A model generated the notes under the pieces. It searched no databases, had not been told where the DNA came from, and saw only the letters and a list, made by a program, of their open reading frames with translations. Below are positions 1 to 64,000 of a stretch of 64,000 nt of DNA, piece after piece. The stretch spans positions 806,001-870,000 of the forward strand of contig CAJFCJ010000018.1 of assembly GCA_904063045.1 (NCBI GenBank). The letters run 5' to 3'. A program made the position numbers and the translations under genes. Source of the stretch: Dimorphilus gyrociliatus. Taxonomy: Eukaryota; Animalia; Annelida. Within the stretch, counting starts at the first letter, position 1. Each line of letters opens with the position of its first letter.

Positions 1-3000
1 CTTGTAATCTGAATTTGGCGGAATTGGGAAACCGGGAGCAAGATAGAGCTCTCCATCTAACATGTCAGGGTGCATGTATGTTTCCAGATATGTTTTACAT
101 AATCTCCTGTCCCAATCGTCTGTGATATGTCCACCGTACATAATCTCTCCAAAAAGATATCTTAAATCTTCCCACGGAACTTTAGTGTTAGCTTCCAAAT
201 AGTTGTATAAAACGTTTACTGAAATTGTAAGATCTCCAGTGTTGTATGGATACACTCTATTCCATCCTTGAGGACCAAACTTTCTCCTTTCACAAACGAC
301 AGCGTGGAAGTAGCAAAGGGCGAAAAGGATGGCTTTAAATTCTGCTTCTCTCGCGCACATTTCCAGTGTGTCTTGATTGAAGTTATCAAACGCCTTGTGT
401 AGATTGGCGAACATTCCAGTGGGAGGTTCATTTGTAATTTTTATAGCAGACTCTAGGATTCCTTGAGGAATTATGTGAGCATCTTTAGTGGCAGCTGGCT
501 CAGCAGAAATATATACTCTGTAGTTGGCATGAGAGCTTGCACCCAGCTCTTCTAATTTCTTTTCTAATGTTGGGAGCCATTTAGCAACAAGATGGACGTT
601 CTGAAGGATAACCCAATGTCCCTCTTTAGCTCCTTCATCCATTGCTTGCTGAGCAACTATTTCTTGACCTTGACCGAGTGAAATATTGTGGAAATTTTTC
701 TGGTCACTTGTGAAACCCAATTTTTTGCCAAGTGCTTCTACATCCTTTAGGGGATCTACACCAGGAGAAAGAATAAAGAATACTGGAGTGGCTGGATCGG
801 TTTCTTCGTAACTCTTAGCAAAAGGTACACTTTTGCCTTCAGTATATTTCGCACCCATCTTCTCCTCAATGAAATAAGTTATCGCATATGTCATACGATC
901 AGGGCGCAAAGCTCTCATCATGCACAATTTTTGAAGTGCATTCTTGTTTTTCCATTCTTGTGGTAGTTTTTCTTTCTCTGGACATTCACTTTCAACAAAC
1001 TTTTTCCATCTTTTAGCTGATCCTTCAATATCTCTGTCTAGATTTCTAAACTCGTCCATATTTGATAAAGCTTTGATACCTCCCCATGATAGATGAGACA
1101 AGAAGTCAACCGGTGAAGTTACATTTGGTACTGCAGGGAATCTTAATAAAAAGTCTAATTCAATAGGATTTATATCTTTCGTCATTAGCAAAATTTGGAA
1201 AGTCATTTGAGCTAAAAATATAAGTTTATCTTTCTCAAAAAGTCCTCTACTTGTGTAAACAGATACTGCAAAAGTAATTGTATCAATGAGGTTTGCTACT
1301 CGCTGTTTTACTTCATCAGAAGACTCTGCTCTATCAATGGCTTTTTCAAAAACTGTTCCAAAGGCCTTCAAAGAGAATTGATACATTGGAGAAATCTTAT
1401 TTAGATCATTCAAAATGAAGTATAAGAGCGAAGCTCTTGCAGCCGCCGGTCTATACATTTCCCTGGCTGTATTGATTTCAACTTCAGTTATCTTAGCTTG
1501 TTGAACTTGAGCTTCTATTTCAGTAGCTGTTCTCTTAGTAGTTTCTAAGTTTTCCACCAATTCATAATCACCCAAGAAGTTTCCTTCTGCTGTTGATAAT
1601 TTAGCCAGAAGTGAATCTTCGAGGCGTTTGAGCGTAATTTTAAATTCATTTTGCTGTCTTGTGAGATCTGATTTTGTTTTTTCTAGATCAGGACGTTCCT
1701 TACTAACTACAGCAGCCAACAGTTGATCTTCTAATCCATCTCTTGTAACGGTAAAATTGATGAGTGTTGTTTGAGCCTGCATTTCTGGCTTGTAATGAGG
1801 ATTAGCTAATTTAGTATGTAAGATCAGTTTAAATGAGGGATTATATTCCACTTCCTTATCTCCCATTTTTATGGCTCTTCCTTTTTTAATAGTATTTCTT
1901 CCCAATAGAGGGTCAAGTACGGGATCCACATTTTCGCCAATATTTTCTATTAACACTACCTCACCGGCTGAAACAGCTTGTTCTATGACGTCCAGATAAC
2001 CTCTTTGTCCAAGTCTTACTACTTTTAGACCGTCACCGTATTTGTTTTTAATCCAAATAATACCTTGCAATTGAGGATCAATCATTAAGGGCCATCGTTC
2101 AGCAGCTGTAAGAATAGTAGCATTTTCAGTTGACATTCTATCGGAGGGAAGACCTTCATTATTCCAAGTAGCTACAACAGCACCATCAATCAACATTGAG
2201 AGAGGATCCAATTCTATTGAGCTAATGGGGATTGGTGTCTTTAATTCGCCCAAGAAAGGCATCCAATATTTGGTTAAAAGATCTGTTCTGTACTGTTTTG
2301 TAAAGCAGCCAACGTATGACAAAAAGGCTGTTGTAATTAAGACATCTCCTGGTAAAGTTTTCTCTTGCTCTTTAAAGTCACTAACTGATTGCGCCCAACG
2401 AACATTTTCTGAAGCTAAACCTCCGACAAGTCTGTTAGCCAGAGTGATTGTGCGATTTGTTGCATCTGCCTCTTGTTGACACTTAAGCTTTTCAGCTGTA
2501 GCTTTTTCATATTCGGCTGTCAATTTGCCTAAAGCTTCCTCTAGAGATTTAATTTTTGCTTGAATGGTCGCCAATTTGCTCTGAGCTGAGTTCAGTTGTT
2601 CGTTAGCGGCTTCGAGAGCTATACGTTTGGGCTCTACTTCACAGAATACCTTGTAGTATTTCATTACATTAATAACCCATGAGGAAAGTCCAGCTGCAGC
2701 AAGAGATTTGCTCCTGATAAATTCCGGATTGAATTCCTCTTGTTCTAAGTAAGGTGTGACCGCCTTTTGACAGTGTTCAGGAATATTATCTTTATCGTAA
2801 TTTTTCAAACTGTTTAAAAAATCTTCAACTTTGCCCATTTGAACTTTAGCAGCTTTCCAACTTCTATCTTTGGGAACCTTTGGCTGATTATTAGCCAACA
2901 GAACCATAACAGCTGCAGTGACGTTAACAACAGCGGATGGAGGACTACCAAAACTTTTTAATTCAGTCAAATTATTCTTGTTTAAGGTGTCTAAGGCTTC

Positions 3001-6000
3001 TTTGGCAGCTTCCAAGGCAGGTTGAGCTCTTGCTAAATCTTCTTCGCAATCTCTCTGTTTTTTACCAACATCCTCAGCAATTACAGAAACTTTTTGCTCT
3101 TCCTCACTAGCAATAGCTTTTTCCTTTGAAACTTTTTCTGTTTCTGCACCAACAACAGCAATAAGTTTATTAGCAGCTTCGTTCTTTTCTGTGAGTTCAA
3201 CTTCTTGAGCTGCCAATTTTTCTTTCAAGTCGTCAACTTGTGAGGAGGTACTCTTTAATTTTTCTAGACCATTTTCTAAACGCAACATTTTGCCATTTAA
3301 TTCTGTATGTTTTGTTCTAAGCATGTTTTGGTATAAGGCAATTTGTTCCAAGAAAGATTTTGGGGTTGTGTAATTATAGCGCTTCTCGTTTTGTAAATAT
3401 AGACTTGACATTTCATTAACTGAACGATGAACAAAAGCCATAAACTGAGAAATAGAGTCGCACATTTCTTCGTTTAATAGTTCGTTATCAGATAAGAATC
3501 TCTTTGACACAGATATTAAAGCTTGTTCGGGCCATTCGTGGAACCAATCAATAGATGTGCAGTTCGTAACTGCTGGGAACTTTCTTCCTCTAACTCTTAG
3601 GGTACTACCAACGGGTGAGAAGCAAAGAACCACTTTTAGCATCCTTTGGACTCTTTCAATAAAGAATTTCCAACAATTTTCTCTAGTATCTTGTAAACCG
3701 GCACCCTTTACTTCATTTCTTACGCCAGAAATGATATTTTCTATTTCATCATCAGGGAAAAGACCAGGAATTTCACCAGAAGCCAATAGATCGTTAATTA
3801 ATACAAGAAATTTTTCATCTGCAACCTGGGCATCTGTCATTAAAAATACCATTCCAATGCCTTTCAAACCAGCCTTTTGATATAATCCAGCCACATCTAG
3901 TTTAAGATCAGCAATACTGTATCCTTTTCTTAAGGTTATTTGGAAAACTTCTAGAGATGATATGGAAGCTGCCAACCTGGACAGAGACTGCTTACCAGAA
4001 CCACCAACACCGACCAAAAGGGCGTTACCCCTTGGTGATTCAAGGATACGATTAATTCTACAAATGTGCTGAATGGCATCCTCAAAAAGTACCAAATTCA
4101 TAGCGGCATTAATTTCATTATAGGAGTCTAGAGCTTCAGTTAGTAACTTTGTGAGTTCAGGCATTCCTTCAATATGGCTATATTTTGGTTCACCAATACC
4201 TTGAGCAAAATGGCAAAATATTAATGGTTGTTGGAAGGTGGCGGTTTCATCAATATCCTCAAAATTTTTCTTAATCATTTCTTTTTGCAATTTATCAAAA
4301 ACTTCCATGTCTTTATCCTCTATCAATTTATCTCTGTATACTCTTTGACTTTCGTGCATCCATAATCGAATTAAGTCTGTAGTAGTTTTTATACTTTCTG
4401 GTAAGGAGAATAGCATTCCTTGAAATATATTAGATAAGTCTCTTAAATTGAATATATAATGGAATTTTATTGCAGTTGGTAAGAATGTTGATGTAATTTT
4501 CGAGTGGAGGTTTAGAGCACTATTTACCAATTGTGAAGAGATCTTTTGAACAACCTGAGGGAATCCTTGTGAAAGATGCTGAGAAAGAATACTATTATAG
4601 ATTGTATGTAAGGCATCTTGACCAGGGAAAGAGATGGCAAAAACTGAGAAATGACGTTGTAAACGAGTGTTGATCGTAAATGAACCGGCCGTAGGATTCA
4701 TACATGATACATATTGAGTGTTGTGGATTTCTTTTAGAGCTAACTTAGTTCTATCATACCAGTGAGAGTAATCCAAATGTTGCCTTATCAAAGTATGTGG
4801 TTGCACAGTAAAGTACTTATCTACTTCGGGCATATTCATATCGTCAATAAAATAGATGAGTTTCTTGGTTCCTGGTGGTCCGTAGTTTCTTCCGGCCTTC
4901 TTTTCTAATGGTTTCTCTAAAACTTGTTGAAGCATCTCTGAAGTTGTGTAAAAGTTAAAGGGAACGTTTGCAATCAAGTAATCTTCTGGCAAGTTATTCA
5001 GTTTGTCTTGCATAAGTACAGTTTTGCCGGTACCGGCATTACCAACTAACATTACTGGTCTTCCTCTGGCCACAAGCATGTCCAGGAAGAAGCGAATTCT
5101 AGTTGTTTCGGCAGTGTGAACTAAAGCCGCTTGTAGAGGTATATCAGGGTCCAATTCGAATTTTTCTACTCTCTTTGTCCATAATTCGAACTTGTGTGTT
5201 TCCTTATCTATGAAATAATCAAACACTGTACCTTGAGACGGGAATTTGACAGTCTTAAATTCTGTTGTCCACCACTTAGTAAATTCTACTCGGTAATCGA
5301 CCAATTGATCTTGGAACATAGCACCTCCAAAAGCCCAAACGCAACAGAAAACGAAGTATAATTCGTATAAATCTTTCGGGCAATCTGGTGGTGTATTTTC
5401 AGGAGTAAGCAAGCATTCCAAGAGATAACAAAGCATTTGTAAGTGAGATATCTCAGCAATAGGTGTAATTTTTTTGAAGCGATTTCTCAAAGTATCAAGA
5501 CAGGGAGGTACATATTTGTCGAAGAGAATAGTTAAGTTTGCTCTTTCCGATTGAACTTCTCTAGTATCTATCCAAGAAGATACAAATGGATTCCAGCCCA
5601 AATCAGCAGGATTGATGTACAAAATACCGGCTCTAGAAACGGTAGCTGGTGTTGCAGTTTTTAAATGAGAAATTTCAAAAAGCAATCTCATTGATGGGGT
5701 TAGAGGAATTCGTTCATTTGAAGCTAATGTTAAAATTTTGTTATCATCCATGACAGTATTCAAAGATTCAATCCACATAGGATCAATATCTCCATCGAGA
5801 ACAATCCATTTCGGGCCGTCTCCTGACAAGTTAGCTAAATCTCTCATGATTGTTGAGAAGAGACCGTCTTTCCATTCTCTGGTCGATGGATTAATGATAC
5901 CAAAAAGTTCATCATTGGTTACGGCTTTTGGATTTAAATCTTGAACCACCGGCTTCTTTTTCATATTTTGATTTGCTTTGTACAAACTTTTCCATACCAT

Positions 6001-9000
6001 ACTTTTTCCAGTTCCTGCATTACCAATAACAAATACACTGTGACGTACTTCAAAGAGTTCTTGCAATTGGACAACTTTCAATATAAAGCTCTCTTCCGGT
6101 TGTAATTTCATTTGTACAATAGCTTTTTTTACTTCTTTTTCCAAATCTGGGTTTCTCTTTCTTGGAACATCAAGAGCAGGGAAAAGATCTCCAATGAGCC
6201 CCATGAAAACTGGAAGATCGTCAGTAACAATCTTCGGGATATTGAAATCTCTCAGAGCTCTCATTAGCACCTGTTGAATTTATTATAATGATTACTAAAT
6301 GGTAATAATGTAAAACAAATAGTGAAGATAAGGATGCTAGATGATTTAATTGAACTTAACATTTAATGTTTTTACTATTTTTTGTTTACATTGTGTTTGG
6401 TAAAGGATGACAACAACAAATATTTAAGTAATATCTATAAACAATATAATAGTGAAGGTAATGATTAATGGTTTTCGAGGGAAAATTTTTAATCAATGTA
6501 ATAGGTCCGCATAAGTGAATAAATACCGAATCCTCAGGCTGTTTAAGTTTTATATTAAAATCAAGAAGAAAATATTTTGAAAAGTAGAATAATACACGCT
6601 GTACGAACAATATATTTAAAAGATATATTTTTGATTTACTGACCTGATCTTCTGGTCGTTCTGGATCTCCTCTCTTCAATGAACCAGCAACTACCAATAC
6701 AGACTTGATAGCTCTCAAACCCCAATCATAGTGATCCTGGAAGGTAATACAATTATAATTTTTGCATATTTAAAACACACAATAATATTCTTACTTGTTT
6801 GGAGAGTAATTCTTTACAAAGCGTGTAGAGGGTGATAAATTTCCTGGCAAGTAATCTGGCTTCTAAGAAACCTTCCGCAACCAACATGATTTCGCAAATT
6901 AACTCAAAATCAGGAACAACCATAGCGCAGGGTCTAAACAAAGCTTTTAGATTTTCAGGCAGCTCTGTTCTACCAGCATAACCTGGATTCATTGTGATAA
7001 AGATACCCACAGTTGGATTGAGATTGATTTCTTCACCGAGGAAGTTGAATCTTTTCTTCTTGTCTCTAATAGCATCCTGGATACATTTCACCTGGACTGC
7101 GACTACAGACAATACTTCAACTGAAATTCTGTTGAATTCGTCAAAACATCCCCAAGCTCCTGATTGAGCCAGACCTTTGTAGATGTTACCGATGGATTTA
7201 TAATCCATCTGTTCTGAGCAATTGAAAACGTACACCATGATTCCAAGGGCTCTACCTAAATCCTTCGTTGTTTCTGTTTTACCAGTTCCTGCTGGCCCAG
7301 CTGGAGCACCACTCATAGTTAAATGAAGAGATTGTGTCAAAGTAATGTAGCATCTATCAGTCAAAGGTGTGATAACTAAACGAGGTGTATTTCCAAGGTA
7401 CTCGTGTGAATACTTAAACTGAGCATCGCAAATGTTCGCAAAGCAATCTCTCTCTTTATCATCCCATCTGTGTCTTAGTTGACTAAGCCACATGAAAGCC
7501 TGAGAACTGTCTACTTTGTTTGTTATCATTTTGGCAACAACATCTCTGGCATGTACGTCAATAGTACAAATTGTCATAATTTTTTGTCTTTCACCTTTCG
7601 AGAGTTGACCAATTAACATACTGATCAAAAGGTTCAATTGCTGAACTTGTTTTTTGTTGTAGTCTTTTAGAGCATTCTCGTAACCTTCTTCCAAGCGGCC
7701 AAAAGCTATATTAACTTCAGTTGTCCACCAGATTTGTGTAACACATAGTGCGACTTGTGCAGGGTAATCAAACAACCAGCTTTCCCTGGGCTTTTCTTCG
7801 TATGCACTCTGAGCTTCAGTCATTTCGTGCCTGACAGTTTCGCATTGAGCATCTAGTAGTTTGTTCAACCAAACTTCTACTTGACCAGTACATTCACATG
7901 GATTTGCCAAATCAACATACTCTCCATCTTTGCTGTACATAGCCAAAGCATTTTTGGTTGCATTACCCTCAGCATCCTCTTCAAACTTGAGTTGAGCCAT
8001 AGAATCAAACAATTTGGTCAAATGACGACTTACAGCAACTGGATTGTTGCCATTTGATAAAATGTCGAGTAAATCGGCAGAAGACACAAAATAAAATCTT
8101 GGGAAAGCTAGACGCTTGGTTTCTAAATATTCAGCCAAAGCTTTTTCACATAGAACTAACTCAGATTGAATGGCTTCAAGGCGTTCGTACAGTCTTGGCT
8201 TATTAGTTGCTTCTACGACATTAGTTGTGCCTTCAACCTCTACTATAAGTTCCTTAAAGTCAGAATCAATGCCATCGAACCTCTTAGAATCTTCAGGCAA
8301 TTGAGATCGAATATCTTCTGAACCAATAAAGATACTTTCAAGATGAGACCATGTTCTTTGAACTTCAAACCAAATTGAAATGACTTGATCAGCGGTAGAT
8401 AGTTTCTTTTGCCAGGAAGATACTTCTTCCAAAAAGTATGCAATAAATTTTGAAGTTAGCATATTTTGTAGTTGAACTTGGTTGTCTTCTAAAGTTTCGA
8501 TTAATTCTTCACTGGCCTTCAACAAAGTAACGCCAGTTCTTTGATGCTTTTCGTGTTCAAATTCCATAACTGCCCATGTCTGACGAAGCTCTTTAAGAAC
8601 CTTCTCCATTGACATTTCTTTGACTGCTTTATCTACGATGTTTCTAACCTCATCCTCGAATTCGTGAAGGTTTAGAGATAGTAGATCTGATAGAGTTGTA
8701 TTCTCATCCATTTGAAATTTAACTCCTGTAGCTTGCATCAATTGCTGCCAATGTCTATCACGTATAGCAGGATTCTGAAGGTCAGAAACTGCCCTTAGAG
8801 ATGTAAGCATATTCTTAACTGTGCCTTCTACGCCTGTATAGGTATCCCATGCTCTCATTTCTTTGTCTAAACTTCTAATGTCTTTGGCAAATTTCTTACA
8901 ATCCATGTCCATCTGTTCAACATTGATATCTAACCATGGTGTTGTTTTCCAGTCTTCTATTGAAGAACGAACAACAAATACATAATCCCATAATGTTTTT

Positions 9001-12000
9001 AACATAACAAGTTCTTTTCTGCACATCTTCAACTGCTTGTAATCTGGTACGTTGACTTCGAATAAACTGGCTGATTCACATAGTGCAGCCATATCTTTTT
9101 CCAACTCATGAACAGCTAGATGCATCTGGTCAATTTGTTCATATGGGTCTTCACAGGTATACCAGAATGGAGGAAATTTACGAAACGTCTCACGGAATTT
9201 ATGTTGATTAACGTCGAATTCTCCAGCTTTTCTTCTGATATTGGCAACTTCATTAGCTTGTAATGGAGCAACTTGTTGTTTAATAGTAATAGCAGATTTT
9301 TTGGTATTATTCCAGAGTTCTGGAAGTTCTTGCAATTGTTGATAAACTTCATCTGACATTTCTTGGTCATACTGCTTTAATAATTCAATAGTGTGCTTCA
9401 ACGGTTCAAACATATCATCAGTAGCTGCTTGTCTTTCTTTAACAGCCATAAGATGACCCATGCAAGTAACTAGGCCATTATAGTCGCCCTCTTCTACAGG
9501 CTGAGCAAGTCCGTGATCAACGTGCTTGATAAATTCGGATAAGTCTCTCAAACTGTTTGTAACATGATCATTGAGGTGTTGTTTGAACATGAGACTCCAT
9601 CTCTTTATGATATTCAATAAGGCATTTTTGAACGGCTTGGCGTCTATGCGGAACCATTTGTCAATAATGGACGAGCTATCTATAGCTTCCACTTCATCAT
9701 AAATTTTTTCATAAGTGTCAATTTGTTCTTTATACTGATCTAAAGTTGGAGGACACTCTGGAACACCTTCTTCAGCATGCGCTTCAATTTCCTCTGTTGT
9801 TAATACATGGTTGTAAAGTAGAAATTGTCTCATGAATTCTTGTCTGTCGTCAACCCATAGATAAGCATAGTTGTCAAATGAATTTCTATAATCTCCAGCT
9901 TTGGTCATCATGTTTTGGACCCTCTCCATCAAATCATTACGCATATCTGATAATTGTTCCATATCTTCTAAATCTGATTGGTAGTTTTCATGTCCTGAGT
10001 GTTCGGCCAATCTGTTAATAAGTGAGGATTGTTTATAAATATCTCCCACTAAAGAGTCAACCAAATCGTAGAAACCATCGGCAACACCGTAATCCAAAGA
10101 TGGTTTGAAGACCATTTCCAGAACTTGCAGTTCCATCTGGGCTTCGAAGAGGATAGTGATTTCTTTGGCGAAATCGGTGTTTCCAAGGAAAAAGTCCAAG
10201 GAGCACTGGATTGTATGGAAAAATCCATCGACAATCATCTCATCGACATAATCGACGTATGCCTTCCATGTATCTGAACTTTCTTCGGCTTGTAAAAGTT
10301 CCATATTCTTCTTGAGGAGTTCATGAATTTTTTCCCCAGTATCTTTTATTTCAGTATAGCGTTTGTTTAATTTTTCTTCTCTATCGTCAAGTTGAAGGAG
10401 AGATTCATTCTTGCCTTCCTTTCTCTCAAACAATGGTATCTTTGACCAAGTTGCCATCATCTTTTGGATTTTCTCAACATTATCTTTTGACTGCTGAACT
10501 CGTGATTCTAAATCATGAACTTTGTCTCTTGTATCATTAATATAGTCCCAGGCATTCTCACTATTCCAAGTTAGATCTTTCTCAGCCTTCTCTAACAATT
10601 CATCGAGCGAACTCAACTGACTCTCGATTAAGGGAAATTCAACTTCTAGAGTGGTAGTACGAACTTTATTGTACCATTTAATTATGAGATCAATATTATT
10701 GACATATTGCCAGAAATTGTCATTTCTTTCATATAATTTTCCTGCGCTTTCTGGAATTTCAACAGGTTCTTCTCCGTCCTTTGCTTGCAAGTATTTGACT
10801 TCTCTAAGTACAGCAACCAGTTGAGGGTCAAAGTTCAAGCTGATTAAGTTAGTGTCTCCATCACGAGTAATAAGAGGTAGATCAAGATTGAATGAGCAAG
10901 CCTCATCAACTCCAGCCTTCCATTCCTCGTACAGCTTCACTTCAAACTCACCCAAAAGCTTCATCATCAAATCATAATGATCAAAGACTGCTTTTGCTTC
11001 TTCACTTTCCATGCATCTATGTTCTAGCATTCTGAAGTTTGTCATGGGCGTTGAGATTCTTTCTCTGAGTTCTTGTGTCCATCTTAAACCTCCAGATATG
11101 TTGGCCATGTTCTTATGAATGGGTAGTCTACCTGTCTCCTCTTTAATTTTAATATGTTCATCATATATAGTTTTTGTATCTTGAATACAGGTTTCCATCA
11201 TGGTAACAATTATTGGATATTTGTCATTGAAATCTTCCTTAACTAAAGGCCTGTCTAGGAGACTACCAAAAATGTCCAAAAGTTTAAAAACAGCTTCCAA
11301 ACCGGAACAGTCTTCGAAAGCTTGACAAAGAATTGATGCCAAACGTCTATCTAAATCCGCAATACGACTTTCAAATTTTTCATAATCTTTCAAGAATTCA
11401 CAACTTTGAGGATCAAAAGCATTGTATGTACTCTCTTGGAAAATTTTAAAGAGATCATTGAATTCATCAAAAATCTGTACTACTTGTGAGCTAAGCATCT
11501 TCCCCTTTATACCTCCTATTTCAATTTTTTCCAACTTGATGAACTCCATTGCAGTTTCCATTAATTTATGAACGGTTTCTACCCTTTCTGAAAATTTGTT
11601 GTATCTATGGAAGACTAAAGGTGAAGCGAACTGCCATTCTATTGGTTCCGAACCATCTTTAAAGTACTCAGGCAATTTGGATTTATGTTCTTCATAGCTG
11701 TGTTTAAAAAATGCTAACAGATCCAATGCTTCTTTGACCTTTACTATGGTCTCTTCTACTTCACCTTTGAAAATTTCCGTAGGTTCAAGGAAAGTGCATG
11801 TTAAATCTATCAGCATATTGCAAATTTCTTGTAATAATACAACTATTCTGACTGGCTTGTTGTAATGTTTTGAATTCGCCCATACCAGACAGATGACGTG
11901 AAGTAATGGTGGTATCATATTTTTAAGATTTTCGTAGTCCGCCTGTTCCATATCTTCGAAATGATTCCTCAATGGTTTTAAATATAAATTTATATCCTGA

Positions 12001-12851
12001 GCTTCTTGTAAAGATGCCGTTACATCTCTGAACATATCTTTGAAAGCTGGAAAGTAGCTGCTATCAGTTTTCTCCAACAAATTAGCCATCTTTCGAACTT
12101 TTGGGTCACGTAATTGCTCAAATATGCATTCAAGGTTTTGAGCTTTTACTTTCCAAAACTCAATTTCAACCTTAGGACCAGGATTAAGACCTTCGAGGAG
12201 AGGCTGTGAACTGTCCTTTTTCAGAACGTCTCGTATTTGATGAGACCAGTCGATTACGACTGATTCAATTGCATGTACTACTGATCGATCATAGCTCTCT
12301 TCGTCACCTTCTTCTGTATCTTCGATTTTCTCTGAACCTACTGGAAGAGGGAGAAGTGTTTTACCTTGAACCTGACCGGACACGACATGAACCCAGCTTT
12401 TAAGGTTGTGAACGTGACGAAGAATGTCTTGGGAAACAACTTGAGGCCATTGTTTGTGATTCTTTTCGTTTGATAGCAAGGGAAATAAAACTTCATCAAC
12501 AAAGGCTGACAATTGTTCCATAGGAGAAGACAAATCACCATAAAGAGTTACAGTTCTGATAGGAGAATCTTTGTTGATAGCTTCTCTGTTTTTCTTTACA
12601 AAGTAGCAGGCTTTCATCTTTAGCTGAGCTGGCCAATCCAACTGTGCTTGCAAAGCTCCTCCAGGAGTAGCTGCTATGACTAGAGTTTGCAAGTCCGGCT
12701 TCTCGAAAAAGTCCATAAAAATTTGCTTGTTCTCTTCGGCATTCCATAATTTGGCGAATTTATCAGGTTTAAATTTTAAAGTTTTCAGAACATAGTCTCC
12801 TATGAATTCTACTCGTGCATCCCCGATCTCAAGATCGGCAACGAGCGACAT
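1..12851 (-). CDS. DNAH17: Axonemal outer-arm dynein beta heavy chain (DNAH9/11/17 group); 3' end lies beyond the left edge. Exons 12851-6795, 6736-6644, 6270-<1
   Basis: 2032-aa ORF with dynein tail and AAA1 P-loop [12 protein letters not shown] introns 6794-6737 and 6643-6271 join ELLSKQ|DHYDWGLR...PEDQ|VLMRALRDF. The downstream exon stays open to the edge and contains GNAGTGKS (AAA2), GNAGTGKT (AAA3), GVGGSGKQ (AAA4), stalk and AAA5/6. Exact paralog assignment is uncertain. Confidence 0.95.
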
Positions 12852-13256
12852 TTTAGCCTTTATTTAATGCTCTTCGAAAACTATACTCGGAGTTTCAAAC
12901 TAAAAATGTCTTTTGGAACTGTTTTGTTAGTGTCGCCGCTTAGCAACGGTTGCTCTGTTTTTATGCGCATGCGCAAAAAGAATTTTTGTCGAAAGCGATT
13001 TCTTTTATTTCAGACTCCTATCAGTATTTCCTTTCCGGTATGCATGCCACGCATGCGTGAGACGGTATCCAAAGAAAAATACAAAATTTTTGGAATTCTA
13101 AGGGATCATTATTTTCGAAGGCTTAACCCTTATTAATTTCTCACATCTTCCGAAGACCTTGACAATTTATATGTAACGCTTAATATTCAATAATAGCATT
13201 GATATCTAAAGGAAAAATTTTGGAAATCGATTTTTAAAGTATTAAGCCATGTAAAA
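12852..13256. promoter_or_regulatory. Bidirectional promoter of dynein and ARMC2, with NRF1 palindrome and RFX-like half-sites
   Basis: Head-to-head start codons about 405 bp apart. TGCGCATGCGCA at 12964-12975 (NRF1 consensus), CACGCATGCGTG at 13048-13059, GTCGCC-N4-AGCAAC at 12932-12947 and AGCAAC-G-GTTGCT at 12942-12954. Confidence 0.6.
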
Positions 13257-16200
13257 ATGAGCCGACCTAGTGGCAGTGCGAAATCTCTAAAATTGCCGGA
13301 GCATGTTCCATCACCAGCAAAAATAATAAAGGAAGCTAAAGAGGAATTGGCCAGATTACCTCATGACCCACTACGAACAAGGTTAGCTTATGTCATTCTC
13401 ATTTGAAATTAAAATCTGATCCAACCTCTTAGTATAATAATTAACCACAGTGAAATCGTAATTCTGCTAAAACTTAACTTAAAGCAGATACAATATATTA
13501 ATTTAACTGAACGTGTTCTTATATTTATGAATTTTAATTAATTAGAAGCACAAGGCGTCCTGAAACACCAAAAGATAACTCGAGGAAGCTATTTGATCGA
13601 TCAGGCACAGAACATCGTCCTCCGAGCACTTTTAGGTATGGAAATAATATAAACTAAAGTTTATGATATCTGTTCATTTAGCTACAATTTTAATTATGCA
13701 AAAATTTTGTCTTAGTTTGGGAAGCCGACATTTTGACGCAAATTCTAGGCCTACTTCTTCGAACACTCGTCAACTAGAACCTCTAGAGGTAAGTAAATTA
13801 TAGATATCTTTTCATATAAGTGGTATTTTTCTAAGATACTCAGATATATCAAGATTTAATGAATAATTTGATAGTTCTATAATCAAGGCTAGACTATGAT
13901 ATTCTAGTATATTCATTCTCTAAGAATTCGTTTCCATCCTTTCCTAACAAGAGACTTAATATTAAAGAGTTTTAAAACCCCAAAAGTTGAACATCATTGT
14001 TAATATTCTTGAAATTAATTTGTTCTTTTTTACAGCATAAGCCTCGTCTCTCAATTGACGGAGATAGTCTTGCAATAGCACCAAAGCCTCCAGCTGATCC
14101 TAATAGATCAAAGAGACCTGTTAGATTAAAGCAATCAGATTCCGTTGAAACCCTTACGTCTTTACCAAGACGAGAATCGTCAGGAAGCGGTAAACCTCTA
14201 TAAATTTTAATGTAGTATTGCAATTTTAAGTTATCCATTGTTTTAGTTGCAGGATTAGATACTGAACAAGATGGAAGTGGAGATAGCCACGTGCCAAGAA
14301 TGTAAGATATGTTTTTATGAATGATAAGTTATTAACTACTATTTTATCTTCAGAGGAAGCGGTAAAAAACTAGAAAAGCCTTCCAGTGCAGGTAAACGAT
14401 ATGAAGGAGAAACTACATCTAGAACTGGTAGCGGCTCGAAGCGAGCAGGATCTGCTGGCAAAGCAAGAAAAAGTGAAGAAACACAGGAGAAGTTAGAATA
14501 TACCGAAACATATATCATGCCTCTCCTAAATTCTATAAATGAAAATCAGAAAGACGTGGATAAATTAATAAAAATATGCGGAGATCTATATTGCTTTTTG
14601 GAAAAGCATAATTTGCTGGGAAAAGCGTGTAGAAGCCGTTCAACTATTTTAAAGCATATATTTGGTTTGCTCGATGTTGACTCTCCCAAGCTAGCGTTAA
14701 AAACCGCAACATTAGTATTAGCCCTAAAAGTCTCCGGTTCGAATTTACTGAATGTGTTCAAATTGATTTTCAAGATAAGCAAAAATGATAGGAACGATGA
14801 CTTATTCCTGGATAAAGGTATCTGAATTGATATTTTTATATTCTCAATTTTCTTATTAATTGTATATTACCTTTTTCTATTCCTAGATCTAATGAATCTG
14901 TATCTGCAAAGTTTAGAGAATTGTGAAAATTTGGATGCCCTCATATATGGTATAGGAAGTTTGAAATTTTTAACTATTAATTCCAATTGTGTTAAAATGC
15001 TGGCCGGTTGCCAAATGATTGAAATATTATCAAAAATTTTGGAAAAATTGATTTTACTTGGAAATCAAGATAGTAATGTAAGTGCTACTTTGGTACTGTT
15101 AACAGCCTGTATACGTAACATTGCTGACGTTAACGAAGTACGAGGGTCCTTGATTACAAACGGAACAATAAACGAGTTAATGAAGTTATATAAAATTTGG
15201 ACCGATGATAAGAATATAATAATGAATACGTCTAGGACATTCAGTAAATTAACCTTACACACTGAATTTGTTAAGGCAGTTAGTAATTGCAGTGAATATT
15301 TTCCATACGTTTTGAATTCTTTGGAATGCCATCGAGTTAAGGAAGATATTTCCGTTAGAATTTGTTTTTTCTTGGGAAATCTTGCTGCGAAAGAAGATAG
15401 GAATAGACTAGCAATATGGAATGATGGAAAATCAGCCGATATTTTGATCAGAGTAATCAAGCTATATGCAGAGCCTATAATGGATGTGGAAAAAAGGGAA
15501 GATCAAACAAAGATGATAGATACACTAGTAAAAGGTTAATATTGTTCATAAAAATAGCATTTATTACAAGAAAACTTCTTTTTGCAGCCATAAGATTAAT
15601 AGCCAATATTGCAATAAGAACGGAAGTCGGCATTGGGCTGGCTTGCAGGGAAGACTTAGTATTGCTTCTAGTTCAATTGTTGACAAAACTACAAAGTGGC
15701 AACGATACTGATGAACTTTTGGTGAACGTCTTGGCAACACTAAATAATCTCAGTTATTATGATGACTCGAAATCTTTTGTTACAAGACATATGCTATCAA
15801 TAGTATCAGTTATTCCTAAATTCGTTGACTATAAGAAAGTAGAAGCAATGACAGAGGCGAACAGAGTATTGGGAAATCTCTCTAGAGACAGAGCAATAAG
15901 AGATTGGATGGTTGAACATAGAATGGACGAAGCTCTAATTACACTGTTAGAATCTGAGCACGCTGATGTTGTCTTCTCTGCTTGCGGTGGACTAATAAAT
16001 TTAATGAAAGACGAGGAAAAGAGAGGGAGGCTTAAGGACCATCACGGAGTCGAAAAATTAATTGATGTTCTCCGAGATTACGGACGTGAAGATCCCATTT
16101 TAGCATCTCTCGTTTGTAAAATTTTCTTAAACTATACCGGAAAGATGGCACGGTCTGAAGAATATCTGGGAGAGAAAAATAGTCTCGATTTAATTGAAAT

Positions 16201-16360
16201 TATCAACGATATCATAGAAGTAGACAGCGATGAAGGAGACGAAGGTATGCAGGAATATGTTCAAAGATGTGTTGAAGAGGAACTTATTCCAGTAGCCAGA
16301 TCGCTCAAAAGTAGAATATCAAAAAATCTAAGTAATTTTGAACCTTTACCGCCACCTTAG
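13257..16360 (+). CDS. ARMC2: Armadillo repeat-containing protein 2, multi-exon
   Basis: Spliced N-terminus MSRPSGS...SPAKIIKEAKEEL...RRPETP...RKLF...RPPSTFS resembles the ARMC2 N-terminus. ARM-repeat exons at 14517-14825, 14892-15539 and 15542-16360 (RLIANIAI, LATLNNLSYY, RVLGNLSRD, SACGGLINLM) are joined by GT-AG introns. Confidence 0.9.
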
Positions 16361-16813
16361 TATTTATTTTTTTGTTATTTTTTTCCCTGTCATGTAACGC
16401 TCAATAAAATCCGTCCAAAATGGTAATTACACGTCAATTACTGCATGAGTGATGCTATTGTTAGTTTTTGAGTGAAAATATTCATGCACTTTGTCATAAT
16501 TATTTGAGCGTTATTACCTCCATCAATCCGTCGTCTTTCTTTTAGTATCAATTACATTGGATGATTATTCTGTTCTTTATTTATGTTTTATATTTAACAT
16601 GCAAAAATTAAATTAACGTTTAATATTGTTGAATATATTTAAATTAAAATGCACTTTAAAGTAGGAAATTTATTACATCATCTTAACTTATGTCTAACGC
16701 TTGCGCAACAAACTGGTTAATGGCTATTACTAATTTCATAGTGGATTTAATACTTGAGAACTTTTTGTCAAATAAATCCTTCCGGGATTTACATGTACCG
16801 TATTAGTTCAAAG

Positions 16814-16830
16814 TGCGCATGCGCGGGAAA
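16814..16830 (+). promoter_or_regulatory. Overlapping NRF1 and E2F-like motif upstream of HERC1
   Basis: TGCGCATGCGCG overlapping GCGGGAAA, about 320 bp upstream of the HERC1 ATG, in otherwise very AT-rich DNA. Confidence 0.5.
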
Positions 16831-17147
16831 TGCAAAACAAATCTGGAAACAAATTTTAGAAACTAGCTTTGTAGCTACAGATCGCACATGTTATGAAGAC
16901 AAAACTGGATGAAAAACCAAGACTACACGTTTGTAATTCAAATGCATTCGTTTTTGATGTGTGTCAGCATTGATTTTTAAAAGATTTAATTTAAATCTGT
17001 ATATGTAAACAACGATCTGATACAATAGTCTACAGCTGATGCGATTTATATTTAGCAACATAATTTCGGAATTTAAGAAAACATTTAATTAAAGACTGTA
17101 ATGAAACAAGATAATATTACTATCAATTATATCTGAATATTAGGATA

Positions 17148-20100
17148 ATGCAGTGCATGCAAAGAAAGTGGAATGATCACTACGATAATTTGTGGTTGGA
17201 GGAGGATATTTGTAAAATATCAGATAGAGAGGATGAGCTTTATGTAAAACTCTTGGCTAATAATGAATTAATCGTAAATGAAGACCAGCCGATTCCTTTG
17301 GCCATGGGTTCATCGTTACCCGAATTTGATACTGGTGAGGAGATTAATTCTATTTTGTTTCAATATATGTCAATCTTATACTTTATGTTAGTTTTATGCA
17401 TAAAATAACTCGTATTTTTATTTTTTGATAGTTATGGATCAAAAAAATATCGATGAATATATGAAACAACTGCTGGATGCTCAATTGAACTTATCTAACT
17501 ATGTTTGTTGCCAAAGTCCATTTGCTAGCGGGTTACATAAACGATTAGCCATTCTTCAAAGAGTATATACTGCAGTGTCACATAAGTGCCATGACTCAAA
17601 TAATTATGATGATGAATTTAGGAACGAATTTGAAGGGGATACTGTTGAAGAAGAAGGCACTAATGCCCTCATTGAATTGGGTGTAAAAACTGCGCTAAGC
17701 TTACTCTTTAATCTTTTGAAAGAAAATCTAGTAGCAGATGAAGTTTTAAAGACTGCTTTGGAAGTTACATTATCTCTACCGAAGCTTAGTTTAGCAAATG
17801 ATTCCCATGTTTCTCAATTAGGTCGTAGCTCACTGGAGCAAGTTTGTAGCTATTTGAAAAAGATAGTTTTGGAGGGTCCGCCAGAGAAATCTACTGTTAA
17901 AATAGCTTGTGAACTTCTCCTCTCCCTCGCTGTACAAAGAGGAAAACTACGTTACATATTAGATTGGCTATTGCTTGTTATTTTTGAAAATCCTACAAAT
18001 ATCTCCTGGAATGTTATTAAAGCATTTATGGATCAAATAAACGTTGTCGAAGAAATTGATATACCACATTTAGATGTTGATGGCTGCATTCCTGCAAATG
18101 TTGGTGGAAAAATGATTTTAGAGAGAATTTCACAAGTCGCTGAATCATATGCTGAGCAAATAATCTTATTTCCTATTAAGTAATTGATTGTATTACTTTC
18201 AATATAATTTAATAAACAGTTCGCGTTTCTTAGGTTAGATAAAGCAGGACCATCTGATGTTTGGACTTGGGGCTCAAGTATCTCGGAGACGGATAAAATC
18301 GCTCAAGCAAAGATAAATACAACATTTAAAGGAGCTCTATTCATATCATCTGGTTATTCATGCATTTATGCTATCAGACAAGATTATTCAGTAATAGGCT
18401 TAGGAAAATGGACGTTTGGCTCTCGCACTGTTCCTGCTAATATAAAATTTGAACCAGAATGTAAAATTATATCAATATCTGTGTCTTCAGGAATTGATAC
18501 TCACATATTAGCATTATCTGAGGAAGGTAGAATTTTCAGCTGGGGAGATGGAAAATATGGAAAATTAGGCCATGGAAATGAAAAGAACTTAAAACTGCCA
18601 AAGATACTAAATGGCATACTTTGCGGTGTTCTTATGCAACAGATATCTACTGGACAAGACCATTCTGTAGCTCTGACCTCAGATGGTTGTCTATATACTT
18701 GGGGATCAAATCAATATGGTCAATTAGGCATAGGTTAGTAAAAGTATTACTGATTTAATTCATGATTTTAATGGGGTGTAATTCAAATGCAGGCCACGAA
18801 ACTGTATCATGTAATTCACCTGTAATGATAAAAAATCATAGATTTAGTTATGTATCCTGTGGAAAATTTCATACGGTAGCTATTTCAAGAGATGGTAATG
18901 AATTATTATCTTGGGGGTGTGGTGATGGTGGTAGATTGGGTAATGGTGATACTGCAACTATCTTTAGTCCCTGCATTATTGATCGGAGTACGGGTTCAAT
19001 GGGGAATATTAAAAAAATTGTTTGTGGTGTTGAAACAACATTGGCTATACACTCAAATGGTTCTCTATACTCTTGGGGAAATGGACCGTGTCTTGGTCAG
19101 TCGGGACCATTACGTTCTCCTAAACTGATAGAAGAGTTGAATTCAGTAAAAATTATTGATATAGCTCATGGTTCCAATCATGTTTTGGCTTTAACCAATG
19201 AAGGCCATGTTTATGCATGGGGAGCAAATCTGCAAGGCGAATGCGGACAAGGTCATACCCATGCACCGGTTGTAAGACCGAGAAAAGTTTCGGGTTTAGA
19301 TACTGTTAATGTTACTCGAGTTTCGGCGGGGAATTCCCACTCGGTTGCCTTGTCAACACCTGTCAATTTGCAAGAGGATATCTGTTTAAAAGTATCAAAA
19401 ACAAGACCATTTTGCATCGATGTCCACCCAGAGACCTTTAATAAGCTTAAAAGCTATCTAGAAAAGGCTGAAGAAGGGTTAACCTGTGTAAAATTATTAA
19501 AAGCTCATTTTAAATTAGCCATTGCCGTAAAATGTTCTTTGGGGCCGAGCAGCGAACAATTAAGAGATTTACTATTTAATTTACTCGATAATGAGCAGAT
19601 TTCTTATGATATTCGTGCAGCCGCCAGTTTAGCATTGTCTTCTGGATCAAGCTTACTATTACCTCCCCTAGAGAGGCGTGTACCTCTTCTTGAGCGAGTT
19701 TTACCAACGAGTCTAGAAGGTTGGAAAAATCTCTCAGCTGGTCAGAAAATGCAGAATGAAATGCTTATGAACAATCTAATAAATGAGAAAAGAGCGGCTA
19801 AAGTTGTATCGTCCTGTTCATTTAGCGAAATGCTTGTAAATCTACTTGAATTACTCTGCGAACAAACAAAAGAAGTTATAAAAGGTTTGGAAACTGCAAT
19901 TCCAATATGCGCTTCCAACTTACTAACAGCATTAGTAAAGCATATTTTAGCTCTTTGTGTTCATACTGGCGCAAGGCAGGCTGTTCTAAATGCTTTTCTT
20001 AAAAAATATTTTATTAGAATATGTACTATATTGAATTTATCACCTACTTCGGATATCTTATTAGTCTCTCCAGCTGGAAGCCTTCTTGTTGTTGTGATTC

Positions 20101-23100
20101 ATTCTCTTTTATTACTACAAGCGGATGATATCCGGCCAATTTTATCTGAGCTACGTAATTTACTAATACCCCTAGATCAATATGTTCGAAAGAATGAAAC
20201 AGTTGAATGGTTATTGCAACTGGAGAGGAGCGTTGCCCTATTAGTTGGCAGGTGTCTTGGTCAGATGCTCGTTGGCTCTGTTTTAACTGAAAGCGAGAAT
20301 ATATGCTTTAATAGCCTAAATAAGACTTTTTTGTCAGGAGGTTTAAACGATGAAGTGATATCAATTTCTTTTGAACTAAATAGAAAATCGCTAGAGGAGA
20401 TGTATGAAATTATTTTAGATCTCGACATGAATGCAGGAGACGTCAAGGATGAAGAGAGATTAAAAGAATCAACAAAGCTAATATTGGCCAGCTTGTTAAA
20501 GCACATTAATCATAATAATTCCAAAAGAAATTTGGAAATCTTATATTCTGCCGTATGTCAAACAAGAAGACATTTAAAACATTCAGATGATGAAGTTTTA
20601 AGTAATGTAAAGAAAAGAGCAATATTTCTTTTAAGTAATGTTTGTTCGCCCGCTTCACATAAAAGTTACTCAAGCGAAAGTGAGAAAAATTTACCATTAT
20701 CTGGCAGTTCTTATCTTCATCAGACACTTTCAAGCATGACAACGTCTCAATATTTACAGACTGATAGTGTTAAACAACGTTTCAGTAAAATAAAGTGGTC
20801 CAGTTCAGAAATAGGTAGTCAGGCTTTAGAAATTGTTCAATGGTTATTATCAGATGTTACTATAGAAACATTAAAAGTTTGCATGACTGACCAACAAAAT
20901 AGGGCAAACGAGAGATATAATGCTTTAGTGCACGTTCAAAATCTGTTGAAGGAGCACCTAATAGAAAGCGTTCATCTTCATCTCTTAGCTGGTGTGTTTG
21001 GATTAAGTTGGCAGATAAATAAGCATCAAAATCAAGAGAATAACTCCTGGACAAAATATAAACAAGTAATTTTTTATTATTTTAAATAATAATTAAATAA
21101 TCTATAAAAATCAATCAATAACTACAGAATGTTAACAAATATTTTGACCACTATAACTTCTTTAGAGTAATTTATAGCTATAAAACGTTTTCATTATGTA
21201 AAAACTAGTTAAAAGATGATATTCTTATTTATTTTATTCACCTTCAGAGTGGTATATCCTTGGCAAACTATCAGAAAAGAGATCGCATTGAAAAAATAGC
21301 GCAAAACATCTTAAAAGAGCTCGTAAAAAGAGCATCTACCTGCGTTCCACCTAACTTTGAACATCATAAACGTCTGGTATTGGTCACAGTACTATCATTA
21401 TCCATTCATTACGACGCGGCTGATATTGGAGTGGTTATCGATGCGAAATTATTGAATATTTTAAAACCTTTTTTCTTCAAAGAAGCAACATCTCTTCTGG
21501 ATTCTGCTCTGAATATCGCATCTTCCAGATTATTTCGAATAATTAGCTTAACAGCCAGTCGTTATTCTGACGAATTAGGCAAAAGGGAAGATAGTTACGA
21601 TGTGCTAAGAAAGGTCCTGGATGGCTTGTTTGAACTAGTCACTGATCTAAGTAATCGACGGTAAGAAAATTAAATATACAATAGATTTATCATTCAGATT
21701 TTGTATTAATCTTAATACAGATTTCAAAATTTAAATCATACAAATTTGCATCAATTAGAAAATGTCAATTCAGAGGTAGAATTGGGAAATATGCTAGTCT
21801 TTATCCGACATTTGGCTACCAAAAGTATTGTTCAAGAATTTTTAGCCACGAAAAATTGGATAGAAATAATGCTTAATCTAGCTCAACTTCATTCAGCTGC
21901 AGAGAATAATGAATCATTAAGATCAATTAGTTTAAGAGTTCGATTAATGGCACTTAAACTCTTAAGAATTATACTAGGAGCTGCATCTGCCGATATTGTT
22001 AAATCAAATATAGTGGAAAGACTTTTGAGTTTAATGTACGAATGCTTCTGGTTAGAAACTCAGCCAGTTAGATGTTCCGAGGGATCGTTAGATGGTATAA
22101 CCGAAATTGATGTCAAATGGGACATGGAAAAAAGTCAGTGTTGTTCTATTAGCGATAAAGGAAAGGTACTAGCTCACGGATCTGCTGGGAGAGGTTTTGG
22201 CATTTGTAATATTGGGATGGGTAAGAATAGCAATATTTACGAATGGACTCTTGAAGTTGAAAGTGAGCAACAGGGAAATGAAGGAACATGTGTAGGGGTG
22301 TCGAAATTCCCTGTAAAAGATTTATCACATAGAACTAGTTCTGATATGTGGCTCTATCGGGCGTATTCCGGTAATGTCTATCATAATGGAGAAATAACTG
22401 GGGTTAAGCTACCAACTTTTACTCATGGAGATCGTATAACATGCATTCTTGATACCATGACAAAAACTCTTGCATTTTCCAAGAATGGCTCAGAAGCTCA
22501 AGTTGCTTTTGAAAATATAGGCGAACAACCTCTCTATCCGTGCGTTCTCTTTTATTCAATGAATGCATCAGAGGTAATCAGAATCAGTTCGATAGTTGTA
22601 AGGAAAAATCCAACTACATTACACGATGGCAGCCCTTCTTGCGCGCCAATTCATGCTTTGATTTCCGAACATTCTATCGATGTTCTCAGATATTTGCATA
22701 GGAGTCATCCTGAATGGGAAAAAGTGATAAATTCAATTATCATTGAAAGACTCAACCAGCTTGAAGATGTAAAAGATATAGATCAAAAAGATCAAACAAT
22801 TGAAGAGAGTGATGTTATGTCTATAGACGAACAACTAGAGAAAGAAGATGAACTCGAAAAGCAGAGATCCAAGACGTCAGAACTTAGAGAGAGTAAAGAT
22901 TCCATTCTAGGCAAAATATGGAGCATATTATCCCTACTATCCGGGGTGGATAATGGACTACGAATGGGCGGAGAATGCATTCACAAACCTTCTGGTCGGC
23001 GCGCAATTCTACTTGGTGTAGCAGCACCAAAGTCAACCAGTGTAAAAGTCGAATGGTTAGATTCCCGAGCTGAATCTCCGGCAGATGTTCTACTATTTCA

Positions 23101-26100
23101 CTTAGCCCCTTGCGAACCACTAAATTTTGACTTTTCGAAATTGGAACTCGGTATAATTAAGTAGAGAGTGATTCCATTAAAATATAATTTATTTTTTTTT
23201 TCAGGAGAACACGTGATAAAAAGCTTAAATGATTTGGCTTGCGAAGATATTGAGGGATTCTCCGATCCTTTTAGAGATGCCTTGAATTGTAGCATTCATT
23301 CAGGAGCTTGTAGAACATTAGCAGCTATTTTGCAACAGGATTCAGTACTAGATCTGATGCTTGATAAATGTGAAGTACTTCGCGAAGTGATGAAAAACTT
23401 TGCTGCAAACTTTTCTTCAAGAATTCTTCCAGTTCGAAGAGTATCATCAATCGAACAGTTAGAGAGGGCTCAAGTTTTATTAATTGAAAAGATGGTCAAA
23501 AGTGATAAGCCAAGTGTGGCAGTCGAAAAAACGCTAGAAACAGAGATAACTTCTACTGGAAGTACTTTAACAGAAGACACTGCCATCTCTAGTGTGTCAT
23601 ATAATCCTATAGATCGACTCAACCCTGCTTTAAATCAGCTAACAGATATGGGATTTACATCAGAGCACATAGAAAGAGCTATCAGCGCCAACGCTCTTGT
23701 TGAATATAATCCACGAACAATACATGTACTTGTGACCTGGATGCTGGAACATCCTATAGACTCCCAACAAGGAACTTCTAGTTCAAGAGCTCCAGCTGAA
23801 CCTAGGCAATATTCTCGCCTTCTTCCCATTCAAAGAGTGCGTAATTTGCAATCAGGACTCTTTGCACCTTTTTACGATGCATCCGAAGAGTTTGGTGAAG
23901 ATGATGAGGATTTAAATCCTATACAAAATGATACATCAGCCGATACTACATGTGAACTCTGTCAAATGAATTTTATGAATGTATTCAAGCATATTGAAAT
24001 GAATCATGGAGGTTGTGGAAAGTTGCATGTTCATACGGGATATTCCTTAGATACAGAAAGAACGATGACATATGGTGAAGTTTCCGTCACGGATAAACCT
24101 TGTGGAACGCTAGCCATGAACAGTATTTATATTTTATGCGAAGAATGCAAGAAAAGGTGAGAAAAAGAAAGTTTATTGTACATTTTTATTCCAGATAATA
24201 AAATTACGTTTATTTATAGATACTCAGATCGTCGAGATGTGTGTGACCTCCTTCATCCTTCTACGCAAGAATACATTCGGGTTAATTTACTGCCAAGTCC
24301 GACCTTGGATATTGACATTCCAATAAATATTGCTCCAGTAGATTCAATGATAAGGGATACTCTGGGAGAGAATGATTTGTGTCGAAAACATGTTGAGGAA
24401 AAGAAAGATGATCATAACAAATGGAAAAAATCCCTTGCTTATCAAGCTATATCTATTGTAGATGCAGAAGAAAGAAGTCTAGCTCTTCATAATTTGGTTA
24501 AAGCTTTAAGAATACAGTTAGCCAGGCGTGTAGTATTAAGTGTAGTTACGAGTTTAGCGAATGGTTCTTTAACCGGCAATAGTGGAAGTGGATGCGAAAA
24601 AGTAGCAGCTAACCTAATGGCTCTTGGCCTGGATGATGTGGAACTACTTGTTAAGGTATCTAAATCATTTTGTTTAATTGTTAAACGCCATTCTTAAGTA
24701 TACTAAAAGCAACAATTACTCTTAGATAATGATGCTATCCGATTCTGCAATCGAATATTTAACTGTAGCTATTGGGGCAGTGATGAAGAACTCGCCTAAT
24801 GCAATTTTAATTTTAACCAAATTTTGCGTCAATCAATTACTAACAATGGCATCGACACCCAATTGGTCTCCAGCTAACTTTACAGTATTAAAAAGTGTCG
24901 TTCAATTACTTGTTGATCAAAACTGCACTGAAATGGCTAATGTCTTGGCAATTTGTGTTTTATCTGATAAATTGAGTCCTTATCAACGAGAATGGGCAAT
25001 AGTACAACTAGCTCGTCTTATATTTTCGGACTGCAGCACGGACTCTTCATCAGTTGCGGCAGATATTGCTGGTATCCTACCTCAACCACAAATACAAACT
25101 TTAGATGCACATCAAGCAAGGATTTCAGGCATACACTCTCACCCGCGAAAATCTCAGCTAGCCTCCGCAGCTGCTGATGGAACTGTGAGAATTTGGACAG
25201 ATTATAGCGAACAAGTTATCCTCCATCATACATGTGTATCACCCTATAAAAATCTAAGACTGGTTTGTCAGAATTCAAATGGTAAACTTGTTGCGGCAGC
25301 GGATGAAAAACACATTCACATATGGTCAACGTCTGGTGGAAGAGGCCAAACCATATTGGGAGAATCAAGTATTACATCCTTAACGTTTCCAATCTCTAGG
25401 GGATTTATCGACGGTCAACTAGGCTTAGGTTCCTGCGATTTCTTACTTGTCGGATATGACAATGGTAATGTTATGCTTCATAGGATTTTGGACATTACCT
25501 CAGATACTCTCTGTACGAAACTTGATAAAGTTTGTCGCAAAGATCAACCAGTAACGGCTCTAGCTTGGTTTGATGAAGATAAGAAATTTGCAGTCGGATT
25601 TGCAGACGGTTGTATAATATTAGCTTCCAGGAGTACTTATGACGAAGCCTTGATTCTGCACGATAAATGCAGTAATAATCCCGCAGAAATATTATCTTGG
25701 AATCCCACAGGAACTCACTTAGCTTCGACACATTCTAAAGTCGTTCATATTTGGTCTTCATCAGGCGACGATTGGAGTGTTGTTGAACAATTAGCTCATC
25801 ATGAAATAGTAACGTGTCTAAACTGGTTTCAAGCCGAAAATGAACTTTTACTTGCTGTTGGATGCTCGGACGGATATGTTCATTTATGGAGGTAACTAAT
25901 CAATTTAATACAATAAATAATAAGATAACAGTTGCATTAAACAAATTATTCAGGTGTTCTATCCCCCCGCCTGCCGCTAAATCTGCTCCTATTATTGGTT
26001 CTAATTTCGCATCTAATCGATCTGAACTCAAAACTTCATCTTCTTATCTTTGTCGCTTGCATGGACATGTAACTTCCGTTACCAGCTTAGCCTTCAATCC

Positions 26101-29100
26101 TGACGGAACTCTTCTAGCAACTGGGTGTTCAAAAGGATGGACCAATATATGGAGCGTGGATGAAAGAGTGCCACTGTGTACTCGTCCAGGAAATAGTTCA
26201 GTTTTAGGCGTTGAATGGTTCAACACGTGCAATTTGATTATAGCCCATTCTCACGATAAGCATATCGAAATAGTGAAATTAGACAAATTAAAAGAATTAA
26301 GAATCCTTGCTTTGTCTAGAGTGTCTCTAAAATCAAGTAAAAGATTAATGTTATTACAACCATATGTTCGAAAGCTAATTTACAAATTACCAGAAATGTT
26401 ACTCTGTCAACATCAGTATGAAAAAAGTTCTGTTATAAGTGGATTGCAGCTACAATATTCCTTATTTATGCATACTCTACTAGCTATAGCTATAAATTTG
26501 AGGCTTGATAAGCTAAAACCAAAAATAGAGTTTCTGTCGTCTGTTGCTCTCACTGTTCGAAGTGCCAAAGCTTTGTCCGAAAGAAAAGAATTGCCAAAGG
26601 AGTTAGGACTCGAGGATTGTGATAATTTGGCTTGGAGTTTGAAACAAGATGAAGAAGCTATGGCTTGGCTAACCTCTCAACCTGCTGACTGGCAGGAGGG
26701 AGGAGCTTGTGATGTTTTCGTATGGGGATCTGGACGACATGGACAACTTGGTGATGTTGGTCGAACAGCAACTATGGAACCTGTAAAAGTGGAATCTTTT
26801 GGCACTTGCCAAACTGTTGTTTGTGGTCAAAACTGTACGTTTGTTATTGGACCGGGAGGGAATACTGTTCTAGCTTGCGGTGAAGGAAGTAAGTTGTTTA
26901 TTTTTAGTATATAATTTAATTGTGAAGGCCTAAATGTCTACAATTGAAAACTTTTGAAAGGTTATGGGCGACTAGGGCAAGGGAATTCTGATGATCTTCA
27001 TTCTTTAACTGCTATATCTGCTCTACACGGATTTGTGATTGTTCAGATTGCAACATCTGTTGGATCAGACGGACATTCCCTGGCTTTAGCAGAAAGTGGT
27101 GAAGTTTTTAGTTGGGGAGATGGCGATTATGGAAAATTGGGTCATGGTAATAGTGATCGTCAGAGACGTCCCCGGCAAATTGAAGCTTTAAATGGAGAAT
27201 TTATCATTCAAGTTGCTTGCGGGTTTAAACATTCAGCTGTGGTTAGCTATGATGGAAAACTATATACTTTTGGAAACTCAGACTACGGAAGATTAGGACA
27301 CGGGCCTCCGACCACTAATAAAAAAGTTCCAGAGAGAGTTTTAGCTTTACAGAATGACAAAATTGGTCAAGTCGCTTGCGGTCTAAATCATACAGTTTGT
27401 GTCAGTGATGATGGTGATACTGTATGGGTTTTTGGAGACGGTGATTACGGGAAGCTGGGCTTAAATGGCACTCTTGGCAAAACCACTCCTACGAAATTAG
27501 AGGGAATGACTAACATTAAAAAGGTCGGATGCGGAACTCAATTTACTGTATTCTTAACCAAAAATGGTGAAGTTTTCACTTGTGGTCATGAGCGCCTAGT
27601 TGGTCATCCGGAAATAAGAAATAGAAGAAATATGACTCCACAAAAGGTATCTTTAATTAAATATGAATGTGTTGTAACTAACCTAACTGTTCATTTTAGA
27701 TATCGGCCCTTGGGGAGTATGTAATCGAAGATATAGCAGTAGGATCCGAACATACCTTAGTAGTTACAAAATGTGGAAAAGTGTTAAGCTGGGGTAGTAA
27801 TAATGAAGGACAATTAGGTTTTGGTCATCAAATTCCTGTAAGAGAACCAAAACTAGTCCCTAATGTGTCTGGAATTAAACAAGTCTCTGCTGGAAGATCA
27901 CATAGCTGTGCCTGGACTGCTCCTCCAATACCGACTCGGAGAAATCCTATTTCATCTCCACTTATGTTGGGGACACCATTATCCATTCCGCCTCAATATA
28001 CCAGCTTAACAGATGTTCAAATTGATGCCATACGATCCCGTTTAAAGCTTTTACACCGTTTCTCAGACCTTGTTTACTCAAATTGGAGGTGAGATAAGTC
28101 AAACTATAAGTATAATCTCCAGGGAGCTTACGATAATCCTGATTTTATATTCAATCTTACAGATTAATCAGATTAGTGCAATCATGTGATGGAGCCATGC
28201 CGAGTATATGGGGAGCAGCTACAGAACATTTGCTAAATGGAACACTAAGACCTCTTCTAGCTCCTCGTGTCTATACTCTTCCGTTCGTTAGAGTTTTAGG
28301 AAGAACTATGGTTCAGGGCAAAAATTACGGACCACAGATAACTGTCAAACGTATTCAATCTCCTCTACCAATCTTCGTACAAGTAGCTCGACAAGTTTCT
28401 CATTTGAAGGCGGCAGATCTTCGCCTGCCATCCCGAGCTTGGAAGGTAAAATTGATAGGAGAAGGAGCAGACGATGCAGGAGGAGTTTTTGATGATACCA
28501 TAGCAGATATGTGTGACGAACTTCGTAATGGTCTGTATCCATGCTATTAAAATTCAGTACAAAAGTAATTTGATATAAATATTTAGGTATTTCTATGGTA
28601 CGAAATCAACCCCTATTAATTCAAACACCAAATGGTCGAAATGATTACGGCTACAACAGAGATAGATTTATGTTTAATCCCGCTGCAATGACAGACGATA
28701 GTGCCGTTTTATGGAGATTCTTTGGTACTCTGCTCTCAGTAGCAATTCGAACGAAAAAACCACTAGATCTAAGATTAGCTCCATGTGTTTGGAAATTATT
28801 ATCAGCACAACCGTTAACCCCATATGATATACAAGAAACAGATTTAATGTTCATGCAAACTTTAAAATCAATTAATGAAATAGAAGAGAGTTCGACTGAA
28901 GATTTTCATGATATCATACCTCTTGAGTTTTGGCAAACTTTCAGCAGCGATGGTCGATTAATTCCAGTTGTGCCGGGAGGTTCAAGATTAAAACTGACTT
29001 GGTCAGGAAGGAAAGAATATGTTGAGAAAGCTTTGGAAACAAGATTACATGAAATGGATAAAGCAGCTAAATTAATCAGAGAGGGAATGGCATCTATAGT

Positions 29101-29608
29101 ACCAGTTCCGCTACTGTCTCTTGTAACCCCTACCTACCTCGAACAATTAGTATGCGGTCATTCTGATATAAAAATTGAAGTGTTAAAGCACGTCGTCAGG
29201 TATAGAGAGTTAGATGAACATTCTGAAGTTGTTAAATGGTTTTGGCATACTTTAGAATCATTTTCTAATGATGAAAAAGTATTGTTTATGCGTTTTGTTA
29301 GTGGTAGAAGTCGCTTACCAGCAAATCCTGCTGATATATCTCAAAGATTTCAATTGATGAAAGTCGATAGATCCATTGATGGACTTCCTACAGCCCAAAC
29401 ATGTTTTTTTCAGTTACGGCTGCCACCTTATAGCAGTAGAGAATCGCTTGCTAATAAATTACGTTACGCCATTCAACATTGCAGATGTATTGATATGGAT
29501 AACTATATGCTGGCCAGAAATAACGAAGCCGAAACTACTCCAACCTTATTACCGGGAAGTGTCATAATAGACTTTGAAGCTATCGATGAAGACGACTTGG
29601 TCGATTGA
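17148..29608 (+). CDS. HERC1: HERC1 giant E3 ubiquitin ligase (RLD1, SPRY, UBA-like, Cys/His module, WD40, RLD2, HECT), about 13 introns, roughly 3800 aa
   Basis: N-terminus KWNDH...LYVKL...LPEFD matches HERC1. RCC1 repeats ([34 protein letters not shown]), SPRY ([23 protein letters not shown]), WD40, and HECT with catalytic Cys ([16 protein letters not shown]) ending [13 protein letters not shown]. Intron phases checked by hand are compatible. Confidence 0.95.
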
Positions 29609-29831
29609 AAAATAATTTTGAAAACTTGTTTGTTAATGTATTTTCCCCTTGACTCAAAAAAAACTAACTGGTGCCTCGAACAGACAAATAAAAAAAAAAT
29701 AAGTATAATAGTTTTCAAAAACAAAAGCAGTATCGAAAAAATAAATTTTGTCACCTAATTCATGATAACTTGGTATTATCGTATAATATTTCGCGCCAAT
29801 TTAACATTTTTGAACACTTACAACCCTATCT

Positions 29832-29884
29832 GACAGTAGATGGCGCTTAAAAAATTAATACCATGGTAATAACAATATGGCGCT
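29832..29884 (+). promoter_or_regulatory. WDR97 promoter: CTCF-like, RFX X-box-like and YY1-like motifs
   Basis: CAGTAGATGGCGCT at 29834-29847, AATACCATGGTAAT at 29857-29870 (X-box-like palindrome core) and AATATGGCG at 29874-29882, 150-200 bp before the ATG. Confidence 0.5.
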
Positions 29885-30037
29885 GATTAAGTAATAATAG
29901 ACTTCTAATGTTTGCTAATATTGCAAAAATGGATTTCTTTTAATATAATTAAAGTAGCCGATTAATTTATAAATATTTTATTCAAATTGTCTCTTGTTTG
30001 TGCCAAATTATCTCTGAAATCTAATTTTATCAAAACT

Positions 30038-33000
30038 ATGTCGAAATTTGAAAAGCTTGTAAAAATTGAAGACACACGTCCCGAATCTCGTTTAACGGAT
30101 ATTGATAAGCTTCCTCAAAGAGATAACGAGAAGAAGGGAAGTTATTATTGGAGAATAATTCGCCATAGTGTCTGCCATGCCATAGATGTTTTAAAAAAGG
30201 CAGATGTTAAGGACGCTATCGTCAGGCATGGAGTACATCATAGAAGATGCTTGAATCATTCAGAGGACATCACTAGATTGATTTACAACAAAGTAGATAG
30301 GGTAAAGATTGAATATACAAATATGTATATATATTCACATATTTACAAAATTAACTAATAAAACACAGAATTTCATAACTCTTGATGACCAAAAAATTCG
30401 AACATTTCTGTACGATGGTCGTAAAAAAGATACAGTACCTTTGGAAAAAGATATAAATGGTCTTGTGTTTGCTACTCAAATGAATTTATTTATAGGATAT
30501 ACCCATGGTAAAAGGAAAGTGCACGTAAGAATTATCTCGTTAAATCTATACGTTATTTTAACTTTTTCGTACTGTTTAACAGTTAATGAGCCAAGAATTT
30601 GAATTGATTTCATCAGCAAAATGTTTAAAGCCTATTCAATCGGCTATATATAACGAAAATTTGAATGAACTAATTACTTTAGGCCATGGTCAAATGACGG
30701 TGACTATTTTCTTAATGAAGAGAAATATAATCATTAATTAATATTTTAAACATTTAGAATTGGGTGTTCAGATATGCTGGACGGCATATCTTACCAAAGA
30801 AATCTAATGAAGAATGCTATGATGAGAAATTTAAGTTTGAAAATCTCTGCTTAGAGGACACGGCAAGTAGGAATCAAAAGTTATTTGCCGCTTATGGGGC
30901 AGGCGTTATTGTAAGGGAATGATAGAATCGTTGCTTTTAGAGCTATTTATTTTAATCAGTATTTTTTTAAAATTATAAATAGGCATTTAACGCTTTTAAT
31001 ACGGAAGTTATTATTGAAAAACATGATTTGCACGAGTATCCTGTAACAGCAATCTGTTTCTTTAATCCTTTAAAGTACCTTTGCACAGGAGCAAAGGATG
31101 GATGCAGTAAGTTAATTTCTCAAATCTAACACTGTAATTCTATTGTCTGTTTTTTTCTAGTTAAAGTATGGAATGAAAGCTGGCACGTTCAAATTGTATT
31201 TGTTGGTCATGAATCTTCGATTCTATCGTTAGCGTTATATCCTTACGGACCTTTAATATTATCTTCCAGTATGGACAATACAATTAGGGTTTGGAGTTTA
31301 GAAACGTGCGATGAAGTGGATTTGTAAGTATTTCTAACAAAGGAAGTAATTTCTTTATTATTAAATATATATGTATTCTTTCTTAGAGTGAGAACAAAAG
31401 AGCCGGCTCTATCCCTTCAAACTTCTCTTAATGAAGATATTATATCATCACGCTCGAGACGACATGTTGATCTATGGAAAGTGCAAAATGTTCATATGCT
31501 CCATACAACCATCGGTCACCGAGTAGCGTGCATTAAAGCAACCGATCACCCTGATCATCCACTTCGTTGCATATTACTTTGTAGAGATAACAGCGTTAGA
31601 GTAACTTGTCCATCAAACGGAAACGTTCTCACAACTTTATTAATGAGCAGAAAAAACAGACTAGTAGACGCTGTCTATGCTATTGATGACGAGATAATGT
31701 TTGCTACCTTCGCAAATGGAGATATCGTTAAGGCTGATACAACGACCAATCCAGCAAGAATATTAGATATATGGAAAACTAAAAACCCTTCCAGTAAATT
31801 GATACTTTCATCAGAAATAGCACAAAGTACAAGAGTTAATAATCTTTTTGTTTTCTTTGCAGAAGCTTGTAATTACTTACTTATATATGAATACGTTGTT
31901 AATAATCATTTAAAAAGTGATACATGGGATTTTATGAAAAGAGCCGCAGGAAATAAGGCACTAAAAGTAATTGATAATAATTACTATTCAATTATATTTT
32001 AATGTATGCTTGTTTACAATTTCAGTTTCAACCCGGAATGGCAACCAGTAAAACGTTATTAATTGGTGGAAGAAAAGATGGAACACTTTGCGTTTTCAAT
32101 TGGGAGAATGGAGATGTTCAATTTGATATTGAGGTTTTTCATTGTTAAATATATGAGAAAACGTTGATATTTATACATTACTCGTAAAATAGGCACACGG
32201 CGTTAAAGGTGTACTTAGTATGATTGGAAATTCCAAAAATGATCAAGTTATCTCTGCCGGACTTGGTATTACTATTTCACTTAATAAATTATTAAATTTT
32301 ACTTTAATATCTTATTTTCACTTTAGATAATATTATAAAAGTTTGGAGAGTTTTCCCTTATTCAATGGAGTCATTAGCTCCTTTAATATCTTTTTATTGT
32401 GCTCATACCCCCGTTCACATGAGTGTTATGAGAGGAAAATTATCTGTTGCCTTTCAGGAGCATGCAAGCGCCACCTACAGTATTGTTTTGTATAATCTCC
32501 AGGACAAGGGTAAATATGATAGCTAAACAAATGCTTATATTAAATTTAATCACGCTTGAGGTGAATTATAAACCAAATAGTATTTGTTAACCTTTGTTTT
32601 TTGGTTTTATTCTAACAAAATAAAACAGTAGTATTAGACGTTTGCAGTGTGTTTTTCTTTAACATCTTTAGTATCTGAACTTGCTGAAAAGGGCCTTTTA
32701 TCCTCCCATCTTGTTCAAAATAGCGCTATGAGGAAGGAACGTTCCGAAACAGGTTTATTCAATTTCAGTTAGCTTTAATCTATTAATTTTCAATGAAGAT
32801 AATACTAACATGCTATCAACCATATTTTTTTAGATAATCCTCTAATTTTAATTCTTTGTAATTAGATTACGTAATTAGTTAACAAAAATTATTCATTGAA
32901 AATCATTATCACTCATATCACTCAATTATTTTTCATCAACTGTTCAAAATATTTTCATCAACTCTGAAACATTTTAGACCGACATGATCATGGACCAGAG

Positions 33001-36000
33001 GATGATCACATGGATACTATTACTGGATTGTCTGCGTGCTCTAAAATGAAATTGTTTGCGTCGTCTAGTCAAGATGGAACTGTAAGGATTTGGAATGAAA
33101 TGAATAATTTGATAAGGTATAAATAAAATATCTTTATCTCTTATAGAAATTCATTATTTATGGATGAATCTTCCTTTTTTTAACTAGGTGTATAAAATTG
33201 AACGCTATTCCTCATAGCGTAGTTTTTTGTAACGATAAAGGTAACTTACTTGTTGGAATTGGAGATCATGTTCATCTAATTGACTATAAGCACTGTAAGA
33301 AACATTTCTAATAATTATCACATAATAGGATATATAAAAAATGAACAAAATTCAAATATCGTTCAGATATGCCGAAGGATTATCGATTAAAGATGGTAGC
33401 AATGCAATTCGCAAAATTTATAGATGAAAAACCAATGCCGTTTGATGAGAAATTACTAGAATTACTTACAAGAGAGGATGTAAAGCGTTTAAAAGCAGCA
33501 AGGTCATCATTCAAATTTACTCATTTTGTCGATATTCTCACGGAGGTAAAGAATAGAAACTTATATATTTATTTGAATAATAGTTAAACTTTCTATATAA
33601 AATCAATAATAGGAAGAAACAGAAGAGGTTATGAAAGAGAGAAAGGTTAGAGAGAGGGCTTTTGAAAATTTAGAAAAGAGAGATGAAGAATTGAAAATGA
33701 TAATAGAAGGTACTTTAGAGCCTAAGAAGACGATAAAAATGACAGAAAAAATTAAGACTGAAGCGTTTAATAAATACCTAAGTTTGTTCTATGAAAGACC
33801 AGAAATTAAGGTATGAATAGTGACTATTTTTTAAGTTAAGAGCATAAGGTAACTTTCTAAAATTTCATTTAAAAAGCTACCTGACGTTGATCCATATCCG
33901 GAAGATACTTTAAAGGAGTATGTATTGGGTAAGGCTCCTCATGTTATAAAAAGTACGGAAAAATCAGCCCCAGAAATGCCCATCCAAAAGATCCCTACTG
34001 GTTTCTTTCCGGATACAAAAACTTCAAGCAATACTTCCATACGTAATGATTGTTTCATACCAAATTCTGTTCTTGCCAAACTCCTTTGGCCAACGGAAGA
34101 AAAAACTTATATTCAAGACGAACAACCTTGGAAACCCCCGACCTTGTCAGACGCTCAACTACGTCAGTTAAAGGTATTTCATGATTTTCTAGCTTCTTGT
34201 ATATTGCAGCAACCTTTCTTTGAAATAATTATTACGCCTCAAAGATCTTAGATCCTCTATAGTTAGATAAAAAAAAGATGATTTAATCAACACCAAATGC
34301 ATAGCTATTATAATTAAACTATCATTCTCTAAACTCTTCTTATAATTCTCACAGAAAGTAAACTTCAGGGTAAGGAAACTAGGTCTTTATAAGTGTAAGA
34401 CAAAAACAAGTTTTGTTGCTATAATCATAAAAAATAGCCGTCTGACGTCAACGTTAGCAGTTAAACAGAGTAGAAATGTAAAGATACTATTAAATTCTTG
34501 TTGTATTATTATATTTAGGGAGACGACTTGAGGAGCAATTATTCGGTAATTCAAAAAATCACTTTCAATCTGAGTTTTAGATCAAATGAAAAAAAATTAT
34601 CACTTTTTTTTTACGAGAGAAAAAGAAGCAAGAACTTTTCTTCTTCTGTTCCCTCTCTTTCATTCTATCTTTTTTCCATACAAATACAGTATATATATAT
34701 ATATATATACTGTATATACATTCACTTTTTAAGCACCATTCATTCTTTTTTCTTTTTACAACAAAATAGGGCTAAAGTTGAAACTTTTTATTCCTTTAAT
34801 TTTATATTGTTTCTCAAAAAATGACATTAAATGATATTTCTATTAGTAAAGCATTATTACTATTATTACTAAATCGTTAGCATCATTACCATTGTTATCA
34901 TCATTATAATCATCATCATAATCATGTTTACTTTAGACGGCTAAAAGCAATTACTAAACCCCTGTTTTTACAACAGTTTTTAAAATAGTAAAAACTTGCA
35001 CAAGCCTGGGCTTTTATTTTTTTTTTTGCTTTATTTATACGTTCGTTTTTTAAATTGCACAATATAACAGATGTATATATTTATATAAAAAAAAAAAAGT
35101 CATATAAATTCTATTCATGATCATATATCGATGAAGAGGAAAGTACCTATTGATTGTATTTTTCATTAATTATGTGATCTAACGCAATGTTTTTTATGCT
35201 CGTTTGCAAACTTTGGGTGCGGTTTTGCTGTGTTTGGTGGTGGCATCTGCCGATATTGATCTAAGTAAGTTTTAGTTTGTTTTACTCTTATTCACTTAAT
35301 CTATACTTTTATGAATCATTTATATGTATAATCTATACTTTACAACAAAATTTCAACACTTTTTTATCATATTTTTTTTAGCAAATTGTATCTAAAAAGT
35401 CTGGAATTTTTTAAAAAAGTATTTCAATATTAAATTATAAACTAATTCCGACTTTTTCCTATGAATTTATTATTGTTTTTGTTTAACATTCAATGTAATT
35501 TTCCAATGAATTGTTTGCATTTCATATTTATTAATTATTTACGCTTTTAGCAACCAAAACGAAAAATTAAACGTAAAAAGAAAGAGGCCACTGAGGAAAG
35601 AGTTTTGATATTTGATTATGACGACGAAGATGAAAAGAAAACAGTAGTATCTTCGTTAGGGGAATTTGATGGTGAGAAAGCTGAATCAAGACCGGAAACA
35701 GCCAAGTCCAGCAAAGTCGATGAGGAAACAGAGCCAAGTGTTATAACCTCTTTTATGGAGAAAATTAAAGATGCTTTAGAGGATAAATCTAAAACTCCAG
35801 AATTAAAAACTCCTCCAGTAAGTTGGGTAATTTTAAAAATTATCCCTAATATCCTATTCATATACAACAGATATAGAATTTAGAACTAACCCTATTTTAA
35901 CCATAGACCTTTTGTCCTTTTATGTTTTTTTTAGTTACTAACAAAAGTAACAAGAAAGAAACTATAGGTAAATCGTAGTTGTATATATTTTTATAGAGCA

Positions 36001-38788
36001 TATGCATGTACCTATAACATTGGTGAACTTTGTTCGTATTCAATGAACACATAGTTGATAAATTTCATTCACAAATTTTCAGAGTACTATTGGAAAGTTT
36101 TTTATTGGAAACTACCCGAAAATTTGTATAAACGAACATATTATAATCTGCTTATCTTTAGCACAACGCTTAGCTGTTATGATTATTCAATGAAATTATA
36201 ATAATAATATTAATAATATTTCATTCATCTATATTTATACTTCATAGGAGTTTTGTTTAAAAAGTTTAATATTGGAGTGTTTTATTCTAGAGAACGCCTA
36301 CACCTGCCAAAGTAGCCGTTCCAGAATCTAGTGCCCGAGACGTTTTAGAAGCGCAATTAAAGAGGAAAAAAGAATTGATTTCCGATAGGCAGAAATCTTC
36401 TATTATTGCACCTCCAACAAGTAGCTTTGTTAGTGAGAGGACATCGAAATATAGCTCTAAAGATTTGGGTGGCAATGCAATTTCCGTAATGATTATGAAA
36501 CATAAGATAATAATGATACAATGAATGCATTTCTCGTTTAGGAACAAGATATACCACCGGCTTCGTCCATCGGATCAAGAACGACTATTAGATCGTCAAG
36601 AACCTCATTCAAACCTGCATCAGATCAACAACCTTTAGAGACACCGGCGGAACCTAAACCTGAAAAACTACCTTACTTTATAACCCAATTTTTTGGTGAA
36701 GAATGGATGGGAAAATATTTTCCAAATTGTAATGAGAACGTAAGTAAAACAAATGATTTTTTCTTTAAAAAAAAAAAAAGAAACTTAATTATCAATAATG
36801 AAAAGCAAAATAATCTAACAAAACATTGATTATCTAATTAGCTCATGAGAAATAATGTATACATATAGATATTATATACCTATACTTTTGATATAAGATA
36901 TTTGTATGTATATATATATATTATAATATATGTGTATATATACAGGAGGGAGAATCTGAGAGAGACGTAAGTTTGGAAAAATACCAAATTTATTACCAAT
37001 AATTAAAGTGTTTTATGCTTAGTTTTTGTTACTTTTTTGCCTATTTGTTTTATTTTTACTTGTATATATATATATATATTTATATATACAGTAGAAAGAG
37101 AGAAAAAGAGAGAGAGATAGATTTGTTTTTTATTTTTTATATTATATTTGCTGAAAATTTTATCACGCTATCGCGCTTCCTTTTTTTTATCCTTGAAAAG
37201 AAGAGAGAGAAGATAAACATTTATCCTCTATTTCCTAAAATAGATATATCTTTTTAATTATAATATTTTGTTTTTATCATTTGTTTTTGTTTTTTAACCC
37301 AATTAGACAATGCCGAAACCATGGACTGTAGCTAATTTCGTAACTATGATTGCGAGATTAATACGAATTGCTGAATATAAATTAAAAGTTCAAATTATTC
37401 AGGCTTTACAATTACTATATGACCAGCACGGGATTCCAGGTATTGTTGTTGAAAGCTGCCAAAATTTTCTAACTAACTGATTTCCTCTTTCCCTCCTTTA
37501 GATCCTCCTCTTAATACAGTCATCAAAAACATTATTTCAGTATTAAATCATCATTCTTTTCCTCCAAATTGTAAAGATCCTATGGAGAAAATGTTTGTTA
37601 TCGAGAGTTTTAAATTGCTCCATTCAGTCGGTGCTAAAGACAGAGAAACTCATGTAGAACTTATTTATTACTATTTGGAAGGAGATATTAGCGTTAGAAA
37701 TTTAATAAGCGACATCTGGAAATTGTTTGGAATTAAAGATCCGCAAAATTTCTTTAAGAAAGAATTGGATGAGTGGGATATTTGGGGAATTTCAGAAAAA
37801 GATCGACCTTCGGAAATTCGTCGAATGGCTGTACATTGGTTGGAAAAATGGTTAACAAAATTTAAAGATCAGTTGGCTTCTGCCGTCGAAAAGCTAAGAA
37901 AAGGAGAAGGAATTCAAGCTCAACTAGGACAAGATCAGTTAAAAAAGAGAAATCTAAGAAATACAAGCATAGTATGAGTACTAGTATTAATTCTTTACAA
38001 AAAATAATAATCATTGAATCATTTTCACAGACTCAATCTGAATCAACAAGATCCTTAACTGTAACATTTGACATGCCTCCTGGTGAAAAAGCTGTTGATA
38101 ATGTAACATATTTAGACGCTATTAACTATTTCGTTGATATGAGACTGCAAGCTAACCTAGCTAGAATCAGGGGCGATGGTTCATTCGCCAAAAGCGACGG
38201 AGTAGAAAGGAACACTGTATTGGTACTTCCGCATTTACCAAAGTACGTTATACCTTATTCTGCTAACTAAAGATTCACTAAATGAATTAGGGAAGTGTAA
38301 ATTTATTTTAGGGGAATCTTATCATAAAGATTAGAACTCTCATCTCGTATTGTTATATTAAGATAGAAGATACTAACTTGGATAAGATATTAAAGAAAAT
38401 TAAATAGATTAATATAGAATATATTTGTATTTGTTTATATTCATCCTCTTTTTCTATATCTTTTTAGATCGCAATGTCTAGTTCGTTTAGGAATAACTCA
38501 CACAAGTCAATGCCGACCTGAACGAGAAACCAATCTCTATAATGGTGAATATACTTTTAATCATTAGTTGTTTATTGAAAATTTTCTTTATAATTCATTC
38601 TTTTTTTCTTAACAGCTAAACAAATGAAATCCAACTGTGGCGATAGCTTTCGCTGTATTAACTTACCTATGTCAACTGTTTACGTTGATCCTTTTAACAC
38701 ACAACCAGAAAAGGAAGAACCAGTTTTATTAACATTAAAAGTGTCTCAAAAATATTTTGTACCGTCAAAATCTTATGTTGTTAATTAA
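30038..38788 (+). CDS. WDR97: WD repeat-containing protein 97 (KIAA1875)-like, many short exons
   Basis: WD40 repeats (LCTGAKDGCIKVW, FVGHESSILSLALYP..ILSSSMDNTIRVW, FASSSQDGTVRIWN), DHGPEDDHMDTITGL, IPNSVLAKLLWP, and a C-terminal helical region. Spliced reading ends ...VPSKSYVVN* at 38786-38788. Confidence 0.8.
32672..32752 (+). other. 81-nt phase1-phase1 cassette exon in WDR97
   Basis: Flanked by tttag and gtttat; open in frame (VSELAEKG...RSET); skipping preserves the frame. Confidence 0.55.
34355..34369 (+). other. 15-nt candidate microexon (KVNFR) in WDR97
   Basis: ctcacag|AAAGTAAACTTCAGG|gtaagg, phase 0-0 like the flanking exons. Confidence 0.45.
34519..34545 (+). other. 27-nt candidate microexon (GDDLRSNYS) in WDR97
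   Basis: atatttag|GGAGACGACTTGAGGAGCAATTATTCG|gtaatt, phase 0-0, a GC-rich island in an AT-rich intron. Confidence 0.6.
35166..35260 (-). other. Candidate antisense terminal coding exon (DQYRQMPPPNTAKPHPKFANEHKKHCVRSHN*) nested in a WDR97 intron
   Basis: GC-rich island; minus-strand ttag acceptor; open in phase 1 for 31 codons; minus-strand AATAAA about 135-150 nt downstream. Phase matches the EEP-gene donor at 40145. Confidence 0.4.
36946..36966 (+). other. 21-nt candidate microexon (EGESERD) in WDR97
   Basis: tacag|GAGGGAGAATCTGAGAGAGAC|gtaagt, phase 0-0 between ...CNEN and TMPKPW... Confidence 0.65.
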
Positions 38789-39020
38789 AAAACAATATCT
38801 ATTGCCTATATTTATATATGCTAATTGTGTTATATTGTACGTACTGCTAATATTATATCTATATATACAATACATATATAGATAATTGCCTAATTTAGAT
38901 ATAAAGTTGAGAAATCTATATTTAATCCTAGATTGTCAAGATAGAAATAGATGGGTTCCGTATTTGTCTTAAAAGCACAGGTAGAAGAAAGAAAGGAAGG
39001 GATCAGAGATCATTTTCTTT

Positions 39021-39023
39021 TAC

Positions 39024-39068
<45 letters not shown>

Positions 39069-39090
39069 TATATATATATGTATATATACA
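39021..39090. repeat. (TA)n microsatellite, interrupted
   Basis: About 70 bp of TA repeats. Shorter TA runs occur near 34688, 36908, 37063 and 43700. Confidence 0.9.
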
Positions 39091-40113
39091 TTAAAATTAA
39101 AGTATATTTAAAGAATCGGTCCAAATATGAACGAAAAATAAAAAATAAGAAACATTTGAACAAAGAACATTTCGGGTATTTTATGATACTAAGAAACAGG
39201 GAAATATGAGAAGAACATTCAGATAAAAATAAAAAAAAAAAGAAGACAGAATAAAATAGAAATTGATTATTAAAAAAAAGTGTAAGAAATACAGATAAGA
39301 AACTGTATAGAAATGAAATAATTGAGAAATTGCGAAATGTGCAATAAATAATAAAAATGTAACAGATTAGGATAAGAGTATATGCGAATAGATATTGAAT
39401 AGTAATTAAAAAAAAAAGATACCTTTAAAAATGCTAAAGAATTAAAAACTAATGGTGTAATAATTCTAATATTAATAATAAAAAGGTTTAGAATGTAATT
39501 ATTAAGAACAAAAATAAATTATACTATTGAAACAATTAGAAAAAAAAAGATGTTATACTAAAAATACGTCAAATAGTTCTTAAATCATTCCTTTCATTTT
39601 ATTTTTGCTTTTCGTCAATCCAGGAAGTGTATTATATCCAGCTAACAAGCAGGTAAAATTTTTGTCAATTTTTATGGCAATAGCAATCAAATATAATTAA
39701 AATCTATTGATATTATCTTTTAAAATTAATATAAGATAATATATACTGTATATACTGCTATATAAAGTATATGTATGTATATACTATATATATCGTATAT
39801 ATGTTAAGTATTTAATCTATAGCTACCAAGCATAGATAAATAGATATCATAATTATGTCTCTTTTTCGTCAAAGTTAACTTTTTGTTTATAATCATAAAA
39901 TTAGAAAAATCATGGATAAAAAGCATTTAAAGTAATATTTTCCTATTATTTAATAGCATGTTTTTTAAAGCTATTCTTCACTCTGTCTCTTAACTCTCTC
40001 TCTCTGTATATCTATTTATCCATGACATCTAGATGAAATATAAGAGGAAAACAATGTCAATAATAGGTAATATCTTCGTCGAACGGACGATACCGCTCGA
40101 ATTCCCGGTCTAG

Positions 40114-41380
40114 TCAGCTGACCGAGCAGACGTTCTCGTACATACCTGGCTGCTGAACTATCTGCTCTTCCAAAGTATGAACGCTTATTCTCCTCTCGCG
40201 ATAATCCAATTCGTCTAAAATTTCGTCTCCGTTTGCACCATTAGTCGCCTCCTCTTCCTCCTCTTCTTCCTCCTCTCTCTCAATCGAATAATTATTGTTT
40301 CTACTCTCTGTTTGTCTATCAAAGTCTTCTATAGTTTTTGCTCGAATTTTTGAAGGCGTATCAAATGTAACATCCCCTATAACGGGATCGCAATAGAATG
40401 CATCTTCAGCATTTATGTTTGCCTCTCCTCTCTGCCGACGGAGATCAACCTTGGAAAATAAAAGTGGTTCCACATCCGGCATATGAACATCAGCAGTTGT
40501 AAGAAAGTAATCTGAGAAGTTGTAAGTAATTAACAAACTAAGATTAATAGGCTAATCTAAAGAGATAAGAAACACTTTATACTAGATCAACCGCAAACAA
40601 CTATGCAAGGCAAGATAAATGCTAAGAATTACCTGAGGAACGAACCATACGTCTAGACGTTAAGGGGTCGTAACCGTGACAAGATACTCCATTCGGTAAA
40701 AGATCTATGGCTTCAAATATATTTAATTGAAAAGTTCCTCCTATGACTACTGGCATCTCCTCAACAGATGACACATTCAACGCAAAAGCCGTAAGCAATT
40801 TGAATACAGACACTGCTCGAGTTTTGCATAAACAATCGTCCGTCAACCAGGACATAACTAATAATTTTCTATCTGGAACAGATCTATCCTTCAATTTAGC
40901 TAGTACAAAATTATTTTCTGGCAGATAATGATAAGGAAATCTTCCCATTTTTTGAAAATCGAATAAAACCTTTCATAGATAATATACACTAAGCGTATTA
41001 ATCAAACATAAGAATTAGCTAACATTATTGAACTTAGGCCTATTTAATGTATATTATCTATAAACCTTCCGATAATGCTTGTCATCCGTCATCATTCTAA
41101 AGCGTTCTTTGTTGAATATTAAGAAAGATTTATTCGTTCCAACCACGGTATATGAAGATGGTGGTCTAGGTTTAAATGATGCTCGGTGACCAAAGAGAAT
41201 TGAGACTTTCTTTTGATGGATAACATGCTCAATTAATAGTTGACCATACTTTTTCTTCTCCGTGTTTGCAAATCTTCCACTTAAGTTCATAGATACGACG
41301 GTTGTGTTATCGTGAGAAGATATCGACTTTTTCGTATTATTTGATAATATTCCGTTCTTGTCTAATTCAGATGCAGCCAT
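40114..41380 (-). CDS. Uncharacterised EEP (exonuclease/endonuclease/phosphatase, DNase I-like) fold protein with substituted catalytic residues; 3 exons; possible readthrough to 40057 and alternative 3' exons
   Basis: Spliced ORFs 41054-41449, 40622-40948 and 40114-40536 (aag|gtttat..gaaag|gtt; tcag|gtaatt..ctcag|at). Motif order VVSMNLSG / ILFGHR / PVVIGGTFQL / SDYFLTT / FYCDPV parallels the APE1 motifs SWNVDG / LQE / GDLN / LDYFLLS / SDHCP. Acidic tail follows. Confidence 0.65.
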
Positions 41381-41724
41381 TTTCGAGCTAAATGCAGGTG
41401 TTCGATACGAATTTTGAGTTATACAGCTGTTGTAATTGATTTTTTTCAAAAATAACGTCGTGCTGTTTTTTATATATATGAGTTTAGTCTCTTTTTAAAG
41501 GTTTGGTGATGATTCTAAACGTAAGAATTTCGATTTTCCTCTTTTTTTTCTTTTACATAAAATTTTTCACTGATCATTCTAGCGGCTTTGAAAAGCGCCA
41601 TCTAGCTACATCTTTACATTCTCACGATAACTCTTCATGGATAAAATGTTCATGTATTTTTTTTTGAATTTGATGAATAAATTTTTTTGTAATACAATAT
41701 ACTGCAAAACTAAACATATTCAAT

Positions 41725-41922
41725 CTATACAAAGTGTCTCACATATACATTAATAACACTCATTACGAATACATTCAATAAGCCTAAAAAAAACTTTTTA
41801 TACTCCTTCGAATCTGTTAGAAATTCAATGCATTCAAACGAGTTCAACGAGTTTTTTGCACCAGTTGGATGGAGAGCTTTCCCTGAAATACAATCTGCTT
41901 GTAAATAGTTTTTATACTCCAT
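41725..41922 (-). CDS. Small 65-aa ORF of unknown status
   Basis: ATG-initiated ORF in the EEP-GH27 intergenic gap, with a CTCF-like motif about 35 bp upstream; no recognisable homology. Confidence 0.2.
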   Translation of the reverse strand: MEYKNYLQADCISGKALHPTGAKNSLNSFECIEFLTDSKEYKKFFLGLLNVFVMSVINVYVRHFV

Positions 41923-42015
41923 TCAAACAAAAGCTAAAAATTTTTCGGGTGTAAGGTGCTGCCATCTGTTGTTGGGGATCGGGGCGTTTACAATGAAAAC
42001 TTATTCAATAGAATA

Positions 42016-42025
42016 ATCACGTGAC
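42016..42025 (+). promoter_or_regulatory. CLEAR-like E-box (ATCACGTGAC) upstream of the lysosomal glycosidase
   Basis: 9/10 match to GTCACGTGAC, about 25 bp before ATG 42051. Confidence 0.5.
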
Positions 42026-42050
42026 AGGCCTTAAGTATACTAAAGTTAAA

Positions 42051-43507
42051 ATGGAAGTGGTCCAAAATATTTTTGTTTTTTTATTTCTAACGAATTTAAG
42101 ATTTGTATTTAACCTAAATAATAATTTAGCGAGAACCCCGCCTATGGGATGGCTATCTTGGGAGAGATTTGAATGCAATACAGATTGCATGAATGATCCA
42201 GATAACTGTATCGGGTTTGTAGGCGGAAGCAACTGTTTAGGTTAATTGCGTTTAGTCTATAATATTCTGCAGAGAGCGATTAGTTAAAACAATTGCTGAT
42301 GCAATGGTCGAAAAAGGGTTTAGAGATGCTGGTTATACTTATGTTACTCTAGACGACTGCTGGCCTGCCAGGGAAAGAGATAAGCAAGGACGCTTACAGC
42401 CTGATCCTTTAAGATTTCCAAACGGAATAAAATACTTAGCCGACTACCTCCACTCTAAAGGCTTAAAACTAGGTCTCTACGAGGACATTGGCACTCACAC
42501 TTGTGCTGGATTTCCCGGAACCCAAGGTCATTGGAAATTAGATGCTCAAACTTATGCGGACTGGGGAGTTGATATGATAAAATTTGATGGCTGCAACTCA
42601 GATGTTCAACATTACGATATGGGTTTGTGATGAAAATCTATATTTCATTAATGAAATTTATATTCATTCTTTGGAAAGGTTTTCCTTTAATGGCGAAATA
42701 TTTAAATCAAACGGGACGACAAATTTTATATTCTTGCGAATGGCCTTTATATGAAAGAGCTCACGGAGTAAAGGTATAATTAAATTCTCATTTAACTAAA
42801 GTTTACATTTTTTGATAATTTCTCCTTTAAGCCAAATTATACTGCGGTTGCAGAAGCTTGCAACACTTTTAGAGTATATGGTGATATATATGATGCTCGT
42901 CAAAGTATTATGAGTGTCGTTAATTGGTATGGAGAAAATCCAGGAGGCTTCTTAAATGTGTCTGGGCCTGGCCACTGGAGCGATGGAGATATGATTACAT
43001 TAGGTAATTACGGTCTCAGCCATAGCGAAGAAAGAACTCAAATTGGAATGTGGGCAATTTTTGCATCTCCTTTACTAATGTCTGTCGATATAAGAACAAT
43101 CAACGATAAATCTAGAAGACTTTTACAACATCGAGGTGTTTTAAGTATTAGTCAAGATAGTTTAGGAATTCCTGGAAGAAGAATTTTAAATGTAAGAAAT
43201 GTAGCTAAAAATTAAAAATTCTATAAAAATAAATCATTTCCAGATGGAAAATGGAGCTATTCAAGTTTGGGTAAGACCTTTGGCACCAAGGGGAACTTTC
43301 GCCATAGCTACAATATACACCAATACTTTTGGATACCCTATAAAAGTGTCAACGAAGCTGTCTGACCTTGGCTTAAAAAATCCAAACGGCTACAACGTAA
43401 CAGAAGTATTTGATGGCATTCATAGGGGAGAGTTTAGGTCAAATCACAATTACACAAGAATGGTTAAACCAACTGATATTGACTTAGTTCTAGCTAAGGT
43501 ACTATAA
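42051..43507 (+). CDS. GLA: GH27 lysosomal alpha-galactosidase A / alpha-N-acetylgalactosaminidase family enzyme, 5 exons
   Basis: Hydrophobic signal sequence, [28 protein letters not shown] (nucleophile), [14 protein letters not shown] (acid/base), [13 protein letters not shown] versus NAGA orthology is not resolved. Confidence 0.9.
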
Positions 43508-43895
43508 ATCCAAATTTTTGGATCCTTAACAATAAACTTTTATACTTTACTAGTTATACAAAAATAAGAAATACATGTTTTTGAAAAAATCAGATAATAA
43601 ATAGTGGCAAAAAGGTCAACTTAGCTCTAATAGTTATTGTAAACTTCTAATGTAAATTATTTATATTTGAGATATGTTCTATCAGTGGCTTTTTATTATT
43701 TATATATATATATATATATATACATATACACTTTAATATATAGTATACGAAGAGACGTTTTAACATATCGTCTGTTCTCAGTTAACCGAAGGTTTTGCCT
43801 TTACAAATCTTTCAAATGATTTCCCTTCTTTTCTTTCATCAGCATCTAAAATTATTGTAAGTTTTTTTAGTGATTTCTATGAAAAAGCAAGAAGA

Positions 43896-45472
43896 TTAAC
43901 AGTACAAACCGGCATTTTCGATTTCTGCCTCACTGTCATCTTCGTCATCATTATTTGGAGCTAAGGTAACTGTTCGGACGTTGGCCATAGTAGCTGTTGT
44001 AAAAGGTAAATTATACTTCAAGATTGGATAATATAATACAAGAGCAGTACCTTCTATGTCATCTGAAATATCATTCTTTACTCTATCCATATTCTCTTTT
44101 TTCCTAGCAGATTCTCTCTTTTCCTTCATTTTTTCATACATTGGTAAAAATTCTCTGCAAGATCATCAATTAAACAGACATATAATATGTATACTGTATA
44201 TATGTAAAATATAGCTTTACCTCTCATATTCGAATCCACATTTATTGGCGGCAGCTAAGAAGTCGTTTAATCCTGTTCCGGTTAGAGAAGAAACTGCTAC
44301 GGGCTGTAAATTTTCATTTAATTTATGAGAAAATCGATTAACTTAGATTTCAAACTTACGGATAGATGACTGTAAAATTCATCTAAAACAAGGCTCATTG
44401 ACCGAGTAAGATTTGAAACGTAAGAAGTGTCATCATTTAAGGCTTCCTGAAAAGTCTCAAAGTCCTTCATCCACTCAAAAGCGAAACTAGGGTTGATTAT
44501 ATCAGCCTTTTTAAAGTAAATATTTTAATTATATATATATATATTCCACAAATTGAAGAGTTTTTACTACCTTATTGAAAACGATTATAAAAGGTAATTT
44601 CATTTTATAAAGAATACTACAGGCGTACAGCATATTTGACATAAATGTCACAGGATTTACGTTTCGAGCTGTATCTACAATATATACAATTGCTGTGGCC
44701 ATAGAAGCTGCCTAAATGTGGAATACAAGACTTTAAATTAATGATTTTTTAAAAAATTTTCAACCCACAATGCTTTCGCTGATAATTGTTCCCGAGGCAG
44801 ACCAGGTAAAAACTTCGATTTGACCAGGAGTATCTATCACAACATATTTTGGAGCACTTTTGTCTTTAGGGTTACATCTTTTTTCAATAATTGATAAGAC
44901 CTAAATATAATCATTTATCTTTAAAAATACATCTAATTGACTATATCCAACAAAGTGTTTTACTTGATCAAATGCCATTGAAAATAGGTTCAATGACGTA
45001 ACAATCCCTCCGTTGGGTCCAAGACCATATTGTTTCATAACTTCTTTATATTTAACTGTATCTCTTATATCTAAATAAAAGTTGATGACAGAATTGCTCT
45101 ATTTCAATTTTAGAGTAAACTAACCAATATTTGCTGGAAATGGAACTTCTTTGACAGCGGGATCCAAATTTATGACATAAGGTGGTGTTTTTTTTGAATG
45201 GAGAAAAGATGTAAGTCTCTAGGGAAGAGAGATACAGATTAGCAAGTCAGACTAAACATTTCGCAACAATTGAGTAAAACTTATATTATCACTCATTCAC
45301 AAATGAAAGTCAAGTTGCTTACTTGAACAAAGGCAGTCTTCCCTGACCCAGCCATACCTAAAACTATTAAACAAATTGGTTTGTCATAGGGCTTATTTCC
45401 AGAAGTTTCTTGAGCAGGTAGATCATCTGATTCCATTGTATTTGGTTCTTCTAAACCAGGCGCCGCCGCCAT
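43896..45472 (-). CDS. GPN1: GPN-loop GTPase 1 (XAB1)
   Basis: [70 protein letters not shown], acidic C-terminus. Confidence 0.95.
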
Positions 45473-45655
45473 TTTTGTTTATATATACACACTTTCGTAT
45501 CTTTGTAAGTAATCTTCCAATATTTGAAAACATTTAGCCAATGATAAAGATCGATTTTCAGAATTTTACGTAACTAGAAATATGTCTATCTACCGGAAAG
45601 TGCAGTTTGAGGGCGCACACTTTTCAAGCTAAATTTCTCTTTTTATAAAATCAAT
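45473..45655. promoter_or_regulatory. 183-bp bidirectional promoter of GPN1 and COA1
   Basis: Divergent ATGs. YY1-like AAAATGGCGG overlaps the GPN1 ATG; CTCF-like CAGTTTGAGGGCGC at 45603-45616; ETS-like CCGGAAAG near 45592. Confidence 0.55.
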
Positions 45656-46569
45656 ATGTCATTAAAAACGCTTAAAAGAGTAGCCCTAGTAGGAGGAGTA
45701 ATGGCTTTGGGAGGTGCTGGTTATTTCACATATAAAATTCAAAGTATGTTTTCTTTTTAAATTTACACCCTCTACATATGACAATTACTATATTATGATT
45801 TACTTGTTACTTTTTAGTAAAGTATCCATATATTAAAGAAAGAACTAGCTAATTTATGTTGATGAAAGTAGAAGCCAAAAGTGGTTTAAAAGTAAACACA
45901 TTGTTTTCTATCTAATCCAAAATAAAACAATAGTAACTATTGATTGATTCAAGTATTAATGAAGAGTTGATATTTCATACATATATTTGTTATCTATGAT
46001 ATATGACGGTTGTAAGATAACGTTTATTATGTTTTAATCTAATAACACTATTAATTACTATTTTTAGATAATTTTCGGAATGCAGTATATACTCAGAAGG
46101 CTATATTTCTCTTTGAAAATTATCCAGCAGCAAATGACCTTATAGGTAAACCTTTCCGATACAAGAATATAGACTTAGGAGATACAAAAAAGAACTTCGT
46201 ATTTGAACATCGGGCTCAGGTAACTGTTTTATGTATGATACAGCTGTGTCAGATCTAACATTCTGTTTAACCTTCATGAAATTGACCTCAATATTATTGT
46301 TACCACAGTTAGAAATTCCTGTAAACGGTTCAAAGGGAGATGGGAAAATGTTTCTATTTGCTCATAGGGAGAAATTAAATCAAGAGTAAGTTCTCATTTC
46401 TCATTAAAAAACATATTTGATGAATGTGTTCAATAGTTGGGAATTAGAAAAATTGGATATGGAAGTAAAGGGAACAAGGTGGACATTCTGGATGAATCCC
46501 GAAAAGCCCGATATTCAGAAAACTACAACAGAAAATCCTGACACAAAGAGTGTTAAAAAATCTGCATGA
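45656..46569 (+). CDS. COA1: Cytochrome c oxidase assembly factor 1 family protein, 4 exons
   Basis: Spliced: MSLKTLKRVALVGGVMALGGAGYFTYKIQ|NNFRNAVYTQKAISLL...LIGKP...IDLGD...|LEIPVNGSKGDGKMF...|WELEKLD. An N-terminal TM segment plus the G.P / IPV.G.KG.G pattern fits the COA1 family. Confidence 0.8.
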
Positions 46570-47458
46570 AAAAATAAGTTGTTTTTTCTTTGAATTAAAA
46601 CTGTTTCCATAAAAAACAATAAATATAGATATAATAATATTCAGAATAAACTGGTTTATGAAGTGTTACGAGAATCATCCTTGTTCTATAATCAATCCTA
46701 ACAACTTTTTTTGTTTTTCCTCATTATCATTAATATTCGCTATATCTCTGTAATTTCAACACACACCTAACTAAGAAGACGAGAAGGGTGTCATCTCAAG
46801 CGATAAAGATTGCCATGCAACTCATGCTTTGCTAATCAATGAGAAATAAGCCCTAATCTCGTTAAAAAACAAAAATAATGACTTTCTAGAATGCGATATC
46901 CTTATTCTTTATGAGAGTAAATAGGATAACTGTATTTTTTATAGATAGGGATTAATGAAAAGCGGCTTTTATGACACCTTCGTCATTAATACAATGAATA
47001 TTCTTATTGATAGTTTTCACATATTGTACTAGTTATTCAAATCAATAACGATTATTTGCAACTACTTTAACGTAATATACATTTTCTAATACGAAGAAAT
47101 TGTTATAGTTGTTCTTATTAAATCATTTAGATATTGCCTTTGCCAGCTTTTCTCTTCTATTAGAATTAATAACAAGGGAAAAAAGCTTTTAACAAGTTAA
47201 ACCAGGTAAGAAAGACTCTGGAGAAAGCGAAAAGGAAATCAGAGAATGTGTAATTAATTTTATAAGTAATTACACTTGTTCTCCTTCAAGCTTACTATGT
47301 ACAATTTCTTCTTTTTGTTTATAACGTAAGTTGAAGTAATTGACTTACTGGGTACGTTTGTATCCTCTTCCAGAATTATAATGCAACAAAGTACGTCACT
47401 CATAATAAAGTAAAATGCAATCTTATAAGACATTTAACCTGAGACACTAAGTTTTATT

Positions 47459-47498
47459 TAATAAAAATTATTTAATTAATAAAAATTATTTAATTAAT
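47459..47498. repeat. 18-bp tandem repeat (TAATAAAAATTATTTAAT x2.2)
   Basis: Direct inspection. Confidence 0.8.
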
Positions 47499-48035
47499 CG
47501 ATAGCATTTCGTACAAATCCAATAACCAGACTTAATGGTCAATATTTTAAAACAGCCATCTATTAATTATATGTCTATCAATTGTCTTTTAATGTAATAT
47601 GTTATATGAACCGTTTAATTCTAAAAATAAAGTACGCACCGATAGAAATACGAGGAAAGGAAACCAATTCATAAAGCATTTCGTCGAAGAAAGAAAATGA
47701 TAACGTAAGTTTATACAGTTACTACTTATTTTTAATTATTTACTATGAACCTAAAAGCAATACAAAACTAAAGAAATAGATAAAGAGTCTATTTTCATTC
47801 CATATATAATGCGTAAAATGTATTTGATAGACAAACAAAAGGAAAAGATTCGCAACAAAGAGTCTGATTTGTTTTAATAAGATACGTCAAAGGTGAAAAT
47901 AATAGGGTGAATATTTCTTTACTTTTAACTTATCCATCGAATTATATATATAGTAAATGAGCTTAACATATCCAAAAAGTAGTCTATTCCATTAATTGTA
48001 CCATTAGGCGAGAAAAATTCTCACTCTTTTTTGTA

Positions 48036-49444
48036 TCAGTATTCATTTTTTAGAAAGTTAATTATCGCAGGAGGCACATCAAGATCGTAAACATTGCTCA
48101 TTCGGATTCTCTGCATTATTATTCGCCTGCATATAGATTTTAAACTCATCAAAATATTTGGTAATTTATGAATATAGACATGTCGGTCCGCAACGCAGTG
48201 TACCAACACTGAAAAAAATGAATCACATTCCGAAAATGCTGGGAAGACATTGAGATTTAGATAGTCTGAAACATAATAATGAGGTCCTGAACAATTGGTG
48301 GTGTAGATAGGGTTTAAATCGTAGGCACAGAAGATTATCACTTTATTAATAATAGCCCCTTGAGTTTCATCAAGCAGTTTAACAGCTACATAGTATCCAG
48401 TAGTTGATGATACAATTTGACGAACTCTGCCTCCTTTTTCTAATGCATCATCCTTTACCGTAACTTCATTTAACACCAAATTACTTTCATAATCGAAACA
48501 TTGGACCACGTTATTTCGACATCTATACACTACATCATTTGAGAAGCGATTATCATATGCATATATCACAAAATATTCCTCATTTGAGTCTTTAGGTTTA
48601 TCTATTTCTTTGAAGATATAAACAATGCCTTCGTCAAATTTTGTCAAAGGCTCCAACTCAGCTTCTGTCTTCATTAACGTATTGTATGAATATTTGATGG
48701 GAGATATTATTACTGTTTTACAATTAGGAGAAATTAATGCAAAATAATGACTAGATTGACCAGGAGAATCCATTGATTGATCGACTGTTAATTGAACTTT
48801 ACACAAACAACTGCTAAAATCTTCTTTCAATCGGATAATATAGAATTCTCTTCTCTTTGACACGATTGACATAATTTCGATTACACAAACATCCACTTTC
48901 AGGGCAAGCACAATTGGTTGACAAGTATTAGGGTATCGATTTGATGATATCGTCAGGGATCTGGGTATATTTACTTTATATATTATGTTATTAACCACTG
49001 ATTTTTTTTCTTTAACGCTTTAGCAGGAGTATTTTGTAAATCAACGTGAATTCAATAATAGTCGAAATAAAATAAATTCAATTAATACAATATCTTCATG
49101 TAATTTAAGAGAATTTATCTTTACATAATATTAGAATTCACAAAATTGACAAAATACTTCAATAATCTCTTTTCAGATCTAATATGCAAGACTGTATCTC
49201 TTATCATTGTTGGTTTCAGATGAAAGCCCGTATGACCATTAGGCATAACAAATATTCCATTAGCTTTTTCAATTTCTCCATAACCACAACATTGTAGTTC
49301 AGGCTTATCAGGGAAGCCGTATTTATGAAAGCTTTTTTTCCTGTATTTACAAAATGTTACTATTTTGACATGTTCATCCGATGATAAGAATTCTTCTCTT
49401 TTTCTTATCTTCTTCGATGATCGGTTCCTTATAAGCTGATTCAT
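48036..49444 (-). CDS. Orphan beta-strand-rich protein with C-terminal SOCS box, probably 2 exons
   Basis: ORF 48036-48998 ends SLKSICRRIIMQRI...LDVPPAIINFL (BC box plus Cul5-box-like). ORF 49121-49444 joins in frame via a phase-2 intron (aa|gtattt...ctaaag|c). Confidence 0.7.
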
Positions 49445-50005
49445 AGTATTACGAAACTGCGAAAATAGACATAACAGATAATGAAAAAGGTCTAGTTGAT
49501 TCCAGGAAATTGAAATTGAAAAGACGAAATGTAAACAAAGGGGCGATAAATGGATCGTTTATAAAACTCCAACATACTTCGATGCTCATTGGCTACCTGA
49601 AAATTTTATTTTATTTTACCCGCCATCAAAGAAAGATCGTTCGAAAAAAATTCGTACCATTTGACAAATGAATTAATAAATGTGCAGATAATAATACAAA
49701 ATACACGCCTGACATTTAGGAACATGGATATGGAATGATTAAATGACAAATTTACAAAAGAATATTTAATAAGCAGTCCTTACGGTTGAAAAAGAAATTC
49801 TATAATTTTTTTTTACATTTGGAATATGTAATATACAATAAAAAAATTCGAAACAGAGATTATACGTTTCAGCAATTTTATACTATAATATTTATTTCTA
49901 TAAAATATTGAAAAAAAATATAACTAACCATTTCATACAAAAAACATTCTCTTCAAACTAACTAAGCCTTTTAGTGCTAACCAACTAACAACGAACAATT
50001 TTACG

Positions 50006-50060
50006 AAACTAGAGGGCGTCAGGTAAAAAACAAATATGGCGGTTTCGTCAGCCAATGAGG
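50006..50060 (+). promoter_or_regulatory. Citron promoter: CTCF-like, YY1-like and CCAAT motifs
   Basis: AAACTAGAGGGCGT at 50006-50019, AATATGGCGG near 50033, AGCCAATGA near 50050. Confidence 0.5.
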
Positions 50061-50135
50061 TTTCAATACAGAAACGGTCAACATTCAAGTACAGAAATTT
50101 TTCTTATGTTTGAAAAAGAGTCATCTTAAGATATA

Positions 50136-53100
50136 ATGGACGTCATAGATGACGTCGATAAAGCTGGTGATAAAATCAAACAACTTCTTCGCGAACTTAG
50201 CTCCGCAAATGACGAATACGTGAAAGAAAAGGGTTTAGAACAAGCGTGAGCAATATATCTATTAAACTCTAAATTTACTATTTTATACTAACTTAATAAT
50301 ATTTAATCAGTAATGAAAATCATGAAGAAATTCGTAGACTTCGGGAGCGTAACAACTTTTTTCAAAACAAAAATGCCGATCTGGAAGAAGTTATTGATAA
50401 ACTAAAGACTGAACTCACTAAAGCCGAATTCGAACGCAGATCCATGCAATCGGAAGTGGATCATCTCAAAAAAAAGGCTGCAAATGAATCAGATGAAATT
50501 AAGGAAATTCGCCATAGGAATCAATTTCTTGAGAAAGAAAATGCATCTTTTCAAGAACAGTTAGGCAGTTATCAATCTAAAACTAAAGATGCTGAAAGTA
50601 AAGAAAGACGTGAAAGTCGACGTGTTCTTGATCTTGAACGAAAACTTGCTCAATGTGTCGATGAAAAGAATGAGATAGAAAGAAGAATACAAAGACAGAG
50701 AAACTTTGAAGAAGAGAAGGAAAAGCAAATTATCAAACTAGAAAAAAATGTCAAAGAAAAGGACGATGTCATAGCTAATCTATGTCGTTCTAATAAAGAA
50801 TTGACGGAGAAAATGAAAGCTTCCGAAGAGGAGTCTTTTCGACTTGTTGAGACTCATAAAAAGAGAGATAGTCAAAAAATAGGTGAACTTGAAATGAAAA
50901 TAACAGACCTAGAAAATAACTTAAAAAAACAATCACAAGAACAGTCAATGGCCTTAGATGTTAGTATTCTTTAATTAAATTTATACTATAATCTTTCAAG
51001 CATTCATTGAATGTTGTACACTCTTATTATGTAGTATCACTCTGATCTACTATTTCACATTAATATAATGCTACTAATAATATTATTAATCAACAGAAGA
51101 AGAGAATTGAAGAAGATCGCGCCGCCTTTCGCTATCGAATAACTGAAGAAAGAAAATTAATGGAAAGAGAAAGATCTCGAAAAGAAGAATATATCGGAAA
51201 ATTTCATGATAAGAAAAAGCAGCTTGAAGATTATCAAAAGGAAACGGAGAAGAAAATCCTTCTCCTTGAAAGAGATGTAAGTTTTACATACACTTATTTC
51301 TATAAGTTATAAATATATATTGTTTTCAATTAATAGAACGAAATATTAAAACAAGAGGTTGACAAGTTTAAATCTCAGACGTCTTCGTCTCAATCGCAAC
51401 TCGAAGATTTGAAAAAGCGATTCAGTACTATAAGAAAGGATGCTGATGAAAAAAAATTAGACACGAGAGCACAAATTCAGAGTTTAAAGGTACTGGCTTT
51501 TCCTTTAAAAACCTCATAACATAATTTGTCTAATATTTTATAGGAAGATAAACAAGCTCTACAGAGTGAATTAAACACATTAAAAAATAAAGAAACAGTA
51601 AGTAAAAAGAAGCCTACTTTTAATGAAAAAATTATCATTAAATCGATGATCTTTACACTCTAAAAAGGCATTTAGTGAAATTAAAGTCGAATTAGCACTT
51701 AAATCAAATCGTTTAAACGAAGTTGAGCAGCAACTTAATGAATTTAAACGTAAAAATCATCAACTGGAAGAAGAAAAAAAACAAAACACTTCAGAAATAG
51801 ACTTTGAACGCCGAAAAAGACAAAAGATCATGGAAGACCAGCACAAACACACAGGAGAATTAGAAAACTTGAAATGGGCCTTAAAAGAACAAGAAAAACA
51901 AATTACAGACCTTGAAAGAATCAACAAAGCGCTTGAACAAGATGGAAAAAAAGCTATTACAAAACTTGAAGAAGAACGTGACCGTTTAAAACAGATGCTT
52001 GATAAAAAATTGTCTAAAGGGGAGGAAATTCTTAAACGAAATAAGCAACTAGAAACCGAACTCGAATCTCACAAAAGAAAAGTGTAAGTATACGGGACAC
52101 AAAAAATTACATTATGAACAATCAACGTACATGCATCATAATCAATTTGCATTTACAGAAAGCAATTAGACGAGGGCCGAGTGGTCACAGAAGAAGAACT
52201 TCAGCAAACACGACAACAATTTGAGACCATACTTTCGTCCAAACTTTCTTTAACAGAAGGAAACGAAAAATTAACAGAACAACTTTTCACTACTGAAAAA
52301 AATCTTCATGAAATAGAAAAAGAACGTGGTAATCTATTACGATTAAATGAAGCTCTTGAAAGAGAAGTAATAACTATTAAAGAGGAATCAACAAAACACA
52401 GAACAAAGCTAGCCGAAGCTCGTGAAATTCAAGTACAACTAACCGAAGAACTACGAAATCTTGAAGTTGAGCGAGATGAGTTACGCGACGAAATATCGTC
52501 TTATGAATACGAATTAGAAAAAGCTAGACAAACATTTAGAACAGCCGTTGAAAATGAAAAATTCGAAAAACATAAAATGGAAGTAACAAAGCGACAGCAA
52601 ATGAATGTAATTGATCTTCTACAACAACAATTGGATGCACCAAAAAAGAAAAAGAAAAAAACAGAACTCTTTTCACGGGAAGAACAACTGCAAAAGACAT
52701 TGCGCGTTGCCCTTGACGAAAATGCTCGGCTTTCCAGAGATAAAGTAGAGTTGGAACAAAAAATTCGAAATTTAAGTCGATCAGTTCCACAAGTAACGAC
52801 CGTAACAACAACAAATTGCTTTGCTGGTCCCGAAATGTCAACGCCAAAAACTCCAAAAACACCAAGATGCCAAAATAGATCAAAACAAACGAGCGAAACA
52901 CCAGGAGCACCACGAGCTAATACGATGGGTCGTCCCCATCGCTTTGTAACTGGTCTCAATTCAAGACCAGACAAATGTGTTTTATGTTTAGGTAATGTGG
53001 AGTTTGTGAGGGAAGCTACAAAGTGTGAGGAATGTTTGTCCGTCTGTCATCCACTTTGCTCGCCAAAAATGCCACCGAATTGTGGAATGAAGACCGAATA

Positions 53101-54610
53101 CAGACGGATTTTTGATGATCTCTTCAAAGAAGTAACAGACCGTAAAGTTCGAAATGTTGCTAAATTGAAAAAAGTGAAATCTGGTTGGATAACAATTTAT
53201 CGTCAGCGTAAAAATGTTTGGGAAAAGAAATGGATGGTTCTTAAGGACAACGTAGTGTTTATATACAACTCGGACACTGTTGTTGAACCATATTGTGAAG
53301 ATATTCCTCTTCGGGATGGTAAAACGTTAATGAGAGCTGCAGTTAACCCTGTCGAATTGCCAAATGTGTGCTTAACGGACCTACCACTCGTATTTTCTAT
53401 CAGGAGAAACAAAACATTGTATATCAATCCTGGAAGTGTAACTGACAAACATCATTGGGTTGCATATCTTGATGCTATTATGTTGAATGAGAAATCAGAT
53501 ACAACAATTTTCTCAAGTCTCTTGGTTTCGCAACATCCGAACTATATTCATGAAGCTTGTTGTATTAATAATTCTGACTGTTTAATGGCTACCGATAAAG
53601 GACTTCACGTTCACAGTGACATGTTGAATAGTACATTGACTGCTTTTGGACAAGTATCAGCAGTTAGATACATAAGTCAATTGAACACTATTGTTTTAGT
53701 GGTTGGTGCATCTCGGCGAGTGGCCATTACAACGTACAATGACGTTTTAAATATCACATCCAACAAAAAGTCTTCCACAAACCTGCCTCTTGCATATTTA
53801 GATGATGCCGTAAATTGTACGACCATTGAAGTGGGAATGTATCGTAGAAACGTGTACTTAGCTGTTGCAACTGCTGAAAATTTGATGTTATATGGCTGGT
53901 CACCCAAGCTTGACTCATTTACTTTGATAAGAACTCTTTTAATTCCAAAACCAGCTGGATGTATGATGTTTTCAGACGATCGCCTAATTGTTGGTTCTGA
54001 CAAATTCTACACTCTGGATTTGCAAAGCTTTAAATTTCGAGAATTCTTAAATGAAAAGGATTCAACGTTGGCATTTGCAATTTTTGGAGCATCAAAATTT
54101 TTATCCTTTCCTCTCAGTGTGTTCCAAATAAGCCCTAATGAGTTATTGGTATGTTTCTCTGATTTTGGAATATTCGTTGACCCTTCAGGAAAACGTACTC
54201 GTGAAGAAGATTTGAACTGGCCTGGCGAACAACCTTTGATGATAGCCCATAATCAGCCTTATTTATTTTTAATTTTATCTGGAAGTGTTCAAGTTCTTTT
54301 AATTCCAAATCGAGGAGAACCTTATGTAGCAAGTGGTTCAATTCAGATTCCGTCTCCAGTATTCGTTGGAAAAGGTGTGGAATCGGGAACGGTAATGATA
54401 ACAGCGGAGAAAAATAAAGGACTGGATCTTTTACAAATTATGGCCGATTTAGAAGATAATTACGATTTTGCAATTGACGAGACAGAAACTGAACGAGAAG
54501 ATGAGGTGTGCTTAAGAAATCAAAGAAGAGATGGCTCTGAGCCTAATAGACAAATGTCTTTGAAGCAACTGAAAGGTTCACCAGGAAAGATAAAATCTAC
54601 AGACTTTTAA
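50136..54610 (+). CDS. CIT: Citron Rho-interacting protein, copy A: coiled coil, C1, PH, CNH; no kinase domain; 7 exons
   Basis: Spliced from MDVIDDVDK through coiled-coil exons; DLLQQQLDAPKKKKKK; C1 domain HRFVTGLNSRPDKCVLC...C..C...CH..C...PPNC; PH (KSGWITIY...WEKKW); CNH. No kinase motifs upstream. Confidence 0.85.
52363..54502 (+). repeat. Left arm of inverted duplication (partner 61861-64000, minus strand)
   Basis: Aligns without indels to the reverse complement of 61861-64000 (coordinate sum 116363); about 50 substitutions by hand count. Confidence 0.95.
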
Positions 54611-54768
54611 ACGATAATTAATGGAAAGATTACCAACTATCTTTTAATTGTATTTTATGCTTATAGATGTAGACATATTTTGTATAATTTTTGTAAAATT
54701 ATTTCACGTTATTTTTCTAAAATTTCTTTTTTAAATAAAAAACATTTATTTTATTTTTAATTTTGAAA

Positions 54769-55661
54769 ATGTATAATCAATTTTTAAGATCATTCTGTTG
54801 TATGTAAGGCGTCACTTATATATATACTTAACTTTAATTAGTCGTTGTTTTCTTCTGTGGTTAATTTATAGGATTTTCATTATAGAAATATTCATTTTCA
54901 GATTGCCAGAAACTTCTAGTTTCGATAAAAATTTATATATTGATAACAAGATCTCTGAGAATAAGCCTCTGGATTTTATAAATGATAGTTCGAATAAGAA
55001 AACAGAAGAGTATATGGTTGAAAAAGAGGACATAATTAAACGTGATATATCCTATGAACATCCTAGTTTCATTGTGGAAAGTGCTGATTCAAAAAACGAA
55101 AATTTTGAAGATCTTGAAGGAAAAACTTCTCTTTCGAAAGGTTTGAAGTAATGATCTCTGGACATTATATACTCTATAGATATACAGATATAGTATATAA
55201 CATTGTATCTTTTTTATCAACAGAAAATGTAAATAACAAATGTCCGTGCAACAATGAAGAATATTTTGAAAATTTAATAAAGGCAGGTGATCTCAAAAAT
55301 CTTGCAGAGATTAACGATATCTGCCGATGTTTCGACTTGGGAAGAAAAGTTGGTATGGCATCAGTTGCGAATGGAAATATATATAAAGATTACAATTATC
55401 GATCGAATATGTCATTTAAATCCCTTCCAAGGTGTTCAGGACTTACCCAAGCGCAGAGATTATATAGAGATAAGGTAAGTTGGACAAAACTCTGTAAAGT
55501 ACCAATGAAACATATACACTGTATATTGTAAATAGATAGGATCAATTCAACTCTTGAAAGATGAATGCTCTAATCCTCGTAAAATAGATCATCGTCAATG
55601 TACAAATAAGCCTTTTAAAAACTTCATTGGCAAACCTGTTCTTGTAAAATTGAATCGATAA
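54769..55661 (+). CDS. Orphan 216-aa protein, 4 exons (54769-54803, 54902-55140, 55224-55474, 55536-55661)
   Basis: All three GT-AG introns are phase-consistent (2,1,0); total 651 nt. Starts MYNQFLRSFCCILPE, ends KPVLVKLNR*. Confidence 0.7.
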
Positions 55662-56004
55662 ACACTAATTGAATTATTTTGCTGAATATTAATTAAAAAA
55701 ATTTGCATATAATTTTTTTATTGAAATAGAAAGAGAAAAGTTGTAAATATGAAATATGGCACTGAAGAAAATTTATTTTAATACTATGCTGTTTCAGTTT
55801 AAAAATTTATAAATATACTTTCATCATCAGATATTTCTTTATCGACTTCTCAATATATAAAGTATTATAATCTGAGTTTTTGCACCACGAATATTGGCAG
55901 GAGACTTCCGGCTTCAAAATTCATTCGTTCATTTCTTTTTTTTCTATTTTGGTTTGTTTTTTCTTAATGAAAATATAACCATAAAAATTTATATGAATAA
56001 TTTG

Positions 56005-59000
56005 CTAAGTTACAATTGTGGTTGGTAGTTCTCCTTTAGATTTGCTTTGTCTGCTCTGAGACCTCTTCGTCGACGAAGGCGATGGCCTTCCAAGTCTTGG
56101 TGATTTAGGAAATTTTAACAGTGTAGCAACCTTCGACAGTAGATCACTAGAAAAACAATATAAATCTATTATAATTTCTATTTAATAGAAATTTTTATAA
56201 TAAACTAACTTGACTTTCTTTGTAGTATCTCGTTTTTGCTGAGTAAGTGGTTCTATATCGTTAAAATCAACCTTTTCCGGTAGTCGGCACTAGAAAATAC
56301 AACGTACATATGCCAATAATTTTACATCATTAAATCAATTTCATTATATTCTACTTACAACCAGTTTAGAACCAACTTGAAATCGACAGCTACATTCACT
56401 GTTGCGGAATGTTAAACTTATATTGTCCTGCTGCCAGACACGGATACTTAAGGAATTTGTTATAGCAAATGTTATTGGCTGAATTGGTGGAGCATGTACG
56501 TGATCAGGTTGAACTTTCCAAAACCATCGACGTTTCCTTCCACCTTGAATATCTAACTCCATACCTCCCATAGCGTTTAAACATAGACGAACTTTTCCAT
56601 TCAAGTAATTTGTTGCTCCACAACCGTTAGGTTCAAAATACCCTAATAAATTTGCATATTCTAAGTCATCAGAATGAATGAGATACGAAAATAGTCCATC
56701 CTCCAATTTTATTCTTGATATTGCCGTGGCACCATTTGGATAACTGTTATCATTCGTATTAATTATTATAGCCCATTAAATTTCTAGCTTGTAGTTATCT
56801 ACTTACAAAACATTACCGGAACCATCAGGCAGAAGGAGTAGGAAAGTTTGTCCATTTTTGTAAAATTTCTTTAGCGTTCCTAAAGGTCTATTATTTTTCT
56901 CATACCATTCTAATTCAGGTTGCCAAACGTCATCCTCATCATCGTTTGCTAGAATTGGACTTGGTGGCTTTAGAGTCCACCCTCTTTCAAAGCACTTTTC
57001 GGACGATAGTTGATAGTTTATCGTACATTGTTGGCGTCCGTCTAAAAATAGTTTACAAACAAATTAAAATGAAATATATATGATAAAAAGTTTTAAGGCA
57101 ATTTATTCTAGGGATAATAATTATTGTTTATAATTATTAAAATCTACGGCGTGCAGCATTCATCATTATTTTTTTTTTTTTAAAAAAATATTTCCTTCTT
57201 TCTGTATGATTTTTTAACATTCAAGTGCAATTACTTTTCTGCTTTTTCCAATAAATTCCATAAAATCAAGTGACAATAGGTGAAAAAATTTGACCTTGAT
57301 CCATTAGTATCGTATGAATAGAGCTTTTAATGGAATATACTGGAAATTAATTAAGACTAATTTGTTTGTAGCAAAAAACAAAAAAAAAGGATAGTTAAAG
57401 GGATGATAAAGGTAAATAAGTAATAATAATAAAAAAGGGCGTGTAAAAGGGCAAAAATTGACATTAAAAGAAAATTTATAAAAAAATAAAGCGAAATTAT
57501 CTATGCAAAAGAATAGGTGATAAATTTAAAAAGGGAAAAAATAGAGAAGGATCTTGTTTATCCGTTCTATTTTTTTGGATTGTTGTTCAATTACATAATA
57601 TTGATGTTAAAGAAGGAGTCGGTGATTCGATTCTATTGTATGATAGCGCCGAAGAATTATCTTCTTTATCCTTATTCGAGGAAGGAGTTTTAGCTGAATT
57701 TTTCAAGATAATTATAGATTTTTTAAAATAAAAAATAGTAATTTTTAGGACAAGAATTAGTTGGAATTTTAGAGTTTTATCTTACTTTAACTGATTAAAA
57801 TATAATATTTGTATTCTTACATTGATAGTAGCTTGTTGGACCACTCGTTGTTTCTCCCCTTGCGGCTGCTAAAGCTGCTTGTTGCCTTGCTAATTCGCGT
57901 TCTCTCATTCTTTTAGATTATTTTGAGTTATTATTATTTCAGATACAACAATAGATAAGATTGTTGTAAAATTTACCTCTGAGCCGCTCTTTCTTTAGCA
58001 GCATCTCTAGCTTTCTTACTGCCGTAAGGCGGATGTGGCTTAACGCTTATTTTACTACCCTCTCCTTTTTTCTTTTCAATTAAAGGATGAGTGGCTGCCA
58101 AATGAACAAAATCTCTATAGTCCGAACAGCAATAGAGAGACTCTGGATTCAATTTCCTCTGTTCTTCTAAAGTGGGTGGAGGTCTTATCTGATGTGAACA
58201 GAACTCGCATTGACCAGAAAACATTCCACCATTAGGCATTCCTCCTCCAAAATCCTTATTGTATGCTTCAAAATCAACGGTTTGTTTTTCTAATTGACGC
58301 CTTTTTGCTTCGGCTGAAGATTCTCTTTTATATTGCAAAGCTTGAGGAGGTCCCACTGATGGTAAAGTGGACACTCCATGCATAGGTGTACCTTTGCGTT
58401 CTCCTCCCAAGTCTTCATCGAATGAATCGTCGCTTGACTGCAACAAACAGTGAAATTAAACAGGTATTTATTTTACAAGATAATGCTACAAACATCGGAT
58501 TCATCAACTGTCAACATAGGAATACCAAATTCATCTTCTCTTGGATGTGGCCAAGGTGACTCGCCTGAAGATGACGTTCGAGATTTTCCACTATCAGGCC
58601 TATCAATAGAATCTTGTCCCTCTTAATAAAGAGATAGCAAAATTTTCAAATTAATTTATAATATACTAAAAGTGATGATTGGAGAAGATGATAATAGAAT
58701 GGAAAAATAGGGAAAAAAACACGAAACGGATATGTCCTCATAAAAATGAATAGCATGGACAGTATGGCACTACAGAGCGAATTATAAGCAGGAGAATAAA
58801 AAATACACAGTATGAATATTTAGATTTCGTATCAATCATACGCTTTTAAAGGTTTCAGTAAACAGTATAAAAAGTATAAAAAGTATGAGTTAATCTAAAA
58901 GATAGTAGTTTGTAATGTTTGTCCATGAATGTATATCTCTAATTTTTTATGTTACCTTCCAAATCACTAAAATTATCGGCAAAACACTCTAAATTAGGAT

Positions 59001-59783
59001 GTGCTGAAAGTGCACAATAAATATTTTGTAACTTTTAACAATGTAGTATTTTAGTTGAATATTAATTAAATTAATTTACATAAATTAATTTATAATAGTT
59101 ATTTATTCTAAGGTTAATGAAAGTAATTAATATTCATACCTTTTTCGTCTACTTCCACATTATTACTTTCAACTGGGAGATTATCTTCTTTAATCGTCCA
59201 CTCTGTTTGAATTTCAATCGAACGTAAAAATCGTTCATTGCCGTCTAATCCTACCACTGTAAATCTCTCCTGTATTGGTTCCTCGTCTATTTGTCTTTTA
59301 AAAAGAAAATTTTAATATTAATTAATTATTTACAGCGAATTTCTACATTATTAACCTGACACTATCAGCTTCAGCGAACGACACTGCTTTGGATGCTCGA
59401 CTGCCTGCGCTCATGATTCTATCATTGACAGACTCAGTTGGAGATTTATCAGTTATTTCTCTTTTAAATGACAAAACTTTTGGTAGAGCTGCAATAAGGA
59501 AAGAACAAATTGATGAAAGTTTTATCACCTAGTTTTCAAACAATTGAATGTTTTATGGCGAAAACTTGATATAATATTCAGGTTGGGTCTCTAGCTTTTA
59601 CTTACACGATTTTGAATCTGGTTGAGTTCCATCGCTTGACTTGTTAGAAAATTCACTAGCGGTATCATTTGTAGATTGGCCTATGGGTGGTAGAGGTGAG
59701 ACAGGAGGTGTTGTAGAGCCTTTAGTATCACCAAACGGTATATCTCGACCAGATTTGATCGGTGGTAAGTCAGATGGTTCCAT
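56005..59783 (-). CDS. ERICH6: Glutamate-rich protein 6 / FAM194 family, multi-exon
   Basis: SIEIQTEW, GQCEFC...LYCCSDY, TINYQLSS.KC..RGW, KFYKNGQTF...PDGSGNVFY and the C-terminal FAM194 region. Exon phases are consistent. Confidence 0.8.
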
Positions 59784-60244
59784 CTCTTTTAAAATAGCCA
59801 GTAAAAAATAATACAAATCTAATGCTTGGCACGGTTTTGGCACTGTTTACTAGTTTAATATGCTGTTTCGTTATTTTTTCATTTACATTCTGAAAATAAA
59901 ATTAATAGGCCTATTTTATTAGATGATCATCAAAGATAAAGATAACTATAAAATTATGGAAAAATTATTTGAAGTTTCAAAAGTAGTCTAACGATCTCTC
60001 TTAGTTTTATAATATATATTAAGAGGATATTAACCCACTTACTATACTTTAGAACAGTTGAATACGTTCTATTAAGATAATTTATATAAAAAGAAAATTG
60101 TTCATAATATCTATGAAACAATAATACTGTTAAAATTATAATCCTTAAGTAAATTCGGTGAATTCATCATCCTAGAAGACATAAAAAACTAAAAAACTAA
60201 ATAAACAAACTTTGCTTTATGTTTGGTTGCTGTGAGGGACATTA

Positions 60245-60287
60245 GTCACGTGACACACACCTGACTAATAGTGTATTGGTTGATTGG
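60245..60287 (-). promoter_or_regulatory. E-box palindrome GTCACGTGAC plus two CCAAT boxes; likely ERICH6 promoter upstream of a non-coding first exon
   Basis: GTCACGTGAC at 60245-60254; ATTGG at 60275-60279 and 60283-60287; minus-strand donor gtaagt at 60042 and acceptor ttttcag at 59890. Confidence 0.5.
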
Positions 60288-61749
60288 TGGACAAAGTATT
60301 AAAACCGCATTTGTTATATTGACAAAAGTTTCGCACTTAATTCGTCTGCTAATTGCATCAATTTCAAATCTAACTAAATTGAGTACAGTCCCTCGTAAAT
60401 GCTGCCTTAATTATTTTTATAACTTCATTGCAAGTTTAATAATATTCAAATATTCTTCATATTATTTAAGATAATAAATTCTTTGTTCTTAAATTATAGA
60501 ACAGACTGGTTTAACAAAACAATTGCACTTGATATAACTATTAATAAATTATATTCAAAGTTTGTTACAACTTCTTATGGGTCATTGGCCATGATCGTTA
60601 TTTCTCATTGAAATCGAATTTCAAAACAAAAGAACTTTAATGCCTTCCCCCTGAGTACTTGCTTAGATTTTCAACTAATCAATAGCAGTTATAAAAGGTT
60701 GCTCATGTTCGTTTCAATAGATTTTTTTTATAGAACAGAAAATTGAACAAATGAATCAATCAATTTATTAAATATTTGATAAACTATTATTAAAAATAGT
60801 TTCTTTGATGATTTTAGAATCTGAACTCAACCAGATTTCATATAAAGCTGCCCAATTACACGATATATTTCTTAAAGATTAATGGATTTTCTATTGATCA
60901 ACTTAAGTATTTGTTAGTGATTTTATTGCCATAATAGACAAAATAAAAGCAACTATTCTTTAAACTCAACGTTAAAAGAAAGTCGTATATTCGATCCATA
61001 TTCCTTTCAACACGAAGGAACTCTTTAAGCCTACTCAAGTTCAAATAGTTCTATGCAATATTTTAACATTTTTCTTTATCAACAATTAGGGATCTACTCC
61101 ACCAAATGGAAATACTGTTAAAAGTGCTTCGTTATTGATCTTTACCACTTTTCTATAGTGTTTCACTAAACTTTAGTAATTCATATGAGTTAGACAACTT
61201 CAAACTCTGTAATTTGTTAACAAGTACACTTAATATAATTCAATTCAGCATAAAAAATAATATACATGTTTTTATTTAAAACGAAAAAGCAGTAACTATC
61301 GCTTATTTAAGTATTTTTTCTATTTAAAGCAAATTTTAGAAAATAATCTCTTGTAAGTCATATATCAATTATACGTTTTTATAGAGGTTTTGTCCTAGTT
61401 GAAAGCTTTCTAATACTTTGATCAAAGGTGAATGTATAATACAAAAAGTTAATGATCCTTGCTTAAGTAATAATAAAAAAAATCTCGAACTATTAGAACT
61501 TAAAGGCATTCGCAAAAAATTACGTTTAATTCAAACCAAGAATTGTATTATTAACCAAAAAAACAATTTTTTACACCAAGTTTAACAACAAGGAAAAGTC
61601 AAAAAAATAACAGAATTTCATTCCTATAAAGAAAATACTGTTTACTAATTCAACAAAATGACTTCCTTATAAATTGATTAGAAAATAATAAAAAATACAT
61701 CAGTGAACAATCTTTAAAAGCATTATTCACTAATTGACTTTACTTCAAG

Positions 61750-64000
61750 CTATTTCATTCTACCTCCTGACGACGCCTTCGCTTGTCTAACACACGCTTG
61801 TTTTTTCTGTAGTCCTATAGATTCTCCCCCGCTTTTTCTACTATTCCCAAGGCATACATCATTTTCTCGTTTGGCATCTGTCTCGTCCATTGCAAAATCG
61901 TAATTATCTTCTAAATCGGCCATAATTTGTAAAAGATCCAGTCCTTTATTTTTCTCCGCTGTTATCATTACCGTTCCCGATTCCACACCTTTTCCAACGA
62001 ATACTGGAGACGGAATCTGAATTGTACCACTTGCTACATAAGGTTCTCCTCGATTTGGAATTAAAAGAACTTGAACACTTCCAGATAAAATTAAAAATAA
62101 ATAAGGCTGACTATAGGCTACCATCACCGGTTGTTCGCCAGGCCAGTTCAAATCTTCTTCACGAGTACGTTTTCCTGAAGGGTCAACGAATATTCCAAAA
62201 TCAGAGAAACATACCAATAACTCATTAGGGCTTATTTGGACCACACTGAGAGGAAAGGATAAAAAGGTAGAGGCTCCAAAAATTGCAAATGCCAACGTTG
62301 AATCCTTTTCATTTAAGAATTCTCGAAATTTAAAGCTTTGCAAATCCAGAGTGTAGAATTTGTCAGAACCAACAATTAGGCGATCGTCTGAAAACATCAT
62401 ACATCCAGCTGGTTTTGGAATTAAAAGAGTTCTTATCAAAGTAAATGAGTCAAGCTTGGGTGACCAGCCATATAACATCAAATTTTCAGCAGTTGCAACA
62501 GCTAAGTACACGTTTCTACGATACATTCCCACTTCAATGGTCGTACAATTTACGGCATCATCTAAATATGCAAGAGGCAGGTTTGTGGAAGACTTTTTGT
62601 TGGATGTGATATTTAAAACGTCATTGTACGTTGTAATGGCCACTCGCCGAGATGCACCAACCACTAAAACAATAGTGTTCAATTGACTTATGTATCTAAC
62701 TGCTGATACTTGTCCAAAAGCAGTCAATGTACTATTCAACATGTCACTGTGAACGTGAAGTCCTTTATCGGTAGCCATTAAACAGTCAGAATTATTAATA
62801 CAACAAGCTTCATGAATATAGTTCGGATGTTGCGAAACCAAGAGACTTGAGAAAATTGTTGTATCTGATTTCTCATTCAACATAATAGCATCAAGATATG
62901 CAACCCAATGATGTTTGTCAGTTACACTTCCAGGATTGATATACAATGTTTTGTTTCTCCTGATAGAAAATACGAGTGGTAGGTCCGTTAAGCACACATT
63001 TGGCAATTCGACAGGGTTAACTGCAGCTCTCATTAACGTTTTACCATCCCGAAGAGGAATATCTTCACAATATGGTTCAACAACAGTGTCCGAGTTGTAT
63101 ATAAACACTACGTTGTCCTTAAGAACCATCCATTTCTTTTCCCAAACATTTTTACGCTGACGATAAATTGTTATCCAACCAGATTTCACTTTTTTCAATT
63201 TAGCAACATTTCGAACTTTACGTTCTGTAACTTCTTTGAAGAGATCATCAAAAACCCGTCTGTATTCGGTCTTCATTCCACAATTCGGTGGCATTTTTGG
63301 CGAGCAAAGTGGATGACAGACGGACAAACATTCCTCACACTTTGTAGCTTCCCTCACAAACTCCACATTACCTAAACATAAAACACATTTGTCTGGTCTT
63401 GAATTGAGACCAGTTACAAAGCGATGGGGACGACCCATCGTATTAGCTCGTGGTGCTCCTGGTGTTTCGCTCGTTTGTTTTGATCTATTTTGACATCTTG
63501 GTGTTTTTGGAGTTTTTGGTGTTGACATTTCGGTTGTTCCAAAGCAATTCGTTGTTTTAACGGTCGTTACTTGTGGAACTGATCGACTTAAATTTCGAAT
63601 TTTTTGTTCCAACTCTACTTTATCTCTGGAAAGCCGAGCATTTTCGTCAAGGGCAACGCGCAATGTCTTTTGCAGTTGTTCTTCCCGTGAAAAGAGTTCT
63701 GTTTTTTTCTTTTTCTTTTTTGGTGCATCCAATTGTTGTTGTAGAAGATCAATTACATTCATTTGCTGTCGCTTTGTTACTTCCATTTTATGTTTTTCGA
63801 ATTTTTCATTTTCGACAGTGGTTTTGAATGTTTGTCTAGCTTTTTCTAATTCGTATTCATAAGACGATATTTCGTCGCGTAACTCATTTCTCTCAACTTC
63901 AAGATTTCGTAGTTCTTCGGTTAGTTGTATTTGAATTTCACGAGCCTCAGCCAGCTTTGTTCTATGTTTTGTCGATTCCTCTTTAATGTTCACTACTTCT
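61750..64000 (-). CDS. CIT: Citron Rho-interacting protein, copy B (inverted paralog); 5' part beyond the right edge
   Basis: ORF of at least 747 aa, nearly identical to copy A over coiled coil, C1, PH and CNH, with a different C-terminal tail. Confidence 0.9.
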   Translation of the reverse strand, partial: EVVNIKEESTKHRTKLAEAREIQIQLTEELRNLEVERNELRDEISSYEYELEKARQTFKTTVENEKFEKHKMEVTKRQQMNVIDLLQQQLDAPKKKKKKTELFSREEQLQKTLRVALDENARLSRDKVELEQKIRNLSRSVPQVTTVKTTNCFGTTEMSTPKTPKTPRCQNRSKQTSETPGAPRANTMGRPHRFVTGLNSRPDKCVLCLGNVEFVREATKCEECLSVCHPLCSPKMPPNCGMKTEYRRVFDDLFKEVTERKVRNVAKLKKVKSGWITIYRQRKNVWEKKWMVLKDNVVFIYNSDTVVEPYCEDIPLRDGKTLMRAAVNPVELPNVCLTDLPLVFSIRRNKTLYINPGSVTDKHHWVAYLDAIMLNEKSDTTIFSSLLVSQHPNYIHEACCINNSDCLMATDKGLHVHSDMLNSTLTAFGQVSAVRYISQLNTIVLVVGASRRVAITTYNDVLNITSNKKSSTNLPLAYLDDAVNCTTIEVGMYRRNVYLAVATAENLMLYGWSPKLDSFTLIRTLLIPKPAGCMMFSDDRLIVGSDKFYTLDLQSFKFREFLNEKDSTLAFAIFGASTFLSFPLSVVQISPNELLVCFSDFGIFVDPSGKRTREEDLNWPGEQPVMVAYSQPYLFLILSGSVQVLLIPNRGEPYVASGTIQIPSPVFVGKGVESGTVMITAEKNKGLDLLQIMADLEDNYDFAMDETDAKRENDVCLGNSRKSGGESIGLQKKQACVRQAKASSGGRMK

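Follow-up and report, generated by a model that had tools for sequence, protein, structure and literature searches.

A conserved UGA-CUAG stop codon within an optional intron and a predicted structured RNA element of an annelid gene

A TGA on the minus strand of the analysed window, a 64,000-nucleotide stretch of a Dimorphilus gyrociliatus contig, is probably an ordinary stop codon, conserved and used by one of two mRNA forms, and it lies inside a predicted structured element that probably sets the retention of an intron. A sequence-only reading of the same DNA had proposed that the stop, at 40116-40114, undergoes programmed readthrough into a C-terminal extension. A read-through tail that serves a purpose is unlikely, because the stop is located in an optional intron and the extension behind it evolves like folded regulatory RNA. 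Whether or not a lineage-restricted protein has a CaaX-type lipidation box appears to depend on this RNA block.

The comparative set comprised three species. RNA-derived contigs came from two runs: X5, of the same species, with contigs 100% identical to the window, and X3, of a relative about 92% identical, which is represented solely by a list of differences. Genomic contigs of a more distant relative came from three runs (L001-L003), with synteny kept. The joints of the RNA contigs, GT..AG on the minus strand (40965-41062, 40511/40633 and 40028/40146), define the gene as follows.

41066-41380, minus strand: coding exon 1, with its ATG at 41380-41378 and 105 codons, from the spliced contigs of X5 and X3
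40633-40969, minus strand: coding exon 2, 112 codons plus 1 nt, from joints 40965-41062 (cut +4) and 40511/40633
40146-40511, minus strand: coding exon 3, ending ...EEQIVQQP plus the first base of the next codon, from RNA-contig joints
40029-40145, minus strand: facultative intron 3, GT..AG, 117 nt, in which the final 10 codons of the unspliced isoform are followed by the TGA, the extension and a second TGA
40012-40028, minus strand: start of exon 4, with the tail of the spliced isoform (...P-DVMDK) and TAG at 40014-40012, then the 3'UTR

Introns 1 and 2 had zero depth in X5, i.e., they are completely removed. Both forms of intron 3 were found in two species at comparable contig depth. Intron 3 is optional, being removed from about half of the messages by contig depths, which are no measure of isoform ratio: 125.8 unspliced versus 98.2 spliced (joint 40028/40146) in X5, and 116.3 unspliced versus 73 spliced-like in X3. 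The donor, CAG/GTATGT at 40146/40145, had been assumed by the sequence-only reading to compete with readthrough; the spliced junction 40146/40028 in two species establishes it as a real, competing site, and the unspliced contigs show that the segment is not always spliced out. Alternative last exons further downstream were not found among the RNA contigs of 35600-41500, in which 40146 was joined to nothing but 40028.

The intron 3 donor, CAGGTATGT, is at least as consensus-like as the constitutive donors AAGGTTTAT and CAGGTAATT. At 117 nt, a length that L001 matches exactly, intron 3 is divisible by three; its GC content is 43.6%, versus 30.6% and 24.0% in introns 1 and 2. Canonical splice sites, both forms in RNA and removal of the neighbouring introns are what regulated, exitron-like retention would show. 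A strict exitron has no in-frame stop inside; intron 3, which contains the TGA at 40116-40114, resembles an exitron but falls outside the strict definition. As in the exitrons described by Marquez et al. 2015 (PMC4484396), it is a coding intron with a multiple-of-three length, GC above that of constitutive introns and both forms abundant. Classical exitrons contain no stop codon (PMC4484396), while intron 3 carries one, so that retention or splicing swaps the C-terminus and the stop and makes no internal deletion.

The stop closes a minus-strand ORF of 140 codons (40536-40114) that ends in ...GTC AGC TGA, and it is followed by a second open stretch.

40114-40116, minus strand: TGA, stop of the intron-retaining mRNA; the same codon in L001 and L002, unchanged in the X5 and X3 contigs
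40110-40113, minus strand: CTAG, adjoining the stop on its 3' side, the leaky UGA-CUAG context; invariant in L001
40060-40113, minus strand: 18 in-frame sense codons LDREFERYRPFDEDITYY, the candidate extension; 86% identity to L001, zero indels
40057-40059, minus strand: second in-frame TGA, kept in L001

The order of TGA, CTAG, open frame and TGA is exactly as the sequence-only reading described it. The palindrome GTCAGCTGAC is present at the stop, and the reported GC contrast holds, with 45.6% in 40057-40113 versus 29.8% in 40000-40056. The TGA is genuine and no error, as it was read in the same-species RNA contigs, in the relative at about 92% and in the distant relative. Its UGA-CUAG context is conserved in L001 and L002 and unchanged in X3 and X5. 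By themselves, however, the motif and the open frame behind it are not above chance: the window has 5 copies of TGACTAG versus 6.1 expected, and the chance of an equally long open run after a stop is about 0.16-0.34 given the local composition. It is conservation, as read from the alignments, that exceeds chance at this locus. L001-L003 all have the same donor, the 117-nt intron, TGA-CTAG and the second TGA, and L001 keeps the frame with no indels in 57 nt. Constraint at the nucleotide level would predict the same preservation of frame and second stop. One other frame runs unbroken through intron 3 in the window, but a TGA interrupts it in L001.

Identity to L001 was 97% for the first 32 nt of intron 3, 86% for the extension, 69% for exon 3, 59% downstream of intron 3 and 49% for intron 2. 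The sequence-only reading had taken the extension for coding and had named a coding signature as its own test. The frame and second stop are indeed kept, but the signature is absent. Changes relative to L001 at codon positions 1/2/3 numbered 3/4/1 in the extension (1/8 at the third) and 21/19/114 in the coding exons (74% at the third), a difference that is significant for the single informative species pair (Fisher p=0.0008). Among the changed codons of the extension, 1 was synonymous and 6 were non-synonymous. Positions 1 and 2 together changed at 7/36 sites in the extension versus 40/574 in the CDS (p=0.015). For the 38 codons of the block 40170-40057, third-position changes numbered only 3/38, while the rest of the CDS had 114/287 (p=5e-5). 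Third positions are about five times more conserved than CDS synonymous sites, upstream of the stop as well. The distribution of these changes shows equal constraint at all three codon positions across about 110 nt (40170-40057), a stretch that starts roughly 25 nt upstream of the donor and runs through the second TGA, so that what is conserved there is the RNA rather than the codons. Such strong RNA-level constraint could mask a weak coding signature.

Within this stretch, folding predicts three hairpins.

40124-40167, minus strand: predicted hairpin 1, whose 12-bp stem has one bulge and whose loop holds the 5' splice site CAG/GUAUGU
40107-40123, minus strand: predicted hairpin 2, with the UGA in a 4-nt loop; invariant between species
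40079-40100, minus strand: predicted hairpin 3, an 8-bp stem TCGAGCGG/CCGTTCGA with a 6-nt loop, beginning 13 nt past the stop

The three adjacent hairpins lie in a 95-nt core and are predicted in both species (z -2.1 and -3.1). Of the 7 inter-species changes in this core, 6 fall on unpaired bases and 1 turns a G.U pair into A-U (hypergeometric P=0.013). Hairpin 1 has a predicted folding energy of -16.2 kcal/mol (z -3.3); L001 has the same stem, and both inter-species changes are unpaired. In hairpin 3, three changes are in the loop and one is in the stem (40096), the G.U to A-U change, which is alike in X3 and L001. The TCGTC/GACGA hairpin noted in the sequence-only reading is broken in L001, while the overlapping 8-bp hairpin is kept. 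Compensatory double changes were found at no base pair in the two-species comparison, and the hairpins are predictions whose one line of backing is the placement of the changes. When intron 3 was folded alone, its stability was not significant (z -1.39); the fold signal needs the exon side of the donor to be included. Rfam, including its SECIS, snoRNA and miRNA families, had no match anywhere in the window at the gathering score, nor in 39500-40700 when hits up to E = 10 were admitted.

The two mRNA forms differ in the protein end that they encode. The intron-retaining mRNA yields a 349-aa protein with the C-terminus GMYENVCSVS, and the mRNA spliced at intron 3 yields a 344-aa protein with a short tail lacking a CaaX-type motif. 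The GMYENVCSVS tail is identical in L001 and in P0001, the one cluster returned by a word search with the exon 3 ORF, despite an identity of only 61% in the exon 3 protein. The spliced tail is unconserved; its L001 counterpart is one residue, then TAA.

40117-40128, minus strand: Cys-Ser-Val-Ser codons, the C-terminal CaaX-type box of the unspliced isoform by translation; identical in P0001 and L001

In ...NVCSVS followed by a stop, the Cys is at -4, a2 is aliphatic and X is one of Ser, Met, Ala or Gln, as in a CaaX sequence. A CaaX box works at the C-terminal end only, and the putative -CSVS box would thus require the extreme C-terminus for farnesylation. CSVS is the very tetrapeptide that is farnesylated in human INPP5E (PMC9444247); the annelid box is a candidate for the same modification. 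The RNA element alone could account for the conservation of the GMYENVCSVS codons.

We infer that the structured module sets how frequently an otherwise strong donor is used, by analogy with known donor stem-loops, and that donor use would in turn set the ratio of CaaX-bearing to CaaX-less protein. Since UGA-CUAG is intrinsically leaky, a few percent of the ribosomes on the unspliced mRNA may add the 18 codons. Any such product would be a by-product and not the purpose, because the peptide shows no protein-level selection.

The 5' splice sites of MAPT exon 10 and SMN2 exon 7 (TSL2) are regulated by a local stem-loop. Intron 3 shares with them a stable local stem, here a predicted one, at the donor and conserved flanking synonymous sites. 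The MAPT and SMN2 donors lie within the stem, whereas the intron 3 donor is in the loop of the predicted 12-bp stem, where an effect on splicing would be analogous. Alternative 3' processing produces the CaaX-bearing prelamin A and the CaaX-less lamin C, and the gene described here likewise loses its box by a splice near the 3' end. In a compact annelid genome, the locus has an unusually conserved, putatively structured RNA block that surrounds both an alternative donor and a stop, and it would be a small and clean case for testing whether structure controls intron retention.

The first alternative is that readthrough was selected for its effect and not for its peptide, with the leaky stop and the downstream hairpins fixing how much of the protein is destabilised or has its CaaX box masked. 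It would explain why the leaky context and the adjacent structures are conserved at the nucleotide level while the extension peptide is unconstrained, and it agrees with the need for the CaaX box to be terminal. Loughran et al. (PMC4132726) likewise allow that UGA_CUAG genes lacking a coding signature may still read through efficiently. Such a device would be redundant, as splicing of intron 3 already removes the CaaX box, and the donor is no less central to the conserved block than the stop. We consider this explanation doubtful.

The uniform constraint would also fit some other cis-element, one for protein binding or for the localisation or stability of the unspliced mRNA, with the stop context being incidental. 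The failure to match an Rfam family and the lack of compensatory pairs agree with this, as does the presence of more conserved non-coding pieces in the gene (intron 1, 82%; an inverted repeat in the 3'UTR). However, the alternative donor is at the centre of the block, the changes keep out of the predicted stems, and hairpin 1 would place the 5' splice site in a loop that a 12-bp stem closes. We rank this alternative slightly lower, as unlikely.

Programmed readthrough proper would entail a set decoding rate and a selected, functional C-terminal isoform with a 19-residue extension, X-LDREFERYRPFDEDITYY. Several features match its predictions exactly: L001 shares the UGA-CUAG context, the indel-free frame and the second TGA, GC is raised, and a conserved hairpin begins 13 nt past the stop. 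Moreover, 13/18 extension residues match those of L001, and at two of the others Tyr is replaced by Phe. In mammalian reporters, UGA_CUAG gave about 3.5-31% readthrough and 12 nt 3' of the stop sufficed (PMC4132726), and in Drosophila readthrough genes conservation and RNA structure are both highest between about -25 and +75 nt relative to the stop (PMC13278127). Against this, 7/8 changes in the extension are at position 1 or 2, its changed codons number 1 synonymous versus 6 non-synonymous, and the codon-position pattern departs from that of the gene's own exons (p=0.0008). The constraint extends upstream of the stop at synonymous sites, uniformly over codon positions; about half of the mRNAs, by contig depths, splice the region out; and an extension would bury the conserved C-terminal CSVS box. 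Programmed readthrough in this sense is thus quite improbable. The genes OPRL1, OPRK1, MAPK10, AQP4 and MDH1 (Loughran et al. 2014, PMC4132726) have the same seven-base signal, a genuine conserved stop and a nearby second in-frame stop. The mammalian cases were chosen by a positive coding signature (PMC4132726), whereas the candidate extension here evolves as non-coding RNA and is located in an optional intron. As a weak readthrough candidate, the locus is a caution that a UGA-CUAG motif with an open frame behind it does not suffice for calling readthrough. If a reporter were to leak, it would test the leakiness of UGA-CUAG outside vertebrates and insects.

One may also picture the 95-nt, three-hairpin module as coupling donor use (loop 1) with termination or readthrough (loop 2) and so setting the farnesylatable fraction. 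On the predicted folds such coupling is a long shot; if true, lipid anchoring would be under the control of one switch that combines splicing and recoding.

Annelids have generally kept the selenoprotein machinery, and the UGA is in frame with an open frame behind it, but decoding as selenocysteine is next to impossible: neither a SECIS nor any other Rfam match was found (window at the gathering score; 39500-40700 at E up to 10), the downstream frame has no coding signature, and a CaaX-type box directly precedes the UGA.

The gene is small, with three or four exons, and is restricted to this worm lineage. A HMMER profile search, run exhaustively over 1.84 billion representatives, found P0001 alone, and a word search with exon 2 gave no matches. 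JGI metagenomes gave no matches in two scans, one by a protein pattern and the other by a conserved DNA motif of 28 nt. Searched exon by exon, Pfam gave no usable family match and the PDB sequences no relationship to INPP5E or any solved structure; an ESM Atlas feature search with exon 2 yielded nothing usable. Exon 2 is the best-conserved part of the protein, with 98% aa identity to L001 in the alignment and 45 synonymous versus 2 non-synonymous changed codons, whereas exon 3 has 61% aa identity. Exon 1 is 85% identical at the nucleotide level, with changes biased to the third position. Further conserved non-coding pieces are intron 1, which is 82% identical to L001, and the inverted repeat of the 3'UTR.

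On the minus strand, the codons from 40146 to 40057 proved to be exactly those of the sequence-only reading, and a 140-codon ORF (40536..40114) ends in ...GTC AGC TGA. In the sequence, this stop is followed by:

40113-40060, minus: CTAG, then 18 sense codons (LDREFERYRPFDEDITYY), directly after the TGA (the extension)
40059-40057, minus: second in-frame TGA

The GC contrast (45.6% for 40057-40113 vs 29.8% for the next 57 nt), the palindrome around the stop and the CAG/GTATGT donor at 40146/40145 were likewise confirmed. The TGACTAG heptamer is not enriched in the window (5 copies vs 6.1 expected), and the chance probability of so long an open run after a stop is roughly 0.16-0.34. From the window alone, TGA-CTAG and the open frame are correct as read, but within chance expectation.

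Contigs of public runs were aligned to window positions 35600-41500; because the data are contigs rather than raw reads, they give isoform ratios, strand and transcript ends only approximately. Contigs of run X5 were spliced and 100% identical to the window, and therefore represent same-species RNA; those of run X3 come from a relative with about 92% identity. The two sets jointly served to build the minus-strand gene model.

Gene model (X5/X3 contigs) and neighbouring genes
41380-41066, minus: CDS exon 1, 315 nt
41065-40970, minus: intron 1, 96 nt
40969-40633, minus: exon 2, 337 nt
40632-40512, minus: intron 2, 121 nt
40511-40146, minus: exon 3, 366 nt
40145-40029, minus: intron 3, 117 nt
42021-43507, plus: alpha-galactosidase / alpha-N-acetylgalactosaminidase-type gene (Melibiase_2), head to head with the studied gene
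44318-45472, minus: GPN-loop GTPase-type gene (ATP_bind_1), flanking the locus
36291-38786, plus: neighbour gene downstream of the studied gene, 3' end near 38800

All three introns (3/3) have GT..AG borders on the minus strand. Both TGAs lie within intron 3, as do the CTAG and the entire 18-codon extension. Removal of intron 3 is optional: in X5, depth was 98.2 for the contig across the spliced junction and 125.8 for an unspliced contig over 40042-40096. Introns 1 and 2 had zero X5 coverage (bin depths were those of the exon parts alone), so the unspliced intron 3 is neither genomic DNA nor bulk pre-mRNA. X3 has an unspliced contig (40007-40175, depth 116.3) alongside a short contig (depth 73), whose loose end matches the sequence just below 40028, consistent with the X5 junction. 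Among the X-run contigs within 35600-41500, no junction led from 40146 to anywhere except 40028. Since contig depths are too rough for a ratio, our claim is limited to both forms being abundant. Unspliced mRNA encodes a 349-aa protein that ends in GMYENVCSVS before the TGA, and spliced mRNA a 344-aa protein ending in ...QQP-DVMDK, with its TAG at 40014-40012. Each stop lies in the last exon of its own transcript, so neither form should be an obvious nonsense-mediated decay target.

At the plus-strand neighbour (36291-38786), the marine metatranscriptome runs X1 and X2 gave spliced contigs with 90-99% identity; RNA sampled from the environment thus includes this worm or close relatives. In one X1 contig the junction lies at 37970/38031 with one extra letter, one base off the X5 junction at 37971/38031.

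When the exon 3 ORF was used as a word-search query, a single protein cluster, P0001, was recovered. It lies on L001-L003, Logan genomic contigs of three runs; these share the Melibiase and ATP_bind_1 neighbours, whose order around the locus is kept in L001. Protein searches of the spliced model were run exon by exon. No relatives beyond P0001 were found in an exhaustive HMMER profile search with exon 3, and no matches in a word search with exon 2 or in two metagenome scans; no family emerged from Pfam or PDB sequence searches (all three exons, each alone) or from an Atlas feature search (exon 2). The gene is lineage-restricted or fast-evolving: across the HMMER, Pfam, PDB and Atlas searches, detectable relatives of 40114-41380 were confined to one related worm, with protein identities of 98% for exon 2 and 61% for exon 3. 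The exon 3 protein has an acidic low-complexity middle.

In L001, the donor and both TGAs are kept, as are the CTAG after the first TGA, the 18 codons and an intron length of exactly 117 nt.

Nucleotide identity of window segments to L001
exon 1: 85%
intron 1: 82%
exon 2: 86%
intron 2: 49%
exon 3: 69%
intron 3, first 32 nt (tail codons and stop): 97%
extension: 86%
intron 3, remainder: 68%
downstream of intron 3: 59%

X3 differs from the window at a single listed position (40096) within 40047-40145, vs 29/366, 33/335 and 21/408 differences in the three coding exons. Conservation in both L001 and X3 shows that the region is under strong selection, and rules out that the TGA is a sequencing error or a recent nonsense allele.

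The mode of this selection is not coding. The CDS (exon 1, exon 2 and alignable exon 3) differs from L001 by 21/19/114 changes at codon positions 1/2/3 (74% at position 3). In the extension they number 3/4/1, with 1 synonymous to 6 non-synonymous changed codons (Fisher p=0.0008 vs CDS), and so the coding-like character that had been read into the extension did not survive the comparison. Third positions changed in 1/18 extension codons vs 40% in the CDS (p=0.002), and changes at positions 1 and 2 were commoner in the extension (7/36 vs 40/574, p=0.015). Third-position suppression extends to the 19 codons up to and including the stop, giving 3/38 vs 114/287 for the 38-codon block 40170-40057 (p=5e-5). 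Constraint that is equal at the three codon positions and continues across both a stop codon and a splice donor marks the block as an RNA-level element.

Three adjacent hairpins were predicted within 95 nt (40170-40076) in both the window and L001, each species being folded independently (z -2.1 and -3.1):

40167-40124, minus: predicted hairpin 1, 12-bp stem with one bulge, 5' splice site in the loop; z -3.3 alone
40123-40107, minus: predicted hairpin 2, UGA in the loop
40100-40079, minus: predicted hairpin 3, 8-bp stem, beginning 13 nt after the stop

All three were retained in longer contexts; intron 3 by itself, lacking the exon flank, gave an unremarkable fold (z -1.39). Six of the seven window-L001 differences in these 95 nt fall at sites unpaired in the structure predicted from the window only (hypergeometric P=0.013), and the remaining one, at 40096, replaces a G.U pair with A-U in L001 and likewise in X3. 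The three-hairpin structure is supported but not proven, because compensatory double changes between the window and L001 occur at none of the predicted pairs. An Rfam search matched no family, SECIS included.

Of the programmed readthrough proposed from the sequence, the stop and its context stand as real and conserved; the extension shows no sign of protein-level selection and lies inside an optional intron. In mammalian reporters, UGA_CUAG gives about 3.5-31% readthrough, 12 nt of 3' context being enough; the authors point out that stops of this kind may be leaky in the absence of a coding signature as well (PMC4132726). For the unspliced mRNA, a minor leak is thus plausible. In Drosophila readthrough genes, conservation and structure are strongest between about -25 and +75 nt relative to the stop (PMC13278127); the same interval is conserved here, which keeps readthrough a candidate reading. 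Since the peptide shows no protein-level selection, programmed readthrough with a functional extension seems quite improbable. A leak selected without a selected peptide seems unlikely.

We conclude that the TGA is an ordinary conserved stop, that it lies in a facultative intron and in an RNA block that is conserved and predicted to be structured, and that the case probably belongs to the known class of regulated intron retention giving alternative C-termini. The last four residues of the conserved unspliced tail, -CSVS, form a CaaX-type box. Such a box is functional only at the very C-terminus, which would explain why a stop is conserved precisely at 40116-40114. The box is identical to the farnesylated -CSVS of human INPP5E (PMC9444247). 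Spliced tails are not conserved (DVMDK in the window, a single residue in L001). Splicing of intron 3 may therefore toggle a putative lipid anchor, carried by the unspliced form, and a leak past the stop would bury the box. The donor of intron 3, CAGGTATGT, is no weaker than those of the constitutive introns, yet about half of the mRNA retains the intron; we propose that hairpin 1 limits donor access and that the three-hairpin module would set the retention ratio.

The two C-termini resemble known isoform pairs, one with and one lacking a CaaX box, that arise by alternative splicing at the 3' end; hairpin 1, as predicted, with its donor resembles stem-loop-regulated donors. Intron 3 is like exitrons (PMC4484396) in its length class and composition and in that both forms are abundant, but differs in having a stop codon inside. 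With UGA-CUAG readthrough genes it shares the signal; it does not pass their defining coding-signature test.

Further conserved features were noted nearby. An AU-rich inverted repeat in the 3'UTR (core GATAAATAGATA and its complement; 40008-40024 / 39831-39847, L001 6452-6464 / 6649-6661) has arms 160-184 nt apart, kept in both species despite unalignable intervening sequence; its first arm overlaps the exon 4 start and the spliced isoform's TAG. Intron 1 (40970-41065, minus) is conserved non-coding sequence as well (82% vs 49% for intron 2), its 96 nt also being a multiple of three. The 5'UTR/promoter stretch at 41383-41520, shared with the head-to-head alpha-galactosidase-type gene, is likewise conserved non-coding sequence, 88-90% identical to L001.
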